A DNA stretch of 63,215 nucleotides, filler included, from Dirinaria sp. TL-2023a (lineage: Eukaryota): NCBI GenBank assembly GCA_051941275.1. It is 23 parts of 23 records of this genome, joined end to end, with 100 filler letters (N's around TTAATTAATTAA, not from the genome) between each part and the next. Parts side by side here need not be neighbours in the genome. Positions count along the whole stretch, not along the records: positions 16,650 to 19,319 come from JAVEBF010002229.1; 22 more parts are not named here. One strand, 5' to 3'. How positions within the stretch are numbered: position 1 is the first letter of the stretch; each line of letters begins with the position of its first letter. The notes below the pieces were generated by a model. That model was not told where the DNA came from, made no database searches, and saw only the letters and a program-made list of their open reading frames with translations. Positions 1 to 63,215 of the stretch are shown piece by piece. Made by a program: the position numbers and the translations under genes.

Positions 1-518
1 GGGGCGCCGAAGAGGAGGGAGTGCTCGAGGCTTATGTGGCATTGATTAAAGTGCTGATAATGGGATTTTTATGAACAGTTCGATGCGATCCCGGTTAATG
101 TTGTGGCGGTGGCCCAGCAGCAGGTTGCGGAGCGGCCGAGACGGTTTGGTGACCGGTTGCCTCGATAAATGGGTTGCTTGGGTATGGATATTGGGGAAGA
201 AGGGATGTGATTTTGAAGGCATGGATGGTTCTTCAGATGTGGAGGAGCTGGAGCTGTTGTATCTACAGTAGGTAGGTACATGAAGTAGGGTTGCAGTCCG
301 CAGTCCGGGTTCAATTTCCCGAATATGAATTTGCTCAATCCGGTGCCATTCTGATTTGGAATGAATAAGGAGATACTGCGAAGCTGCTTGAACGTTCAAA
401 TCCCGTACTGATCAGGGAGCTACAGAAGCCGTCTACGGACGTGATGACCTGAGATGCACTTCTTGAGTCTAATGCTGGACCCAGCTAACGCCTCGCTATG
501 CCATTCTCAAGCTCTATG

Positions 519-1653
519 CTATGCAGTGTCCATCGTATCCTCATCTCTACCCCCATCGTCTCCTTTCTTAGCATCCTCATTCTCCTTTTGTACCTCGGGA
601 TCTGCCTTCTTCGGCTCCTCTTCTTTCGGCTTCTCCACTGGAGCATCCACACTCCCACTTGCCTCTCCATCCGCATTCAACAGCGGCTGACTCTCGCCTC
701 CTTCCTCTGGGATCCCTTCCAAAGTAGGCTCTTTCGCGCCGTCGGCCTTGCCTTCCTTCTCCTGCCGCGCTTTTTCTTCCTCCATGCTCATCCGTAGTGC
801 GAGCGCCAATTCAGGATCTGTGCTTGGGTCGACTCCGAATTCGAAGTCATTGCCACCTCCGCCACCCGCGCCGCTGTCCATTCCGGCTTCGCCTCGTGGT
901 GCGACTCCGTCGCCGGCTAATATCGGTGATGAAACGAGGTGGTCACTCAACAGACTGGGACCGGGTGGGATAATAGCGAGATGTGAACCATCGCCGCCTT
1001 TGATGTTCTCATTGAAGGCTTCTAGTTTCTTCGTGTTGACGGGGTCCAGGTCGCCGAAGGCAACGAAGTCGATCGAGACATTGTTCTTCTTCATTCGCTT
1101 GGCGAGTTTGACGAGGCTCTTTTCGTCTTCTTCTATCGGCGAGCAGGTGAAGACGATGATGCGCTGCCGTTGGGATTTGTTCTGTCGGTGTTTCAGGGCG
1201 AGCTGCCTGGCCCATTAGTCCTGCAGGTGAGCTCGCCAAAGATTCCTCGGTCAACCTACGCCTGCGATTTGTATACCTGTAGCCAGGTGCGTGCCTCCCC
1301 TTATTTTGGTCCTGTGAATGCCGTCCAGGACTTTTCCAAAATCTGTGGTCAAGGTCACGAGTACTTCGGGTCCTTTGCCACCCATGCTCATGAGCCCGAC
1401 CGATGATTCTGGGTTTGCTTGTGTTTTGGCTCCGAATATTAGATTGACGGCGTCGGCTTGTGCCTCCCATCTTGACGGTCTGGAGATTTATGAGTTAAGG
1501 TCTTCCAAAGTGGGGCAGCGTAGTTTTTGAGCCTACACATAGTCGCCGTTCCTACTGCTTTCACTGTTGTCAACCCTAGAATAGCTCATCAGCGGAGGCT
1601 CATGCCAAATCTCAGTATGAAGCTTACACTATCATAGTCGCCTCGAGGACCAT
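519..1653 (-). CDS. RPN10: 26S proteasome regulatory subunit Rpn10 (VWA + UIM), 4 exons
   Basis: Spliced translation MVLEATMIV/VDNSESSRNGDY/PSRWEAQADAV...LALKHRQNKSQRQRIIVF...FGVDPSTDPELALALRMSMEEE. GT-AG introns start at 1627, ~1536 and ~1258; stop at 519-521. Confidence 0.96.
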
Positions 1654-1970
1654 GTTGCCGGAACCCTCACGTGAAGGCTACTCAAAGTATTCAAAATAGA
1701 CCGATTTTGTAGATCAGACTGCGAAGTAGTCTGCAACAGTAAGACTGTCGTTTGATGCACTTTTCAAGATCCCTCTGTACTGTACTTTTATGAAGCTCGC
1801 AGCAGATCGCACGCCAAGCCTACGGCTATTCTTCGCTTAAATAAGGCAGGTGCTAATCCCTGCTTTGTTTACGATACTCGTAAACCTTGACTCTAGGTCT
1901 GCCAACATACATCTTACTTTACATATTTGCCTTTCGACGTTTCGTGATACTCATTTTTCAAATCCAAAGC

Positions 1971-2678
1971 ATGGCTCCAGCGAAAATTAAGAAAACCGAA
2001 GACTCTTCAGAGTTGGCAGGGAAAGATGAGCAACAGCGCAATGTCGTCCTTCAATCTCCCTCCAGGACACCAACCCAGAGCCGGGCGAAAAAGCCCTTGA
2101 TCATCACAGAAGCCCAGAAGCAGGCTTTGATCGACAATCTACAACTAGAAGGTACATCGCCATGCACGTCCACCAAAACTCAAGACTGACGATCATGGCA
2201 GTCACCGAACGTGCGCGAAAATTGCGCGCCCAGTACGCACTCCAAGCACAAAGCCTGCGCGCAAGGATCGAGCTCAGGACCAACCGCATACCGACTTCAA
2301 TGCGAAAAGCCAACATGGGCGAGCTCTACGAGAAATATCAGCAAGCTGCAAAGCCTGCAGCCCCCAAAACCTCGGAAGAAAATGGCGAGCAAGAGAAAGT
2401 TAAGTCTCCCGTGAAGGACGTCAAAACAACAGCACCCGGGCGACCAAAAGGCGTAAAGAGAAAAAGGTCATTTGGTCCACCAATCAAACCCCAAATGCCC
2501 AAGCTGACCCATATCTAGCTCAGAACTCGACAGCGCCGATAAAGAAAACACGCCTGAACCGGGCCAAATCCCCAACCCCAAGAAAAGGAGCAAAACCGCA
2601 GCAGCGAAAGGACCCAGCAACAACCGCCAAATACCAAACCCATCCACGGTCCTCTCCCCCAAATCGCCCAACTCCCGC
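1971..2678 (+). CDS. Borealin/Nbl1 N-terminal domain protein (chromosomal passenger complex), 3' truncated
   Basis: After removing intron 2152-2201: QKQALIDNLQLEVTERARKLRAQYALQAQSLRARIELRTNRIPTSMRKANMGELYEKY, typical of fungal Nbl1/Borealin_N proteins. Divergent from RPN10. Confidence 0.8.
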
Positions 2679-2778
2679 NNNNNNNNNNNNNNNNNNNNNN
2701 NNNNNNNNNNNNNNNNNNNNNNTTAATTAATTAANNNNNNNNNNNNNNNNNNNNNNNNNNNNNNNNNNNNNNNNNNNN
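2679..2778. other. Artificial 100-bp contig spacer (N44-TTAATTAATTAA-N44), first of 22
   Basis: The identical spacer, with stops in all six frames, recurs at 5455, 8230, 11005, 13778, 16550, 19320, 22090, 24856, 27622, 30387, 33145, 35898, 38648, 41396, 44141, 46878, 49614, 52347, 55071, 57788 and 60502. Intervening segment lengths never increase (2678 down to 2614 bp). Confidence 0.99.
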
Positions 2779-3647
2779 GGGTGGTGGAAGGTTCAGGGGT
2801 AAGAATGTACTCTCCGTACTACCCTTACTGTATACGGAGTAGACGTCGGCGTGTGTGTGGGATTGGGTGGTTTTTTTCGGCAATGAACACGCCAGGGTTT
2901 TAGGGGAAGGAGGAAAGCAATGCAAAAGCGTCAGCTGGAGCTAATGTAAGCCACATACGCCATCGGGGAAATAAAAACGACGAAACCTCGATGACGAAAG
3001 TTGTGGGTTGTTTCATTGGTTACCATTTTTTGCTCCTGGTGAAGGCTTTCTGAGGTACCTGCCTATGTACGAGTACCTCAGTGCATTACTTAGTATGAAT
3101 TGGAGAGCTTGTAGTGGATCTTGGGAAAGGTGGATTTGGAATTGGAACATGGGAGAGCTCCGTTAACGAGCTCCAATTTTGTGGGAGGGTGCTTATCGTT
3201 TGCTTTGGACTAAATATAGTTTGGTAGTTTAAAGCGCCCAGTTGCAAGTAGAGAGTGAGAGAATTGATGTAGCAATAATTGAATGTTTTGTTTGAAAATT
3301 CTATAAAACATCCATCGAAGAATCCATCCAAGAGTCCATCGCGTTAGCGAGAGTGGGTATAATATCTTATTAAAAGTACAGAGTTCCCAGCAGATTTCGT
3401 CCCCAACACCTTGCTAAAACCGCATGTCCATGGCTTCCTCGTTCATTGTAGAGACAGCTGTATGAAGGTCTCTCATAATAATACAAAGCGCAAGAGCGCC
3501 CATGCAGAAGGACCCCACGAAGCCCTCCAAGATGCTTCAGTCTATGTGAAACACATGTGCAGCGGCGATGAAATGCCGAATCAAAAGTTGGGTATCTCTT
3601 TGCTGAAAACGATCGTGAAACGCAAAATTAAAAAAATGAGGGTCTGA

Positions 3648-4752
3648 TTATTTTTCTGATACCCATGAGCCTTCAGGAGAGCCGTGGTCGGACATGCGCT
3701 CACCCTTGTGGACCTTGCGGTGGCGGCGAAGGTTCGAGACGACGGAGAAGTGGCGCCCGCAGCCATCAACTTCACAGGCGTAAGGTTTTTCTCCTGTGTG
3801 GCTGTACATGTGCGTTTGAAGTGAGCTGGGTCGAGTGAAGCGCTTATCGCAGACCTTGCACTTATGCTTCTTCTGGGTACTGGACGATATTTTGGAGTTA
3901 AATTGGCCCATCATGGATTGGGGTGCGGGCAGACCTGGCCCTCCAACAAGTGTAGATGGCCGAGGTAGGGTGCGGGATCCGACGGAATCCATTTCGGACT
4001 GTGAGCTATACCCAGAGACCGAAGAATCGACGGAGCCATAATATGAACTGTAGCCTGAGCTGGCGGCAGAGATGGAAGAATGGGATGAGTGGGAGGATGG
4101 GAAACCATAAGATTCTGCAGACGACTGCCGTTCTCGTCCATAAACATTCCGCGGCGTGGTGAGATCTTGACTCATGGCTACCATTCCTCGTCCGGCATCA
4201 ATTGCGTCAAAAGCATCAGGATGCGGTGAACCGGAAGATGTGCTTCTGCATCTTGGTCAGTTCGTGAAGCCAACAATGCGTGGAGGGATGAACTAACGTA
4301 TGTGAGAGCCTACGCCCACTATCTGGTTGCGAGGAGACATGGCTGAAGGAGCCTAAATTGTATGGCGCTGAGGTCGGTGCGTACGAAGGTGCCGTGCTGG
4401 TAGAATATGGTTGATCGTACATATTCCTTGGTGCGTTTAAAAGCTCTTGCTGTTGCATGCCCAATAATTCTGGCTGGTGGTATGACCCACTCGCAAAGCC
4501 TGGTGTGCTGGTTGGCAAGGTATGGGACGACACCGAGACATTGTTCCCTCTAGCAGCCTGCTGCTTTGAGAGCGAATCAAAACCGGGATGATTTGAACCA
4601 AGCGAAGTCGGGAAAACCTGAGATGACGAGGAGCCAGATGTTGAGCCTGCCCAAGGATTGGTGAAACTTGGGCTTGGCCCTGGAAATGGCATGTGGTCGT
4701 AATGCATACCGCCGCCGAGATGGCGAGTCTGGGGATCCAAAGTCATCGTCAT
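3648..4752 (-). CDS. flbC: C2H2 zinc-finger transcription factor, FlbC-like, 2 exons
   Basis: C-terminal [55 protein letters not shown] matches Pezizomycotina FlbC. One GT-AG intron (~4247-4298) joins the two ORFs in frame. Confidence 0.88.
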
Positions 4753-5554
4753 TGTCGCTTGGAACTCGGAATGGCAATAGCCGAAAGTCGTTCAGAAAAT
4801 TATATGCGAAAGAGGATCGATCTGCACTGTCGGCAGGTAAAAGTCAACAGTGCGAGTCGAAGGGTTGTTGCGCGTGTCGAAGAATGCCCAGGCGCGGTAG
4901 AACAACAACAACAATGACAACAAATATGTTACAAAGGTATGCGAATGCTGATAATACTCCCTGCTCTGCGAAGCATTTGATATGATGGTTAGAGCATAGG
5001 ATGATGTGCCTCACGTTATCCGAGTGATCAATCTGAGTGATCAACAGGAGGAACAATGATAGCGTTTGAATGGTACTAAGGACCACGAAACGGAGGGAAA
5101 GGTGTCTTTACATAACCAGTGGAGGATTCGCCGACGCACAAGGGCTGCAGGGGGGGAGAGCAGATGAAGGCGCACAGGGTCTGCAACAACCACCTTTGTC
5201 AATGGCTTCAAATGGCTTGCACAGTTGCGCCCAAAACCCATACGCTAATGATTCTGATGCCTGCTTTGACTGGCTGCAACCCACAGCAGATACGACGTCA
5301 ATTTGCCGGAGAAATGGTGGGCACTGGATGACTAGATTAGAAACAGCTTAGGGGAGTGCGCGCTCTGAGCTAGCAGCAAGCCACCAAAAAAGCCATCGAA
5401 GCAGATGTAAGCCCGGCGCGCGACAAGACGTTGTTAGCCTGTTAGAGTGTTAGTNNNNNNNNNNNNNNNNNNNNNNNNNNNNNNNNNNNNNNNNNNNNTT
5501 AATTAATTAANNNNNNNNNNNNNNNNNNNNNNNNNNNNNNNNNNNNNNNNNNNN

Positions 5555-5986
5555 CCTCTCCACCCTTTCCCTGCACTCCTCCAACCCCATCAAACCACCA
5601 TTCTCGCCCCTGCTGGCCCGACATACCTCAACTACCCTCACTGCCAGTTCGAAGTAGAAATCATTGACATCGCCCCCCAGCATCTGCGCCCACCAACTCC
5701 CTTTGCCGCCCTTGACAGCCTTGCCTTTTACATTGCTGCCCGCCAACGGATCCACACCGATCGCATTGCACATACGCGCAAACTCCGCGCGGAAGGTTGG
5801 GTTGGATTTGATGGTGTCGGCATGTTGAAGGGCGAAGTTGTGCAGCAGGGACTGGAAGACGGAGAGCTGGGTTTTCAAAGAATCGATGTGCTTGTTGCGG
5901 ATGGAGGCGCCGTGCGTGGCATACTGGGTAGAGAGCGAAGAACGGTTTTGGAAGGCGGAGAGACCGACTCCGCGGCGAGAAGACAT
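5555..5986 (-). CDS. SNF8: ESCRT-II subunit Snf8/Vps22, 3' truncated
   Basis: MSSRRGVGLSAF...LKTQLSVFQSLLHNFA...NPTFRAEFARMCNAIGVDPLA...DFYFELAVRVVEVCRASRGENGGLM is the EAP30/Vps22 signature. Confidence 0.93.
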
Positions 5987-6234
5987 GTAGTCCTCAGCTA
6001 GAAATCCCTGGCGGCGATGAAGATGATCATTTCGTAAGGTAGCCCTTAAGCATGTCCGAGGTCCACAGTCCGAGGGGTTCATGTCATATGCCAAGCACTC
6101 CTTGGCACAAAACTCGGTCTAGCCCTGAAGGAGCCTAGCTTCCTTTAACCGACTTCCACAAAGATTTCGGACCTCTGACTTCGAATAACCACAATACTCC
6201 AACATCTCACCACGACTACGACAAGTCCATCAAG

Positions 6235-7825
6235 ATGCCTCCTCAGAAGCATCAGGCCACAGTTCAGACGTATGCTATTCTTTCTGCCTCCATGCTTTCA
6301 GCAATTGCACCAACAATACAGCCATAGTCACATTCCGTTGGCAGCTGGTCTACCAGCTTGAGCCTGGCCTTGCCAGCTCGATAACTCCCACAACCTGTTC
6401 CGGGAATCAGACAATCATCCAAACATGATTTGTCCGCCTGGAGTAAGGAAACGGGGTTTTGAGGGTGAAGGCTTGAACCATCTCCTCTAAATTCAATGCC
6501 GCATTCGGCCCTCTCAGAACAGCTTGGCCTGGTACTCGCTGCTTCGCAACGAGGTGTCGAAAAAATGCGAGTCTAATTCTCGAGCTCCGCTCGAGGTCTT
6601 GTCGGTTGAGATAACACGAGCACACCGGGAACGGGTTCCCACTTGAAAAAGTGGCTTATTACCAAGTAGCTCGATCTCACCGATCAAAAATATTCGTCGA
6701 GTTCATGTGTCCGGATCCCAGAATGCCGCTCTGCTGCAATTCTCTACTCGGCGTATTCTCTCACACTCGATGGATTGACTGTGCTGACCTCGTGGCCTCT
6801 GGCAATACAGAAGCGTCCCCACCCAGGACCAGATCCTTGTCCCTGAGACCCTCCTCAAGAAGCGCAAGAGCCAGGAGAAGGCGCGCGAGGAACGTGCTGC
6901 TGAGACCGAAAAAAGAAAGAAGGTCAGTTACACTCGAGGAAGCATGCCCGATAGCCTGGTTGAGACACCAATGTGGACATGGTGATGATACCTACCAATC
7001 ACGCGACTAGTCCTTCGGGTCGATGCTGTCGCTTTCTTTTAACCATCTTTCGGGTCTGACAGTCCACGAGAGCTTTCCACTTTTATTCCGTTTAATCTAT
7101 CACGGTGCACTAACAATAGTACCTCCTACAGGCCAATAAAGAAAAACGTGCTATCATCTTCAAGCGCGCCGAAACCTACATCAAAGAATACCGCGATGCC
7201 GAGCGTGAAAAGATCCGTCTGTCTCGCTTGAGCAAGCAGGACGGTAGTTTCTACGTTCCTGCCGAGCCACAACTTGTCTTCGTCGTCCGCATCAAGGGGT
7301 ATGTCCAACCCACCCCCAATCCACTCCCTCCCACTCCTCAAACTAACCCCCCTTGTCCCCAACAGCATCAGCAAAATAGCCCCAAAACCGCGAAAAATCC
7401 TACAACTGCTGCGCCTGCTGCAAATCAACAACGGGGTTTTCGTGCGCCTGACCAAAGCCACCAGCGAAATGCTGAAGATCGTGGAACCGTACATCGCGTA
7501 CGGGTACCCGTCGCTCAAAACCGTGCGGTCGCTCATCTACAAGCGCGGGTACGGGAAGATCGCCAAGCAACGCATCCCTTTGACCGACAACCAGCTGATC
7601 GAGGACAACCTGGGGAAATACGGTCTCGTGTGCATCGAGGATCTGATCCACGAGATCTTCACCGTCGGGCCCAATTTCAAACAGGCGGCGAACTTCCTCT
7701 GGCCGTTTAAGCTGAGTAATCCCAACGGAGGCTTCAGGCCGAGGAAGTTCAAGCATTTTGTCGAGGGAGGCGATCTGGGTAACCGCGAGGAGAAGATCAA
7801 TCAGTTGGTTGCAAAGATGAATTAG
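6235..7825 (+). CDS. RPL7: 60S ribosomal protein L7 (uL30); exons 6235-6269, 6811-6922, 7132-7298, 7366-7825
   Basis: [71 protein letters not shown]. Canonical GT-AG introns keep frame. Confidence 0.97.
6973..7067 (+). ncRNA. Intronic box C/D snoRNA, snR39B-like (LSU rRNA 2'-O-methylation guide)
   Basis: In RPL7 intron 2: terminal stem GTGGAC (6973-78)/GTCCAC (7062-67), box C GTGATGA (6982-88), box D CTGA (7056-59). The guide ACCATCTTTCGGGT (7042-55) is complementary to the conserved LSU rRNA segment ACCCGAAAGATGGT. Confidence 0.9.
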
Positions 7826-9087
7826 ATTAAGATCCATTATTGATCCTATCAAATATCCCCTTTTCCACCCTCCTCTTCTATGGGTGTGGACTTATTGCAG
7901 TGTGTATCTTACCTTAAAACCAAAAAGGTAGCATCCATCCATACCATACCTTACATACATCCATACATAGCGAAGGGAAGGGACGAATGGAATCTCATGC
8001 ATGCATGCCCGCCCCTGAACCACAACCACAACCTTCTTAGTATCCCGATTTTTCCAAAAATCCACTTCTCCCGGTTGCACAATCATCATGGCTTAACTAT
8101 CACGTCTTTCCCCCCTCCTCGTCCTCGACCAATAATTTACTTCAGCTAAGGTAGCTTCCACATTCCCTCTCCTTTTCTTTTTTCCCCCTTTTTCATGAAA
8201 GCGCAGGGAAAGGATCTGTGGTCCCAAACNNNNNNNNNNNNNNNNNNNNNNNNNNNNNNNNNNNNNNNNNNNNTTAATTAATTAANNNNNNNNNNNNNNN
8301 NNNNNNNNNNNNNNNNNNNNNNNNNNNNNGAAAGTGGTGATGGTGACGGTGGTGGTCGTCGAACACTACTGTACTGTGAATGTGCAGAGAGTTTCTTCAA
8401 GTCAGCGAGTACGGTAGCGACGAGGTGCCGGGTTGTAAGACGCCTCAGGCTTCCATCCGATTGGTGGGAACTTGAGACCTCTCCTCCCGAGTTAAGCGAA
8501 AACAAAGGTTTTTTTCGCTTCCAACATCACCGACGGGAACTTACCCTTGTAGCTTGTCATTGTTGTCCGGCCTATTTGCCTACGAGCCTTTAGTCTACCT
8601 TGATGCTCATGCACAGAAGACCTCGTCCAGATAGGTTTTGAGACCTTTTATCTAGAAGGGTCATGGGCCATGTGTCGCAGCGGGATCCAATCACTCAAGC
8701 ACTCAATCCAGGTGTCCTCAAACCTTGAGATCGGAAGCTTTCATGGATAACCCGACGCAATGAAGATCAAAGATCGCGTGAAAATTGAAAGTATCTAGCA
8801 GCATATGCTGAATGATATGTGTGAGTGAATGGATCTTGTGATGTCACCGTGTCACAGCTTGGCCGACACGAAAGGTATATCGCAATGAATGTCCGTTTGG
8901 ACAAAAGCTCGTCCATTTCCCTATGCTTATCATTTATGACAGTCTCAAAGTACAGGCCCACATACGCCGTCTGCTTAGCCTGGCCACCCTGGTACGCTCC
9001 TAGTCTCCGATGACAGGACCCAAGAAACCGTTCCTCCTTAACACCAGGCCCTTTCGTTCGAATTGTTGGCGCTCGATGGCCTTCCGC

Positions 9088-9782
9088 TCAAGAGGCAGAC
9101 CGAGCGATCTTGCATATCTCGGCACTAGGATCTTCACTCTCTGCGTGACATGTACGAGCAACGTCGCTTGTGTCTGCAGCAAGCTCTCGGTGTTCGGCGC
9201 ATATCGTGGGGCCGACGATGCTTGTGTCTGCACCTGGCTCTTCATTCTCCCCACATAGAGTATGCTCATTGCCAGAGTCACACTTTAGGGACTCGGAAGC
9301 CTCATGAGAAGAGCTATTGTTGGCTTGGAGGGAGGTGTCTCTGACTTCTTCCACGCCTATCACCGCTGTCAGTGGTGCTGGCGGCGTCGTGGACAGCTCG
9401 TCATCGTGAGTCCTCGAGCTGAAACTCTCGTGATCGGACTCGGACGCTTCGATGGACCCCACCTGCCGTTGGCCAAGCTCTACTTCGGTAGGGTTCGCCG
9501 ATGGCTCTAAAACACGTCAAAATACAGTCCACTAGACGACGAGAGTATCCGGCACCCACGATCAGCATGCTGACTTGGAGTGGCATCCCGGACATGCCAC
9601 ATAATCCAAGCTCTACGCCCTTGCCAGAAGGTGACAAGGCCAATGAAGAGGGCACAGAGGCCAAACACAATGTCTGTGATGGTTTGAGAGGAATTGGATT
9701 GGAGTGATGTATCAGCGAAGGGAGGGGATGACTGATGCTCAGCCTTGTCCGGAAGGGTGGATGAATAAGGCTGCGGTGCCAT
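9088..9782 (-). CDS. Hypothetical single-pass membrane protein, 2 exons
   Basis: Hydrophobic TDIVFGLCALFIGLVTFWQG. A GTGGGT...TTTAG intron joins ORF 9507-9782 in frame to the Ser/Glu-rich ORF ending at 9088. Confidence 0.45.
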
Positions 9783-11196
9783 TGCAGTCTGACAGTCGAA
9801 GGAAGTTTGGGAAGCTTGTGTGATCTGCCTGAGCCATTGTAGCAGAGTCGTACCTTATATATATCTTTGATCATTTGGATGCACACAACCAGAACGGCAA
9901 ACCGCAATTCCTTCAAGCGATCAGGCTCAGGAAATTACCCACTTTGCCATAGCGTCTCCTAAGATTTTAGTCTACAATACCTTTCGCTTATACTACATAG
10001 AGCCATCACTTTTTTTTTGCCTCACTATCTCGCTGCACTAAGGTACTTACGTGTACTATATTGGCATCGCCGTCAATCTTTAAGACGCGACACGAGCTTG
10101 TGTTGTATCATGTCGGGCATGTGTACCCTCAACAGGGCCTAGAGTGTCAGCCACTGGATACGGCATCGCAGTACTGCACGCTGCATGGTCTGCACCTTCG
10201 CTGCCAAATCCCATTCAGTACTAGTAAGCTGACCCTGCCACAAGCCCACAACATATTATCTCGAGGAAAGCCTGTCCCAAATGGCGCTCTGCTTCCAGTT
10301 GATACTAACGAAATCCAGTCACGCAGCCGGCAGCAGGCCATCATGCAAGCATTGCACCGGGGCCATGGCGGGACCCTTGGGCCGCTTCGTAGTTAGGTAA
10401 GTCTTCCATTGGCTGAACTCGCACCGCTACGGTTGTTATGGGTTTTCCATGTGTGTTGCGGAGGGACTGCCAAACAGGGTTTAGACCCTGTCTCCCACAC
10501 ATATCCTTATCCTTCTTTGTATCCTACCTAGGACCTCTTGATTCCACAGCTTTTATCGATATTATTACCCACCACATCATGTGCATGACCACCTATGGCT
10601 TCGTGCCCTAACAACGGTAGTCCGAGATATGCAACGAATCCAACGATGCATCACGGCAACACACCGTTTCGACCTGTGCACAGTGCCGATCAGTAGTAGC
10701 GTACGGGTAGGTTTGATTTCTCGTGTCTCAGTCAATCCATCGATAGATGGAAAAACAGGCAACCACGCGATGCCCGATTTGGGACATGTGTCTACTTTGG
10801 ACACCGCTCTGCAAGACGGACGTGTTCCAGTTCACAAGTATAAGGTTATGACATGCAAAGAGGGGAATATAACATTATGAAACACTCTACTGTAAGTCCC
10901 GCACACATACACACACTGGGTACCTCATCTCCTCAAGGCATAATAATCACTTTTCTCTTCTGCTATGTTCAGTAGTACTCCCCCACCTTTCCTAATTTTC
11001 ACACNNNNNNNNNNNNNNNNNNNNNNNNNNNNNNNNNNNNNNNNNNNNTTAATTAATTAANNNNNNNNNNNNNNNNNNNNNNNNNNNNNNNNNNNNNNNN
11101 NNNNACGAATTTGAAAAAGACGGCGAATCAATAATAATAACAAAACCCAATCTAAAGATAAGACAGACAGCCAGTAAAAGGAATGTATGTACGTAA

Positions 11197-13359
11197 TCAG
11201 GCGCCTCGCCGCCCTTTCTTGCCCGGGAAATCCACTTCCGGGTGCACGACCCGCATGTGCCTGGTTAAGGCATCGTTCCTCGAGAAGGTCTTCTCCTCCG
11301 TACACAGCCGGCAGCGCACCTTTTGTTTCCGGTTGTTGTGGATCGTATCCTCGTGCCGTGTCAGGTCGTAGGTTCTGCTGAACACGGTGTTGCAGGGCTT
11401 GCCCGTCGAAGGGTTGGTCCGCTCGCACTTGTGCGGGCCGCTTTGTTGATTGCGGCTCAGCGCTCCGGCAGATGAGGAGGGGAAAGTAGCCGACGTAGGC
11501 GTGTGAGTGGCGGACGAAGGAGCATAGGGTGTTAACGGTGTACGTGGCGGCGAGGAAGGGTGCGCGTCGCGCCGGTGTTTTTGCAGCTTGGCGGCCGTGT
11601 CGAAGCGGGCGGAGCACGAGGGTGCGGTGCATGTGTAGGTTCCTGCGGAGGCGGATGTGTCGGCGGGACGTTGAACGATCGGTGAGGATGAAGGGGGTGA
11701 CTGTTGTGATGATTGCTGAGAGGAGTCCGTGGATATGGGCAGGCCGTGCATGTTGTTCTGGTAGAACCGTTCGGGTTGGGAAGTTTCGGATTTGGTAGAT
11801 TCCATCGAGGTGAGGTGCGCAGGAAACTCGGGGACTTGGTCGGAGGTGCTTCGTAAGCTGCTTTGACGGCGGGCCATGAAGGGGTACTGTTGGGGCACTT
11901 GGGTGGTGGGGATTGAGGGAGGCATGAAGGTATAATTGCTGGTGGTCTGGGAGGAGGCGGTCGATGAGGGATAATTGGAAGTGGAGTGTTGATTGGCGAC
12001 AGCTTTATGACTGTCGAGAGCCTCGTGTTTGAGATTGCCTATTGCGGATTGCTTCGGTCGCTTCTGCCGTTGGTCCTGATGAGGGAAGAGGGGCATGTTG
12101 GCGTTGGCGTCCTCATCCGGTTCGTTGTAATCGAGCAAGGCCTCTTTTGGCGAAATAGTCTTGGGTGGGACTAAATCGTCATTACGCGGTTGATGCTGAG
12201 CCAGAGCGATTGCATCCGATTCGGCTTTGGCTTGTTCTCGCATTCGCGCGGCGGAGTTTAAGCGAGTGGCGGGCGAATGTGGGTTCGAGGCCACGCCCGA
12301 AAATCCGTCCGACGCATACTCCGAGTTTTCACGAAATGGCGACTTCTCTCGCGAGATACTCGATGACGGCGATGCTTCGCGTGCCTGGTTGGCTTCTTGC
12401 AAGCGCTCCGAAAACACACTTCGGTACGGAGACAGGAGGTGTTTGTGCTGATTGGCCGCGTGTTGCGACCGTGCTGCCGCCACTGGCGCTGCCTGTGCCA
12501 GCGATGGCTGGTAGAGCTCATCTTGATACGCATCCGTCAATGTTCGACTGAACTTGGGCACGTTGGATGCGTTTTCCGCCGAACCGTTGCAACCTTCACC
12601 GTACGACATGTCTGACATCTCTCCGTGCGCCGATGTGTTTCCACCATGTCCTGCCAGCGCCTGCTTCATTGCCGCCTGGGTTGCCATGAGCGTGTCTGCA
12701 TTGTATGTGGACGGGTTGTAGCTCTCAAAAGCTGGCGCAAAGAAGCCCTCATTCGTGCCTTGGGCAGGGGCGGATGCCGATTTAGGAAACACAAAGGCGC
12801 TGTCGAAGGCCTCCAGTCGTGGAGAGGTGCCGGTGACGGAATCTTCTGTATCGACGATGTAGGGAGTCGCGTACGTCTGTGTGTATGGAGAATCTGGCCC
12901 GGTGGATCCGATCGAAGAACCTGACGAGAGCCTCTTGTGCGCCCTATACGAAGGCACGCTATGCTGATACCGGTCTCGAGGGTTGAGATGGTAGGTGTTC
13001 GTGAACTCCCACTCTGTTCCACTGGCAGAATAGTTCCCCAGCATCGATGAAGCGGGTTTGTGAGCTGACTGTGCCACCCTCTGGTTCGGTGTCGATGACT
13101 GCACACGAATCGGGGGGTTCTGGTATTGACCTGTCGTCATGTATTGTGATAGGGAGGGCGGAAGAGCAAAATGGTCTGATGGTGTCGACTGCCTTGAGTA
13201 GACGGGACGATCGAATAGTGAGAGATACGTTGGAGAATCGAAAGTCGAAGGATCTGGTGATGGGGAATAGTCGAGAGGGATCGGATTCGCAGTCGATGAT
13301 GAAGATGATAGTTGCAGATCTACTGGTCGATGATGTCTTCTAGAATCATGGACTAGCAT
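11197..13359 (-). CDS. RPN4: Proteasome-gene transcription factor Rpn4 (C2H2)
   Basis: 720-aa ORF ending CERTNPSTGKPCNTVFSRTYDLTRHEDTIH...CRLCTEEKTFSRNDALTRHMRVVH, matching the Rpn4 finger pair (FSRxYDLTRH...KTFSRxDALTRH). Confidence 0.88.
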   Translation of the reverse strand: MLVHDSRRHHRPVDLQLSSSSSTANPIPLDYSPSPDPSTFDSPTYLSLFDRPVYSRQSTPSDHFALPPSLSQYMTTGQYQNPPIRVQSSTPNQRVAQSAHKPASSMLGNYSASGTEWEFTNTYHLNPRDRYQHSVPSYRAHKRLSSGSSIGSTGPDSPYTQTYATPYIVDTEDSVTGTSPRLEAFDSAFVFPKSASAPAQGTNEGFFAPAFESYNPSTYNADTLMATQAAMKQALAGHGGNTSAHGEMSDMSYGEGCNGSAENASNVPKFSRTLTDAYQDELYQPSLAQAAPVAAARSQHAANQHKHLLSPYRSVFSERLQEANQAREASPSSSISREKSPFRENSEYASDGFSGVASNPHSPATRLNSAARMREQAKAESDAIALAQHQPRNDDLVPPKTISPKEALLDYNEPDEDANANMPLFPHQDQRQKRPKQSAIGNLKHEALDSHKAVANQHSTSNYPSSTASSQTTSNYTFMPPSIPTTQVPQQYPFMARRQSSLRSTSDQVPEFPAHLTSMESTKSETSQPERFYQNNMHGLPISTDSSQQSSQQSPPSSSPIVQRPADTSASAGTYTCTAPSCSARFDTAAKLQKHRRDAHPSSPPRTPLTPYAPSSATHTPTSATFPSSSAGALSRNQQSGPHKCERTNPSTGKPCNTVFSRTYDLTRHEDTIHNNRKQKVRCRLCTEEKTFSRNDALTRHMRVVHPEVDFPGKKGRRGA

Positions 13360-13998
13360 GCTTTGGTATGAGCGGCAACCGGAACCGACGCTTGAGCGGA
13401 TAATAATAGGTAATGGACCTGGAAGGAATCCGAGTTGGGGTTCGAGCTGGTTGGGGGCTTCTTATACGATTTCGTGTTCTTGCTCGGTCTGCCGAGGAAA
13501 AAGATCTCGTGTTGTATGGACCGTTGGAATTTGGAAATAAATGTATGGGTGTCTTTGTAGGCTTAGACCGAAGACGAATTACTCATCCGATATTGATATG
13601 GCATCAATCGGACGAAAGTAAAAAGGCGGAACGGAAGAGTAATAAGCGATGAATAATAGTTTTCTCCCGTACTTTCTTGAAAGCTTTTCTTGGTACGAGT
13701 CAGTGGGGTAAAGCTAAAGCTAACATGAACATGACATTTGACGCGTTCTTTGCTTCATTGATAAAGGAATAGAATCCNNNNNNNNNNNNNNNNNNNNNNN
13801 NNNNNNNNNNNNNNNNNNNNNTTAATTAATTAANNNNNNNNNNNNNNNNNNNNNNNNNNNNNNNNNNNNNNNNNNNNGCATTAGACGAAGTTAGTGCTAA
13901 TGTTGTTCGTCTTTTACTACTAAACTAACTCCTCAATACATAGCTTTCAGAACAGACAGTTCCAACTTACTTGCCCATCAAGATTAAGATTATCAACG

Positions 13999-15580
13999 AT
14001 GACCAGCACAAGTGATAAGCACAGAAATGTCCAGAGCGGTGATGCTATTACACAAGACGTAAGTAATCCGAGCAAGAATCGGCAAAGGTACGGACATCCT
14101 ACGGAAACAATGAAGGCTCTGGTCTGGAAGGGGAAGGGTGATGTCCGGCTTATCGAAGTCGCCAAACCTATCCTCTTCGACGACAACAAACGAGATGTTA
14201 TTGTGCGGGTCACTGGTACCACGATCTGCGGCAGCGATCTGCATCTTCTACATGGCGCAATCGTACAATGCGAGGACGGAGACATTCTCGGGCACGAGTT
14301 CTGCGGCGTGGTCGAAGAAATTGGCGAGAATGCGAAGAACAATCCCAGCGGATTCAAAGTAGGGGATAGAGTTGTGGCAAGCTTCCAAATTGCTTGCGGA
14401 GAATGCTATTACTGCACGCAGAAGCTGTCCAGTCAGTGTGAGAAGACAAACTCGAATGAGACTGCGAGAGGCATGTATGGCGAACAGACGGCGGGCCTGT
14501 TCGGATACTCGCACTTCACTGGAGGCTTCGCCGGAGGCCAGGCAGAGTATGTGAGGGTGCCAAATGGTGACGTCAACTTACTACCTCTACCCGACAACGT
14601 TCCAGATGAGAAGGGTGAGCCATCTGTTAGCTTCCTGGGACCGCACTCGTGACACTGGGGCTGACTGGCATCTAGGCTTGTTCTTGTCAGATGTGCTTGC
14701 AACTGCATATCACTGCGTAGTAGATACTGGGGTGCGGGAGGGTGACATCGTAGGGATATGGGGTGCAGGTAAGCCCACGGAATTGCGTGCGAGCTTGTCT
14801 GACTTCCGTGACCAGGCCCTATTGGTCAGATGTGCGCGGATTACGCCTTCATGCAAGGGGCATCCCGAGTCATCATGGTGGACAATAATTGGCGTCTCCA
14901 ATACGTCAAGACGAAGCTCCCAAAAGTTGAGTGCGTGTTTTAGTTCAGGAGGTGGAAAAAGAGCTAACCTGAACTTGCATCGCCTCCTAGAACGCTTGAT
15001 TTCTCCACGACTAATGACGTTCCATCCACTCTTCGCCAGATGACCAAAGAGAATGGCGTCAATGGTGGTCTCAACGTCGCGCTTGAGTGTGCTGCCGGCG
15101 AATATGCCAAAACTCCTGAGCAGACTAAGAAACTCGCCGCCAGCATTGCCACCGACACGAGCGACATAGTTAACGAGATGATTAGATCTGTGAAGTCTTT
15201 TGGACGATGTGGTGTAACTGGCGTCTACGTTGGCTCCTGCGATGACTTTAACATTGGAAGTGTCATGGAACGCGGCATCAGATTTTTTGGGAACGGGCAG
15301 GCGCCAGTCCACATGTAAGTCAATCTAGACCTGCATATGTTTGATGATGTTAGAAATTTGCTAACACTGTCATTCCAGGTACTGGGAAGACCTTCTAAAA
15401 AAAATACAAGCGAAAGACATCGACCCTTTGAAAATGGTGAGCCACAGGTGCAAGCTCGAGGATATTGAGACCATATATAAGAGGTTCGATGCCCGGGAGG
15501 ATGGCTTGCAGAAGATCTTCATTCAAACACGGTTCTCGGAACCTCCATCTGCGGGCACTCCACAGCTAAGCGTGTACTAA
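13999..15580 (+). CDS. Zn-dependent medium-chain alcohol/formaldehyde dehydrogenase-like protein, 5 exons
   Basis: TTICGSDLH, ILGHEFCG, structural-Zn ACGECYYC...C, GYSHFTGGFAGGQAEYVRVP, LSDVLATAYH, IWGAG/PIG, GVYVG, GNGQAPVH. Introns at 14615-14675, ~14769-14814, ~14927-14989 and ~15315-15378; stop TAA at 15578-80. Confidence 0.92.
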
Positions 15581-15629
15581 GCAGAATGGCAACCTGAATC
15601 GGCATGATAAAGTTGATGTGTAGACATGA

Positions 15630-16010
15630 ATGACAGATCCAAACTCGTGTGAACCATCTACTCGTATGAAACGAGGTTACCCACGGTATTGGGAACGCGT
15701 GAGCATCGCTGACCTCCTCCGGCACGTGCACATCAGACAAACATATGTAACACCTGGCAGCACCCAGATACCACGAGGACATAGAGTTGATGGCCGTCTG
15801 CATCTCTTATTGTAAAGACTTGTCGATGCAGCCCGTGTCCACCCAGCTATACTCGATGCCATTTTCCGCCGCTCTGTCTACGCAGAAGAATATATTCTCG
15901 TAACCTGTATTGTCCTTGCCCGTGCCGGCTACTAGCTCATCATACGTGACTTCGTGGCCATCTGACCAGATATGCGAGAGTATGGCGTACGGAGGAGGAC
16001 GGTCATCATT
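15630..16010 (-). pseudogene. HET (heterokaryon incompatibility) domain remnant
   Basis: PPPYAILSHIWSDG...EYSWVDTGCIDKSLQ*EMQTAINSMSSWYLGAARCYICLSDV...SRWFTRVW. It has an in-frame stop and loses similarity after WFTR. Confidence 0.82.
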
Positions 16011-17038
16011 GACTGAGATGAGATGGAGGTCATCGGTCGTACGGACACCAATGGAGCTTGCGGCGCCGCGGTCTGTATGATTTTAACGAATCTTAATGAC
16101 GTGAACATTTCTGTGCCTCTTGCAAACTACAATCCACCGTGCAAACATGGAAGGTTGCCCAAATTGGAAAGCAGTCTTCCAGCGCAGCTTTGTGCTTGCA
16201 GCGTTTTTCTCATTTGTTAACAATTATTGAGAATTCCACCTCAGCTCTTTTGGCATGGTGTTCTGAGCCCAGGCTTCTATCAAGGTGCCATTTCGAAGCC
16301 TGGCTGATTCCGAGCATCCGTCAAGTTACTTTGGCAAAGATGGATAAAACCTCTCATCGAAACGTTTCCCTTATTAAAATATTGTATGACCACATCAATT
16401 GCCTATAGAATCCTATAGGAAGTGGCGAAGTCTAGGCAGCAGAAAAACATTAGAAGGCAGCTCAAGCCGAGATGGAGGGAGCCCATTTCAGGCTCCCACT
16501 TGCTGCGCCCCTGCACTGCCTCGTGCTCCCTCGGTGCTCCCCCATGCTCNNNNNNNNNNNNNNNNNNNNNNNNNNNNNNNNNNNNNNNNNNNNTTAATTA
16601 ATTAANNNNNNNNNNNNNNNNNNNNNNNNNNNNNNNNNNNNNNNNNNNNTGGAATCTTTGATTGGAGCAGCCTTTTGAGCGATGTAGCTTTGCGCAGCTC
16701 TGACGACGCTGTAGAGTGAGATGGATATACCATTTGTTTGCACTCTGCTGAGTCTTCAAGAACGACGCATGCATTCGCTGGCAGAGGGGGGCGAAAATAG
16801 CGCCGCAGCAAATCACAGAAGTCTATCCCAACGGAAGGTGCTAAATTTAAGACGATTGGGTTAGTAACGGGGCAAGCAAGACAAGGGTTTGGCGCCATAA
16901 ACCCTTCGAAAGATGTAAATCCCATATTCGTCTTCAACTTTTTTGATACTGGAATGGTGGTGGATTCGGCTTCAAAATGGCGTTTGATGGACCGCTCAAG
17001 CTCGATAGTACAAGCACTCCGGTTCTTAGAGGGAATAT

Positions 17039-17212
17039 TGAAGTGACTGAGCAACAGGTGCAATAACATGCATTGTATTGGTCTAAGTCTATCGAGTGTG
17101 TGGGTTCTACATAAGGTAGAAACCCCGAGGCAACCACGCTAGTGGGCGCTAAGCCCTAATAGGGCAACAGTGCCGAGCAACACATCTCAGGGGCAACACA
17201 TTTCCATGAACA
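17039..17212 (-). repeat. Copia 3' LTR (about 174 bp)
   Basis: Begins TGTTCA immediately after the PPT. The probable end ...CTTCA at 17039 is inferred; there is no second copy to confirm it. Confidence 0.6.
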
Positions 17213-19319
17213 CCCCCCCTAGATGTTTGCCTCCTGACCACCAAATTTCAATCTAATAACCACCGCTTTTGCATCTTCAATGCAGCATACCTAGCATGCC
17301 TAGGAACCTTCGAAATTTGACCCTGCTCAACGCCTTTGTAAGGCCGTCGGCGGCCATGCTGTCGGTCGACACATAGTCGAGTTGTATTTGCTTTGACTCA
17401 ACTGCCTCCCGTATTCAATGATACTTAACATCAATGTGCTTCGTGCGACGGTGATGTTCTGAATTTTCCGTCAATGCGATTGCGCCCTGATTATCTGCAA
17501 GCAGGGGCACTGGTGTGGTCGATGACATAGCGTGTAATTGCGTCAATAACGATCGGAGCCATATGGCCTCCTTTCCGGCTTCAGAAGTTGCAACATACTC
17601 GGCTTCACATGTTGACTGTGTAACTAGGTCCTGTCTCTTTGAGGTTCACGATACAGGTCCTCCTGATAAATAAAAGATGTAGGCACCTGTTGAACGGCGA
17701 CCGTCGACGGCCCCGGCATAGTCAGCGTCAGTATACCCTATCAGGGCATCATTTCCTTCATAATGAATGTCATAATCAAGCGTGTCTTTGACGTATTGAA
17801 GCACACGCGTAACTGCTTTAACATGTGTTGAATCCGGGTTGCTGCAATAGCGCGATAAGAGTGCAAGCGCAAATGCCAAATCGGGCCTCGTCATAGTTGC
17901 TGCGTACATTAACGAGTCAATCACTGATGCATATCAATAAACGATATCTTTATCTGTCTGATGATTCTTATCAGTAGGCATTGCAATGCTTGGAAAGCCT
18001 TCTTCCATAGGTGTAGAGACTGCTTTGCAATTGGCCATGCCAAAGCGGTCTAAAACAGCTTTCAAATAAGTCGTTTGATTCAATGTGATTCGATTGTTTG
18101 CGCACGTGATTGACATGCTCAGGTAGTGCGAAATCTGCCCTAGGTCGGTCATCTTATACTGCTTTTGCAATTGCTCTTTAATGTGTCGCAAGTGTCCCCC
18201 ATCTGACCCAATCAGTAGTATGTCATCGACATAGACGCATATAAACGTAGTGTGGTCCTTGTCCACGAAAACTGAAGCGTCGGCTGCGGTAGAGGTAAAG
18301 TCTAGACTCTGAAGAAACTTCTGAATGACTTCATATCACACACGAGGTGACTGCCTAAGACCGTATAAAGCCTTCTGAAGCTCACACACTAGTGTAGGAT
18401 CTTTGATAAAATCGTCCGATTGTGTAACATAGATGACTTCATCTAAGAAGTCATATAGAAAAGCGGTTACAACATTCATTTGATAGATGTACAGACCGCG
18501 GGCGCCTGCCAGCGCAAACAGCGCACGAAATGAGGCGGGCTTGACTACATCTGCCCAAGTTGCTGTAAAGTCAACATCTGCAGTTTGCTTGTAGCCGTGT
18601 ACAACTCATCTTGTCTTGTATTTCAATATGTTGTCATCTAGGCCATACTTTATCTTGAAAACTCATCGATCGGTGATCACATGACGATCCTTAGGTAACT
18701 TAGTCAGCACTCACGTGCCATTTTCAATGTGTGAGGCAATTTCAATCTTCATGGCTTTCTGCCAATGTGGTCAATCAGGTGATCGACGTGCCTTCTTATA
18801 CGAGATAGGCTCGGTATGTGGTAATCTCAATGTGCGTGTAGCACGTGCACTGGCAAGCCCTAAGCCCTCGTCTATTGATAATGCACTTAGGATTCTCATC
18901 ATGTGTGCTTCACTCTTGCTCTTTCCACCCTTATGGATTTCTTTATAGTCAGGTCGTTGCGACTCATTCGCGGCAGAGCGAGTCTTTCTATCGCTAGGTG
19001 GTGGTAGGGGTGCTTTACCTCGTCGTCGCGGAGGTTTGTTTACTTCAGGATCAGGTGAAGCGGGCTCTGATGCAGGACCGGGATCAGTTTGGGGCTCAGT
19101 TTGCGGCTCAACTTGCCTTGGTTCAGTATGCTGAGTAGGAGGAGGCATTGTATTGCCAGGTAACAGGTCTTCATGAGCAACGTCATCGGCATCTGTTTGA
19201 TGATCTAACACATCTTGAAAGTCATCGTCAGAGTCATCGCCATCGTCATCGTCATGATCATGCGTGTCTGACGATGTGAGGTATGCTCTCTCTGTCAAAG
19301 ACCCAACCTTGGTTAGATA
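17039..19319 (-). mobile_element. Ty1/Copia LTR retrotransposon, 3' part (RT, RNase H, PPT, 3' LTR), inactivated
   Basis: ALYGLRQSPRV*, ICVYVDDILL, TRPDLAFA, GYTDADYAG, STCEAEY, RTKHIDVKYH*, MAADGLTK. Pol stop at 17277-79; PPT AGGGGGGG at 17213-20; 8 internal TGA stops. Confidence 0.96.
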
Positions 19320-20189
19320 NNNNNNNNNNNNNNNNNNNNNNNNNNNNNNNNNNNNNNNNNNNNTTAATTAATTAANNNNNNNNNNNNNNNNNNNNNNNNN
19401 NNNNNNNNNNNNNNNNNNNGCGTTAGCAGCATTTTAAGAATTTGCGAAATATATACTAATAGTCGTGTGCTTTTTGGGCAAGTTCGTACTGATCTTCTAT
19501 ATTGACTTTACCGCGTAGAAGATTCGACAATACGTTGAAGGCTGCGATAACAGCTGCTCGGTTTACTGACTTCTTCGCAGCTAAGATCTCTGAATGCTTA
19601 GACGGATGACATGCGAGAATTCTGTCTGCGGTCTGTTTGTGGAGTTCACAGAAGGAGACTTTGTTATCTTCTTTGTACAGCTTGACTGCAGACTCGATCA
19701 AGCAGAAAAGATAGAGCGTAAGATAGAGTAAAAGATAAACCGCAATCGCGGTCATTGCAATTTTTGCTTGAGGAAGATAACAATTTATTAGTTCGATGCC
19801 TGCGATGAATCGAAATAATTGATGTGATATCGATGAAGCTTTGATTATGATATAGTTCTGTGAGACGATTTGCAGACTCAAATGATTTTCGTGTTCGTAT
19901 TACAAGCCTGCGAGACATCATTTAATAGTATCTGCTTCAAGAGCATTCTTTTCGGTTTTTGCATCCGCGTCTTGCTCCTCATTCGCATGTGCCTCATTGG
20001 ATGAAGCTGGGGCCGTGGGGTGCAATTCTAGTTTGGAGTGGGAGGAACTCGCAAGCCATTTCTAGATGTTGTTAATATTCTGATCGTGCATTTTCTATTG
20101 AGCCAAAAAAGCTTGTACCCGTCAAACAGTTCACTTTTCCACTTTTTTGGATCAAAACAGTATATGAAAGGATGGGAATGTCACTTACC

Positions 20190-21045
20190 CCACTGACTAC
20201 GGTAAAGTCCAAATTTGAACCTTCTCATCCCTTCATGACGTGGGATAGACGCTCTTTGATAGCGGATACCATTTCTTCTGATTTGGAAATATCTTCTGCC
20301 AGGGAGTCATAATGTCGGACTAATTTACGTACGAGATTTACGTCATACAACGTTCAATAAACTTTATTGCATTATGAGAGAATAATACGATTGTGTTCGT
20401 GACGTAATAATCAACGTACTCTGTTATTAAACGACTGACTGCTATTTCTTAATGCTGTAAATGACATGTAGAAACTGTGCAACACTAGAGTTGTCGATGA
20501 TCATTGAAAAGAGAAAAACAACGACATCAAGCTGACATTACTAAGTCACGTTTCTTTTTAAAAACGAGAGAAAAAGACACTGATTTCGTCAAAGTAAACA
20601 GTCTTCGATCGTTCGTCATCATTGACGATAAAGTTTTTTTCTCGATAAATCTTTTTACAGCGTTCGATCTCTTGCTTCAGTTAATTCTTGACTAACATCT
20701 CAGAGTTCGTTTTCGCTGATGTTGTCTCAGTCTTTAGCGCGAAATTCTCATGATCGACATGAGACGTTTCGAATCTCTTCTCAACAGCGTTCACTGATTC
20801 AGTGATAGTACTGTCTCGTAAAACAGTCGATGACTCGATTGTATTTGAAAGAAACGATCTAGACGTTAAGCGTGATCGTTGCTTTGAGAATGAGAGACCG
20901 ATCGCTGATATTGACTCACGCGATCTTGTTGTCATCTTTGAGAATTGTGTCATATTGACAGAGTCATGATTAAATTGCGTCTTTTTTGATTTGATGTTGT
21001 TTTTACGTTAATTTTTTCGTCATGTTTCTTCTCTGAGTTCCGTCA
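20190..21045 (-). pseudogene. Hypermutated Ulp1/C48 peptidase-like sequence, probably transposon-borne
   Basis: RIILS*CNKVY*TLYDVNLVRKLVRHYDSL back-mutates to IILPW...HWTLYDV...YDSL. The region is CC/GG-depleted; a GTAAGT donor lies at ~20189. Confidence 0.55.
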
Positions 21046-23329
21046 TTAAGCTTTTCAGACTGTCGAGAAACATGATATAATGCTCTCTTGAATTATGTTT
21101 CGAATACATGAAGAGAATCTTTTCTATCTCACTCAATGTCTGCACACGAATTAGTTGAGAAATGAATTAGAGAAATGCTATATACGAGAGCTAATTTTTT
21201 CGAAATCTGACTTATTCTATACTGCAAGTGAAATGGATTGATCTGAACATTTTGAGATAAAGAGTGTTAGGTCACATGACAGTACTTTTTTGCGTTCAGC
21301 ACAAAAAAATACTGTCATCTGACGCGACACAGCAAATGCGCGCATTCGAAAAAGACCTTATGCTGCATTACTTCGAAAGGATTTCTGACATCAGAGAAGC
21401 TCTTTTGAGTGATATTGAGGCTGAGAAAGCCTTCAGGCCTTCTCAAAGGCGCAGCTGACGTCGGAAACATCCTTCAATCCTACAGACCCAAATTTTCTGA
21501 TATTCAGAACGGAGAGGCTTGGGCGCGTACCTTGGTTCAAACGCTGGACGGGATGAAAGAGGCTAAGCACTGCACTAGCGGGGAATAAATCGTCAATCGG
21601 GACTCTTCGATCTCAAAATCAGACCCTTGCAACTGTGCGTAGGATTCTCACAAGGCACGGACGCGGTCATTCGGAGAAAGGCAATGCATGCCAACTACCG
21701 CGTCAACGTGCGCCATAAAATTTGCGCTAGAGGCTACGTAAAAAGAGCATATCATGATCTGCATTGCATCTTGGAGATCGAATACTCTAGCTGAAGGGTA
21801 CATTTCGTATTCTACTACTTCAAACATTTAGTGATGCGCTTCTCCAAGAACTTTGAGTCGGAGAATAGAACACGTTCTATGACTGCGTCATTCTTCGTGT
21901 GATCGCAGAATCTTTGAGATTACGCGCTACTGCAACTTCAAATACCCGAGCAGTGATAGACAGCATATTTTATGTGACACAAGGAATATAGGATATTGGG
22001 TTCTTTTCACTCATTGAGGTCAGGTTGGCGTCACAATTGAGGCCGAGCTACTGCACTGAGGCCTTTTTCAGAGTTCAACACACGAATGANNNNNNNNNNN
22101 NNNNNNNNNNNNNNNNNNNNNNNNNNNNNNNNNTTAATTAATTAANNNNNNNNNNNNNNNNNNNNNNNNNNNNNNNNNNNNNNNNNNNNGAGCCACTAAC
22201 GCAGCTACGAAAAGACCAATCGAATACGCTTTATCTATGAGAAAGGATTTCAAATAGCTCTCGCTAAACAGAGACATCCCTCCTATTTTGATACTCTTAC
22301 ACTAGACCTATTCAAGTAGTGCCTAGACCCAATCGGGTATAAAACACCTCGGATATACACTAAGCGAATTTTCCATGGAGGTCAGCGAGATGACATACAG
22401 GATGACGAGAGAAGGTTCAAATTTTTAGATAGATGAGAGTGCCATTTCATACACATTTCTCACGGCTTCTCTAGAGCTCTCAAGAGTATTTCAAAACCTA
22501 AAACATCTTTTTAAAACTCAGAAAGCATGCATGATATCGTCTAATTCACATGAAGAAAGTCGATAGTATAGCAGCTGAAATCTCAGAAACTGCCGTATTG
22601 TTAGATCTTCGACGAGACGATCTGACTTCGCTGTCATTCTAAATCTCGTCGTCGTCTCGAAACGTTATATGCTTGTCTGATCGTCTTTCAATTGACTATT
22701 CAGCATCATTTGCATTGAAAAAATGATAATTCTGATATGCGTTCAAACGCTGATAATTTCTCTTTTGTACAATTTTCGAAGATCTTCTGTCGCTTCTTCA
22801 ATTTATTTCTCACTTCAGAAGATCTATTTTTGAGCTTGCACACGACAAGCTCATTATATCTAATGTAATTCGACTTTTGCTCAAATTTAATATTAGCGAT
22901 CGTAGAACGAGAAGACAGAACTGAACTAAATAGTAGAGAAACTGAAGATGATCGAAATAGAGATGATGATGATGATGATGAAAATGATGAAAGTGAAGAC
23001 GTTGCTGATATCTGAATAATGAAATCTGCTAACTCATTAACTTCATCGTTGTCGATAGTGATCGTAACTCGATCAGTACTTGTTATGATTACTGTATTGC
23101 TTCTCACTGATTTGATAAATTGTCAATGAGAATGCGCATTCTCGAGAAATACAGCTTCACTCGCGATCGAAGACAGAGCGACATTAAATTAAATAGAAAC
23201 TTGCTCTTCAAAATGAAAGAGCATACACTACTCGTCAAGTATAGATTCGATGATCTCGAAAATCGCGAGAAAACGAAAGTCACTAGAGAGTAAATCTGTT
23301 AAAGAAAATGAACGTTGACAGAATAGATT

Positions 23330-23820
23330 ACATATACATTTAAATCGTCTGTCGCGCTTAGAAGCATGTAATATTTGATCGAAACTGATGTAGTTGAATC
23401 GAATCGAGAGAAAGTCAGATATGCAGATCTTGAGCGTTTCGTTCGATCAGTAAGAAATCTGTCACTGACGATCGATCAAGCTGCATCATATCTCAAGAGC
23501 TACGACAAAATCTCGAAAGTAAACGTCAATTGACAAGAACTTAGATGTTTTCATGAAAGAACGATCTGTTCAGTTATGAAGAGAAATCGATCGTGACTAC
23601 ATTCGTGTCGAGTTCTGAAGAAATCTCACAGACAGCGTCAGACGCTGTGATTTTTCTTCGAATTCTTTGTTTCTGTGATCTCGAGCGTATCTCAATCAGC
23701 ATCTTGAAACAAAAATGTGACGTCGTGTCTCAGAAAGACAGACGTGCTATATTCATAGCATCAACGATCAACAAGCTCGAGACGATTATCGATTTATTTA
23801 AGTCTTCAATACGTATTTTC
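23330..23820 (+). pseudogene. Hypermutated NB-ARC (NLR-like) gene fragment
   Basis: ADLERFVRSVRNLSLTIDQAASYLK (ancestral GNLPLAIDQAASY) and DAVIFLRILCFCDLERISISIL (ancestral CFCDPExIPISIL). Confidence 0.7.
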
Positions 23821-24955
23821 GGTCGGCGACGAGGTCTATCTGTACGCGGTGCCGGCTACGAACCTGTTGTTACTACGGTATACAGCAGAGCCAAATGACC
23901 TCACGACGCGAAGAGCCGATCTCAAAGCGTTGACTACAAGGGACACTGACATACGAAAATTATTCGACGCGTTGTTTACTTGACTCGTACTCAGGCTCGA
24001 AGTTGAACTTATTATTCAGTGAACGTGATATCGTTTACACACGCGACAGAACACTCTTGAGCTCACATCTGCTCTGAGATCGTCACAGCTTCGGCGAGAG
24101 CGAAGCGACGAGAGCGAAGAAATCTTTAAAGCTCTATCTCACTCGTACTGAGGCTCGAAGCAGTTACTGAGCGTGAAGATAGCTGTGAATGTGATATCGT
24201 TCTAGAACTAGAGAGAATAAGAACTTGATTAGTAAGAGACGATCGAACTACACTGTCGACGTGAGCGTAGCAGACGAAATCTCTTGCAAGACATGATCGA
24301 TCTGTCATAGCGAGAGCTTTACAGATATCACGAAACAGTAGCATTATTGTTGCTGCGAGGCGAGGCATATAATGACGACGACGAGTTGATCTTTGAGATC
24401 TCATCTCTTCAATGAGCTCTGATCTCAAATGTTCGTGAGAATGTGATCACGTCACAGTCATGACATCGTCTATATGACCCGAGAGAACGAATGCGCATGT
24501 CGATGTGTATACAGACGGGACTGTCGTTGCTACATGCTTAAGGAGCAAACTTCAGTCGACTCTGAGTTGAGAGACCTGCCTCATCTCAAGAGTACCATCT
24601 CCAAAAAGCAGAGAAAACAGGGGTAGGGTTCTGAATAAGCAGAACACGTCGAACCTACAGATCGATTGGGGGCTAGATAACGCCGCGGGCGCCACAGCAG
24701 CGATACGAATGATCCTATCCACTGGTCTACTTAGTCAGTTTCAGGCAGTCGCTGGTCATTCAGATTCAGATCCTTCAAATTCTTAAACTCATAGAGTTCT
24801 CGCATGGAGGATTTCCTAGTACTACGGATAGATGAAACGGCATGTAATATAGAGGNNNNNNNNNNNNNNNNNNNNNNNNNNNNNNNNNNNNNNNNNNNNT
24901 TAATTAATTAANNNNNNNNNNNNNNNNNNNNNNNNNNNNNNNNNNNNNNNNNNNN

Positions 24956-25389
24956 AGACGTCGATCAATGTCTGAAAAGATCTGTCTGGGGCTCGCAGAG
25001 TGCCAATCGTGTCTAGCATGCTCCCTAAACCAACGTACCGAAAGCCCGGCTGCGTACTTGGTAGGGAGATCGCGAAAGTCGAAGCAAATGCTAATGAGCC
25101 TAAATAAAGAGGCGTATCTTTGAAAAATGGTTCCGCGGCAACGCTTGCGCGACGTGGGAAGCCTAAAGCGATTGCGACCATATAGCACGATGGCAGCTTC
25201 TTCATGGATCTTTCTACAGGTTCCAAGCAGAGCCACTGAGAGCTGTGGCACGTCCTGGCTTGCCCATTCAGTGATTTCGGTTCGCTCCCAATTAGTCGGA
25301 TTGGGAACGACGATGTGGTCAGTCACAAGACAGAGCCCGTATATCATCACACGAAGCTCTGCCGGAAGATCCAGGAAGGAAGACATCAT
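24956..25389 (-). CDS. Fungal F-box-like domain protein, 3' truncated
   Basis: MMSSFLDLPAELRVMIYGLCL...VALLGTCRKIHEEAAIVLYGRNRFRL. Confidence 0.75.
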
Positions 25390-26323
25390 CAGCAATCGCT
25401 CTGACAACACAACGAAGATGATCTTTCTCGCGTCAGCGTATGTCATGTGTCGCATTAACGATGGAGATTTACCTATTTTAAAGATAGTGGTAAAGATCAA
25501 AGTCCATGCGTAAGCCTGTATGATTGCTATATGAATCACAATGCCAAGTGGAACATATATGATCGACGGGCTCTACGTGATGAAGGAACAGTAGATACGA
25601 TCGAAGATCGTAAGTGAAAGACGATGTGGATATCTGAAGAATGTGTACCATATAGAGAATAATCTGTAAGGTCAATTTTGTCCTTCAATCACAGCCTGTG
25701 CATATGCTTTTGCAAGGGAAGTTATGTATCAGTCACTCCTTCTCTCTATTGCTTGTGAGTCGTTTTGTATTTCAAAGCTGCTCTGATTCCGATGACTTAC
25801 TTCAGGACGTCTACTCAAGGAGATTGGATGCGCAGGCGTTAAAATCGTGTGATGTGAATCTACGGTCTGCCTCAGACTTGGAGCTAATGATGGCGCAGGA
25901 TCCGTTGTCTATCGTTAAGTTCGATCCGTGGGTTTTACCATCAACACATTGTGGCATTGTGTTGTGTTATGTCATAAGTATCATCACATGCTCTCTACTT
26001 CGTCGTACCTTCCATCTCAACACAGCAGCATATCTTAACGCAGCACCATTCGAAAAGCCAAATTCCTGTGTGCCGCCTTAACCTTCAAATACTAGAATCT
26101 CTGAAGAGAAATCTAAACCAGGCCATCTACAAAATAGCTCAAACGCGCGTCCAGGTTAGCACAGCATTCAGATACCAAAGCAGTTGATTAGCTTGTAAGT
26201 GTTTTCAAAACTACAATCTGTTACGTAGATAAACATTCTCTTTGATCCTTGAAGGAAAGTCCGTACTCAGATTGACTTATATTGATAGGACACTGTTCGG
26301 TCAAGTACCCTTACCACATCCCC

Positions 26324-27040
26324 ATGGCCAGCTTCTTGGACCTCCCGCGCGAGCTTAGGGATCAGATATACAGCTACTGCCTCTGTGTGGACAAGTGGAT
26401 TCAGTTACGGAGTAATGACGGGCACCTTGTCACTTTTGGGTCCGGCATTATCTCCCCTCCCGTACTTGCCCTCCTCCGCGTCAACAAGCAGATATACCAA
26501 GAAGGTTGCATTTTCTTTTACGAACGAAATAGATGGCGGATCCGATCCGACGATCCAGGGAACTGTTTCCCCGTCTTCTACTCGAAGCATGGCAGTCTTA
26601 TCCGCCATGCGATATTCAGTGATCACGATATCGCGAGCCTTGGATTTTGGATTGCGTCAATGACGCGAGACGGGCGCAGGGAGTCCCCTCACCATGCGAA
26701 CTTCACTCGTCCACCTTCTATGAGAAATCTGGACAGAATGAGTTGGCTACCGTTCTTGAGAGATATTACTTCACTGACGCTGCTCGTTGGCAGCCAGCAT
26801 CGTCATATGTGCTTGTACCGGTCGAATAACTTATGCCGGGTCGATAAATTGCATCGTGTCTGGAGTACCCTGCTAAGCCCGCTGATCGATGCTCCTCGTC
26901 AGGAGCGACCTCTTCCATCTTTGGAGAAGATTCGGATCTTGGGATTGCAGGTTAGAAGTGAGAAGATGTTCTTTGTCGAGAGAACCGGTGTGGATGGCGG
27001 GAGGAGTGACTATCAATTTATTTGGCGTTTCCGCGATTGA
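26324..27040 (+). CDS. Fungal F-box-like domain protein
   Basis: MASFLDLPRELRDQIYSYCL...LALLRVNKQIYQEGCIFFYERNRWRI; single open exon ending in TGA. Confidence 0.75.
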   Translation: MASFLDLPRELRDQIYSYCLCVDKWIQLRSNDGHLVTFGSGIISPPVLALLRVNKQIYQEGCIFFYERNRWRIRSDDPGNCFPVFYSKHGSLIRHAIFSDHDIASLGFWIASMTRDGRRESPHHANFTRPPSMRNLDRMSWLPFLRDITSLTLLVGSQHRHMCLYRSNNLCRVDKLHRVWSTLLSPLIDAPRQERPLPSLEKIRILGLQVRSEKMFFVERTGVDGGRSDYQFIWRFRD

Positions 27041-30000
27041 GCCGTCTGCAAGAGGCTGCTAGATACCTGTTTTGCCGCTTTAGAACTAGTCAGAGGACAG
27101 GAAATGTCCGAGGATTGAAGAGACTCTGCTTTAAACGTAGCAGAAGATAATGGTAGATTGCAAATTAATCGTCAGCGTGTATCTGCCATATGTTAAGCCT
27201 GCATACCGTACCATTGCAATTCTTCCCAATCTAAGTATGAGCCATCTTTGGGCTCGGAATCCATTCGCGATTGATACGATTAAACCTCCAGCGATATACC
27301 CAGCCCTAACTCTCGGAACCACTCAAGTGCTTAGCAAGTATATCCAAATCAGATGATCAAAATGCAGCATAGCGCACCTTCAAAAGCGAGGGATAGTCCA
27401 AACCCAAAGAAATGCAATCTAAGCAAATTTTGAAATGTAGATGACAAGCTTCTACCATAATGAATACCATAACTTCACATACTGCACTCCACGAAAGTGT
27501 GCGCTTTAAACCGGAAAACACCCAACCCTCACGCGCAGCGTATGGACATACATTCACCCTCTCCTCTTCCTCCCACCACCACCTCCACCACCACCACCAC
27601 CAGCCTGCGCCGCCTCCGGCTNNNNNNNNNNNNNNNNNNNNNNNNNNNNNNNNNNNNNNNNNNNNTTAATTAATTAANNNNNNNNNNNNNNNNNNNNNNN
27701 NNNNNNNNNNNNNNNNNNNNNTCAACTATGATCTAGGCAGGCTAGATTTCATGGTGTCAAGCAAAGTGGCAAAAGCTAAGTGAAGAAGAAGGAGCCATGG
27801 CGACAGCAATCAGTCGTAACATTGAGACTATATCTGTCAGGAATCTGACTTTATAATTGACATAAATACCAAGGAGGCGAACTCGTTCTGATTGTTACGA
27901 TTAGAGTCTTTTCTTGCAATTCTTTCTCAGTTCAACTTTCCCTGGTTTTCTGTGAACAGAGTCATTAATAATCCCTTCTCGAATTGGTTTTTCATACTGC
28001 ACTCAGTCGAGCTTCTGAAATGACTTTATCACCTTCTTGTTCTGTTTGTCCTTCTTGTTCTGTTTGTTGAGATCGCTCACCTTGTCAAACATCTTTTGAT
28101 CTGACGTGATTGCTCAGGTCTCAGCAGCTTTCTGGATTTGAGAGTCGGTAGCATGAAAATGATCAAGTCGAGTCACGTAGGATTACTTCAGCTGAGAATA
28201 TACAGAGATTGTCAAGGCTCAAGTTGAGGCTCTCGAGCTGTACTTCAAGAACTGGAAGATGGAGTTGTTTGGAATCTCATCATCTCCAAAGTACATCAAC
28301 GGAACATGTCTCATCGTCTTATTGATTGATGATAGATGCAAGAACTCTTTCGTCCTCGCGTTCGAAAAGTCGGCAGTCGGAACGACAATGACGTTCTTCA
28401 TAGTCAGAACTTTTCTTGTGAGAAATCTACGTCCATTAGTAAGTCTCGATCTGATCGCTTTTCATAAACATGGTAATTCCGATCATGACAATCAAATCGA
28501 TAAAATTTCGAGTCTGCTGGTGAAACGTTAAAACTGAATCTTTAGTTCGACTTGATAAAGAATCTTCAGACTTATCGACGACATGACCATTGTTGCATGG
28601 AGTCAATATCCTGCGATTGTATTCTGTATATAAGCAAGCGAGAATCTTATGCCAGTAGTTCCCATAAATCTGCATAGACAGTGATCGCGACAACAATGCT
28701 TCGCTCCGACTATCTTTGGTTTCTGTGAGCCTCCGTTTGATGGCATCTAACCACATGTGACCAACCTTCATTGGTCTGCCGCAGCTATGTAGCACCTCTG
28801 CTGGTTGTATTCAAGTAACTACCTAGGCGCACTTGTCTTGGTTGGGTCGCAGATTGGGCGCTAGCATTCCTTGCTTGTACTTTGTGTAGTCCTGGGTCAA
28901 TCACACGAGCTTTTTCATCCACAGGTTTGACCCATATCAATGGAAATTCCGTTCGTAAAATTCCCGACTGTCTGGCATGTCGCCAGTTGTATCGGTCCTG
29001 AAGCTGCTGGTCGGAGGATGTCTCAGTGCTATCTTCAATATCAGTCGTGGATAGCGTGTCAATCTTTGCAATCTTTGCTAGGAACATTAGCTTTTTCGGA
29101 GACTTGAGCCGCCCAGGCTTGTGATTTGATGACAGGATGTCTTTGAGCTTGAAACTTGAGAAAGCCGATACATCGTGTTACATTGGACGATGCATTGTTT
29201 GCTTACAATATCAACATTTGAGTAGTCTGAATAATGTCAAGCTCTTGCAATCCGAGACTGAATCAATAACATAGGAGATAGTGAAGTAGAGTGTACGAGT
29301 ACGGACAAATGAAGTCGACTGGATGGGTCAATATGATATCGCCAGCATGGCGTGGAATATAAGAGCCTTAAAGAAGATATAGGCAATGTTCGCCTTAGTC
29401 ATACATCACACCTTTTTATACCTTCACCAGACTCGCTTTTGTAAGTCCGGTTAGCGAACGAAGCAGTAGTAGTTCTTTGTGGTATTCTTTAAGTAGCTGA
29501 CTTCATAAAACGAGGGCAATATAAAAACCTTTCAATTGATGTGATATAGTATTGCCACAACATCAGGTAAATATGAAGGTGATTGAAGAACCAGGAGTCC
29601 TATATATTCTAGAAAACTTTATGCTAGGCATGAGAAGGCCCTGTCACCTAGAAAGCAGGTAAGCTAAAGCAAGGGCTTTAGGTGAGGCCGCAGATGCCAA
29701 GCTAGAGACCACCAAAGTGACACGGAGATCCAGCTTGCTGATTCTCAAGAGTAGTAGAATATGCCGCCAATCGAGCCGGTGCGCATGCTGAAACACATGT
29801 GACATCTTTCCATGTTCTCCATGCGCAGGGTGGCTGGCTCTGAAGGAAGGCTGTGAGTAACGTTGCTTGAGACCCTCGATTAAAGGAATAACTGTGCTTT
29901 AAGACGAGGTTTGGTACGATGCAGATGACAAAGAGGAAATCGTGCATACTGATATGGGGAAGCAATATTCCCAAACTAGCTTCCTTCCTTCTGGCGTCAT

Positions 30001-31114
30001 CTTAATTTGCTAGCAGTCAACTATTCGTCAACAAGGTTACGTGACTTGACAGCAACTTTGGCGTCCTGAAAAAATCTAGCGAGATGTAGATGAGTAGGAA
30101 TGACGAATGATTGCTAATGAGATTCAATCGGATGAAGTCGTGCTTAGATAAAGTCAAGACCATCATGTGATATGATGCGTAAAATCAGGTTTACAGGAAA
30201 CCTAACTCATCGGAGGTCAGAAACGTCGACGGCTCAACTCTTCTTGTGCCTTCGTACTGTTGGCTTTGCTCGCGTCGTTCGCTGCTCTCGCACTCTGCGC
30301 AGAGGCTTTACCTCAATGGTTAGGATGGTGACAGTCAGTATATAGCAGAAAGCGTATGGTGGATCTTGCCGTGATTGGATGTAGGANNNNNNNNNNNNNN
30401 NNNNNNNNNNNNNNNNNNNNNNNNNNNNNNTTAATTAATTAANNNNNNNNNNNNNNNNNNNNNNNNNNNNNNNNNNNNNNNNNNNNTGTATTGTCTTACT
30501 AACATTGGGGCTTGCGTCAACACTTATCGGCATGATCATTGATGAGTGGGTTTTCGCTCTCAGGGAACGGCGAAAGAAAAGAAAATTATGGCGGCGACTG
30601 AGTGACAAAGCATAGCACATATCTGTATCGTGGACACAGACTGAAATTATGCGTGTACTTGCAGTGCCAAAACAGGATCTTTGGCGCAAATATGCCAGAT
30701 GGAGTAATAGATATGATAATTGCGTGCGTTTCTGTACTGCTCATCTTCTGAACTTTGAAGCATATGATCTTGGCTGTAGACGTCCAGTAATCAAATGAAT
30801 GTTCAGTAACGATGAATCAAAACTGTGCGTTGAAACATCGTGAGATAAAGTTTACACATATCTTCAGTCTGTAAATGGGGAGTTTGGGGCCTGGCCAACG
30901 GAATTGAGGTTCCTACCGCCACCGGGAAAGACTAAGCGCTTACCAAATTCTACTGATACAAGGATACCTCCCTTACCTCAATTTACATGCTAGCGCTGTC
31001 GCTTGTCGTAGAGCCTCGTTCTTGCTGTAGTAAGACTGAATGATATCGACTTGCTACTTCAAAGTTGGTCTTTACCCATAAGTCAGTTGCACGCCCATCT
31101 GAAGGTTTGTTGCC

Positions 31115-33144
31115 ATGGTAAGTGCAGGACCGAGGCAAGGCAGACGGCGGTTGATGGGACCTAGGTGCGAGTGGTGACGGACGACGACATCGGGCTCAAA
31201 GTCCTCTACGAGCCTCCTTCGGACGCCCAGGACGCGACTCCTACACTGTCGGTGGAGTATGACATCACTACCCTTCTCGAGCACTCCATCCTGCCGGCAC
31301 TGACAGCCTTGCTCCAGCATTGTCGCTATCCACGGGATTGGCGCCCATCCGGATGACACTTGGTGCAAGAGGATCGACACAGGCGGCTCGTCGGAGAAAT
31401 ATGTGAATTGGCTTAAGGATAGAGACATGCTGCCGGCGATAGTCCCGGATGCTCGGATCATGAGATATGGATATCAGTCGCAGTGGTTCGGGGACGAGGC
31501 TATCAGCCAGAAGACTTCGACAGTAGCTCAGCGTCTTCTTCTGAGCCTCCGACGGGCTCGAAAAGTATGGCTCGGCTGACAGGTGGCATGTCTCAGTGAT
31601 GCTTACAAGTCGACAGACTGGTCCCCTCCGTCCTCTGCTGTTCATCGCACACTGCTTTGGTGGTCTGGTCGTTCTACGGGTAAGGTATTCAGCTCGAAGC
31701 GACGATGTCACGCTGACAGCGCTTAGGCGATGGTCGATGCGCAGCGCTCCGACACCAAATGGCCTGGGATCTTCAAGTCTACAACAGGCATGGTGTTCTT
31801 CGGGACACCATTCCGGGGCGCAGGAGGGCTGGATCAGAGGGAGATGCTCCGGGCTGCCCAGAGTCAATACGCCGAAGATCAGGTGCAGGGGGCGGTGCTG
31901 AACATTCTACCTCCTGGCAACGAGAGTTTGATAGATCTGACAGCATACTTCTTCGAGACAAGACGAGGCGAAGACAAGGCTCGGGTAGCCTGTTTCTTCG
32001 AGCAGAAATCGAGCAACGTGGGCGTCATTCTCCGCGAGAGTCGGATCCAGGTAAGTGAGGGAGATTCAAAGAGAGCGCGGGGCTGATCAAGGAGAAAGAA
32101 ATTTGTGGTCGACGAGACTTCTGGCTGCCTAGACCAGAGCGAGTCAACGGAGAAATACTCTCTATCGCGGGATCATTTCAGTATGAACAAGTTCGGACGA
32201 CCGGAGGAGGAGGACTTTCAGACGGTATGCGAGGTGGTCGAAAAGATGGTCGAGCAGTCGCCAGGCCTCATCACGACTCGAAATCAAGGTAGGTAGTGCG
32301 GGAGGTATGGAATCACTTCTCTCAACAGGCGATACTCGATTTCTAAGCAGTGTTGTCTTATAGAACATTGTTCCTCTGAACAGGATAGTTTCCGCGTGCC
32401 GTTCCGTCTTACTGGCCTGCCGGTTACTGGTAACTTTGTCGATCGAGATCAGGAGATGAGGTCGATCGAACGGTCACTACTTTCGTCGAATGCGCGAGAT
32501 CAGCGACGGATCCACGTCCTTCACGGTCTCGGCGGCATCGGCAAGACGCAGCTAGCCATCGCATATGCTCGCAAATATCAGGAGAGATATAGTGCGATTC
32601 TATGGCTAAACGGCAACAGTCGAGATACGCTTGTGCAGAGTCTTGCGGCATTTGCAAGGGATACAGAGATCGACGGCACACGGGAGTCGACGATCAGCGC
32701 TATCGGACACGGTCAGGAATTGTGGGAGAAGGCGAATGCTGTTCTTCGGTGGCTCGCCCGTGACGGAAATCATCGATGGCTTCTAGTTTTTGACAACGTT
32801 GACCGAGACTATCAGGCGGAGACGGAAGATCAACAAGCTTATGACATCGAGTCCTTCTTTCCCGCCAGTGATCATGGCTCCGTCCTGATCACTACAAGAC
32901 TTCCTCACCTTGGAGAACATGGGTCGGCGACGAAAGTGACGAGTGTTGATCAAGAACAAGGACGTCAGATTATCAGAAATAACGTACGAGCATGTCTGTC
33001 TACGTCAGGTAATCACGTGCTTTGATCTCCGTTCTGATTATCGAAACTAAGAAATACGCAGAGATGGACAGCCTCGTGATCAGACTGGGAGGACTTCCGC
33101 TAGCTATCGTTCAGGCCGGTCGATACATGCAGGAGACCGGAACG
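31115..33144 (+). CDS. Fungal NLR-like protein: SesB-like alpha/beta hydrolase + NB-ARC, 3' truncated, multi-exon
   Basis: IVAIHGIGAHPDDTW, NWLKDRDMLP, ARIMRYGY, PLLFIAHCFGGLVV, GMVFFGTPFRG; P-loop HGLGGIGKTQLA, Walker B WLLVFDNVD, GSVLITTR, GGLPLAIVQAG. The first exon appears to be ATG only, followed by GTAAGT. Confidence 0.9.
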
Positions 33145-33244
33145 NNNNNNNNNNNNNNNNNNNNNNNNNNNNNNNNNNNNNNNNNNNNTTAATTAATTAA
33201 NNNNNNNNNNNNNNNNNNNNNNNNNNNNNNNNNNNNNNNNNNNN

Positions 33245-33393
33245 GCCTCGGGATCCAACCTTCCGACGCTGGCTCCTAGGCGGCGCTAGCCATGCTTCAG
33301 ACCCCAAAGGATTGCCCCTGGGCACCCCGGCTGCCAAGCGGCGCTAGCCTGCATTGGTCAATATATATCAATGTATCAGGTATCACTATTACA
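33245..33393. repeat. LTR fragment, lightly mutated copy, truncated by contig start
   Basis: Aligns with 33696-33845 with one 1-nt indel; ends ...TTACA. Confidence 0.8.
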
Positions 33394-33432
33394 CTTCGAG
33401 TTTTTCTCTTAAAAGATTGAAGTGATTAAAAT

Positions 33433-33845
33433 TGTAAAATCGTATGCGTCGATTATTCGTCGACGCAGTATTTATGTGAAAAACGTGATAGTGTAATAGG
33501 TTATACGACTATCTGATACTGTAATTTCTGCTAAAACTAATCACTAAGAATCTTTTCTCGAAAAAGTGAATGATTCTTTATACTTAATTGCGAGCGTCAA
33601 CATTATCTCATTATGACGAGTTTCGCGCTGACGAATTACGAGCGCTCATAGACACAATACTCTATAAGCGTCAACTGCTCACTGACTTCTAGTCAGTCTC
33701 GAGATTCAGTCTTTCGACGCTAACTTCTAGACGGCGCTAGCCATGCTTCAGACCTCGAAGGATTGCCCCTGAGCACCCCCGACTGCCAAGCGGCGCTAGT
33801 CTGCATTGGTCAATATATATCAATGTATCAGATATCACTGTTACA
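33433..33845. repeat. LTR (413 bp, TGTAA...TTACA), hypermutated
   Basis: 5-bp terminal inverted repeat. The 3' part matches 33245-33393 and the 5' part matches 57424-57556. Confidence 0.8.
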
Positions 33846-35210
33846 TCGTGTGAAGAATCTCATAATATTTCAACAAATTCTGAACGAGACAACATCAGAC
33901 AATGTATCTGTCTCGACTCACAAAATTAATACGATTATCGAACGAGAGCAGAAAACGAAATTCGACGACGAATTCGAATAAAATAATAACGTATTTCGAG
34001 AATTAAAAAATAATACATTCGACGAAAAAATATAAATCGACGTGATCGACGCGATCGAACGAATGTTAAACAATGATGCAACTCGAGAACAAAAAATTTC
34101 GAGACATACAAACACATTAGTGTTAAATCGAGAAAATGCGACGATAAAAAATTGATACGATTATCGACTCTGTTGTACTTATTACTGTTGAATACATCGA
34201 CAGCGAGAATGCGATGACGCAGTGAATGATATAATTCACGAAACAATCGATGATATAAAATTACTCACGAAACAGCGATATGAGAATGTTAATTATTGAT
34301 TAACGTGTATTATATATGTTTCGAACGAGATACATCGTTTAAAAAAATACGAAAACTGAGTTTTTAAACACACGATATTCGAATTACAACAAATCATCGA
34401 GAAAAAACGATCGAGACACTCTGAATTAACAGCGATCAAATGTAACGAAAAACAATATGTAACTCATCGAGAGAAAAAAACAAAACACTCGAGTTTACAT
34501 TCATCGATTTGTTACGACGACGCATGCATGATTTATTACGAGAAAAATTAGAGACTAGCTGATTTCTCAGAGAATCACAGACAGAAAAAAACTCGAAAAA
34601 CGACAAGACTTTTCAGTAAAAAGCATACTGAAGAAATGCAATATTACGACTCAAAAATACATTAACGCAACAGATCAAACACGTATATTCGAAACGTCGA
34701 TATGAATCAATGATAATCGATTGACGACAATGATCGATTCGAAAACAATCGAAAACTTTATGACACGACATCGAGCAGAGCAATACGAGTTTACTACTCA
34801 GATTAAAAATGAAGTGTATAATTTAGTGACAATTGACGAGAACTCACTAACAAATAACAAAAAAAGAGTGAATAAAAAAACATTATCACTCATGACGATT
34901 ATTCAATATTATCGTGAGAAATTTATCTTTGCCATTGTAAACATGATCAAATACAATGTTGTATTGAAAATGTTTTGATTGAAGAAACACAATTTCAGCA
35001 TTGACTAAAGAAAAAAAATACTCAAATTTGAGAGATGCGAATGCGACATCGCAACTGAACTCATATGTCGACAGAGAACGATGATGAACGAGAAAACTAC
35101 TAAATGCGAATTAGCAGTTTCGAATAAAAATAATTCGAGAAGATTCGACTCAACAGATATCGACACAGATTAGCAGAATCAGAAAATCAGAGTTCAAAAA
35201 AAAGTAACGC
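33846..35210 (+). mobile_element. Hypermutated Ty3/Gypsy gag-protease relic
   Basis: MIDSKTIENFM (ancestral MIDSGATxNFM) and VVLKMF*LKKHNFSID* (ancestral VVLGMPWLKKHNPSIDW). Almost no CC or GG remains. Confidence 0.8.
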
Positions 35211-35696
35211 ATTGTTGCGTCCTATCAGTCTATTATCTAGGATTAGATCCTAAATAGGAAAGGTGCTAGAGTTTGATCTGTTTGAAGAGATCTGTCAAGA
35301 AACAACGAGTGTCTTCAAGATGATATAACGATATCACAACAAGATACAAGTTATTCTGAGCAGTAAATAACTATTGCAAAGATATTGAACACGATGTTAG
35401 AAAAACGTCGTGTTGAAATTTTATATACATCTCGCTCAGAACTGTTAAGATTTTTTGCTCAGTTCTGCTCAGTTGCTCAGTTCACTGAGCATTATTAATC
35501 AACTGAGCACTGCTCAGTGTCAAGTCTTTTTGCTCAGTACTGATTAAGCTCAGAGTTCACTAATCAGTTTCTAACTCTCTCGCTAACTCTAGATGTCAGA
35601 TCAAAATCGTAACATCATCTCTTTTTTAGATTAGCGTCGTTTCGATGTTTATATAGCGTCTTCTGTCTCTTTATTTCTTATTCATAACTCTTCGTC

Positions 35697-35897
35697 ATGT
35701 CAACTCGTAAATCTAAGTTCAGCATCGTTCGTCGTCATTTATTAGCAGAATTTATTAAGCTTTACGATGACAAAATAATTAAGAAATGCTTCATCTGTGT
35801 CAAGCACTCTCGCAGCTGTAAGATGCACATTAGCTCTGATAAATGTAATGAGTGTTTTCGTCGCGATCAGCGTTTCGACATTCGTGTGACGCAGTTC
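35697..35897 (+). pseudogene. Retroelement-associated Cys-cluster ORF (Zn2Cys6-like spacing), mutated and truncated
   Basis: KCFICVKHSRSCKMHISSDKCNECFRRDQRFDIRV, preceded from ~35212 by an LTR-like segment with many GCTCAG/CTGAGC repeats. Confidence 0.5.
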
Positions 35898-36003
35898 NNN
35901 NNNNNNNNNNNNNNNNNNNNNNNNNNNNNNNNNNNNNNNNNTTAATTAATTAANNNNNNNNNNNNNNNNNNNNNNNNNNNNNNNNNNNNNNNNNNNNTGC
36001 TAG

Positions 36004-36133
36004 CAGAGTTCCAATTGGATTTAGACCCGAAAACGAATTGGATTTGGACCAGAAAGCGGCTATGACTCAGCTGTCCGGACCAATCGGAATTGGCCCCGAA
36101 TTGGATTTGGGCCCAAAACCACTTGGAACTATG
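36004..36133. mobile_element. MITE-like element (130 bp)
   Basis: Imperfect 25-bp TIR, CAGAGTTCCAATTGGATTTAGACCC vs CATAGTTCCAAGTGGTTTTGGGCCC (20/25). Flanks GCTAG/GTTAG may be a degenerate TSD. Confidence 0.55.
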
Positions 36134-36464
36134 GTTAGTGTTAGTTTACAACATTTTGTCGTGCGATCGCTGCTTTGTTTGCGTTCGAATTGTGGAGTTA
36201 ACTTCATTAACTAACTCTCGAAAGTCGCAATCCATAGTACAAAACTTGCACTCGCGATAACTTTTGCAATTCTTCATCGATTTTGACCCGCGAGAGCTTG
36301 TTGAAATGCGCTCGCTCAGCTCTACAATTTATACATACAACATTTTATCGTGCGGTCGCTGCTTGTCAGCGCACGCGATCGCGGAATCAGAGAACAAACA
36401 TCGTGGAATCAGACTACAGAAACGGGAGTGACTCAGCACCCGATCCAATGAAAAATCGTCTTGG

Positions 36465-36689
36465 TGTTACGAGCATGCACCTGGTATACTACCTGGGGCA
36501 ACACCTCCCAGGGGTCTCAGAGGTAATGCGCTAACCCGATCGGGGTGTTTACCCGACACCCGCACACACGCATATATACCCGGGACCCCCCATTGTATCT
36601 AGCTTCTCTTCTTCTTCTTTCCTTCCTTAGTGATAATATCCTTAGTTAATCATACCTGCATTGACCAGAGCTCTGCACCGGTTCTAACA
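36465..36689 (+). mobile_element. Solo LTR (225 bp)
   Basis: TGTTA...TAACA termini with a perfect 5-bp TSD CTTGG. Ends resemble those of 56485-56745. Confidence 0.9.
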
Positions 36690-37190
36690 CTTGGGCGGAA
36701 TCGGGCCCCCTTCTGCTTAACACTATGGTTAGAAAAGAGAAAATAATGTTAGAACTTCAAACTCAACATCGTGTTATAAAGTTTTCTACATCTAGATCAC
36801 TAGTGTTAGAGATTGAGAAATTCAACTTCTAGATCACTAGTGTTTATATATGAAATCCCCAGCACTTATAGTGTTAAAACACGAAGTCATAGATGATTAG
36901 ACACATGATGTGATGGGTAATATCATGGGTAAAAGCTATTGAACCTAGAGGTCCTAGGATACAAAGAAGAATATGTGTGTGGGAGGCAGCGGTCTAAACC
37001 CGATTGGGAAGTGCCTTCGCAAGCACATGGAAAATCCATAACACACAGACTACTTTCCATCTCATTTCGAGTATTCTCGTACATAGTCATAGTACCTTCA
37101 ATACCTCGTCTTCTGCCTATCTATAGGTGCTGTGACTCCCTTACATCGAAAGCTATAATCATCTTTTCGATAATTCTAATCTTGCTCCAT

Positions 37191-38647
37191 CTAGTAATGA
37201 GTTTCTCCTTCATTTTTCTGAGTTGACGAACGTTTTCTCACGAGCATGATCATGAACGGATTTGGTAATCGCGTGATACCAAAGCTAAAGAAGGGCGTAG
37301 CATGCGAGTTTTCCAGCTTGAATTCATACTCGACAAGCAGATGTGCGAGGACGATCTTCACGATCACTGACACGTAGAAGCGTGCCGGACTGCGCAGCGA
37401 TATAGATTAGCGCCGTGGTCTCCACTCAAAGTGGAGCGCTGAGTCCTCATCAGCGAAGACTTACCAAGCGTGACGGATTGACCCCCAGAACGGGAATTCT
37501 AGGCTTGGATGAGTGAACCGGGTTGCGGAACAACCATCACCATGTACAAATCGGAAGCCATTGAATGTGTCACCTCCTGGCCAAATCTTCGGATCGCGCA
37601 TCCAAGGCAGCTGTGGGACAGCAATCCAATTTCCTGTAGGAACAACGAGGCCATCAGGTGCGGTATAGTGGGACATAACTTTGCGGGGAACACTGACTAG
37701 AGTTCGGGCGAAAAGCGTCAGTAATCGAAGTGGTAGTGATCAGATCACATTCCATCCACAACACTCACGGATAGGGCCAGCACCCAAGCGGGCCGCCTCT
37801 TTCATGAAGCTGTCCATGTAGGGCATCTCGCGATTATTGTTGTCAAAGGATAGATCTTGTGATTCTTCGGCCTCAATCTTCAGCCTTTCGAAATATTCGG
37901 GATACAAGCAAATACGATACAGCGTAGACTGCGCAAGCTGAATTGTGAGCACAATACTTGTTAGCGCAACTTCATTAGGAGATTTTTTAATTGAACGCCT
38001 ACTATCGGGACCTGGAAGGCGCTCGCGAAGATAAGACCAAGTGCCATTTTGGCTACATCTGTTGCTTCTCGAATTCGGGCTGCCTCAGCGGTCCATTGTA
38101 CCATGTGTACCTACATGACGATGAGTATTAGGCCTAAAACTATGGACTTGGACTTGAGCAAAATCTCACCGCTTTCGCGCCGTCGTGACTCTCACCATGC
38201 AGTGCTTGATTTGTCAGGATGAGGCACAGCTCATAGATTTTCTGCCTGGAAACTCCCAAGCCCATCATGACCGGAGCGATGGCGCTGAAGACTTGTCAAT
38301 CAGCACGCATAAAGCTTTGTTCAGGAAAGGAGTTCTCACGGAAGAAGGATCGTAGGGCTGAGACTGAGGATAGGGAAAGCCCTGGCACAAGCCCAAAAAA
38401 AGCTCATCATGTCCTCATATATCTCTGTCCGCTCAGCTAGGCTCAATAGTCAGATGATGATTGTGCATCGCAAGACAGATCTAGACGATACCTAATGTGT
38501 CTCCGACTAAAACGAGGAGATTCACACGAGTGAAAAGACGAAGCAATGTCGGCATAAGCCGAATGCGTTTCCATTCAGCCTCGGAATCCGCTGAGTTTTC
38601 CTCTTAGAAGAACTTATCGTCAGCTTAGTGGCAGGAACGCTAGATAC
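37191..38647 (-). CDS. Cytochrome P450, C-terminal part, multi-exon, 5' truncated
   Basis: ExxR (MDSFMKEAAR), PERF-like (FNGFRF), and heme loop FWGSIRHAC/PARFY spliced across a GTAAGT-CAG intron. Resembles secondary-metabolism (ent-kaurene-oxidase-like) P450s. Confidence 0.9.
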
Positions 38648-39875
38648 NNNNNNNNNNNNNNNNNNNNNNNNNNNNNNNNNNNNNNNNNNNNTTAATTAAT
38701 TAANNNNNNNNNNNNNNNNNNNNNNNNNNNNNNNNNNNNNNNNNNNNATCTTAAGATATCTCCTTCCGCAATCCGCGGAGGGCAAACGTAAGGTAAGGTA
38801 CATGTAGGCTACAACGCTAATGCGGCGGCGACTTGGTGACGCTGCATAAATACCTGTAGGTATTCCTACCCGACCTATGCGCTACCGATCCTCGATACCA
38901 TCTTATTCCATGTTATGGATTTTTCCTCCTAGCGCCGAAAATAACTGCTTCCCTTGATTGCACATAGGCTTTCAAATGGCTCAAGCGAACGCTCAGGCCC
39001 AGGGATGGATTCTGATCAATTGGATTTCCTGAAGACGATCCACGTCCACCCGGTGAATCAGAGCTGTCATTGGGCTAGTAATGCCTTCACTATCTTGACT
39101 GCCTTTTAATTTGTCCACTCTCTAAGCAAAAGGAGTAAGGTGAACAGCTCTAATACTCCTGCTGATATGGATTCGAATAAGACAGTCGCTCCTGAAAGCA
39201 GCGTCAAATCAGGTGCACAGAGCATAAAGTGGAGATGCCGCTAACAGTAAAGCCGGAACGATTGGTCAACGTTTCCACGAAGATAATGCAACTATTCCAG
39301 AACGTTCTTGGTCCTGGGATCAATAATGCTGGGCCGGCTGCACTCCTTAACGCGGAGGGCAAGTTTACAACTGCCCCATTTTTTTCTGCACGTTTGGTAA
39401 CCCAGGGGCAAAAGGCGAACCGCGCAAGCCTCCAAAATTTTCTAGTCTAGTCGCAAAATGGATCTACCGATGAAGCACTGTCGGGGTAACCATATCATGG
39501 CTCTCGGACGGCAAAATCCCACAAAGGACGCGCCCTCTTCAACAAGAGAGTCTGTTGCTGTATCGCCCGTCTTTAGATTCTGAAAGGCTGCAAGAAGCTA
39601 AGCGTCCCGACTGAGCTGTCGTGACATATTGGGATCTTTTCCCCCTGCTATTGCAATCTTGCCTAATATGTCTTTCGCACACTACATATAGGCTACGGAA
39701 TCCCCAGCATTGGACTGGAGTATGCCGTTCACAGACATCTCCAACCCTGATATGTTTACAGAAACGTGCTACGATAAGAACCTTTTGAAAGTCTCTCCAA
39801 TCAAATCTCCTTTCCCATCCGTCGTATACTTTATCCCGAAACTCTCATATCGTTGTCGCGCCTGTTAGTGGAAAC

Positions 39876-41212
39876 ATGACTGAATCTCGGAATGAGCGAA
39901 ACACCACGCTCGAACGTTTTGCAAGACAATGGTATCAATGGTATGTCGAAGAAGGACTAACACTTCGTTGTTGCAAGGCGAGATTTGATTGCCTTTTTGA
40001 AATTCTACGATTACATGAGGAAGGGTCAAGCTATAGTGCAACGTAAGTATACCAAGTCTGCTCTCTCCAATGGAGCTAACTTAGCTTTCACCTATTCAGC
40101 GAGGAGGATTGGCACGAGTGCCGACGGAACTGGGCTACTCGTTGGAAGCTGCGAAGAAAGGATCCAATCTTGCCAGGAGAGCTCGCCACGCAAGAGTTGT
40201 GGTATAAAAGAGATCAAATACTGGAGAGCATACGTGATACTCATGCTGCAATCCGGAGGTGAGTATTAGAGAGATTTTTCACGAAATACTCTCACTGGTA
40301 TTGCAGAGAATTTGTCATCAACTCTAGTCCAGCCGAGCTTAAGCGTGAAGCTGAGATTTCGACGAGCCCAAGCATGGAGCTTGTAGCAGAAGAAGATCTG
40401 CTTGGAATCGATAAGATCGGCGAGGAGTAAGCGGTCTTTCCTAGCCTCTCGTTCCAGCTGACACATGGATGTCCTGCAGCTTCTTAGATGGAGACTCGAC
40501 AAGACAGAAGAAGACAGTGTGGGTAGATCAGCTATACAAAACGGATCGCGTCAAGACCGCCTCTTTGGAAGACCTTTGCTCCTTCAGCCATCCAGGGGAT
40601 AGTAACTCAGTTGGAGTCGAACCATCATACCAAGAACATTCTTTCGGTGGTTTAGGATCTTTGGACGACAGCAGCATAACGCTAGCATTCCCTACACAGA
40701 CCACGATGCGACAAGACTGCTTGCGTTATCAGGATCATAGCTCAGCATTTGTTGGAGAAGAAGCCTCAGCTTACACCACGCACGAGACTGATGACTCTAA
40801 GTACGTGTTGGATATGATTCAATCTAGACCCTATAAACGTGGCAAGCAAACTTACGGATCACCTAGTAACGCCAACAATATCTACCGGGCCTCTCATTGG
40901 CCTCGAAACCCTCACCGGCATAATGACGACACAATCCACGAATCGAACGCACCTGAAGCTACCCAGTCTCTGAATGGCTTTGTTACGCCTGGATTCCCGG
41001 TCTTGGGATGCACCGACATCGGCGCGTCTGGACACGCAAATCCTCGTTCTAGCATTCTTCCAGAGTCCCTGGGAATTCCTTCACCTCTCTCGCATGCACC
41101 CCTCTCGCATCCAAACGGTTCCACTTCGACTCCAGGCAGGATCTCGCCAGGAGTGATGTTCCAGGCCGATAGCTTAGGCTTGCAAAATCCTCATCACCTT
41201 GACCACTTATAA
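39876..41212 (+). CDS. Hypothetical protein with weak Clr5-like N-terminus, 4 exons
   Basis: GT-AG introns at 40043-40099, ~40259-40327 and ~40427-40479 link QWYQWYVEEGLTL...RWKLRRK in frame to ORF 40469-41212. The domain call is weak. Confidence 0.45.
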
Positions 41213-42823
41213 AAATCTCGACACGCAAAGACTGAGGAACTAGCTAGTGCGAATCCGGACTCCGTACTCGATTAGTTACAACAGTTGATTTTCTGAAAAG
41301 AAGCGTTTACGGGGTAAAAAAGGGAATATCGACTTTGCACTTGCTTGTAGTAACGGAGATGAGAATTGCTCTTCAAAAGTCATCAGTAGTAGTAGNNNNN
41401 NNNNNNNNNNNNNNNNNNNNNNNNNNNNNNNNNNNNNNNTTAATTAATTAANNNNNNNNNNNNNNNNNNNNNNNNNNNNNNNNNNNNNNNNNNNNAAAAA
41501 AAAAACCTATCAATACCTTCCAACCTCTTTGCTGCCTGAAAATCAAATATACTCGTCCCTCTAGTCTAAGAGAATGACGAGATGTATGCAAATGACGCTT
41601 TCACGAAGTGGGGATAAATTGATTCAGCATGAACGTGTCACTGTCGAATCGACGAATCATTAAGTTTTTAAAAGACGCGAAAAAGTAAGATGCCTTGCGA
41701 CTTTAAAAATGTGAAGCATCGAGATGTGGCGGAAGACATGAGGGTGATGTGTCAGTGGAAAACGATGGTGTGGCGGTAGTGGGATCCAATATTTAAGGTA
41801 CCTTAGGCAGAGTATGAATCTAATAATGATGAGATGTTCATATTCAGTGGGCAATACAACTTTATATAAAATAGACCATTAGTCCTCTCGGCAATCCAGC
41901 CTGGGCCTCGGCCCACTTGCGTTTAGTGTCGCTTTTTTTTTTTTTTTGTATGATAGAGAGTAAGGCTTAGAAGAAAGAAAGAATAGAAAAACTGCAACTC
42001 ATTTTTGTTTCGCACTTTGGGATATAAGAGTGCATCGTGTGCGCTGTAATAATCAAACAAATCAATAGTAGTGATACTGATGTAAAGGGATGAAGGGATG
42101 GAATGGACGGCTAGAGACTCTAGCGTATATTCATATATTATACACGAGTCACCAATTTAACAGAAGAATGAACATGCTGTATCCCAAGTCACTAGACATA
42201 ATTCCAATTCATTAGAACGTATTGGTAGTAAGATTGCTGGTGAAGAGGTATAAAGTGAGTCCACACTCACCATATCTGCGTGGTTTGGTTCGTGTTCTCC
42301 TCGGGATATTGCGTCAACTGCAAGTTCCGCATTTGATTGACTGTGGCTGGACTACTTGGGTGTTAATTGAACCCACAATGCCTCAGGAGCACACAAAGAG
42401 AGCTTGAGTAGAAAGAATTTATCGAATGCAGAAGGTGTCTCTAAGAACCTCTTGAAAGGGATTTACCCTGCAGAAGGACAGCGCATTTGACTGCACTTAG
42501 ACCAAACAGGCGGCACGGATCGCAGATCAGTCCGCGGTACTTTATTGTTTGGCACTTTAACAGAAGGCAGGTCTATAGTCGAATGACGAAAGCCTGACCC
42601 TCTCCCAACCCGCCAACCAAGATGGTGCTCGATGTTGCACCAAATGAATGGTGTCAAGTGTGAGGAGAGGACCACAGACGACTAATCGGGATCAAGTACT
42701 ATATGTACATTATCCAAGCCGTAACCTTCTCCGAGATGCAAGACCAGCTCTTAGCGAATCGTAAATATGCTCCTAACAGCCTTCTATAATGATGGTTTAT
42801 GTCCTTCCATGGCTTGCTGAAAT

Positions 42824-44140
42824 TTAGCCATCACCAAACTCCTCCCGCAAGTACTCCTCGTCCCGCGACCCAACATAAGCGCGTCTCACAAAACTAAACC
42901 ACAGTCTTTCTATCTCTTTTCGCCTCTCGTGCTTGCGCTTCTTCTTATCCTTCTTGGATTTCTTCTGTGCCCTTTCCGCGTCTTCGGATTCTGGCCATAC
43001 CCGATCGGCGCCCATTGACGCGTCATGAGCTCCTTTGTTTTTCTCATGCTTGAAGAAGATTAAATCGCGAGGCTTGTACTGCCCCATCTGGCTGGCAAGC
43101 TCGATATAGTTCCTGACAGTTAGATCCGTCATATTGAATGACGAATCCTTTCTCGTATCATATTCAACCTCATACTTGAATTGTTTGTGCTTATTTCTGT
43201 GTTGTGGTTTCTTACCAGAGTGCTTCCCTTCATGCCAGCGCAGCTCATCCAGACTTGAATCTAACGCAAAGTCTGCCAAGTCAGGATAGGAGGGGGGTTC
43301 CGAATCTGAAGGCAGTGACTCTGGAGTAAAATCATCATTGATTGTGGTGAGATTTGCATAGTATTGAGTGTAGCCGATCCAGGTAAAGGTTTGCGGAGAA
43401 TAGGCAGGCCCAGGAGGTGAGGTCTTGGAGGGCGGCTGAGGTGTTCTAAACTTTGGTTTCCTATACTTCTTCTTTGCCTTGGATCCTTTGTACATCTTTT
43501 TTGTCTCAGCCTCGCGTACAGAACAGTGATCCTCCATATCTACCCGGGTTGCAACGTCCATGTCGACGAGATCAGGACGCCATGCAGCTCGTGGCGCAGT
43601 ATTGAGAGCATCGAGACCAGTGATGTTATACTCGAAAACGCGCATTGTAGGGTAATAATTAGGGACAACGCTAGGAGAGACCAGCGAGATACTAAAGCGC
43701 TCGCCCCAAGGGCCACCAATCTTGTCGAAGTATTTCTGTTGTCTGGATTTCTTAGACTTCCTGCCCCTCCTCTTTCCGGATCTTGATGTTAGATCAATGC
43801 CTTTTCGTTTGGGCAAATTTTCCCATCCGGTGCGAAGATCGGATAGATATTCGGCAGAGGACTTTATACTGAGATCATCATCAAGAGTGGTTCTCTTTGT
43901 GACCTTAGCTTCACCTTCCATAATATCCAGATCTATCTCTTCCCAATCCTGCAGCATAAAATGATCGATGTTCATGTGGCCATATAGCGAGCCAACAACA
44001 ACATCCCGGTATTGCTGCATCCACAATGTATACTTTTGCCAGCAGGTCTCATCCCAGCTCATCTTACTTTCGGTTCTTGCAGGAGCTACGTGGCCGGTTA
44101 TGATCGCCTTCATTCCCCTCTGCCGTATAAATTGTAACTG
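42824..44140 (-). CDS. PPN1: Vacuolar endopolyphosphatase, C-terminal part
   Basis: GMKAIITGHVAPAR, SWDETCWQKYTLWMQQYRDVVVGSLYGHMNIDHFM, SPSVVPNYYPTMRVFEYN, PPGPAYSPQTFTWIGYTQYYANLT. Confidence 0.92.
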   Translation of the reverse strand, partial: QLQFIRQRGMKAIITGHVAPARTESKMSWDETCWQKYTLWMQQYRDVVVGSLYGHMNIDHFMLQDWEEIDLDIMEGEAKVTKRTTLDDDLSIKSSAEYLSDLRTGWENLPKRKGIDLTSRSGKRRGRKSKKSRQQKYFDKIGGPWGERFSISLVSPSVVPNYYPTMRVFEYNITGLDALNTAPRAAWRPDLVDMDVATRVDMEDHCSVREAETKKMYKGSKAKKKYRKPKFRTPQPPSKTSPPGPAYSPQTFTWIGYTQYYANLTTINDDFTPESLPSDSEPPSYPDLADFALDSSLDELRWHEGKHSGKKPQHRNKHKQFKYEVEYDTRKDSSFNMTDLTVRNYIELASQMGQYKPRDLIFFKHEKNKGAHDASMGADRVWPESEDAERAQKKSKKDKKKRKHERRKEIERLWFSFVRRAYVGSRDEEYLREEFGDG

Positions 44141-45464
44141 NNNNNNNNNNNNNNNNNNNNNNNNNNNNNNNNNNNNNNNNNNNNTTAATTAATTAANNNN
44201 NNNNNNNNNNNNNNNNNNNNNNNNNNNNNNNNNNNNNNNNGTTCCGGTAGTGGATTTACCTCTTGAACATACAGTGAACAGATAAAGACAGATAGAGTCA
44301 ATCAGAGGAACTCTGAATCGGCAGCTCTGGCCAAAATCTTGTAGTTCGAAATTCAACAAAACATTCTATTCCTTTGACGAAATGCTCGCTATCTGCATGC
44401 ATTGCACCTCTTCCAACCCCTTCGGTTCTTCAAATCGTGTAAATGTTGACTTCGAAATAGTCGTTTGCAGTTTCTTCATGCTTTGCTTTGCTCCGAACAA
44501 CCACACATTGACGCCGATCCAGTGGTGGCCCGAGGGCAACCAGAGCAATTCCTCGCTAAGGATCGATTTGTTTTTAAGGATCGCTATATCATAAGTATGA
44601 AGATGGTTTTGTCAAAACAGACTGTTATCAAGGATCCTTTGAGATTGAATCTTTGCAAGTGAATACGAATTAAGAGGAATTTTCAGTTTTGCGGCGATAG
44701 ATTGGAGAGGTCTATCGATGAGTTGTTTTTTCTTCTCTCTTTTCTTTTCTCATTCTCTCCTCCAAAGTGCGATCGATCATAGCACTAATGAGCCTTGTTT
44801 AGCGGTGAAAAATAACGGTATTATTCTCTCTTGAGAGAATATAGTTCCAAGAGAGAAAAAAAAGGCGGCCAAAGTTTTGAAGCTGATAGTGAAGAAACGT
44901 ACCTGGGTAGTATGCCAGGAATGCAAGGTCAGCTATTAGTATCAAAACGAGTGATTTTCCCGAGACTGGAAGCTTCATTCGACGTATGCATGTGTGTTGC
45001 GAAATCTTGACATCTCAAAACTGTTCTCTTCTCTACATGCGCAGTCATCAGCTCATATCAGATAAAGTTCAGCTCTTCGTTTTCACTTAACAATATCAGT
45101 ACCCTTCGATCTTTTGCCGTCTTAGAATTTAATGTATCTGTTGCTCTCTAGCGAAAGAACGTAATTCAAGAAAATTACGTTGCTTTGAAGTGGCCATGAT
45201 CTAATTCACCATGAAAGTGCCACTGTCAAATCGGTAAATCGTTGACTGTCAAAAGAAGCTAGAAAAAGAAGATGGCTTTACAATACTAATTCCGAAGCAT
45301 TGATTGTAGAGGAAGACACCGGTAGACGACAGTAAGTAGTAGTAAATACGCAAGTTGGGGGGGAAGCATTTTAAGATGCTAAGATTTTATAAAACACATG
45401 CATACGTCAAATAGGGGTCATCGGTATACATACGCCTCCGTACTCTATGGATCGTAGATGACCT

Positions 45465-46877
45465 TCATGTTCTTTTTCCTTCCTCGTTACCTCTATTATT
45501 GTGTCTCGTGACCCTGTAGGATCCGATGGCTCCAGCATCTTGAAGATGTTGCAAGGTCGTCGTTATAGACCGGATGGGATCATCACTGGAGCCTGGAACA
45601 GGGTTAGCATCACGAGCATGACGGTCTGCGTTGGCCGTCTTCATGGCGAGAACTTTATCGCGTTCGTCAACCAAGCTCTCCCAAGCCTGCGGTTTGTTTT
45701 GGCGAAAGGGTCTGAAAATCTCGGTCGCGGTATCGATATGTCGGAAGGCGTCTTCATACCTCTCCCGCTTCAAATCTAGGACGGCTAGACTCTCGTAAAT
45801 GACTGCTTTGCGCTCCTCGCCGTTGATTCCGTCGAGCTGGCGTTCCAAAGTATTTCGGAGCTCCTGCTCCAGCGAATCAATCTCTTCGGGAGCTTCGACC
45901 GCAGCGATCTTTCCAGCCATGTCATAACCGATCATGCCGGCCTGAGATCCGAGCGTGTTTCCATACAACTCGGCAACAGCGTAGTCGGCGTTGAAGATCT
46001 CCTTCATGGCGCTTGACCGATCTTGGTCGCCAATTGTGTGGCGCGCCAGTCTTGTCCTAGCTGCTGCCAGCAGTTTGACATTGACCTCGTAGCAGTCACT
46101 GCGAGTCTGTAAGTTTCTCGCAATGCCTTCCAGTAGCTCCGAGTCATTGTGTTGGACGTCGAGCAATTCAGCCATCATGTCCGCGTCATGGATCGCGCGA
46201 AGGCAGCGCATTTCCAGCAGTCCTCGCTCATTCGCGACATAATCATTGCCGCCAAGTCTCGCGATCTTTTGGATTGTCTTGAAAGCAAATGAAAAGAGTT
46301 TCTGGGCGACAGAAGGTCTATGAAGGGCCAGCGGAAGTCCAAAGACCTCGAGAAATCGATCACACAGATCAAGGACGACGGGTGCGCGCCGTTCGACGTA
46401 AAAGACTGACCAGTGGAGAATGTCGAAAGTAACGCAGTTGAAAAAATCGGCCTCCATGCCAAGTGAAAATTTGCATGCAGTCGCGTAATTTGGGAAGATA
46501 GCGTCCAGCTCGCTTTTTGCTTCGGGGTCCGTAAGAAGGCTAGGGTGCATCGACCAATGCCGTGTCTGATAGCTTACAAGCCGGTGAAAAGCCACCTGCA
46601 TGGCATGGGCTGCCCATTCAGGCAGCGCAAAAGGCTGGCTTCGAAGCACAAGGGTCATCAGAGGATGTATGCGTACAGACTGATCGTGTTCGTTTGCATT
46701 CCCCAAGGATTTGCGGAAGAACCCTTTCTCCTCGCATAGTTGAAAAGCCTGCTCCAGAGAGCGCAAAGTGGAGACTTTGATCGCTGGAAATCCCCGGCCT
46801 TTGGCAGCAACGTCAAATTCTCCCTCGGAGAACATTTCAAGCAATGCTTTAATCCAAGAATTTGGTAGGTTGAAAAA
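45465..46877 (-). CDS. Hypothetical helical/TPR-like protein, possibly the C-terminal half of an NLR; 5' truncated
   Basis: Open frame of more than 459 aa with VRIHPLM (MHD-like) and TPR-like AVIYESLAVLDLKRERYEDAFRHIDTATEI. Confidence 0.55.
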   Translation of the reverse strand, partial: FFNLPNSWIKALLEMFSEGEFDVAAKGRGFPAIKVSTLRSLEQAFQLCEEKGFFRKSLGNANEHDQSVRIHPLMTLVLRSQPFALPEWAAHAMQVAFHRLVSYQTRHWSMHPSLLTDPEAKSELDAIFPNYATACKFSLGMEADFFNCVTFDILHWSVFYVERRAPVVLDLCDRFLEVFGLPLALHRPSVAQKLFSFAFKTIQKIARLGGNDYVANERGLLEMRCLRAIHDADMMAELLDVQHNDSELLEGIARNLQTRSDCYEVNVKLLAAARTRLARHTIGDQDRSSAMKEIFNADYAVAELYGNTLGSQAGMIGYDMAGKIAAVEAPEEIDSLEQELRNTLERQLDGINGEERKAVIYESLAVLDLKRERYEDAFRHIDTATEIFRPFRQNKPQAWESLVDERDKVLAMKTANADRHARDANPVPGSSDDPIRSITTTLQHLQDAGAIGSYRVTRHNNRGNEEGKRT

Positions 46878-46977
46878 NNNNNNNNNNNNNNNNNNNNNNN
46901 NNNNNNNNNNNNNNNNNNNNNTTAATTAATTAANNNNNNNNNNNNNNNNNNNNNNNNNNNNNNNNNNNNNNNNNNNN

Positions 46978-47702
46978 ACAATGTATTTCTGAAACTCGAC
47001 GAGATACTTGACGTAAGATTTGTTAGCTTGTTTAAGGTTATTGATCTTGTTCTGAGCAGTCGTAGTACGATCGAGATCGTCGAATGTTTCTTGCATCCAG
47101 ACGAAGAACTGCTCAGGGGTATCAATCACGCCGATACCATGAGTGGACGATCCGCCTTCGATGATGGGCAAAGCTTGGTCGGCGGCGGAGCCGGAAAGTC
47201 GTGAGTGTAGGTAGTAGGTCATACTACGAAGAGTTTCTTCTTCTGTATCTCCCACAAAGTGGTCTCGATTACGATCGAGCTTGATGCGACAATTAAAAAG
47301 AAACGAGCGTAATTCCTCGCGTTTGGTCCCATCGAACTTATCTGGGTCAGGATGTTTCGAGCTTCGCTCTTTCTTGGGATGAGACGTAAGGGAGGAGAGC
47401 CGAGTCACTTCGGCAGTATGTTGACGATTAAGGTCTTCGACAATTTCGTTGTTAAGGTCTAAACGGGTATTGAAGTCGAAGACTTGCTTGGTAGAGTGAT
47501 CTTCCATGGCTCGAAGGTTTCCAACTACATGGGCGAAGAGGTTGTACCAGGCACCGGGATTCTCCTTGACAGCTTCACTCCAGGCATCCTTACCTTGTTG
47601 AGCGACCTCGAGGTCAGGGAGGTCCGGCAGAGTATGATAAGGTTGATAGCCCTGTGGTCTATCACCAAGAGGTAGAGGTAGGTCGCGAGAAGAATCACCC
47701 AT
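46978..47702 (-). CDS. Retrotransposon Gag, 3' truncated
   Basis: KHPDPDKFDGTKREELRSFL...YLHSRLSGSA...AQNKINNLKQANKSYVKYLVEFQ. Confidence 0.88.
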
Positions 47703-47763
47703 GGCTTGCTAATGCATTAGCAATCGGGTGATTTACTTGACTATAGTGGTCGGTGGTTTGTAA

Positions 47764-48042
47764 TGTCACGAGAGCGAGCTTGGACAAGGATTACTTGACT
47801 TAGATCAAGATTATTATACAAGACAAACCACGAAGAAGAAAAAAGAAAAGAAGCAATCTATGAAGAATAAAGGGGTTTAAGAACCCCGGGGCTGTGTCGC
47901 TTAACCTCAGACATCGCCATTGCCGATAAGCGAACTCGAACTTTCAATGTCAAGAATAACATACGCCAAGAACGATAAGCGAATTCTGCCAAGACCTGTC
48001 ACGGGGATATTCGTTCTAGGTAACAACCATGAAACCGTGACA
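47764..48042 (-). repeat. LTR (279 bp)
   Basis: 7-bp terminal inverted repeat TGTCACG/CGTGACA, starting 3 nt after the PPT. Confidence 0.9.
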
Positions 48043-48131
48043 GTACCTCCCCCTTTCGAAAAAGACGAGCTCCTGCGAGTCCATGCTTAGCGACAAGTAT
48101 AAGAGGTGAAGGCCGTGGTCTTGCTTGATGT

Positions 48132-49613
48132 TTAATCTAGGTCGGGAGTGCCCTCTCGATCGTACTGTGCCCAGGAATCATTACCTGGTGCTCCCGGGTG
48201 AGCTTTGTAGAATTCCTCAATTAGTTCGGTGGAGTCCAGATATTCTATTGGTTCCCAGGTTTGCGTAGTGTCAGTCCATTCGATCAGGAAGTGTAGATGG
48301 TTTTGTCTGATCTCGGAAGCATGGATAGCCTTGTATTCCCAGTGCTCATTGCCTTCATTGTCAGTATGGTCAGGGCGTGGTTTTGGAGGCAGTTGCCCTG
48401 GTAATGGGTCGTTGGCGGTCTTCCTTAGGAGCGAGGTATGAAAAACGTTATGAATCGTCCAATTGTCTGGAAGTTGGAGACGATAAGCATGAGGGCTAAC
48501 TACCTGTATTATTTCGAAAGGTCCGTCGTTCTTGTTGGCTAATTTCTTGCTGGGGCGCTTCGTTCTCATGTTCCTAGTATCTAGCCAGACCTTATCTCCA
48601 ACGACATATCGAGGTCCATGTGTTCGATAGGAGTTGGCGTAGTGTTCGTGCCACGCTTGAGCCCATCTCATCTGTGCTTGAAGTTCTTGGTTGATAGAGT
48701 CCATTTTGTCAGCATAATTATTGGCGCGAGTACGGAGTAGTAATCGTCTGGTTGTAAGATCATAGTCTTTAAGATTTCGGGAAGGTTCAAAACCCATATT
48801 TGGATGTTGGCCAGAGTTTGCGAAGAACGGAGTACAACCAGTTGATTCGGATACATGATTATTGATAGCAAATTCGGCCGAAGGAGTCCATCTTGCCCAA
48901 TCGTCTTGAAGATAGGCGCAGAAGGCTCGAAGGTATTGCTCGACTATACTGTTAGCACGTTCCGTCTGACCATCCGTTTCCGGGTGGTATGCGGTAGATA
49001 ATTGGGCTTTAGACTTTAGACGAAGGCATAACTCGTCCCAGAAGTGGTTTTCGAACTGTGAACCACGATCCGTAATCATGGTTTTGGGTAACCCGTGGTG
49101 CTTCCATACGCTGGAATGATACATCTTGGCCACGTTTTGAGGAGTGAGTTCTGTGATCGGCTCTACGTGGACCATCTTTGAAAGGCGATCAGTAATAACC
49201 ATCATGTTTTCGCAGTTAACTCCCCAGTTGTTCTTGCTCGGAGGTAACCCAACGACGAAGTCCATTGAAATATCGTCCCAACGTCGTTCAGGGACGGACA
49301 GAGGATGAAGAGCTCCGGAGTATTTATTCCTGAAGGCTTTGGTGCGGGAGCAATGTCGACAGTTGCGGGTGAATTGGCGTATATCTTGAGTCATACCGAT
49401 CCACCAATAGTTTCGGGCGAGGATATCAGAAGTCTTTGCAGCGCCTGGATGGCCAGCGCTCGGAGTATCATGAGCCAAACGGATGAGTCGAAGCCGCAGT
49501 TCTTGATCTTGTGGAACCATTAATCGACCATTTTCCCAGTGATTTTCATCGTCATAAGTGACTCTTTTGGCTCGATACTGTACCTGTTCATCGACTAAAG
49601 AGCATTCTGCTAG
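48132..49613 (-). CDS. Pol C-terminus: integrase (HHCC, DDE, GPF) + chromodomain
   Basis: AHDTPSAGHPG...CRHC, ISMDFV, ITDRGSQF, DGQTERAN, DGPFEII, IHNVFHTSLL, HFLIEW...TWEP. Confidence 0.95.
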   Translation of the reverse strand, partial: LAECSLVDEQVQYRAKRVTYDDENHWENGRLMVPQDQELRLRLIRLAHDTPSAGHPGAAKTSDILARNYWWIGMTQDIRQFTRNCRHCSRTKAFRNKYSGALHPLSVPERRWDDISMDFVVGLPPSKNNWGVNCENMMVITDRLSKMVHVEPITELTPQNVAKMYHSSVWKHHGLPKTMITDRGSQFENHFWDELCLRLKSKAQLSTAYHPETDGQTERANSIVEQYLRAFCAYLQDDWARWTPSAEFAINNHVSESTGCTPFFANSGQHPNMGFEPSRNLKDYDLTTRRLLLRTRANNYADKMDSINQELQAQMRWAQAWHEHYANSYRTHGPRYVVGDKVWLDTRNMRTKRPSKKLANKNDGPFEIIQVVSPHAYRLQLPDNWTIHNVFHTSLLRKTANDPLPGQLPPKPRPDHTDNEGNEHWEYKAIHASEIRQNHLHFLIEWTDTTQTWEPIEYLDSTELIEEFYKAHPGAPGNDSWAQYDREGTPDLD

Positions 49614-49713
49614 NNNNNNNNNNNNNNNNNNNNNNNNNNNNNNNNNNNNNNNNNNNNTTAATTAATTAANNNNNNNNNNNNNNNNNNNNNNNNNNNNNNN
49701 NNNNNNNNNNNNN

Positions 49714-51100
49714 TTTTTTTTTTGTTTTTTTCAAACATCTTTTACTACATTAATAATCTGCCTATCTGACCATGACACATTAGTGATGAATCGGTTCATC
49801 GTCTTCTCGTGGAAAGCGTCGTTGCTTGAACAAGCACTCTGTTCGAGCCGAGGAAATGAGTAAGTGGCGTGGCGAGCAGGCAGTAGTGGGAACCTACTGC
49901 ACTTGCAAATCGGGTTTCTTCCCTTGAAGTTATGAGAGGTGCTAGATCTGCCCCGGATCTTCTCCCGAGTCGAAATGGAGAGCAAGTACCTTCTCCCCAT
50001 AGCCCTTTTGCTTTCTTGTTTTGTTTTGCTGGCGGGTGGAATGACTAGGAGGTTGTTGTCTTTTATGGGGTAGTCTTTGCTTTGCTTTCTTGGTGGCTTG
50101 CTTGATTTATAGTTTTTAGTCATTTTGGTTTTTGGTTTGCTTCGCTCGCTGGCTTGTGCATCTAAAGTTTTTTTTTCGCTAATATATTCGGAGGATGGTT
50201 TTGGGGGGGGCTGTTGTAGTTGGAGCCAGTAGAGGATAAAGTATTTGAGGCAGCTAGTGTGGTGTTGGTTGCTGAGGTATTTGCTTCCTTGGCCTTAGCT
50301 TTTTCTTTGGTTTTGGAGGCAAGCATCGTGGGCGTCTTTAATATGCTCTGGATTGTCGACTCTTTTTTTTGTCGAGATTGTTGACAATCTTCTGCCACGC
50401 TTCCTTTAAATTCATTGAATTTGTCAAAATAAAATCGCGAATGTTGAGATTTTGCGCAAAATCTCAAAAAGCTTTTATCGTAGACAATTGTTAAAATTTC
50501 ATCGTCATATCAGCCTTCATTCCTGGAATGCGATAAATCATTTTCTCTTTTCGTCATGAAATTTTTGAAAAATGATATACATCTTCGACTTTTTCTCGTT
50601 GAAAGAAATTGGCTATTCAAAAATTACCGTCGTCGATTTCGCTGTTCTGTTCGAGCTGGGCGTCAAGCAAAGAAGCATCGCCATACTCTCATGACGATGC
50701 TTCTGTGTTCTGCTTTTATTGTCACTGGTCCTTTCGCTTCTAATCTCTGCTTTAAAACCGCTATGTGGCATCATCCATCGTGTTGTGCTTGCAAATCATC
50801 TTCTCAGACCAAAGTTCAGCATTGTTATCTCCCCATACCGAATTCAAGAGCTGATGCTTATCTGAATCTTTCCTCGGTTCTTGTAACATAATTCTCTCTT
50901 TTGGCGTGTACAGTATATTTGCGACTTCTCTTTCATTTCTACCGCATCCACTCCTCTTCTTCAACGATTTCTGGCACTCATCTTAGCATGTGCTGCGTTG
51001 CTTGGGCGTAACGGCGGGTGGTATTGAAAGAGGCGGCGATCTTTTGATAGATGAGAAACTACTTGAGTGATTAAGATATGAATGAGGTAATCGCAATGGC
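49714..51100 (-). pseudogene. Degenerate transposon-like ORF relic, possibly LINE ORF1/gag-like
   Basis: Broken Lys/Thr/Pro-rich frames with CC/GG-depleted patches; no diagnostic catalytic motif seen. Confidence 0.25.
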
Positions 51101-53224
51101 GATATTTGATTGGATTTCCTGAAGTCTTAAGATCAGGAGTAACATCATCCCAGGTTCTATAGTACAGTCTGACTAAAGCGCCGCGTCTTCCCTCGTAATC
51201 GATTTACGCAAAAACTTTCGAGCATGATATCTGACTCGATCGAGTATGCGTTTTATACTCTTGAATATGATTGTATGCGAAAACGAGCATTCGCGACGTC
51301 TGCGCATCACTTGCGTCACATCCTTTCTTTTCTTTCTCCAATTCCTTCACAGTTAGTGGTACAGTGTTGGAAGTAGTTGTACGCAATGATGATTCTAGGA
51401 TGGCTACGGGGTCACCTATAGAAGTATCTGACCACAACCCCTGACTAAAACTAGTTAGGGGAGGTGGCCGGAGCACAATTTCTAACATGTAGTCATGAAA
51501 ACCCTTAACGTTGCATCCGCTTCTTCCTTGTTTCTCCGAGTCAAGTCAGTCTCTACGCAATTCATATAATGGAGAGAGTAGCTAGGAATGGTGCTATGGC
51601 ACCGGCAATCGCGTCTTCCCTCTCCTTCTTGGCGGCGGTTCAGCAACTTGCTGAGACTAAATCATGTATAAATACTTATGCTGCTTTATAAGCAGCAAAT
51701 AGGTCCACTTGAGGTAAGAGCAACACCATCCTCCGTCTCCCCTTCCAATGACCTCCCCTAAGTTAATTTTAGATAGATACCTCTCGGGCAGGTGCTTGTA
51801 TTCAAAAATATTTTAAACGACAGATGCACGATCGACCAAGACAAGCTAAAGACGATGAAGACCAAACAACTGCAAATCGACAACGATACACTCAACACAG
51901 CTGACTCACCAAATTACTAACTTCGAGAAACCAATGATCTCGTCGGTATCGTCAGATTCAACAAAAAGCCGCTGGCACTGAGACACGTGCATGGCCTTTG
52001 GGAGTCGGAGGAGGTGTCTTCTCTTCTCGAAAAGCTAATTGCTACACACTAGGCCTGAATAGTCTATGCTTGGATGTTAAGATGATGCAACGCCGGCAAT
52101 AAGTGGCTGGCAATGTGTAATTGTAGTTGATATCTGTAATAGTGACATGGGCTTATGGTATTGCTCTGTTTATGTCCGTATACCTCTCAACAAGAATCTT
52201 TCTTACACTCTCCTTTTTCATCGCTCTCATTCATCGTTTTTGTCTCTCAATTGCTTTCACGTCGTCAACTCGCACGATGAAGAATGTTCTTAGTCTTCAT
52301 TTACAATTATGATGTCGTCGTATTCGAAATTTTTCCAGCGAATTCTNNNNNNNNNNNNNNNNNNNNNNNNNNNNNNNNNNNNNNNNNNNNTTAATTAATT
52401 AANNNNNNNNNNNNNNNNNNNNNNNNNNNNNNNNNNNNNNNNNNNNTAAATAAACAATTGAATTAATATTAGATGAGATTTCCTGCCACCCAATAATTCC
52501 ACCCACATTTGCTTTCGGTCAAATATGGATCAGCCAAATAAGTTGACTTCGTAACCAGCTACTAAAACCATTCGCCCTTCACTGATCTCTCTTTATACGC
52601 GGCCCAGTTCGGCATACACAAGCTGCGACCTCGGTTGTCTCCTTGGCTACTGTAGGCTGCAAACGCCTTTTCCCTAAGATACATTCACGATGACTCATGC
52701 ATTCTCGCTACAGCTCGTCTTGTACCCTTGGAAGTGATATTCTATTGTTGTGAATAGCGAATTCGCAGGACTATGGGATGTGAGCAAGCCTCGACAGTCT
52801 ATTTATAAGGACCAAATCAACGAGGCCGGGGTAGTACTTTCTACATCTTGCTTCATGCGGCGCCTGCATAGGGTCTAATGATTGTTCAATGCCAGATCCT
52901 AGTGCTTTACCAACAACACCGAAAGCAGCCCCATCCGTTGCTGCACATCCTCGTGTGACCAATGTTATCAGTTGTGGGAAGTCCCCCGACTAGAATTTAA
53001 CGAATGCATTGTCTTTCCATGACCTGCTGCAGCGACAAATAAAACATTAAAAAATTAAGTTATCATCTGCAAAAAGTATATTGAGATTATCAAGAACTTG
53101 AAGTTCACAGATTAAGGATCCGCTCAAAGCCTTAGTCTAATTATATTGTATATGTCTATGATGGTCTGGGTCTACCAGGCTGTATAGCTATAACCCGGGC
53201 GCTGCTTAATAGTATACGACATGG

Positions 53225-53857
53225 TCAGTCGGCAGTCAATTGTCCATAGCCAACCTCCCCTTGAATACCAGCCACGATGATGAGGAATTGAAATTGAGGA
53301 CACGTGCCCGACTGGTCAAAAGATACGCTAAACCAATGCACTATAGGAACCACTTCCCAGAGCATCGACCATGTCATCTCTTCGCGCGGAGCCAAGGTCA
53401 GATACGTCGTCCTATCGTTGCTGATCCATCTTCGCACTTGCGTTCCTAATGGCTGGTGCACCCTGGTAGGGGCTCGATGATTTAACGCCTCAACATACGC
53501 GTGGACACAGCACTGTAGGGCTGATTGCAGGTCTAACGAATTTCGATATCCGTAGAACTCCACTTCAATACCACTCCCCAGGATATAGTAGTCGAAGGGG
53601 TCAGGCCGAGGTGTCTTCAAACTATCTCGTTGATTCGAGGAAGCTGCCCTTTTATCTGGTCATTATGTCTTCCCTAGATCAATTTTGGGGCCGAAAAGAA
53701 AGATAACGAACAGGTTTGAGAGTTTCCTAATTGTGTAATTGGATGGGAAGGTATTGTTGAACCACAAATTCGATGATTGGCTCGGGATTGGAAGCGTAAT
53801 AGCCGCTGCAGAGGCCAACAGCACCACAGCCACTGCAAAAAAAGGGCAAAAAGCCAT
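53225..53857 (-). CDS. Small putatively secreted protein (about 180 aa); exons 53712-53857 and 53225-53621
   Basis: Signal-peptide-like MAFCPFFAVAVVLLASAAA. A 90-nt GTTCGT...TAG intron joins the two ORFs in frame; C-terminus FQFLII...GEVGYGQL. Confidence 0.7.
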
Positions 53858-55294
53858 ATTGCTGCGAGCAGCTGACATCAGAGATTTGTATGACCATAAC
53901 GCGATTGAAGCCGTATATTAAGCGGCACTGTCGCCAACGAATTGGCTCGCCTAGCCCAACATGCGGGAACCATATCTATGCGCTTCTACAAGGTGCGCTT
54001 ATCTTGTTCATTCATACCTATCCCGGGTTTTGTCCTTTGCCGCAGGGGCAATATCAGACACCGCAAAAATCTATGCGCAACTTTCACGCCTTTGGTAACA
54101 TAAGAAGACTTATTCAAGAGAATAAATAATCTGAAGAGGTCGACGACGTTGCTCAACTCCTGTATTGGTGAGAGAGCCCATTCCAAATTATGGGAGACAG
54201 AGATGCTGCAGTCCCATGGTCGACATTACAGTGTTGGCAACGGACCGTCTGTGAGAAATTTTCTTCTCAACTCCAATACCTGATTGCATTTTTCAAAGAA
54301 TCGCAATCTGATACGGAGGCTGAAGCGGCTACGAAGACCCGAACCAATATTCAGCCAAATATACTTGAATCGAATGAACGGCGGATTTTGCAAAGTAACG
54401 AGACATACCTCAAGCGACTATCATCACTACAAGTAGAAAGAAGAATGGGAGAATCTTGAAACTAAGGCATCTCCTTATCACCCTCGTGGAACTCAGACAG
54501 TTGGCACTTCTCTGTTCGATGCTCAATTTGGAACCAAAGTCAACAATCCATCCAAGTCAACAAGTCCAACTCGCCGCTTGCTACATATCACTTCCCAACA
54601 GATAATTAAAACCAACGGCCATCTCCCCTGAAAATTGTGAGCTTGATAGGTCGACGACCCAGTATGCAATTTAATGCATCATTGAGTCTGCGATTCTACT
54701 CATCTAGTCAAGCATTTGACGATGCAAATATCGATCAGCTTTTGGTCCCTTCGGACTGCTATGCAGTATGATTCTCGACAACTGAGCGACATGCACTGAA
54801 AGGGTCGAATAAGCGGGTTAGAAGCTGTCTTCTGTACAGAAATGTACATCGAGAGAAACTTTTAGAGAAAGTTTCAGAGATTTTTGGAAGGAGATACGCG
54901 GAAGAAAACGTGAGTGTGAATAAACGGCAAAATCATCACTAGATCGAGTTATGAACTTCAGTCTTCCAAATATCATGATTGGATACCCTAGAAACAAGTT
55001 TCTTAGCTCGTCCAACATTCTGCTAATGGGTATTTCATTACCCTTAAACCTCCACCACCAATCCAGAGCCNNNNNNNNNNNNNNNNNNNNNNNNNNNNNN
55101 NNNNNNNNNNNNNNTTAATTAATTAANNNNNNNNNNNNNNNNNNNNNNNNNNNNNNNNNNNNNNNNNNNNCCTGTGTGTAGGGGGGGAAGAGGGGGGTTA
55201 GTTTTCTTTTTTTTTTGGTTTTTTTTTTGTGGGATGAATTTGGGGGAGGCTGTTGGGATAGACAGAGGGAGGGAAAGGGTTTTCCAAGATTTAC

Positions 55295-55485
55295 CGGCTA
55301 TCGGACAACTGGGTGCGCACGTCTTTGAGGTGCTGGTTGCGCATGTTGCGCACCGTGAAGATGTACAGGTATGGGTACTGCGGGATGCATTCCTGGATGC
55401 CGGCGTAGAGGCGCAGGGGCAGTTCTTTGCCCTTTCTCTGCGTCTTCGACGTGTGCACTATCTTTGCGCGCTTGGATTTGGGCAT
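55295..55485 (-). CDS. MRT4: Ribosome assembly factor Mrt4, exon 1 only
   Basis: MPKSKRAKIVHTSKTQRKGKE...YLYIFTVRNMRNQHLKDVRTQLSDSR followed by a GTAAAT donor. Confidence 0.9.
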
Positions 55486-56484
55486 TCTTTGAGGGTGGAA
55501 TTGGGGTTGTGGATAGCGTATTGAGGGTGGTGGTGGTGGAATAACTACATTTTGATAAACGGTTGAAGTGCGGTTGCCAAGAAGACAGAAATCTGCCCCG
55601 GCCTCACCCCCCATCGGGCCTTGGTTGAGCGCCGCCTTAACGTCGCGCGACCTGGGTGATTCGAGGTGACCCCGGGTGATCCTGAGTAGCTGCGCCCGCT
55701 TTCTGGGGGTGAGCTGCTGCCTGATCGCCATTCTATCCAAGATCAGGTCAGGAGGTCTTTCGGACGTAGTGGATCTGAATCCGCAGTGGTTAGCGAGACC
55801 GCCCGGCGCAGAGCCTTCGCATGTCTACTAAAAAAGTGACGATAACGGAAAATGAACATCTTCTTTTCTTTCTGTCTTCGTCAACGGTTTCTATTTCTTT
55901 CTTCTCTTTCCTTCGTTTTCCTTCCCTCTTTACTCGCACAGCTCACGCAGCTGTCGACTTCTTCAATATCGTCTTAAGACTATGCATTCGAATCTGTATT
56001 CTGTACTATCAAGCGACGACGATCGTTTTTAGCTTTAACGTCGTCGATCTCAGTCGAAACGTGCTTATTATAACTACGATATTTTCTACTTCTAGCTTCG
56101 TATCTTCATCAGTATAATATTATCTAAATTCTCCTTCACGATCTTTTTTCTACGCTCTCTCTTAATCGTCGTCTTCTCATTTATTGATATGAAAAAGGAG
56201 GCAATCGCCTGGAAAATGGCCTAGTGGGCATAATATGATGATAATAAGATGGATGATCCACTAAGTAGGACGCCCTGGGCGAGTTTATATACTCGCCCAG
56301 GGCTAGACTAGTCCCCATCAGGCTAGCCGCCATACTAATCCTAACTAATGGACTATCTACCCCTATACCGCCTAATCCCTATCATTTCTGTTACGACCCT
56401 GGAACACCAAGTAGTAAGATAGGCAACCAAGTCGGTGCCTTGGTTTAGTTAGTCTTTTGGTTCTACCGGGACTTTTACCTATGG

Positions 56485-56745
56485 TGTTACGAGCATGTTC
56501 TACGAGCATGTTCTCACTGATATTACCCGGCTCATTTTCTACAAGGTTTTTGTGTGTGGTGTTGTGTTTTGACCTGATCTGGGTTAGCGCATCCGGAGTG
56601 GTGGTCGGCCCGGTCGATCAGGGTCCAACACCCACACATCCAGATTATGCCTGATTCCAGTTCATAGATTTCTTTTCTTCTTCATGCTTTGTGTATTTAG
56701 TTGATAGCACCTGTATAGATCATACCTTCTGCACCGGTCCTGACA
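56485..56745 (+). mobile_element. Nested solo LTR (261 bp)
   Basis: TGTTACGAGCATG...CTGCACCGGTCCTGACA; flanks TATGG/AATGG; related to 36465-36689. Confidence 0.8.
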
Positions 56746-56767
56746 AATGGGAAACCTATCTAACCAA

Positions 56768-57063
56768 TGTCATGAACCAGACCCTTATGGGCCTGATCAC
56801 ATGACTAGGTTACATGATCTCCTGGACCCTGGACCCTGAAGCAGATCCCCTGGATACCACATGTGTGTGGAAAGGTCTATACCAAGTGTTTTGTTAGAGG
56901 TGTTGTGTTTTTGCCTGATCAGGTTAGCGTCCTCGGACCGGTGTTGTTCCGATCCCACATTTAAACCTGCCTGTATTTAGATTTCCTTTCCTTTTCTTCT
57001 TCATAGATAGTGTCCTAGTCTATTTGTACCCATATGTCATTGAGCGCTGTGCAGGCCCTGACA
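56768..57063 (+). mobile_element. Nested solo LTR (296 bp)
   Basis: TGTCA...TGACA with a perfect TSD ACCAA; related to 62832-63215. Confidence 0.88.
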
Positions 57064-57282
57064 ACCAAGGTTGAGTCTTTGACAATTTACGCTTTATCGA
57101 AGTCTCTACATTTTGTCGCTACTCTCTAGTGTGTTTTAGCTGATATCTGATAAGCGCTTTGACTCGCTTTCTAGCTTATTTAAAATAGTCACTTGCTTGT
57201 AACAAGCAATGAGCAATCGATATGACTGTAAAGACGATTTCAACGATAGAAAGTTATAATTAAAGCTATACTTCTCGCGACA

Positions 57283-57423
57283 TGTCAGGGCCTGCACAGC
57301 GCTCAATGGCATATGGGTACAAATAGACTAGGACACTATCTATGAAGAAGAAAAGGAAAGGAAATCTAAATACAGACAGGTTTAAATGTGGGATCGGAAC
57401 AACACCGATTCGAGGACGCTAAC
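57283..57423 (-). repeat. Inverted partial copy of the 56768-57063 LTR
   Basis: Near-identical reverse complement of ~56923-57063, interrupted at 57424 by another LTR. Confidence 0.85.
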
Positions 57424-57556
57424 TGTAAGGTCGTATGCGCCGGTTACCCGCCGGCGCAGTACTTATGTGAAAGACGTGGCAGTGTAATAGGTTATATGGC
57501 TACCGGGTACTGTAGTTCCTGCTAGAACTAATCACTAAGGACCTCCCCCAAAAAGA
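57424..57556. repeat. LTR fragment, largely unmutated counterpart of 33433-33567
   Basis: TGTAAGGTCGTATGCGCCGG... aligns colinearly with TGTAAAATCGTATGCGTCGA... Confidence 0.85.
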
Positions 57557-57891
57557 TGAGTTGTCAGATTTAGGAGGTGTTTGTGAGGTCAATTGTACCT
57601 ATGTTTGGCAGTTTGTATGTGTGTGATTAATTGCCTCCCATCTATCAGAAAAGCGAGGAATTGTGGGTTACTATATACCCGATATTACTATTACCCGGAG
57701 CCCTGCGGTTTACCTATCCGCGGACTGCCATTCTGCGGACTGCCATGTATACTATTCGGGCCACTGCCTATATCTATTATCCATTACNNNNNNNNNNNNN
57801 NNNNNNNNNNNNNNNNNNNNNNNNNNNNNNNTTAATTAATTAANNNNNNNNNNNNNNNNNNNNNNNNNNNNNNNNNNNNNNNNNNNNCCTA

Positions 57892-60031
57892 TTAAGGACT
57901 GCGTTTCCCATTGTCTTCCTGCCCTTCGATGATGATCCTATTCTCCAGCCTGTGGCCCACCGATCAGCATGAACCTCGAAGACCAGCAACAGGGAACCGA
58001 AACTTACATCGGCGCAATGCCCTTCGTCCACAACGGCATCAATTCATCGGCGTGCGTCTCCACCATGCCCACCCGCTGCCTGTGAATCCCCACCATATCC
58101 ATCCACCTCCTCACCGCCCACCTCGCAACATGCATGTCTCTCTCCTCGCTTCCCTTTTTCGTCACCGATCTCTCCTCGGCATCATGATCCTCGTCTTCGG
58201 TATCGCTATCTACCAGCCGCCCATCCACCATCCTGGCCGTAGCATCCGCTTCCTTCACGCTCCCGCTCCGACGATGTTTGACGCCGTGCTGCTTCGAGAG
58301 GTCTCCCGCTTCTCGAACCTTGCCATCGGCGTGCAGGTCTTTGTGCACCGAGTCCCAGTGCCGGTGCAGGCTCGGGCCCCAGCGCCGCCATTTCCCGAGT
58401 ACTTTCAGCGACATGAAATATTGGCGCAGGATCATGGAGATCAGGATGCCGTTTTCTTCGCTAACGATTTCTGCCGCCGCGCCCCCTTCGCTGCGCGCCA
58501 GGAGCGAGGTGAACCCGTCTTTGCCACGCGCCATGTAGCCTCGGGTGGCCAGCACGTAGTGTTTCTCCTCGTCCAGGGGCTGATGATGGATTTTGGCCCA
58601 CGAGACGCGAGAGCCCGGGGCTTGGCGGACGTTGTAGCAGAATTGGATGTTGGAGACTTGCGGATAGCGGCCTTCGAGCGCTGGGACGAGGCAGACGGCG
58701 TTTTCCAGGGCTGAGAGAATGGCCTTGCCGCTGACTCGGAGGACGACGACGGGGTCTTCGAAAGGAAAGCAGTTCAGGACGTCTTTCAATAGCAGTACGC
58801 CAGGCGGGTAGATTTGATCCCCTCTTATTGTGCCACCAGCCATCAGCGCACAGTCCGTGTTGTAGAAATGACGCATCAGATCGCAGACGAAATTCCCCAG
58901 ATTCGACTCCCTGGTTCTTACAGTGGTAAAACGGCCATCGAGGGGTACGGCGGTATATCCAATCGGCTTCTCGAGCTTGTTCTTCAGCGACGATGTCAGT
59001 TTACCCACCAATTTCACCGTATCTGGGTCTTCAGGAATTGATCGCACGATATCACGGCGTATGATGGTGAAGTCCCAGCCTACGGACCCCTGCGGCTTTC
59101 GTCGCGCCTCGATATACGATAGCTGCTTGAAGTCGGTACCGGAGCGGAGGATGTGGGTAGAATTGATAAGCTGGTGAGCATAGAAATGGTCGTGACCGCC
59201 CAAGACAATATCAATGAGACCTGGTGGTGTCTTTTCTGCCAGTTTTACGTCGCTCGGCTCGCGTGCATGTGTCAAGGCAATGATTATTTCGGCACCTTGG
59301 GCGCGAAGACCTGGAACCAATTGCTTTGCGGTTTCGGAGGCGGATCTGTAGATGAGGTTTGGAGGGAGTGAATTGATCGTATCGAGCCTCGGTTTGAATA
59401 TCAGCGAGGTATAGCGCCAAAATTCTTGCAGAAACACACCATTCGCGCTCTGCAAGCCCAATCAGGCCGATCTTGATACCATTGGACGATTCGAGCATCA
59501 TTGTCTTCGTGCAGTTCGCAAGGGGGACATCTTCCCCGAGAGCGGGATCAAGGACGTTGGCAAGCAGCCAAGGAAAACTGCATTGAGCGCTCAAATGCCT
59601 GAATTGGAGCACTCCGAAATCGAGATCATGATTCTACGTCGTACGTCGATCAGCAACACGACAGACCAGATTGCAGAACGGGGAAAAGAACGGGGATCCA
59701 TACTCACGCCCATACACGCTACGTCTGTCCCTATGTTGTTGAGTATGGGCACCATATGTCTCCCTTTGGTGATCGAGCTTTCCAGACTGGGATTGAATGC
59801 ATCCCCGGAGAAGAGGGTGATGAGCTTTGGCTGATTTGCATACTGAGGGTCGGAGCGGTATTGATTCACGACAGTTTGAAAGCGCGCGATTCCGCCTACA
59901 GGCTCGGCAGAGCCACCTTCAATGTGGTAGACGTCGTTGTAAGCTAGGATGCGTAGGTCTGGTGGTGTCGAGGAGTCCGGGGTGGATTGGTAGGTAAGGG
60001 ATATTGAATTGTCGTTGTTGCTGTCATCCAT
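57892..60031 (-). CDS. 5'-nucleotidase family metallophosphoesterase, 4 exons, complete
   Basis: AYNDVYH, FSGDAFNPS, G/NHDLDFG across an intron, FPWLLANV, ALTHARE, VLGGHDH, ESNLGNFVCD, GGTIRGD, FPFED, EGRYPQVS; TAA at 57892-94. Confidence 0.93.
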
Positions 60032-61789
60032 GATAATGATCAAGTAGGTAGAAAGCTATTGGGCTCAGAAGGAAAGTCCGGGTAGAGGCAACACAGATTC
60101 GTTAGAGAGAAAGGTTTGGGTTGTGACGTATGCAGTCGTCCGGGCTTGGCTTGATCTACAGCACATTATTGAGGTAAGGTATTGATCCACGCCAGAGATA
60201 AGTCAGCTCTAGGAAAACTTGGCGAATGCTTATACATTTGATATCTCTTCGCAGATATGATACACTGATTAAATGATATGGATAAGCAGCTTCTCCAGGA
60301 AAATCGATGCTTTTCAAGCGCTTCAATTTCACCCCAACTTTTGAAATCCAAAAATATGATAATTATTGCAAACATCGATCCTTGAAATCCGTCACATCAT
60401 TGAAAGTACATCAAATAGCTTTCCGCTAAAGATGACAAGCCCCCCTGGGCTTGACCAAGTATGCGTAATGCTTTCGATCAAATCGCCCCTATACAAGCCC
60501 ANNNNNNNNNNNNNNNNNNNNNNNNNNNNNNNNNNNNNNNNNNNNTTAATTAATTAANNNNNNNNNNNNNNNNNNNNNNNNNNNNNNNNNNNNNNNNNNN
60601 NAATACCACAAACTTTAAAGTCCTATCAAAACGATTCAGTGCTTGAGATCGCGGTGAGAAGAGTCGATGAGTCGAGATCTAGTTCTTCACGGGCTTCAAC
60701 TTATTAAAATACCTTAGTTCTTGCGCCACCAAGATGTCACCAAAATCTTTCTGTACTCAAGACACTCGAATTTTAGCTCTTATTCAAATGATACTCCTGC
60801 TTCATTTTTCGGCGATGTGGATTGAGGAACAAGGGAAAAATAATTGACGCAGCATCCTCCTAGCTCGAACCAGATCCCCATCTCCTCCTGTTGCACAAAA
60901 TGGCCGGAGACACAGGCTCTTACTTTAAATACAAGACATGGAATATCAATCTCTGTTGAATATAAAAAATGAAAGACCCTTAAAAACTTGGCAAAAACAT
61001 TCAAGCCTCATCCCCAATACAACCAATTTCAAAAAAAACATTAACGCGATCGATCGTGAAAGCTATTACTCCCAAAAAATCTACAAACAACCATCACTTC
61101 ACAACTGGACGAGATCAAGCTCCTAAACACATATTTCTCTCTACGTCTCATTGCAACAAGCCCACTCACTCCAATACCAATAAGACGAAATCAGATCATA
61201 CGATGGTACGAGCGACTCAGATTGACACGGAGCATTTGACAAAGATGCTGCGCAGGGAAAATTGTTGTGACGAGGTCAACTTCAATTACATTGTTCCCAA
61301 TCACGTTCTTTCAGTTCAATTATTTCAAACTGTTACGGCTAGAATATGCTAGGATATTGGCATCATGATTCCTTCTTAGCATAGCTTCTTAGCTTTAGCT
61401 CACGTCACTAAGGATAAGCAAGATCTACTGACAGGCAAGTTCGCCAAAGCAAAAGATAATCCAGAAGCTAGGCAGCTTTCCGAGTCGTCCCGCAATTTCC
61501 TTATTTACCAAAGACAATAACAGATCGAGGACGACCCCTCCCAAAAGACCAAGTCTCGAGTTAAGAATCTCAGTTTCTTAATCATGAATTTCGACTTTAT
61601 AATGACTTTTTCGAAGTCGTACTCTCAAACTGTCTGTTTTTCGATTATCAGGCAGTCAGGATGATTGAAGAAGGGTCGACGTTCATCAATTTACATTCGA
61701 GTGATTACACGATCGACGAAAAATCACGGGCAAATCGAACAAATAAAAAAGAGACAGCGAAAACAAAACGCAAACACGTATGATATTAT

Positions 61790-62831
61790 AAAATTATCGA
61801 GAGTTATGTTTTTGTTAAAAACGAAATTTATTCTCTGAGCAACAAACACGATGTGCAAATGAAATGTATAGTTCAGACGAGATTTTTTGAATCATCATCA
61901 TTATCAAAAGAATCAAAACAGCTCAAACACTCGAAGAAAACAAAAAAATTCATCACAAATAGATTTAGCTTTTTGATCGATCACAGTATTATTTTCAACT
62001 CGAAATCTTTACATGAAACTATTGAAACGAATATATGATGAAAAGTTTCTCATTCGATTAATTCGAGACTGAATACATTAACACGAATCGTTCTCGAGAC
62101 AAACGTATACAACGTCACGAAAATCAATTTTTCTCGAACTGAGAATGCATCACAGACATGAACTGTAATAAACGTTTCAGTTGAGAGCAATAATATCGTT
62201 TTTGTTATCTCATTCTTCGAACAATCAATTGTAAAGAACTTTGATTCGTACAAAGATTATTGAATTGCCGCAGTAAATAAGTCAATAAAAATGTCTGCTC
62301 TCTCGAAAATACAGATTAAAATCTTTGATTCATCGAAGATTCACCACTCTGTTTCGATTCAACTGATATCGAAATTGCAAAAGAATGATAAACAAGATAA
62401 CAAAACAAAAAAAGAAAATAATATCGAAGACGAGCAAAATGATGATGAAAAAGATTTCGAGAATGACGAAAATCAAGAAAATGCAATTGATAACATCAGT
62501 GAACGGAAAAATGAGAATATCATCAATGATGAGTTAATGAATATAAATGTAACGTCGTTACTCAAAAAATGTCTCAAACTATCGTTTTCGACGCTTTTAT
62601 CTCAACTGCAACTATGCTCTCGACGATTCAACATCACGAATCAAATTCTACTATTATCATGAAAAAAACAAAATCGAAATGTAATTTATCATGTTCATCG
62701 TCGTTAAAAAACGAGCGATTTTTCACAAAATCATTTACGAAACGATAAAAAGATCGATTTACATCATCGTTATCGCTCAAATTCGAGAATAACAAGTTTC
62801 GAGATATCATTAAAACAATTCGAGTTTTAGA
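61790..62831. pseudogene. Heavily hypermutated repeat/ORF relic of unknown family
   Basis: AT-rich, almost no CC/GG, abundant TCG/CGA; broken long plus-strand frame with TGA stops. Confidence 0.55.
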
Positions 62832-63215
62832 TGTCATGAACCTAGACCTGGAGCACCTTAGATCAGGTCACATGATCAGGTCACATGATCAGGCCCAGCG
62901 TTCTCTCGAACCGATATTGCTCCGAGTCCCTATTTGAGTCTTCCTGTAGATAGATTTCCTTTCCTTTTCTTCTTCATAGTTAGTGTCCTAGTCTACTAGC
63001 ACTCATATGTCATTGAGCGCTGTGCAGACCCTGTCATGAACCTAGACCTGGAGCACCTTAGATCAGGTCACATGATCAGGCCTGGCGTCCCCCCGGACCG
63101 ATATTGCTCCGGGTCCCTATTTGAGTCTTCCTGTAGATAGATTTCCTTTCCTTTTCTTCTTCATAGTTAGTGTCCTAGTCTACTAGCACCCATATGCCAT
63201 TGAGCGCTGTGCAGG
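62832..63215 (+). repeat. Two head-to-tail LTR copies (62832-63031 and 63032-end)
   Basis: Both start TGTCATGAACC and share their 3' end with LTR 56768-57063. Copy 1 has one extra 13-nt GATCAGGTCACAT unit. Confidence 0.88.

Follow-up and report, generated by a model that had tools for sequence, protein, structure and literature searches.

The window analyzed here is a 63,215-nucleotide stretch of Dirinaria sp. TL-2023a (assembly GCA_051941275.1). It comprises 23 contigs of 2.6-2.7 kb each, separated by linkers of 44 N, TTAATTAATTAA and 44 N. Contig 7 (2.67 kb) carries on its minus strand a degenerate Ty1/Copia pol gene (Table 1), whose frame starts at 19319, open at the contig edge, and runs across 680 codons. 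A ninth TGA, at 17277, coincides with the point where homologs stop; past it, the frame continues with TAG at 17253, TGA at 17187, and TAG at 17139. The element is identified as Copia by the order RVT_2 then RNase H and by homology to Copia polyproteins (1701 homologs). The best homologs, at 55-57% identity, carry gag, integrase, and RVT_2 domains, which is the Copia Pfam set. The LTRs, gag, and integrase of the element lie outside contig 7. A tblastn search with nine Copia proteins matched one of the 23 contigs, contig 7, and self-BLAST of the window revealed no second Copia copy among them.

Table 1. Features of the window, in positions along the whole stretch. The RVT_2 coordinates were converted from residue numbers.
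Feature	Position	Strand	Basis or content
Contig 7, carrier of the Copia relic	16650..19319	.	N-linker boundaries; GC 0.467, rho(CC/GG) 0.83
Degenerate Ty1/Copia pol (integrase linker end, RT, RNase H)	17277..19319	-	8 internal TGA; terminal TGA 17277-17279
RVT_2 reverse-transcriptase domain	18003..18722	-	Read-through residues 200-439; Pfam PF07727, E=1.5e-60
TGA at Trp position, residue 183	18771..18773	-	Frame read and homolog alignment
TGA at Trp position, residue 203	18711..18713	-	Frame read and homolog alignment
TGA at Trp position, residue 219	18663..18665	-	Frame read and homolog alignment
TGA at Trp position, residue 238	18606..18608	-	Frame read and homolog alignment
TGA at Trp position, residue 328	18336..18338	-	Frame read and homolog alignment
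TGA at Trp position, residue 462	17934..17936	-	Frame read and homolog alignment
TGA at Trp position, residue 558	17646..17648	-	Frame read and homolog alignment
TGA at Trp position, residue 635	17415..17417	-	Frame read and homolog alignment
918-bp tract, contig 8	20318..21235	.	2 CC, 0 GG vs ~58 expected (own composition); both sides nearer normal
1228-bp tract, contig 9	22594..23821	.	0 CC/GG vs ~82 expected (own composition)
Short repeat, hypermutated copy	33430..33548	.	19/21 differences run C>T or G>A toward this copy
1413-bp tract, contig 13	33809..35221	.	1 CC, 0 GG vs ~74 expected
Ty3/Gypsy aspartic-protease relic; Gly, Pro, Trp replaced	34577..35137	+	Inside the contig-13 tract; phmmer, BLASTP
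635-bp tract, contig 13 end	35263..35897	.	0 CC/GG vs ~43 expected
Short repeat, GC-richer copy, contig 21	57421..57539	.	Pairs with 33430..33548
1112-bp tract, contig 23	61730..62841	.	2 CC, 1 GG vs ~51 expected

The initial annotation had described eight internal stops in the pol frame, all of them TGA, most at conserved Trp positions and without any frameshift. We reproduced the stops and the unbroken frame exactly, on the minus strand, and all eight stops align to W in each of the three closest homologs. When 50 homologs were considered, the W counts at the eight stop columns were 26, 49, 50, 45, 50, 22, 45, and 20 (in the order reported). W is the commonest residue in seven of these columns, the eighth having F in 21 homologs and W in 20. 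Among the Trp-type codons of pol we counted three TGG, eight TGA, and no TAG; the exclusive change to TGA (8/8) has a two-sided binomial p of 0.008. The Gly to Asp and Pro to Ser replacements named earlier are present as well (G217D, G290D, G468D, G512D, P301S, and P620S). At alignment positions with at least 70% conservation, 12 of the 23 Gly columns are still G and 8 have become D, the other three being S, A, and K; the 11 Pro columns read 7 P, 3 S, 1 A, and no L. An additional change, D282N, lies inside RVT_2 at a column that is D in 50 of 50 homologs. Gln codons, described as untouched, are indeed spared, with no stop over 10 conserved Q columns. Site-normalized nonsynonymous transitions at conserved pol residues amount to 20/64 for CpC, 4/49 for CpG, 1/35 for CpT, and 1/67 for CpA (CpC vs all other contexts, Fisher p=1.4e-7). 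Both strands are affected, unequally: on the coding strand, G>A is found at 17/43 sites and C>T at 3/21 (p=0.049). An inequality of this kind is not predicted by a strand-symmetric process. In Neurospora, single RIP events are likewise strand-biased.

Beyond the Copia relic, five tracts in contigs 8, 9, 13, and 23 are nearly devoid of CC and GG (Table 1). Over their 5306 bp they hold 6 CC/GG, where their own composition predicts ~307 and the frequency in normal contigs ~612. In the remaining 19 contigs, the longest CC/GG-free gap is 36-219 bp, and in the 13 contigs taken as the normal set, as in gene-bearing contigs, rho(CC/GG) is 0.88-1.06. The corresponding values for contigs 8, 9, and 13 are 0.54, 0.34, and 0.29, with rho(TC/GA) at 1.33-1.56. 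Each of the seven trinucleotides that contain CC has become 2.9- to 5.2-fold rarer, and CA/TG and CG are steady. In the tracts, the frequency of CpA is 0.0616 (0.0681 in normal contigs) and that of CpG 0.0549 (0.0555), with a CpG rho of 1.91. Within each tract CC and GG are both close to zero. In CC-poor DNA, TC/GA is up and CT/AG is flat. Neither classical RIP index signals RIP in the tracts, TpA/ApT lying at 0.50-0.82 and (CpA+TpG)/(ApC+GpT) at 1.01-1.28; that standard indices under-call the signal had been anticipated. Pfam returned no match in any of the six frames of contig 9, in one frame of contig 13, or in three frames of contig 23, and Rfam had no matches across the window. The tracts of contigs 8 and 9 are known from composition and are left out of the repeat or transposon assignment. 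In contig 12, which carries an NB-ARC gene, stops are of mixed type and lie within a multi-frame region.

The longer tract of contig 13 contains a Ty3/Gypsy relic. A phmmer search of a library of 1.84 billion proteins returned 133 matches for it. The top match (P0242, E=1.1e-34) has RVP_2, RVT_1, and RNase H domains, and BLASTP gave 41% identity across 195 residues (E=2e-43). Self-BLAST of the window found only short repeats, shared among contigs 4, 13, 14, 21, and 23. The copies of these repeats differ from each other by C<->T or G<->A at 80 positions and by a transversion at 16. By context, the C<->T differences amount to 49/119 for CpC, 15/119 for CpA, 14/129 for CpT, and 2/73 for CpG, and the copy-to-copy alignments show CC>TC, GG>GA, and CCC>TTC. 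Some transposons escape: contig 18 holds an intact, unmutated Gypsy integrase ORF. Likewise, the public locus L016 has an intact RT ORF, and a homolog search with it matched another intact Gypsy RT.

The same signature is found in public data. Of the 133 relatives of the Gypsy relic, 35 have no Gly and no Pro at all across 3984 residues, 34 have less than 3% Gly/Pro, and the remaining 64 average 9.2%. A related-locus search with P0254 gave 136 relatives, many of them on contigs of one accession prefix, and a search with P0246 gave no confirmed relative. Our external set comprises 80 related loci (L001-L080) on public metagenome contigs. Of these, 45 have a rho(CC/GG) below 0.25. Runs of 1 kb or more without any CC or GG occur in 69, the longest reaching 7329 bp (~89 expected). 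Insertions of ~6 kb hold 0-5 CC+GG per 500 bp, compared with 45-105 in their flanks. Overall, the signature recurs in ENA- and JGI-derived protein predictions and in contigs with seven accession prefixes.

Comparison of 79 copies with the reference copy, L015, yielded 63112 C>T/G>A transitions, 16883 reverse transitions, and 19616 transversions. External rates rest on surviving sites because L015 is already CC-poor; read in this way, five lightly mutated copies differ from the least-mutated copy at 409/673 CpC (61%), 662/2981 CpA (22%), 729/3416 CpT (21%), and 263/2207 CpG (12%) sites. The CpC changes are equal on the two strands (203/349 vs 206/324). Neither the -1 nor the +2 base has much influence, the rates by -1 base being 0.51-0.66. 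In these external loci every C context is mutated, TpA/ApT is ~1.0-1.18, and CpG rho goes up to 2.28. Copies at a GC content of 33-36% are already down to 2-13 CC+GG per 500 bp. Methylation-driven CpG decay was considered and rejected, as CpG frequency is unchanged in the window tracts and CpG is the least mutated context in the repeat pairs and external copies.

We consider it likely that these data reflect RIP, or a RIP-like C-to-T hypermutation directed at repeats and transposons, with CpC as the preferred target and the Copia pol as a lightly mutated case. In the data, CpC becomes TpC on one strand, read as GpG to GpA on the other; the changes are almost exclusively transitions and affect the two strands of one and the same DNA. 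The 3' neighbor, and not the 5' neighbor, sets the target, and the action ends at the edges of transposon insertions. Saturation removes all CC and GG and leaves CpA and CpG in place. In the more heavily mutated copies on related public contigs, the other contexts follow, in the order CpC >> CpA = CpT > CpG. The coding outcome is TGG to TGA (never TAG), GGN to GAN, and CCN to TCN. The agent may be the RIP machinery of fungi, in the form of a RID-type enzyme resembling DNA methyltransferases whose preference has shifted and whose substrate would be duplicated duplex DNA during the sexual phase. No RID- or DIM-2-type gene was present in the scanned ORFs of the 23 contigs.

Several hallmarks of RIP are recognizable. 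C:G to T:A transitions are found in the window repeat pairs and in the external copies. Mutated repeats with spared flanks are seen for the Copia element, the Gypsy relic, the short repeat family, and the external insertions, with contigs 8 and 9 outside this statement. Both strands are hit in the tracts and the external copies, and unevenly in Copia. The dominance of CpA>TpA, with raised TpA/ApT and lowered (CpA+TpG)/(ApC+GpT), is not found. Every element of the initial reading that was put to the data is borne out. The 5' C of CpC was proposed as the mutated base, which agrees with the rise of TC/GA without a rise of CT/AG and with the CC>TC and GG>GA changes between copies. Action on both strands is evident from the joint loss of CC and GG in the tracts and the equal external strands. 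CpA is not preferred, the repeat pairs, pol columns, and external copies being all led by CpC. The targets are transposon or repeat DNA, and gene-bearing contigs and insertion flanks are normal in CC/GG. CpA rates equal to or above those of CpC, a lack of context bias, or an equal bias in single-copy genes had been named beforehand as grounds for abandoning this reading, and none of them was observed.

Other explanations have to be weighed against a CpC-preferring RIP. A separate CpC-specific mutator might clear CC/GG from transposons, ordinary RIP at CpA and CpT being a second layer that is absent or weak in the organism of the window. This would account for the window tracts, where CpC alone is down, CpA and CpG being near their normal frequencies. 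It would also fit the external loci, which lose CpA and CpT too and have TpA/ApT at ~1.0-1.18, and the scarcity of CC+GG in external copies at 33-36% GC. However, a single enzyme with a graded preference yields the same series upon saturation, and no classical-RIP tract with CC/GG retained was seen in the data examined, so that we regard a separate mutator as unlikely. In Neurospora, CpA stands apart at low RIP intensity and the contexts converge at high intensity, according to the preprint of Mazur and Gladyshev (bioRxiv 10.1101/344036). The window tracts with CpA untouched differ from the external loci with all contexts mutated, so two processes or species-specific preferences may apply rather than one dose series. 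Quite improbable in our view is a non-enzymatic route, in which silenced transposons are methylated at CpC and the methylated cytosines then deaminate spontaneously and slowly over evolutionary time. Fungal repeats are commonly methylated, and an equal direction and 3'-neighbor logic would be expected from such decay. Yet saturation is complete over 1-7 kb with few other substitutions (of the 21 differences in the 119-bp repeat pair, C>T or G>A accounts for 19), the insertion edges are sharp, and CpG, where methylation decay classically shows, is unaffected or enriched (rho 1.91 in the window tracts, reaching 2.28 in the external loci).

Another candidate is an APOBEC-like enzyme that edits the single-stranded cDNA of retroelements while it is being reverse-transcribed. 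In its favor, both identified targets are LTR retrotransposons, and G>A exceeds C>T on the Copia coding strand (17/43 vs 3/21). AID/APOBEC enzymes read the 5' neighbor. APOBEC3G acts on CC and turns Trp codons into stops by mutating the 3' C on one strand (GG>AG, TGG>TAG), whereas here it is the 5' C of CC that changes, on both strands, giving TGG>TGA. Since the 3' neighbor is decisive and the -1 base minor (0.51-0.66), CC and GG are lost from one and the same tract, the external copies show no strand difference (203/349 vs 206/324), and short non-coding repeats are also mutated, such editing is very improbable. The assembly is highly fragmented, which might raise the suspicion of a sequencing, base-calling, or assembly artefact, or of the chance decay of one pseudogene. 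This is scarcely credible, as the signature is common to this assembly, to the ENA/JGI protein predictions, and to seven accession prefixes, with normal flanks on the same contigs, and chance is excluded by the Copia statistics (p=1.4e-7) and by contig 9 (0 observed vs ~82 expected). Finally, TGA could encode Trp in this organism and the Copia pol be intact, in line with eight of eight TGA at Trp positions. We give this virtually no weight, because TGA ends 5 of 10 long ORFs, including a zinc-finger ORF of 720 residues with 100% coverage by its best homologs, which are 699-729 residues long. Moreover, the long ORFs encode Trp as TGG (up to 16 each) without in-frame TGA, and pol has also gone from Gly to Asp at eight conserved columns and carries D282N.

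The CpC-preferring process resembles RIP of Neurospora crassa and other Pezizomycotina in its C:G to T:A direction, its confinement to repeats with sharp edges, its action on both strands, its 3'-neighbor target, and its graded saturation. In Neurospora-type RIP, by contrast, CpA leads and the stops are TAA/TAG, whereas here CpC leads, the stops are TGA, and the indices are negative. CpA dominance is typical of RIP and not universal: as covered in PMC2621366, CpA leads in most RIP fungi, and CpG in the MATE element of Aspergillus nidulans and in Microbotryum. Basidiomycetes with TpCpG- or CpG-biased RIP-like hypermutation, as described in PMC2621366 and PMC4014442, offer another likeness, since Microbotryum and Rhizoctonia solani AG8 share a non-CpA bias in transposon-directed C>T hypermutation. 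They differ in targeting CpG, the context hit least in our counts (2/73 in repeat pairs and 263/2207 externally; 4/49 in pol). RIP in lichen-forming Lecanoromycetes (Cladonia rangiformis, Xanthoria) is similar in its AT-rich, sharply bounded transposon compartments and in having retrotransposons as the main targets, and RID and DIM-2 homologs have been reported from C. rangiformis in the text of PMC12542154. The two lichen studies define RIP by GC below 35% or by RIPper indices (PMC12542154, PMC13486527); in the main texts of these two papers the word "dinucleotide" does not occur, and no CpC preference was found there. The initial annotation knew of no CpC-dominant RIP, and the literature survey that it called for agrees: no description was found in the openly readable full-text literature, most subscription journals and supplements being outside this scope. 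The mentions of "CpC" examined in that literature were RIPCAL legends or definitions, table rows, lists of depleted dinucleotides, strain names, and author initials.

A wider proposal, which we advance tentatively as plausible and short of probable, is that a clade, probably of lichen-forming ascomycetes, possesses an essentially strict-CpC mutator of duplex DNA. Such a mutator would be fully saturating and either separate from RID-dependent RIP or a re-targeted form of it. Much of the "AT-rich dark matter" might then be CC/GG-free DNA misread by RIP indices, binning, and gene callers. That binning of lichen metagenomes loses AT-rich sequence of the mycobiont is already known (text of PMC9907504). 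TpA/ApT-type indices miss a stage in which only CpC is mutated, and hence such genomes probably contain more RIP than is called. Predicted "proteins" without Gly or Pro also arise from CC/GG-free DNA; some of these predictions retain Trp, which makes us suspect a gene call under a code that has TGA as Trp. A cytosine mutator of duplex DNA with a clean CC rule would be of interest to DNA deaminase research. So far, CpA has been treated as the RIP target, with a few lineages assigned to CpG. A lineage in which CpC is mutated first and driven to extinction would, if confirmed, provide a natural handle on the part of the enzyme that reads the 3' neighbor, and would indicate that the specificity of this genome defence can be re-set.

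The Copia pol relic of contig 7 carries a pattern of substitutions that is real and lies far beyond chance. Its read-through matches the Pfam family RVT_2 (E=1.5e-60), with the closest polyprotein homologs at 55-57% identity and the named ones (Fusarium, Macrophomina, Penicillium, Aspergillus) at about 40-44%. All eight internal TGA codons reported in the initial annotation were found at exactly the same coordinates (17415, 17646, 17934, 18336, 18606, 18663, 18711 and 18771), and a ninth in-frame TGA, at 17277, corresponds to the end point of the homologs. As had been proposed for most of them, the stops lie at conserved Trp: all eight align with Trp in the three closest homologs, and Trp is the commonest residue among 50 homologs at seven of the eight columns, the eighth showing F 21 times and W 20 times. 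Three TGG are kept among the Trp-type codons, next to eight TGA and no TAG. The changes claimed for Gly (GGN>GAN) and Pro (CCN>TCN) were likewise recovered at columns conserved at 70% or more, with 23 Gly columns reading 12 G, 8 D, 1 S, 1 A and 1 K, and 11 Pro columns reading 7 P, 3 S, 1 A and no Leu; none of the 10 Gln columns selected in the same way holds a stop. Taking as sites each C or G whose transition alters a conserved residue, grouped according to the base that follows the cytosine, transition rates were 20/64 at CpC, 4/49 at CpG, 1/35 at CpT and 1/67 at CpA (CpC versus all other contexts, Fisher p=1.4e-7). Both strands are mutated but unevenly (coding-strand G>A 17/43, C>T 3/21; p=0.049).

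A recoding of TGA as Trp was rejected, because five of ten long ORFs terminate at TGA, long ORFs encode Trp by TGG without in-frame TGA, and the pol, which would then be intact, is altered at invariant residues, including D282N. Upstream of the Copia reverse transcriptase, the linker at 19150-19319 (minus strand) contains an Asp-rich run at residues about 19-32 of the read-through. Such a run could be acidic by nature, as part of the linker, or could have arisen through GGY>GAY changes; homolog alignments in this part are too poor for comparison.

The 23 contigs of the window are unplaced, measure 2614-2678 bp each in descending size, and are joined by linkers of 100 bases (44 N, TTAATTAATTAA and 44 N; for example, 2679-2778). 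Hence, positions 1-63215 are not a single locus, and the adjacency of contigs means nothing. Per contig, the dinucleotide odds ratio rho(CC/GG) is 0.54 in contig 8, 0.34 in contig 9 and 0.29 in contig 13, the normal set being 13 contigs at 0.88-1.06. The TC/GA odds ratio is raised to 1.33-1.56 in the same three contigs, and weaker CC/GG depletion is found in contigs 23 (0.71) and 11 (0.74). At the contig level, the depleted contigs keep a TpA/ApT of 0.60-0.71 and a normal CpA/TpG. Each of the seven trinucleotides that contain CC is reduced, by a factor of 2.9 to 5.2. TCA, TCG and TCT are enriched but CTN are not, and therefore the 5' C of CC is the base that changed. The depletion clusters in long CC/GG-poor tracts of contigs 8, 9, 13 and 23, which are listed in the table; their own composition predicts about 307 CC/GG in total, and the longest CC/GG-free run per contig in the other 19 contigs is 36-219 bp. 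Inside the tracts, CpG and CpA frequencies are at normal-contig levels, and the classical RIP indices (TpA/ApT 0.50-0.82; (CpA+TpG)/(ApC+GpT) 1.01-1.28) score them as not RIP-affected, which bears out the expectation that standard indices under-call this process. The contig-9 tract includes a GATGAT/GAAGAT triplet run (22930-23000), an acidic stretch in one frame, for which a Gly-rich repeat altered by GGT>GAT is one possible origin.

Coordinates of the zinc-finger ORF, the Copia relic and the CC/GG-poor tracts
Feature	Contig	Position	Strand	CC/GG	Basis
Zinc-finger ORF, 720 residues		11197-13359	-		homolog comparison
Copia pol relic	7 (16650-19319)	17277-19319 (frame from 19319)	-		RVT_2 and Copia polyprotein homologs
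Tract	8	20318-21235		2	
Tract, 1228 bp	9	22594-23821		0	
Tract	13	33809-35221		1	
Tract	13	35263-35897		0	
Tract	23	61730-62841		3	

Pfam matches of the long ORFs include 2EXR/DUF7730 (weak, under the curated cut-offs), NB-ARC and C2H2. The top relatives of the zinc-finger ORF share 90, 87 and 81% identity with it, and the taxonomically named ones, at about 41-51%, are all lichen-forming Lecanoromycetes. On the evidence of this one protein, the source was treated as a Lecanoromycetes-like ascomycete. The NB-ARC (NLR-type) gene fragment of contig 12 (30487-33144) was checked for light hypermutation; on its plus strand GG outnumbers CC about two to one, rho(TC/GA) is 1.34 and stop codons are of mixed type.

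Short repeats common to contigs 13, 21 and 23 differ almost exclusively by transitions. In the 119-bp pair 33430-33548/57421-57539, the AT-rich copy has the T or A at 19 of the 21 differences (C>T or G>A), with changes such as CC>TC, GG>GA and CCC>TTC. Across six aligned pairs, two of which reuse one contig-21 segment, C/T differences affect 49/119 CpC, 15/119 CpA, 14/129 CpT and 2/73 CpG sites, with 16 transversions. Contig 21 also has 141-bp inverted arms (56923-57063 and 57283-57423, 97% identical) enclosing a 219-bp CC/GG-free spacer (57070-57288), and tandem copies related to these arms occupy the end of contig 23 (62832-63214).

Pfam gave no match in contig 9, nor in the frames scanned of contigs 13 and 23. 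When the 33887-35143 read-through, with X in place of stops, was searched by phmmer against 1.84 billion representative proteins, 133 matches were returned. The best of them, P0242 (E=1.1e-34; 41% identity across 195 residues), carries retroviral protease, RVT_1 and RNase H domains, which identifies the contig-13 tract as a Ty3/Gypsy relic. Within the protease motifs of this relic, Lys, Glu or other residues stand in for Gly, Phe or Ser for Pro, and a stop for Trp. Among the 133 relatives, 35 lack both Gly and Pro over 3984 residues, 34 more fall below 3%, and the average of the 64 left is 9.2%. These proteins stem mostly from ENA assemblies and in a few cases from JGI, NCBI or Logan. Public catalogues list relics of hypermutated Gypsy elements as predicted ORFs free of Gly and Pro (P0243, P0245, P0246, P0248 and 31 others), and the retention of Trp in some suggests gene calling under a code in which TGA means Trp. 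Contig 18, of normal CC/GG content, holds an uninterrupted Ty3/Gypsy integrase ORF (48132-49520, minus strand; 462 residues, 16 TGG) and a weak gag match (46926-47702, minus strand). This element escaped hypermutation and may be young or active.

Another relative, P0254, retrieved 80 loci of one Gypsy family of about 6 kb from public metagenome contigs with seven accession prefixes. Rho(CC/GG) is below 0.25 in 45 of them, and CC/GG-free runs reach at least 1 kb in 69 and at least 2 kb in 33, the longest being 7329 bp (L079) versus about 89 CC/GG expected. Insertions such as those in L028, L068 and L073 have 0-5 CC+GG per 500 bp at 20-27% GC, and their flanks 45-105 at 45-58% GC; copies at 33-36% GC (L015, L023, L037) have 2-13 over most of the element. 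Since the reference copy (L015, the least mutated) is itself CC-poor, the context rates describe surviving sites: 409/673 (61%) at CpC, 662/2981 (22%) at CpA, 729/3416 (21%) at CpT and 263/2207 (12%) at CpG in five lightly diverged copies, and 74, 48, 41 and 36%, respectively, in all 79 copies. Neither strand is favoured in the five copies, and their rates vary little with the -1 and +2 bases. Heavily mutated copies are affected in every context, with TpA/ApT at about 1.0-1.18. One locus contains an intact GC-rich Gypsy RT/RNase H ORF of 614 residues (L016:8441-10285, minus strand), which matches a JGI protein at 100% identity; immediately next to it, the contig carries a copy of the other Gypsy family that has been stripped of CC/GG.

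Trinucleotides, repeat pairs and external copies all show that the 5' C of CpC is mutated, as the initial annotation had held, under a rule set by its 3' neighbour. The changes are transitions, fall on both strands and, where targets were identified, are restricted to transposons with sharp edges; their intensity is graded and reaches saturation. A RIP-like, CpC-targeted reading is supported, and the process would be RIP, or a mechanism constructed in a similar way, that prefers CpC. Enzymes of the DNA-methyltransferase type, such as RID, typically follow a 3'-neighbour rule, whereas AID/APOBEC deaminases take their context from the 5' base. Editing of cDNA is an improbable source, since the strands are hit symmetrically and the 3' neighbour sets the rule. 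Slow deamination of methylated CpC is unlikely too: the loss is saturated, other changes are scarce and CpG is spared. An artefact is unlikely because the signature recurs in several independent data sources and the flanks on the same contigs are normal. A separate CpC-specific enzyme may act on top of ordinary RIP, and the tracts of the window, which show CpC loss only, would agree with this.

The available text of the RIPCAL paper (PMC2621366) names CpA as the dominant context for most fungi, CpG alongside CpA for the MATE element of A. nidulans, and CpG/TpCpG for Microbotryum; it defines a (CpC+GpG)/(TpC+GpA) index and reports no CpC-dominant case. Strong RIP is described in Cladonia rangiformis, together with RID and DIM-2 homologs (PMC12542154), and in Xanthoria (PMC13486527), defined via GC content or RIPper indices; the term 'dinucleotide' is absent from the main text of both papers. 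No description of a CpC-preferring RIP was found in the full-text literature searched, which covers a minority of subscription journals. We class the process as working like RIP; the CpA preference typical of RIP proper was not found. Its CpC dose behaviour matches the 'RIP saturation' that the accessible part of a Neurospora preprint describes for CpA (bioRxiv 10.1101/344036). A saturating, deterministic rule would drive every copy toward one CC/GG-free sequence. Copies would thus remain alike, and able to be recognised, for as long as any target persists, which may explain the completeness of the CC/GG loss.
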